Shown: piece by piece, positions 1 through 11,076 of the stretch
How positions within the stretch are numbered: position 1 is the stretch's first letter
Layout of the letters: each line of letters opens with the position of its first letter
Origin: Candidatus Aenigmatarchaeota archaeon
GTDB taxonomy: Archaea; EX4484-52
Assembly: GCA_023137195.1 (NCBI GenBank)
Contig: JAGLPV010000052.1
Span: forward strand, 1-11,076
Direction of reading: 5' to 3'
Length of the DNA stretch: 11,076 nt
The notes under the pieces: model-generated
The model's input: only the letters and a program-made list of their open reading frames with translations
Databases searched by the model: none
What the model was told of the DNA's origin: nothing
Translations under genes and position numbers: made by a program

Positions 1-9
1 AAAAAATAA

Positions 10-594
10 TTATATCATTAATTGCGCTTTGCGGTACTTTTTCTTTAAATACCATGCGACCAATAGACCGCTTGCAAAACCAAATACATGGGCGGCATAC
101 CCGATTCCCGGCTGAGGGAAAATCATTCCTGTCAGGTCAATAAGAATCCATGCGGCGGATATAAAAATCAACGGCAGGGGGAGTCCGACAAAGTACACTA
201 TTGTAAAAGGGCTGATTAATGTCAATGCTCCTATTACTCCCATTATTGCCCCTGAAGCTCCAAGAGAGGGAACGGTGGGGTAAAAAAAGAGTCCTGCAAT
301 ATTTCCTGCAATTCCTGTTGCAAAATAAACAAAAAGGAATTTCTTTTTGCCTATAATCTGCTCTAAAGTTATGCCGAACATGAGGAGGGCGAACATGTTT
401 TCAAAGAGGTGATTGAAGCTCCCGTGGAGAAACATCGCGCTTACAATCATCCACGGGCGGTGCAAAAACTCAGGAGGGTATAAAATAAGCAGATTTTCAA
501 AGAAGGGCATAATCTGCTGTAAGATATAAAAAACGATATTTATGCCTATTAGTTTGAAACATAGGTAATTTGTATTTACTCTCATCGCTTCCAT
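10..594 (-). CDS. Rhomboid family intramembrane serine protease (GlpG-like)
   Basis: 194 aa with several hydrophobic helices. Rhomboid motifs: PW..SAMFLHGSFNHLFENM, catalytic Ser motif GASGA, catalytic His in AHVFG. TATA-like element about 22-29 nt upstream of ATG 594. Confidence 0.93.
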   Translation of the reverse strand: MEAMRVNTNYLCFKLIGINIVFYILQQIMPFFENLLILYPPEFLHRPWMIVSAMFLHGSFNHLFENMFALLMFGITLEQIIGKKKFLFVYFATGIAGNIAGLFFYPTVPSLGASGAIMGVIGALTLISPFTIVYFVGLPLPLIFISAAWILIDLTGMIFPQPGIGYAAHVFGFASGLLVAWYLKKKYRKAQLMI

Positions 595-653
595 AATTTA
601 ATTATAATGGTAAGATTAATATTCTTATGCGCTAAAATCTGCTTTTGTAAAAT

Positions 654-3600
654 CTAAGAGTTCGTATATTCATCCAGGGATTTAATCTCCAGATTCTGGA
701 GTTTCCTTGATATGATTGCTTCGGTAAATATTTCCGCGATTTTTATGTTGTTGATTAGGGGAACAGAGCAGTCTATGGCGAGTCTTCTCAACATATAATT
801 GTCGCCGTTTGAATTCTGCTCATTTATTCTCGGGATGCAGATAATCAAATCAAGCTTTTTTTCTGTCATGTAATTGTAGATGTTTGGCTGTGTTTTTTCC
901 TTGATTTTATAGAGTTCTGTTGAATTGATGCCGTGTTTTTTGTAAAATTGGGCAGTGTCTTCTGTTGCATAGAGATTGTAATTTTTGCTTTGGAGTTTTT
1001 GGAGGGATTCTGTTAATTTTGCCCTGTTCTTATCTCCGCTTATGCTCACAAGAATGTTTTTTTTTGGGTACTCGAGGTTCGTTGACAATACGGATTTCAA
1101 AAATGCATCATCCAGATTCCTTCCCAGGCATGCGACTTCACCGGTGGAAGCCATCTCCACAGAGAGGAATGGGTCTGCTCCCTTGAGCCGCGAATAGGAA
1201 AACTGTGATGTCTTGACACCCATGTATTTTGGATTTTTTATTTCTACTGAGCCTATTGGTTTGCCAATCATTGCCTGAACTGCTAAATCTATAAAATTAA
1301 CATCCAGGACTTTTGAAATAAAAGGGAAACTGCGGGAGGCTCTTAAGTTGCATTCAATGACCATTATATCTGTGTCTGTTATCAAAAACTGGATATTGAA
1401 CGGTCCTGTAATATTTAAGGCACTTGCTGTTTTTTTTGCAATGTTCTTCATCAGGTTCTTCTCTATGCCACTTATGTTTTGCGTTGGTTGAATCATGGTG
1501 GAGTCTCCGCTGTGCACTCCTGCCTCTTCAATGTGCTCTGATATGGCATAGCATACAATACTGCCGTTGTTTGCGACAGCATCCATCTCAACTTCTTTTG
1601 CATCTTCTACAAATCTTGAAACAACAACAGGGTATTTTTTATTGATGCTTGCTGCTTTTTTTAAGTATTTTAGGAGTTCTTCCTCTGCAAACACTACCTT
1701 CATCGCGGCTCCGCTTAATACATAAGAAGGTCTTATGAGCACAGGATAGATGTCTTTTGCAAAATCGATTGCATCTTCAAGGCTTGTTAGTTGTCTCCAG
1801 ATTGGTTGTTTTATTTCCAGGATGTCCATCAGGTTGGAAAATCTGAACCTATTTTCTGCCCTGTCAATATCTGTTGGGCTTGTCCCGAATATCTTTACTC
1901 CGCTTTTGTAAAAAGGCATTGCCAGATTATTTGGTATCTGACCGCCTACCGAGACTATTATGCCTTCCGGCTTTTCCAGATCATATATATCGCAAATCCT
2001 TTCGAAACTCAATTCATCAAAATAAAGCTTGTCGCATTCATCGTAATCTGTTGAAACTGTTTCCGGGTTGCAGTTAATCATTATTGTTTCGTAATTGTTG
2101 TTTTTCAGGGTCTGGGTTGCGCTTACACAGCACCAGTCGAACTCTACAGAAGAGCCTATCCTGTAACTTCCGCTTCCTACAACAATTGCCTTTGGCATCT
2201 TCTGTCTGTTGTATTTTATGTCGTGCTCAGATGCATCGTATGTTAGATACAAGTAATTTGTTTTGGCGGGATATTCTGCGGCAAGGGTGTCTATCTGCTT
2301 TACATAAGGCACAATGCCGAGAGAGATTCTCTGTTCTCTTATGTCTTTTTCTGTCGTATCTTTCAGCTGGGCTATCTGGGGGTCTGAAAAGCCCTGTTGT
2401 TTTGCTGTTTTTAATAAATCTTTATTGATTGGGCTGTCTTTTATCTTTTGCTTTAATTCAACAAGGTCTTTTATCTTGTATAAAAACCATTTGTCGATGT
2501 ATGTTAAATTGTAAATCTCATCGATGCTCATGCCTTCTTCTATTGCTGTTTCTATTGCAAAGACCCGTTTGTCTGTCGGATGCTTTAGCTCTTCTTTTAG
2601 ATCCTTAAATTTCATGTCATTGCATACTGCACCTGATTTTCCGATGTCCAGCATTCTTATTGCTTTTTGAAGCGCCTCGTTAAAATTTCTTGCGATGGAC
2701 ATTACTTCGCCGACACTTTTCATTTCTGTGTTTATCTGTTTGCTTACATTTGTGAATTTTTCCAGGTCCCATCTTGGAATCTTTAATACTACGTAATCTA
2801 AAGATGGCTCAAAACAGGCGGTTGTTGATTTTGTAACTGAATTTTTTATGTCTGTCAGGCTTTTTCCTATTGCCAGTTTTGCGCCTACGTAGGCTAAAGG
2901 ATATCCTGTTGCTTTTGATGCAAGGGCAGAAGAGCGAGACAGTCTTGCATTTACTTCAATTACACGATAATCGTTGCTGTCTGGGTTCAGGGCATACTGA
3001 ATGTTGCATTCTCCTACTATTCCAAGATGCCTGATTGTCTTTATTGAGATGTCTCTCAAGGAATGATACTGCTCGTTTGTCAGGGTCTGGGAGGGGGCAA
3101 TTACGATGGATTCTCCGGTGTGGATGCCGAGCGGGTCAAAGTTTTCCATATTGCAGACAGTTATGCAGTTGTTATTTTTGTCTCTTACTACTTCGTATTC
3201 TATTTCCTTCCATCCTTCAAGGTATTCTTCTACCAGCATCTGTTTTGTGAGGGAGAAACCCTTCAAAAGCATTTTTTGGAGTTCGTCTTCATCGTAGGCA
3301 ACGCCGCTTCCTGCTCCGCCAAGGGCATAAGCACTTCTTATCATTATCGGGAATTTTATTTTTTTTGATGCAGTCATGCCTTCTTCAACTGAAGTTACGG
3401 CAAAACTTATCGGAGTACTGACATTGATTTCTTTTAATTTTTGCTTGAATAAAGCTCTGTCTTCTGTGTTTTTTATTACGTCTACGCCGGTTCCGAGTAC
3501 TTCAACGTTGTGTTTTTTTAATATGCCTGTATCGTGGAGTTCTACACCGCAATTAAGTGCGGTCTGTCCGCCGAAGGATAGTAGTATGCCGTCTGGTTTT

Positions 3601-3839
3601 TCTTTTTCAATTACTCTTTCAACAAAATATGGAGTAATTGGGAGAAAGTAAATTTTATCGGCTCTGTCCTTGCTGGTCTGGACTGTTGCGACATTTGGGT
3701 TGATTAGGATGACTTCTATGTTGTCGTCTTTTAATGCTTTGATTGCCTGGTTGCCAGAGTAGTCAAATTCTCCTGCCTGTCCTATCTTTAATGCCCCGCT
3801 TCCCAAGAGGAGGACTTTAGTTGGTTTTTTGTCGTCCAT
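654..3839 (-). CDS. carB: Carbamoyl-phosphate synthase large subunit
   Basis: 1061 aa with duplicated ATP-grasp halves: GSGALKIGQAGEFDYSG, NPNVATVQT, GIHTGES, IEVNARLSRSSALASKATGYPLA; second half GSGSYRIGSSVEFDW, NCNPETVSTDYD, RPSYVLSG, GVHSGDS, IECNLRASRS. C-terminal MGS-like domain (YATEDT). Confidence 0.98.
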   Translation of the reverse strand: MDDKKPTKVLLLGSGALKIGQAGEFDYSGNQAIKALKDDNIEVILINPNVATVQTSKDRADKIYFLPITPYFVERVIEKEKPDGILLSFGGQTALNCGVELHDTGILKKHNVEVLGTGVDVIKNTEDRALFKQKLKEINVSTPISFAVTSVEEGMTASKKIKFPIMIRSAYALGGAGSGVAYDEDELQKMLLKGFSLTKQMLVEEYLEGWKEIEYEVVRDKNNNCITVCNMENFDPLGIHTGESIVIAPSQTLTNEQYHSLRDISIKTIRHLGIVGECNIQYALNPDSNDYRVIEVNARLSRSSALASKATGYPLAYVGAKLAIGKSLTDIKNSVTKSTTACFEPSLDYVVLKIPRWDLEKFTNVSKQINTEMKSVGEVMSIARNFNEALQKAIRMLDIGKSGAVCNDMKFKDLKEELKHPTDKRVFAIETAIEEGMSIDEIYNLTYIDKWFLYKIKDLVELKQKIKDSPINKDLLKTAKQQGFSDPQIAQLKDTTEKDIREQRISLGIVPYVKQIDTLAAEYPAKTNYLYLTYDASEHDIKYNRQKMPKAIVVGSGSYRIGSSVEFDWCCVSATQTLKNNNYETIMINCNPETVSTDYDECDKLYFDELSFERICDIYDLEKPEGIIVSVGGQIPNNLAMPFYKSGVKIFGTSPTDIDRAENRFRFSNLMDILEIKQPIWRQLTSLEDAIDFAKDIYPVLIRPSYVLSGAAMKVVFAEEELLKYLKKAASINKKYPVVVSRFVEDAKEVEMDAVANNGSIVCYAISEHIEEAGVHSGDSTMIQPTQNISGIEKNLMKNIAKKTASALNITGPFNIQFLITDTDIMVIECNLRASRSFPFISKVLDVNFIDLAVQAMIGKPIGSVEIKNPKYMGVKTSQFSYSRLKGADPFLSVEMASTGEVACLGRNLDDAFLKSVLSTNLEYPKKNILVSISGDKNRAKLTESLQKLQSKNYNLYATEDTAQFYKKHGINSTELYKIKEKTQPNIYNYMTEKKLDLIICIPRINEQNSNGDNYMLRRLAIDCSVPLINNIKIAEIFTEAIISRKLQNLEIKSLDEYTNS

Positions 3840-3846
3840 AGTAATT

Positions 3847-3877
3847 TTTATAAAGTTGTTTTCGCATAATATATAAT
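3847..3877. promoter_or_regulatory. Overlapping divergent archaeal TATA boxes: TTTATAAA (+, 3847-3854) for a putative small RNA starting near 3879, and TTATATAT-like (-, about 3869-3876) for a near-leaderless carB
   Basis: The plus-strand TTTATAAA ends 25 nt before the GC-rich element begins at G3879. The minus-strand TATA-like box lies about 30 nt upstream of the carB ATG (3839). Spacing fits archaeal TBP promoters; there are no transcript data. Confidence 0.5.
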
Positions 3878-3878
3878 T

Positions 3879-3960
3879 GGGTAAGTCTTGGAAGGTAGGT
3901 ATGTGCCTTGAGGTGCATTCTGCGCGGTGGCAAGCCGACTAATCCTTCTGAGGACCAATT
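3879..3960 (+). ncRNA. Candidate small structured RNA of unknown family (three-way junction)
   Basis: About 54% GC against 16-19% in both flanks (hand count). Closing stem 3886-3895/3944-3953, hairpin 3896-3922, hairpin 3925-3937, outer AATTGG/CCAATT pairing. The many G-U pairs only work on the + strand. TATA upstream and a T-tract (3965-3970) downstream. Confidence 0.55.
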
Positions 3961-4010
3961 TATATTTTTTATTTCCATAATACTTCTTTGTATTAAATCT
4001 CCTGCTTATT

Positions 4011-4847
4011 TTACTCAATCCTTTTTTCATTATCCATATAATTTAATTTTGAAACCACTTTCTTTTTGGTTTCTTCTTCCAGTTCAACTCTTGCATTCTT
4101 TGCGATATTTCCTCCTTTTTTGGCGGAATGCCTGCACTCATTGAATCCTTGCGAATTGTTTGCTTCTGTAATTTCTGTTGTTGCTTTTTCTCCAAGCATT
4201 GTAAAAATTAGCTCTAAATCTGTCATGTGGTCTCTTAAGTTTTGATTTCTTTTGGTTAATCCTTTATGATTTTTATATTCTCCAACCGTTTTTCCAAAAG
4301 TTGCTTTTGAAATCTCGTTTGTCAGGATTGCAAATTCTTTTCCTTCTTTGACTTCTCTTGAGTTCCACTCTTCTGTCAATTCCTGTCGTATGGCGATTCC
4401 TCTTAAGCGTTTGTCAATCCAGTCTTTTGGATATCCTTTTAATTCATAATATTTTTTTACCCTGTCCTGTGCCAACTCAGGATTTTCTATCTCATCGATT
4501 CGGTCTTTTCCCAGTTGCGCCAGCCATTGCTTGAATGGTTCGGCTTTGGGGGAAGGGATTGACTGGATTATGCGAAAAAGAGATTTAATATTGGCGCAAT
4601 CTGTTTCTCTCAACTTTCCATCTGGTGCGGGTAATTTCAACCGGTGACAATTTGTCACCACTTCACTTCCTTCTTCATTTAACCTTTGACTGAGTTTATT
4701 CCAGTATTTTCTGGCTTTTAAGGGGTCTGGTTGATTTGTAAGAATTGCTGTGACATCAACAACAGAAAAATACCACTCTTCATTATGCCAGATTCGTCTT
4801 ATTTTCTTGTCTTCAAAGACGATTAATTTATTGTTTTCTTCCACCAT
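4011..4847 (-). CDS. Bro-N domain DNA-binding protein (phage antirepressor-like family)
   Basis: Motifs IRRIWHNEEWYFSVVDV, YWNKLSQRL, QSIPSPKAEPFKQWLA, GYPKDWIDKRLRG, NLRDHMTDLELIF. Start moved from the ORF-track 4871 to ATG 4847 (278 aa) because a GGAG Shine-Dalgarno lies 4 nt upstream. Overlaps the mazG 3' end by 20 nt. Confidence 0.88.
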   Translation of the reverse strand: MVEENNKLIVFEDKKIRRIWHNEEWYFSVVDVTAILTNQPDPLKARKYWNKLSQRLNEEGSEVVTNCHRLKLPAPDGKLRETDCANIKSLFRIIQSIPSPKAEPFKQWLAQLGKDRIDEIENPELAQDRVKKYYELKGYPKDWIDKRLRGIAIRQELTEEWNSREVKEGKEFAILTNEISKATFGKTVGEYKNHKGLTKRNQNLRDHMTDLELIFTMLGEKATTEITEANNSQGFNECRHSAKKGGNIAKNARVELEEETKKKVVSKLNYMDNEKRIE

Positions 4848-5208
4848 GTTTCTCCTTTTCCTTTTCTTCAAGCCATATTTTTCTTGCTTCTTCTGCCGAG
4901 AGATTTTGACCTGTTTTTAAATAAGGTTTTCTCCTGTTGATTTTGGCTATTGCCTCATCTAAAACCTCTTTTACTGAGAATAATTTTTTCTCTTCTGCCA
5001 TCATGCAAATATGCGCCCAGTCGTGCAGGATGTCGCCCAGTTCTTCTTTTAGATTTTCATTGTCTTTTTTTTCAATGGCTTCAATTACTTCTTCTGATTC
5101 TTTTTTTAATTCATAGCAGTATCCTTCCAGACCTGTTTTTTTTGTCCATGGGTCTTTTTTACAGCTTGTCTTTATCAGTTCAATAAAATCTTCAAATGTC
5201 TGTTTCAT
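4828..5208 (-). CDS. mazG: Single-domain MazG-family nucleotide pyrophosphohydrolase
   Basis: DPW..., E-x-x-E (ESEE) ... EELGD metal-binding motif, KINRRKP and W...K..EK tail typical of the MazG N-terminal domain. ATG 5208 overlaps the carA stop (ATGA) and has a GAGGGGTG SD-like sequence upstream; 126 aa. Confidence 0.88.
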   Translation of the reverse strand: MKQTFEDFIELIKTSCKKDPWTKKTGLEGYCYELKKESEEVIEAIEKKDNENLKEELGDILHDWAHICMMAEEKKLFSVKEVLDEAIAKINRRKPYLKTGQNLSAEEARKIWLEEKEKEKHGGRKQ

Positions 5209-6317
5209 TTTTCGCACCCCTCTATTAATTTTGCAAATTCAGCAAATAAATACTGCGTGTCATTTGGTCCAGGGTTTGCTTCAGGGTGGAACTGGACAGA
5301 CATAAATGGTTTTGTCTTATGTTTTATGCCCTCGTTTGTCTTGTCGTTTGCATTGAAAAACCAGTCCTTCCATTCTTCAGATAATGTTTTTTCATCTACG
5401 GCAAAGCCATGATTCTGGCTGGTGATGTAGCATCGGTTTGTTCCTGTTTCGATGCATGGCTGGTTCTGACTCCTGTGACCGTATTTTAATTTGTATGTCT
5501 TTGCTCCTGCGGCAAGCGCGAGGAGTTGGTTCCCTAAGCAAATGCCGAAAATTGGTTTATTGTATTTTAAGCTCTTTTTTAGAATTTCAATTGTCTTTGT
5601 GCATTTGGCGGGGTCTCCCGGACCGTTTGAAATGAAAACTGCATCGTAAGCAATTCCTTCTTTTATAAAATCGTAATCGTAGGGAACCCTGATGATTTCC
5701 AAATTATTCTTTATTAGATTTTTGATAATTGAATGCTTTACTCCGCAGTCAATCAGGACCACTTTCTTTTTTCCTTCGCCGGAATTGTATTTTATGACTT
5801 TTTTTGTGGTTATGTCTTTTACTAAATCATCATTGTCTGGATTGTAGAAATCAATATCCTGTTCGTCAAAGATTATTTTGCCGAGCATTGTGCCTTTCTC
5901 TCTTATTTTTTTTGTCAGGGCTCTTGTGTCAATGCCTGCAATTGCCGGAATGTCATTTTCTGTTAAAAATTTGGACAATGATTTTACTGCTGTGTGGTGG
6001 CTGTATTTTTGGCAATACTGGCTTACTATAAGACCAGAGACGTGTATTTTTTCTGATTCAAAATTTATGTTTAATTTGTCTTTGTCAGATTCGTTTTTTG
6101 GGACTCCGTAATTTCCGATTAAAGGGTAAGTGAATGTTAATATCTGCCCGGAGTAGGATGGGTCTGTCAGGGTCTGGTTGTAGCCGACCATTCCTGTGTT
6201 AAATACAACTTCTCCGCTCCTGCTGTTCTGTGAACCAAAACTGGTTCCTTCGTAGATAGAGCCATCTTCAAGAACAAGAAAACATTTTTTAGATTTTTTA
6301 TTTGAACTCATCTTCAT
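5205..6317 (-). CDS. carA: Carbamoyl-phosphate synthase small subunit (glutamine amidotransferase)
   Basis: 370 aa. LVLEDG, GEVVFNTGMVGY, LTDPSYSGQI, YPLIGNYG, GIDTRALT, SNGPGDP, catalytic GICLG, TSQNHGF and QFHPE; the class I GATase triad is intact. Confidence 0.98.
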   Translation of the reverse strand: MKMSSNKKSKKCFLVLEDGSIYEGTSFGSQNSRSGEVVFNTGMVGYNQTLTDPSYSGQILTFTYPLIGNYGVPKNESDKDKLNINFESEKIHVSGLIVSQYCQKYSHHTAVKSLSKFLTENDIPAIAGIDTRALTKKIREKGTMLGKIIFDEQDIDFYNPDNDDLVKDITTKKVIKYNSGEGKKKVVLIDCGVKHSIIKNLIKNNLEIIRVPYDYDFIKEGIAYDAVFISNGPGDPAKCTKTIEILKKSLKYNKPIFGICLGNQLLALAAGAKTYKLKYGHRSQNQPCIETGTNRCYITSQNHGFAVDEKTLSEEWKDWFFNANDKTNEGIKHKTKPFMSVQFHPEANPGPNDTQYLFAEFAKLIEGCEK

Positions 6318-6340
6318 CTAAAAATAAAACTTTGTTCTGA

Positions 6341-6398
6341 ATTTTAAAAACCTATGTTTTCAATTTTTTGCATCGTCCCGGAAGAAAAAGAATATATA
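6341..6398. promoter_or_regulatory. Divergent TATA promoters for carA (-, TTTTAAAA about 6342-6349) and the membrane protein gene (+, purine-rich BRE + AATATATA 6391-6398)
   Basis: Each box lies about 21-30 nt upstream of an ATG (6317 and 6419), consistent with leaderless archaeal transcripts. Confidence 0.55.
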
Positions 6399-6418
6399 CT
6401 TCACTTTCATTTATCTTG

Positions 6419-7414
6419 ATGAAATACCTGAAAGAAAAAATAATTGCATCTGTTTTTTTTGTATTGAGTTTGTTTTTTCTTAATAATTCTGGTATTACAG
6501 AGGAGATGATATTGTATGCTGTGACTATGAATTATGCCGGTCTTTCTTTTGGTAATCTGGCGTTGTTTGCCTTGTTTTTTTCTTGTTTTATTGCGATGAT
6601 AGCCTCTTCAAGCGTTGTAAGGGTTGATAAAAAAAACAGGATGTTTATTGGTGGTCTTGTTTTTATTGGATTGTTTGCTTTGACGGGAGTTAGGATTCCT
6701 GTATTGTCTGCCCTGTTATTCTCTCTTTTGACTGGACTTTGTTTTTATTTGTTTATGAGAAAGATTTCAAAAGAAGTGGATGAATTCAAACGAGTAAATC
6801 ATATGAGGGCATTTATGATAATTAAATCAAATACGCACAAATGCTTTTTTTTGATTAGTTTTTTGTTTGCTATTCTTGTTGCATCTCTTGCTGTTGACAT
6901 ATCCGGAATGGATGTCTTTGGAAAAACAGGACTTAATATGGAAAATACATCTATTGAATTGGACAGTGTGGTTGATATGGCAATGGAAATGCAAAAACAA
7001 AGCGCATTTCAGACTGCGGACATGACAAGACTGTTGATAATAGAGAGTGTGTATAAAGACTCCTTGTTATCTGATGGCGAAAAAATAGCATGCCTTAATT
7101 CGATAAATCGCAGTGATGCGCATGTGAGAGAGAAGATAGAGGAAAGTTATTCCGGTCTGGATTTGGAAGAGCTGGATTTAGATTTGCAAAATGCAGGCGA
7201 ATTGAAAATGGAAAATAATCAAAATTCAATATTTGAACAGGCTGATTTTTTAATAACAATAGTGAAAGAATATTATTTTGTGATAGCCGGTCTTGTCGTG
7301 TTTTTTATTGCCTCTTTCTGCGGTTCTATTATTGCGTTACTTTCTTCATTAATTGCTGTTATGCTCCTGAGAGTTACAAGTTCTCTTGATGGGCAGAAGA
7401 AGAATACTTCCTGA
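6419..7414 (+). CDS. Hypothetical polytopic membrane protein
   Basis: About five N-terminal hydrophobic segments, an acidic soluble region of about 120 aa and a long C-terminal hydrophobic segment. Start set at ATG 6419 (331 aa) from TATA spacing rather than the non-ATG start at 6368. No family recognised. Confidence 0.8.
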   Translation: MKYLKEKIIASVFFVLSLFFLNNSGITEEMILYAVTMNYAGLSFGNLALFALFFSCFIAMIASSSVVRVDKKNRMFIGGLVFIGLFALTGVRIPVLSALLFSLLTGLCFYLFMRKISKEVDEFKRVNHMRAFMIIKSNTHKCFFLISFLFAILVASLAVDISGMDVFGKTGLNMENTSIELDSVVDMAMEMQKQSAFQTADMTRLLIIESVYKDSLLSDGEKIACLNSINRSDAHVREKIEESYSGLDLEELDLDLQNAGELKMENNQNSIFEQADFLITIVKEYYFVIAGLVVFFIASFCGSIIALLSSLIAVMLLRVTSSLDGQKKNTS

Positions 7415-7440
7415 TGATTCAATTTGTGATGCAAGAGAAA

Positions 7441-7457
7441 AAAGAAAACTATAAAAA
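7441..7457 (+). promoter_or_regulatory. BRE-TATA promoter (AAAGAAAAC TATAAAAA) for the 7478 gene
   Basis: TATAAAAA at 7450-7457, 21-28 nt upstream of ATG 7478, preceded by a purine-rich BRE-like stretch. Confidence 0.55.
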
Positions 7458-7477
7458 TAATATTTTCTTTATTTGTT

Positions 7478-8407
7478 ATGAAATACTCAAAAATTATATT
7501 TTGTTCTATTGTGATTTTGTTATCTTTATCTTCAATGTGCTTTGCATCTAGTCTTGAGGTAGAAATACCCCCCATAATTAATGGAGTTACCTTCTTTACC
7601 AACTATAGTTTTGCAAATGACACAAACATAATGAAATCTGAAATGTATTGGGAAAATATGGGTTCTGTTGCGTGCCTTAAGAAATATCGTCTGGATTATT
7701 ATAATGCCGGGATAAACTATACAAAAAAGATTATTATAAATAACAAAACCTATATTGACACGCTGGCTGAAGAAAATCAGGTAAAAATTCTGCATTCTTC
7801 ATATTCAAGTGAACTAATCTATGCCGGCGGCAGAAAATCAATATACAATTATTTCATCCCGTCCCTGAACAGTTCTGTTAATGAAAATACGTATAGTGTT
7901 CAGCCAAGAGTTTATGGGTGTAATGAGGTTATTTACTTAGAACCTTATGAAATCAGCGTTGGGTTAAGCAATGTATCTTTTGACAATGATGTTGATTTGA
8001 AAATAGTAAATGCATGGAATGACAAAAACGATATTCAATTTAGTATTGTCTCTTCCAAAAATACAGAAGTTGTAATTATACCATATGAAAAACCATTTTG
8101 GTATGAGGTTTCATCGAAAAAAATTGCATTGAAAAAAAACAAAATAAATACTATATCTCTTCCTTTTTTTGCAGATGACTTTATGACGAATCAAAGAAAG
8201 ATTAGTTTTGTGTTTGCAAGCCCGGATTTAAAAAAGATATATGCAATGGAAACGATTCAATTGAAATATCCTGAAGATGAAGAGATGAGTTTTTTTGCAT
8301 TTGTATTTGTTGGTCTGATTTTTTTAGTTGCTCAACAATATTTGATGGGGATGTTTTGGAAGAAGAAGAAGGAGATTGTGAAGAAGAGTAAGAAGAAACT
8401 TAGTTAA
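7478..8407 (+). CDS. Hypothetical exported, C-terminally membrane-anchored surface protein
   Basis: Sec-type signal peptide (MKYSKIIF...CFA/S), beta-rich-looking ectodomain, C-terminal TM helix (FFAFVFVGLIFLVA) and a lysine-rich cytoplasmic tail. Six N-x-S/T sequons. Confidence 0.82.
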   Translation: MKYSKIIFCSIVILLSLSSMCFASSLEVEIPPIINGVTFFTNYSFANDTNIMKSEMYWENMGSVACLKKYRLDYYNAGINYTKKIIINNKTYIDTLAEENQVKILHSSYSSELIYAGGRKSIYNYFIPSLNSSVNENTYSVQPRVYGCNEVIYLEPYEISVGLSNVSFDNDVDLKIVNAWNDKNDIQFSIVSSKNTEVVIIPYEKPFWYEVSSKKIALKKNKINTISLPFFADDFMTNQRKISFVFASPDLKKIYAMETIQLKYPEDEEMSFFAFVFVGLIFLVAQQYLMGMFWKKKKEIVKKSKKKLS

Positions 8408-8409
8408 TC

Positions 8410-8477
8410 CATAGGATGTGAGAAAACTCTATGCTTTTTTCGTATCTTGTGTATCATTCAACAAAGTTGAATGTGCA
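8410..8477. terminator. Putative termination region between convergent genes
   Basis: Weak stem CATAGG/TCTATG (8410-8415/8428-8433) followed by T6 (8435-8440), plus a perfect 8-bp inverted repeat CATTCAAC-AAA-GTTGAATG (8455-8473). Confidence 0.4.
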
Positions 8478-8506
8478 GAAAATCTTTGAGTCCTCTGTAT
8501 TTGATT

Positions 8507-10078
8507 TTATCGCATCCGTGGATTCTTTTTTCTTTTTGACTTTTTGAGTTTGGCTTTTCTTGTCGCATAAGAAACGGGATTCTTTATGTTTTTTTCAATG
8601 CAGAATTCATCCCTGTGGCATACGCCAATATCTTTGTAGTATCCACTCTTGTTGCAATTTGGAGGGGGTGTTGCGGATTCTCCTTCTTTTGCATAATTTA
8701 ACTGGGATAAAATATAATTTTCCTTCAATGGCTCTGTGTTCTTAGCATTCCATTCCAGGAGGAGTTGTTTCATTTCTTCTTTTTCCCATCCGCAGCTTGA
8801 CAAAAAATTGATTAAGATAAATACTGCTCTCTTTTTGCCGTCATCAAGACCAGCAAGTATTGTTTTGACGCACGGTGGAAATTTATCCAATGCTATTGTT
8901 GCTGTATTTGAAGAATACTTCATTGACCTGATTCTGTTTGCAACTTCTGGCGGGATAAAGTGAAGGGTTTCTTTTTTGCTTGACAAAATTATGTCTGATT
9001 CTTTTATGCCTGAGACAAAGAGTTCGTAAATCGTTTTTTCTTTTGTTGTTAGTTCTGCTTCTTCATTTATTAATTTCATCCCGGATTTTTTTTTTGATGG
9101 AGTATTGGTAAATACTAGTGTGCCACTGGATTCCAATGCATCCCTGTATGCTTTTCTTTTTGACCTAGGTAGTTTTATTATTTCATTTTCCAGGTAATCC
9201 TTTGTTTTTGTTTTTACTTTTCTTTCAAAGCCTATTGTCTTTTCCTGCTTTTTTTCTTTAAATATCCTGTTTTCCTCGAATGAAAAATAATCATTTGCCC
9301 GGATAAGGAGATTTTGGCTTTCGTCAGGATTTCCTTTTGTTAAAAATGGTCTTACTTCTTTTATTTTTCCTATTTCTGCATCCTCTTTTTTGAAGTCTTT
9401 TATTTTATCGATATCTAAAACTATGCTTGCAAGGTATGTTTTTTCATTTAAGCTGTAGGGCATCCTGAATAGATGCCTGTTTGACCAGTTCTCTTCTATG
9501 TCTACGTATTCGTAGGGGTTTGTTATGTTTTTGTTAAGCACTTTTGCGTATTGGGCAGCTAATTTTTCTTTTATCATCGCTCTTAAGTATGATGCTGTCT
9601 GTTGGAGGAGGAGCGGATACATCAGTCTTGTTTCTTTTCCCCCGATGTTGTTTGGCATTGTCTTGTGCGAGATTGCGACGTGGAATCCTCTGTTTCCTGA
9701 GAATTTGGCATAAATGTTTTTTATGCTGTGTTTTCTTAGTTCTTCGACCAATAGTATTGCCGCGATTTGGGCAAATTCTATTCCCTTGTCTGCGTCGATG
9801 TCAAAGAGAAGATCAAATGAAAGCCTGTTGTTGTCCATCTCGAATTTTGAGTTAGTTATTGTCATTGGATTTTTCCAGTTTTCAATAGAACAATGGAAAG
9901 AAGATGCTCCTTGTTTTATCCAGCCGATTATGTCCCCGGGATATTCTGCACATGTTGGTCGTCTTCCATATTGGGTGCTGTAAAATACTGGAACCATTTC
10001 CTTGTCTCTTGAATTTTCATATAAAGAATTAATTATGTCCTGTCTTGAATAGTGGTTTCTGTACTCGTATGGTTCCAT
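8507..10078 (-). CDS. priS-priL: Fused archaeo-eukaryotic DNA primase (PriS catalytic domain + PriL C-terminal Fe-S domain), DPANN type
   Basis: N-terminal AEP motifs FDLLFDID (D93, D95), KFSGNRGFH (H133) and RHLFRMPYSLN. C-terminal PriL-CTD with FPPC403, PPNC475, C487, C493 and KNPVSY. Confidence 0.92.
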   Translation of the reverse strand: MEPYEYRNHYSRQDIINSLYENSRDKEMVPVFYSTQYGRRPTCAEYPGDIIGWIKQGASSFHCSIENWKNPMTITNSKFEMDNNRLSFDLLFDIDADKGIEFAQIAAILLVEELRKHSIKNIYAKFSGNRGFHVAISHKTMPNNIGGKETRLMYPLLLQQTASYLRAMIKEKLAAQYAKVLNKNITNPYEYVDIEENWSNRHLFRMPYSLNEKTYLASIVLDIDKIKDFKKEDAEIGKIKEVRPFLTKGNPDESQNLLIRANDYFSFEENRIFKEKKQEKTIGFERKVKTKTKDYLENEIIKLPRSKRKAYRDALESSGTLVFTNTPSKKKSGMKLINEEAELTTKEKTIYELFVSGIKESDIILSSKKETLHFIPPEVANRIRSMKYSSNTATIALDKFPPCVKTILAGLDDGKKRAVFILINFLSSCGWEKEEMKQLLLEWNAKNTEPLKENYILSQLNYAKEGESATPPPNCNKSGYYKDIGVCHRDEFCIEKNIKNPVSYATRKAKLKKSKRKKNPRMR

Positions 10079-10099
10079 GGAAATATATGTGTTTGGTTA

Positions 10100-10171
10100 T
10101 TTTAAAATTATTTTTACAACAATTAGGTTTGCTTCATTCAATATATTTAAAAAGATATAGGCATTTTAAAG
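10100..10171. promoter_or_regulatory. Divergent promoter region: TATA for the primase (-, TTTTAAAA 10100-10107) and one or two TATA boxes for 16S rRNA (+, TTTAAAAA 10146-10153; TTTTAAAG 10164-10171)
   Basis: The primase box is 22-29 nt upstream of ATG 10078. The plus-strand boxes precede a short leader to the 16S 5' end. Confidence 0.5.
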
Positions 10172-10236
10172 AAAGGTAGATATGATGTATAGCGCTTAGT
10201 TATATTGCATAGGATGAAATTTTGTGTGATTCACCA

Positions 10237-11076
10237 ATTCCGGTTGATCCTGCCGGAGATTACTGCTATTAGAATTTGACTAAGCCATGCGAGTCAGAGG
10301 TTTTATTATACTGGCAAAAGGCTGAGTAACACGTAGTCAACTTGCCCTTAAGTCAGGCATATCCTTGGGAAACTGAGGTTAATTCCTGATAGGAAATATT
10401 TTCTGGAATGATGTATTTCTGAAAGTTACGACGCTTAAGGATAGGACTGCGGTGGATTAGGTTGTTGTTGGGGTAAAGGCCCAACAAGCCGATAATCTAT
10501 AGGGGCTGTGAGAGCAGTAGCCCTCAGATGGATTCTGAGACACGAATCCAGACCCTACGGGGTGCAGCAGGCGCGAAACCTTCACAATGCACAATATGTG
10601 TGATGGGGAGATTCTAAGTGGCAGCATAACGCTGTCTTTTGAAAAGTTGAAACATCTTTTCGAATAAGTGGTGGGTAAGACGGTTGCCAGCCGCCGCGGT
10701 AATAACCGCGCCACAAGTGGTAATCTCGATTATTGGGTCTAAAGCATCCGTAGCCGGTGATATAAGTTTCCTGTGAAATCCAAATGAAAACATTTGGGCA
10801 TGCAGAAAATACTGTATCACTTGAGACTGGGAGGAGCAAGAGGTACTCGAGGGGAAGGGGTAAAATCTATTAATCCCTCGGGGGTCACCAGTGGCGAAGG
10901 CGTCTTGCTAGAACAGGTCTGACGGTGAGGGATGAAAGCCAGGGGAGCGAAGAGGATTAGATACCCTTGTAGTCCTGGCTGTAAACGATGTCCGTTAGGT
11001 ATTGTAGTTTTTAAGAGAAACTATAGTGCCGTAGGGAAGCCGTTAAACGGACCACCTGGGGAGTACGGTCGCAAGG
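10237..11076 (+). rRNA. rrs: Archaeal 16S rRNA, 5' part (runs off the window end)
   Basis: Begins ATTCCGGTTGATCCTGCCGGA (archaeal 5' signature). Contains CTACGGGGTGCAGCAGGCGCGAAA, CAGCCGCCGCGGTAA, ATTAGATACCCTTGTAGTCC and CCTGGGGAGTACGGTCGCAAGG in the expected order. Confidence 0.99.

Follow-up and report, generated by a model that had tools for sequence, protein, structure and literature searches.

The 11,076-nucleotide stretch of archaeal DNA analysed here (the window) holds, between a Bro-N gene and carB, a GC-rich island that is on balance best read as an accessory, relocatable small RNA gene of an undescribed family. The initial annotation had placed an unannotated small RNA gene here, structured, encoded on the plus strand and equipped with a TATA-like box and a T-run of its own, and our analysis supports this candidate. 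We infer its transcription, the ends of its RNA and any function from the DNA sequence.

The bro-carB spacer and its GC-rich island

The window is contig C48 of an assembly (G000) that comprises 1.42 Mb in 57 contigs, is 85% complete and has a GC content of 35.3%. Its minus strand carries carA (5205-6317, identified by Pfam), a MazG gene (4828-5217, ORF list and Pfam), a Bro-N gene (bro, 4011-4871; PF02498, E = 5.5e-12) and an open reading frame (ORF; 654-3839) that we call carB from its place beside carA, as the initial annotation did; homologues of its first 200 residues were matched in 24 of the 45 other genomes searched. Presumably carA, mazG, bro and carB form a single minus-strand transcript. 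The stop codon of bro (4011-4013, minus strand) and the start codon of carB (3837-3839, minus strand) are separated by a spacer of 171 nt, and the island lies inside it. The stretch is present in nine public sequencing runs, all of DNA, with no RNA run listed among them.

At least five paralogues of the Bro-N gene were found in G000 (on contigs C1, C2, C4, C55 and C51), and relatives with 57-72% protein identity occur in many archaeal and bacterial MAGs, in at least 597 confirmed stretches, a breadth that would fit a widely exchanged gene.

The sharp GC island noted in the initial annotation is borne out by the numbers, with 54.4% GC at 3879-3957 against 15.4% and 18.9% in the flanks (3840-3878 and 3958-4010), and all the pairing elements listed there (P1, P2, P3, the ACUAAU junction strand and the outer AAUUGG/CCAAUU pairing) are indeed in the sequence. 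Read on the plus strand, the outer helix P0 pairs its 5' arm AAUUGG (3875-3880) with its 3' arm CCAAUU (3955-3960), and the two arms could equally be left and right terminal inverted repeats. Inside P0 the unpaired GUAAG (3881-3885) forms an asymmetric internal loop facing position 3954; GUAAG is the same in the window and in the related sequence L061 described below, and the base opposite it is A in the window and U in L061. P1 joins 3886-3894 (the boundary lying at 3894 or 3895) to 3945-3953 (beginning at 3944 or 3945) by nine pairs, and encloses the P2 hairpin (3895-3923; 12 pairs, one bulge and a 4-nt UUGA loop), the P3 hairpin (3925-3937; CGGU stem and GGCAA loop) and the junction strand ACUAAU (3938-3943). 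Both P3 and the junction strand are identical in L061, and the identity of P3 in the two copies thus speaks neither for nor against its pairing.

On its own, the fold of the window copy is weak: RNAfold gives -27.2 kcal/mol with z = -1.4 to -1.5, and 16-21 of 200 shuffles are as good. The minus strand of the window folds no better than shuffles (z = +0.26 to +0.38). As to the estimate of about eight G-U pairs in the initial annotation, eight were counted in the window copy.

Signals flanking the island are those of a transcription unit on the plus strand. The TATA-box-like TTTATAAA (3847-3854), read from the sequence and presumed to be the promoter, lies 25 nt before G3879, its motif starting 32-34 nt ahead of the island. 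The corresponding box of L061 is TTTATATA, with identical 25-nt spacing to the conserved GGUAAG. Upstream of the 38 tRNA genes of G000 we saw 17 such motif starts, six of which lie at -34 to -30, a position with which the box of the element agrees. Oligo-T runs stop archaeal RNA polymerase, and a T6 run (3965-3970, plus strand), again read from the sequence, is the presumed terminator; L061 has a T4 run at the matching place, after which comes TTATTTCCA, common to both copies. An independently transcribed archaeal sRNA would be expected to have a TATA box some 25-30 nt ahead of the RNA and to be followed by an oligo-T run, and both copies show this arrangement.

Comparison with a diverged copy beside purM

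Relatives were sought in the JGI metagenomes by a single exact 20-mer scan, which matched two contigs, L060 and L061. The match to L060 was a chance 20-mer and was discarded, leaving L061 as the one true relative found: its positions 1014-1135 are 83% identical to window 3847-3967 over 123 nt. Within the core (3880-3958) 71 of 79 positions are identical, compared with 17 of 28 between the TATA box and the outer arm (Fisher p = 0.0012). The near-neutral level for the same two organisms is given by third codon positions of purM, identical at 100 of 133 (about 75%), and by a decayed Bro-N copy, with 74% identity. The two organisms are close, the purM fragment of L061 showing 92% protein identity to C1:60529-60927 of G000.

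The two copies differ in 11 of 86 aligned columns. Eight of these differences lie in paired columns and every pair is retained, two pairs being changed on both sides and four (in P1 and P2) on one side. Both double compensatory changes, the only ones observed, fall in the outer pairing proposed in the initial annotation, P0 reading UAUUAG/CUAAUA in L061 with two of its six pairs doubly compensated. P1 has undergone two one-sided changes, from G-U to G-C and from U-G to U-A, and none of its pairs is broken, while in P2 two G-U pairs become A-U and the bulge and the loop show one change each; the internal loop accounts for the last of the three differences outside the stems. Across both sequences each of the 62 pair cells is a standard pair, and sliding the partners by 1-3 columns reduces this fraction to 36-45%. 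In a simulation, 0.0001-0.002 of trials (0.01-0.2%) left all 31 pairs intact after 11 random substitutions. A shuffle control of pairing gave 117/500, but with only two alignment rows it cannot discriminate.

L061 has the same architecture as the window copy, with -33.4 kcal/mol, z = -3.76 and only 1 of 200 shuffles as good. Shuffling both strands, a check put forward in the initial annotation, thus gave a weak result for the plus strand of the window and a clear one for that of L061. Side by side, the z-scores of the plus and minus strands are -1.46 and +0.26 for the window and -3.76 and -2.21 for L061. Four G-U pairs are retained in both copies, which also favours the plus strand. At the level of sequence, the comparison shows that base pairing is under selection and that the core is kept above the neutral level, and it lifts the window element above chance, the comparative evidence resting on two sequences for which covariation statistics are thin.

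We found no ORF of 40 aa or more across the element in L061, indicating that the minus-strand ORFs seen in the window are not conserved. By eye, a 13-codon plus-strand ORF (ATG to TAA, window 3901-3942) is kept in L061 with two non-synonymous changes and no synonymous one; we discarded it as a coding sequence, its occurrence being probably due to chance.

Presence, absence and relocation of the element

In L061 the unit has a Bro-N gene on one side and a second, decayed Bro-N copy on the other, both on its own strand, with purM beyond the latter. The intact gene is 65% identical to the Bro-N gene of the window and 76% to the C1 paralogue. The decayed copy (L061:1152-1364) is without its first ~45-50 codons and has an internal deletion, and the RNA unit occupies the place where its 5' end would be expected. 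The Bro-N/purM locus of G000 itself, on C1, is without the unit. The RNA gene converges on bro in the window and follows the Bro-N gene in tandem in L061, suggesting that its link to Bro-N is one of neighbourhood and not of a fixed operon. Occurrence of the same unit at the purM locus implies that the gene would relocate at the DNA level together with its promoter and that it is not a fixed housekeeping RNA.

Presence and absence were also observed among strains at the carB locus. Contigs with the island come from sequencing runs X3 (557 nt, one difference) and X4 (155 nt, no difference), and one contig each in X5 and X4 represents a short allele that joins 3833 to 4031 via 32 other letters. 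The short-allele contig of X5 (453 nt) has one difference over 3573-3833 and ten over 4031-4190. Read by eye, the 32 letters comprise the last six bro codons and the stop codon, a 9-nt spacer and the carB ATG. The bro-carB junction is equally tight in the congener G001 (~6 nt). The short allele in a co-occurring, near-identical strain and the spacer of G001 together suggest that the tight junction is ancestral and that ~162 nt, corresponding to the segment absent from the short allele (3846-4007 by the X4 and X5 contigs, with edges uncertain by a few bases), were gained here. We thus propose that the element was inserted recently between the Bro-N stop and the carB start, at a former 6-9-nt junction. 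These data show that the element is present in some strains and absent from others and that it occupies a different locus in the relative.

As to copy number, for which the initial annotation had asked for a check, the element is single-copy in G000 by BLAST, covariance model and short-word BLAST, the assembly being 85% complete. A homologue with compensatory changes, the lack of which the initial annotation had listed among refuting findings, exists in the form of L061. BLASTN against 60 relatives yielded only chance matches of 14-24 nt, those inspected lying in coding-looking sequence, and the covariance models R1 and R2 gave no hit in the 41 further genomes searched for the phylum (the sets for order, class and phylum being the same 42 genomes). 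With laxer filters R2 did not detect the element in three congeners (57-75% complete) either. Five exact or degenerate motifs gave only chance matches in genome and viral contigs (a Flavobacteriaceae coding region, Blastopirellula, a Paludibacteraceae MAG and one viral contig), none of which scored with R2, and the phage and plasmid collections held no relative. Its absence from the relatives searched suggests that the element is dispensable, and no partner gene points to a function. With R2, 80 loci that surround Bro-N homologues of other species yielded no relative, implying that the RNA is not a general Bro-N companion, and the other Bro-N paralogues inspected have no similar adjoining GC island.

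Two possible sources of the element were discarded. Descent from a tRNA-linked repeat of G000 was rejected as the nhmmer profile of this repeat does not match the element, and descent from Bro-N coding sequence as the decayed copy that flanks the element was all that blastx matched in L061; the promoter region of the window has two 12-nt matches to bro, which are probably chance.

Other features were observed elsewhere in G000 in the course of these searches. The tRNA-linked repeat, a conserved element of ~160-170 nt, begins right after the tRNA discriminator base and has at least 13 copies (for example C2:4235-4400, C45:43608-43780, C50:1-150 and C54:7388-7545); its first arm co-varies between subfamilies, and in three copies Rfam at E up to 0.1 recognized nothing but the tRNA. 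The ARAGORN census comprises 38 tRNA genes and is without tRNA-Tyr, Lys-UUU, Thr-UGU and Thr-CGU, and a tRNA-Val(GAC)-like sequence with unpaired acceptor arms, seen by eye at ~C5:22545-22620 just before a tRNA-Glu, was left uncalled. RNase P RNA is located at C56:24430-24710 and a 5S-like sequence, by eye, at C56:15758-15856, and Archaea_SRP (RF01857) gave no match at E up to 0.01 in the 85%-complete assembly. Four GC-rich intergenic islands (C15:4392-4458, C54:2308-2406, C56:36284-36352 and C37:8740-8821) have a purine-rich 3' motif in common and three of them a 5' TTCTGC; they may be another small RNA family. Motifs of the CCACGG/CACGGAAC type are repeated in GC-rich intergenic sequence at C21:2498-4809, C33:5415-5490, C55:447-508 and C8:8682-8733.

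Nature of the element

Among the other readings, a small non-autonomous transposable element, MITE-like or palindrome-associated, in which P0 and the internal hairpins act as DNA and any transcript is incidental, is an unlikely candidate. The element resembles MITEs and REP-like palindromes in its size (~90-160 bp), its terminal inverted repeat and its presence or absence between strains: neither G001 nor a near-identical strain has it at this junction, and L061 has it elsewhere. Its 6-bp terminal arms co-vary, as would be expected of ends recognized by a single transposase, and G000 contains many other families of short dispersed repeats. Moreover, with a start site ~23-24 nt downstream of the TATA box, the predicted RNA would lack most of the 5' arm of P0, whose double compensatory changes agree with an inverted repeat in DNA as well as with an RNA helix; P0 may thus be a DNA-level inverted repeat, which keeps the MITE-like reading alive. 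Only one of three MITE hallmarks is clearly present, however: the terminal inverted repeats are there and dispersed copies are missing, the element being single-copy and without likeness to the repeat families of G000 (nhmmer profile and short-word BLAST). As to a target-site duplication, TATAT is found next to both arms in the window, but no direct repeat borders the element in L061. Likeness between the copies goes on past the repeats, for 28 nt on the left, where the TATA boxes are in register (binomial p ~0.01), and for ~20 nt on the right. RNA, and not duplex DNA, is indicated by the conserved, strand-specific G-U pairs and by folding that differs between the strands. Thus, of the REP/MITE-like alternative in the initial annotation, movement of the unit stands, whereas its single copy and the likeness to L061 that extends beyond the terminal repeats into the promoter do not fit.

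It is more doubtful that the island is a functionless scar, that is, a piece of foreign or rearranged DNA that recombination left behind between bro and carB, where the Bro-N surroundings are variable. Such an origin would agree with the rearranged Bro-N surroundings of both copies, with the decayed Bro-N copy right after the element in L061, with the other sequence that the Bro-N/purM locus of G000 holds where L061 has the element, with a GC content foreign to G000 and with absence from most relatives. A scar would not be expected to have a core conserved above the near-neutral level where its own flanks are not, to retain the pair at every stem substitution or to keep the spacing between box and island.

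We consider it very improbable that the island acts in cis within the minus-strand carB message, i.e. as a leader, an attenuator or a protein-binding site. Such a role would suit its location, 40-120 nt ahead of the carB start codon and within the transcript presumed for carA-mazG-bro-carB, but the minus strand of the window lacks a fold better than shuffles, the eight G-U pairs become C-A mismatches on it, strains and congeners express carB without the element, and the relative beside purM, in the other orientation, largely refutes the idea. Dedicated control of carB, raised as a possibility in the initial annotation, finds no support as a general role, given the same relative and near-identical strains that have carB and no element.

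Membership in a known RNA class was assessed with both copies. ARAGORN found no tRNA gene in the window, and neither 3800-4020 nor L061 980-1180 was recognized by RF00005 at E up to 10, the same model giving 50-70 bits for flanking tRNAs elsewhere. A tRNA-like 3' acceptor end (discriminator and CCA) is suggested by the ACCA of the window copy and is not found in L061; as the 38 tRNA genes of G000 are as a rule without encoded CCA, an ACCA end is not a habit of tRNA genes in this genome. The GGACCA end described in the initial annotation is thus present in the window but is not a general feature. At gathering thresholds Rfam 15, which includes SRP, RNase P, riboswitches, hammerhead, twister, pistol, hatchet and HDV-like models, matched only the 16S rRNA gene across the window (beginning at 10237). 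All 4227 Rfam models scored at most 17 bits, with E = 0.57 or worse, against both copies, and these matches were to unrelated families. Noise matches in the window at E up to 10 were to miRNA, lncRNA and CRISPR-repeat models, and the best matches overlapping the element (plant or animal miRNA and Listeria sRNA) reached 13.8-15.5 bits at E = 2.6-5.9, against thresholds of 60-100.

C/D box sRNAs have a C box (RUGAUGA), a D box (CUGA) and a K-turn by the terminal stem. No C box, ACA box or tandem G-A pairs were seen by eye in the element, and the sole CUGA of the window is CCAA in L061, where ACCA/GGACCA and CUGAGGA are altered as well. Neither copy has an ANA box after the closing stem, and no H/ACA family of Rfam matched. 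GCGCGGUGGC...UAAUCC presumably resembles the 5' part of SRP Alu domains; this likeness, a K-turn and the hammerhead motif CUGANGA were rejected, being either not kept in L061 or without Rfam support. A divergent tRNA or tRNA-like RNA, C/D or H/ACA guide, SRP Alu-like domain or small self-cleaving ribozyme, for which the ACCA after a long stem, CUGA and CUGAGGA in the window copy and the tRNA-Tyr missing from the census might be cited, is therefore most improbable of all. The initial annotation, which could not assign the element to a known RNA class, is corroborated by the Rfam, ARAGORN and motif checks, all of them negative, and the Rfam and tRNA searches that it called for revealed neither a family nor a tRNA.

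According to the reading we favour, an accessory, relocatable small RNA gene, a compact unit of ~120-160 bp would carry the gene. TBP and TFB would bind the TTTATAAA box at 3847-3854, transcription would start on the plus strand near 3877-3881 and end at the T6 run (3965-3970), and the resulting RNA of ~85-95 nt would fold as a three-way junction that is closed by P1 and comprises the long bulged hairpin P2, the short P3 with its GGCAA loop and the 6-nt ACUAAU strand. The whole unit, promoter included, would have been inserted between the Bro-N stop and the carB start. As to its role, our guess is a trans-acting, protein-binding RNA tied to the Bro-N or mobile-element neighbourhood.

With the insert, the sequence 7-40 nt before carB is AT-rich and partly palindromic. 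Antisense transcription and possibly a new promoter before carB could be local side effects of the insertion. Interference with the carB promoter is possible in the window but cannot be a conserved role; with the relative at purM and carB without the element in other strains, the link to carB is local at most.

The element may work like an ordinary archaeal sRNA gene. Archaea are known to have intergenic genes for small non-coding RNAs that carry a TATA box and an oligo-T terminator of their own (for example those reviewed in PMC3432209). By analogy with these, the element combines a promoter box, a structured GC-rich RNA and a T-run in an AT-rich genome, and it is intergenic and antisense to its neighbours; it differs in having no family match, only two known copies, no synteny in close relatives and a transcription that is predicted. 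Guide RNA genes that relocate within a genus are likewise small RNA genes with shifting position, some of which adjoin or overlap the ends of protein genes, and some MITE-like elements resemble sRNAs. The element, in contrast, is without C, D and K-turn motifs, is present once and not in ~15 copies, and forms a three-way junction. Eukaryotic SINE-type elements are mobile and derived from RNA genes, and the element shares with them that a small RNA gene turns up at new loci; unlike in SINEs, its upstream promoter moves along, and there is neither an A-tail nor a reverse transcriptase nearby. Movement of the promoter with the gene argues for movement as DNA and not for retroposition.

A bolder idea, which we regard as improbable, is a self-contained mobile RNA gene: a cassette of promoter, RNA and terminator that would home to the ends of Bro-N genes, with an RNA acting in mobility or in the conflict between mobile element and host (as a guide, a recombination RNA of the bridge type or an antidote to the Bro-N protein, for instance), and that would rewire host operons such as carA-mazG-bro-carB.

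If the accessory RNA gene is transcribed, it would represent a new family of structured RNAs, found in an uncultured archaeal lineage that has hardly been studied, and a clean natural example of an RNA gene that changes its locus between close relatives together with its promoter. The split of the tight bro-carB junction would then be a small natural experiment on how far an operon tolerates an antisense transcription unit.
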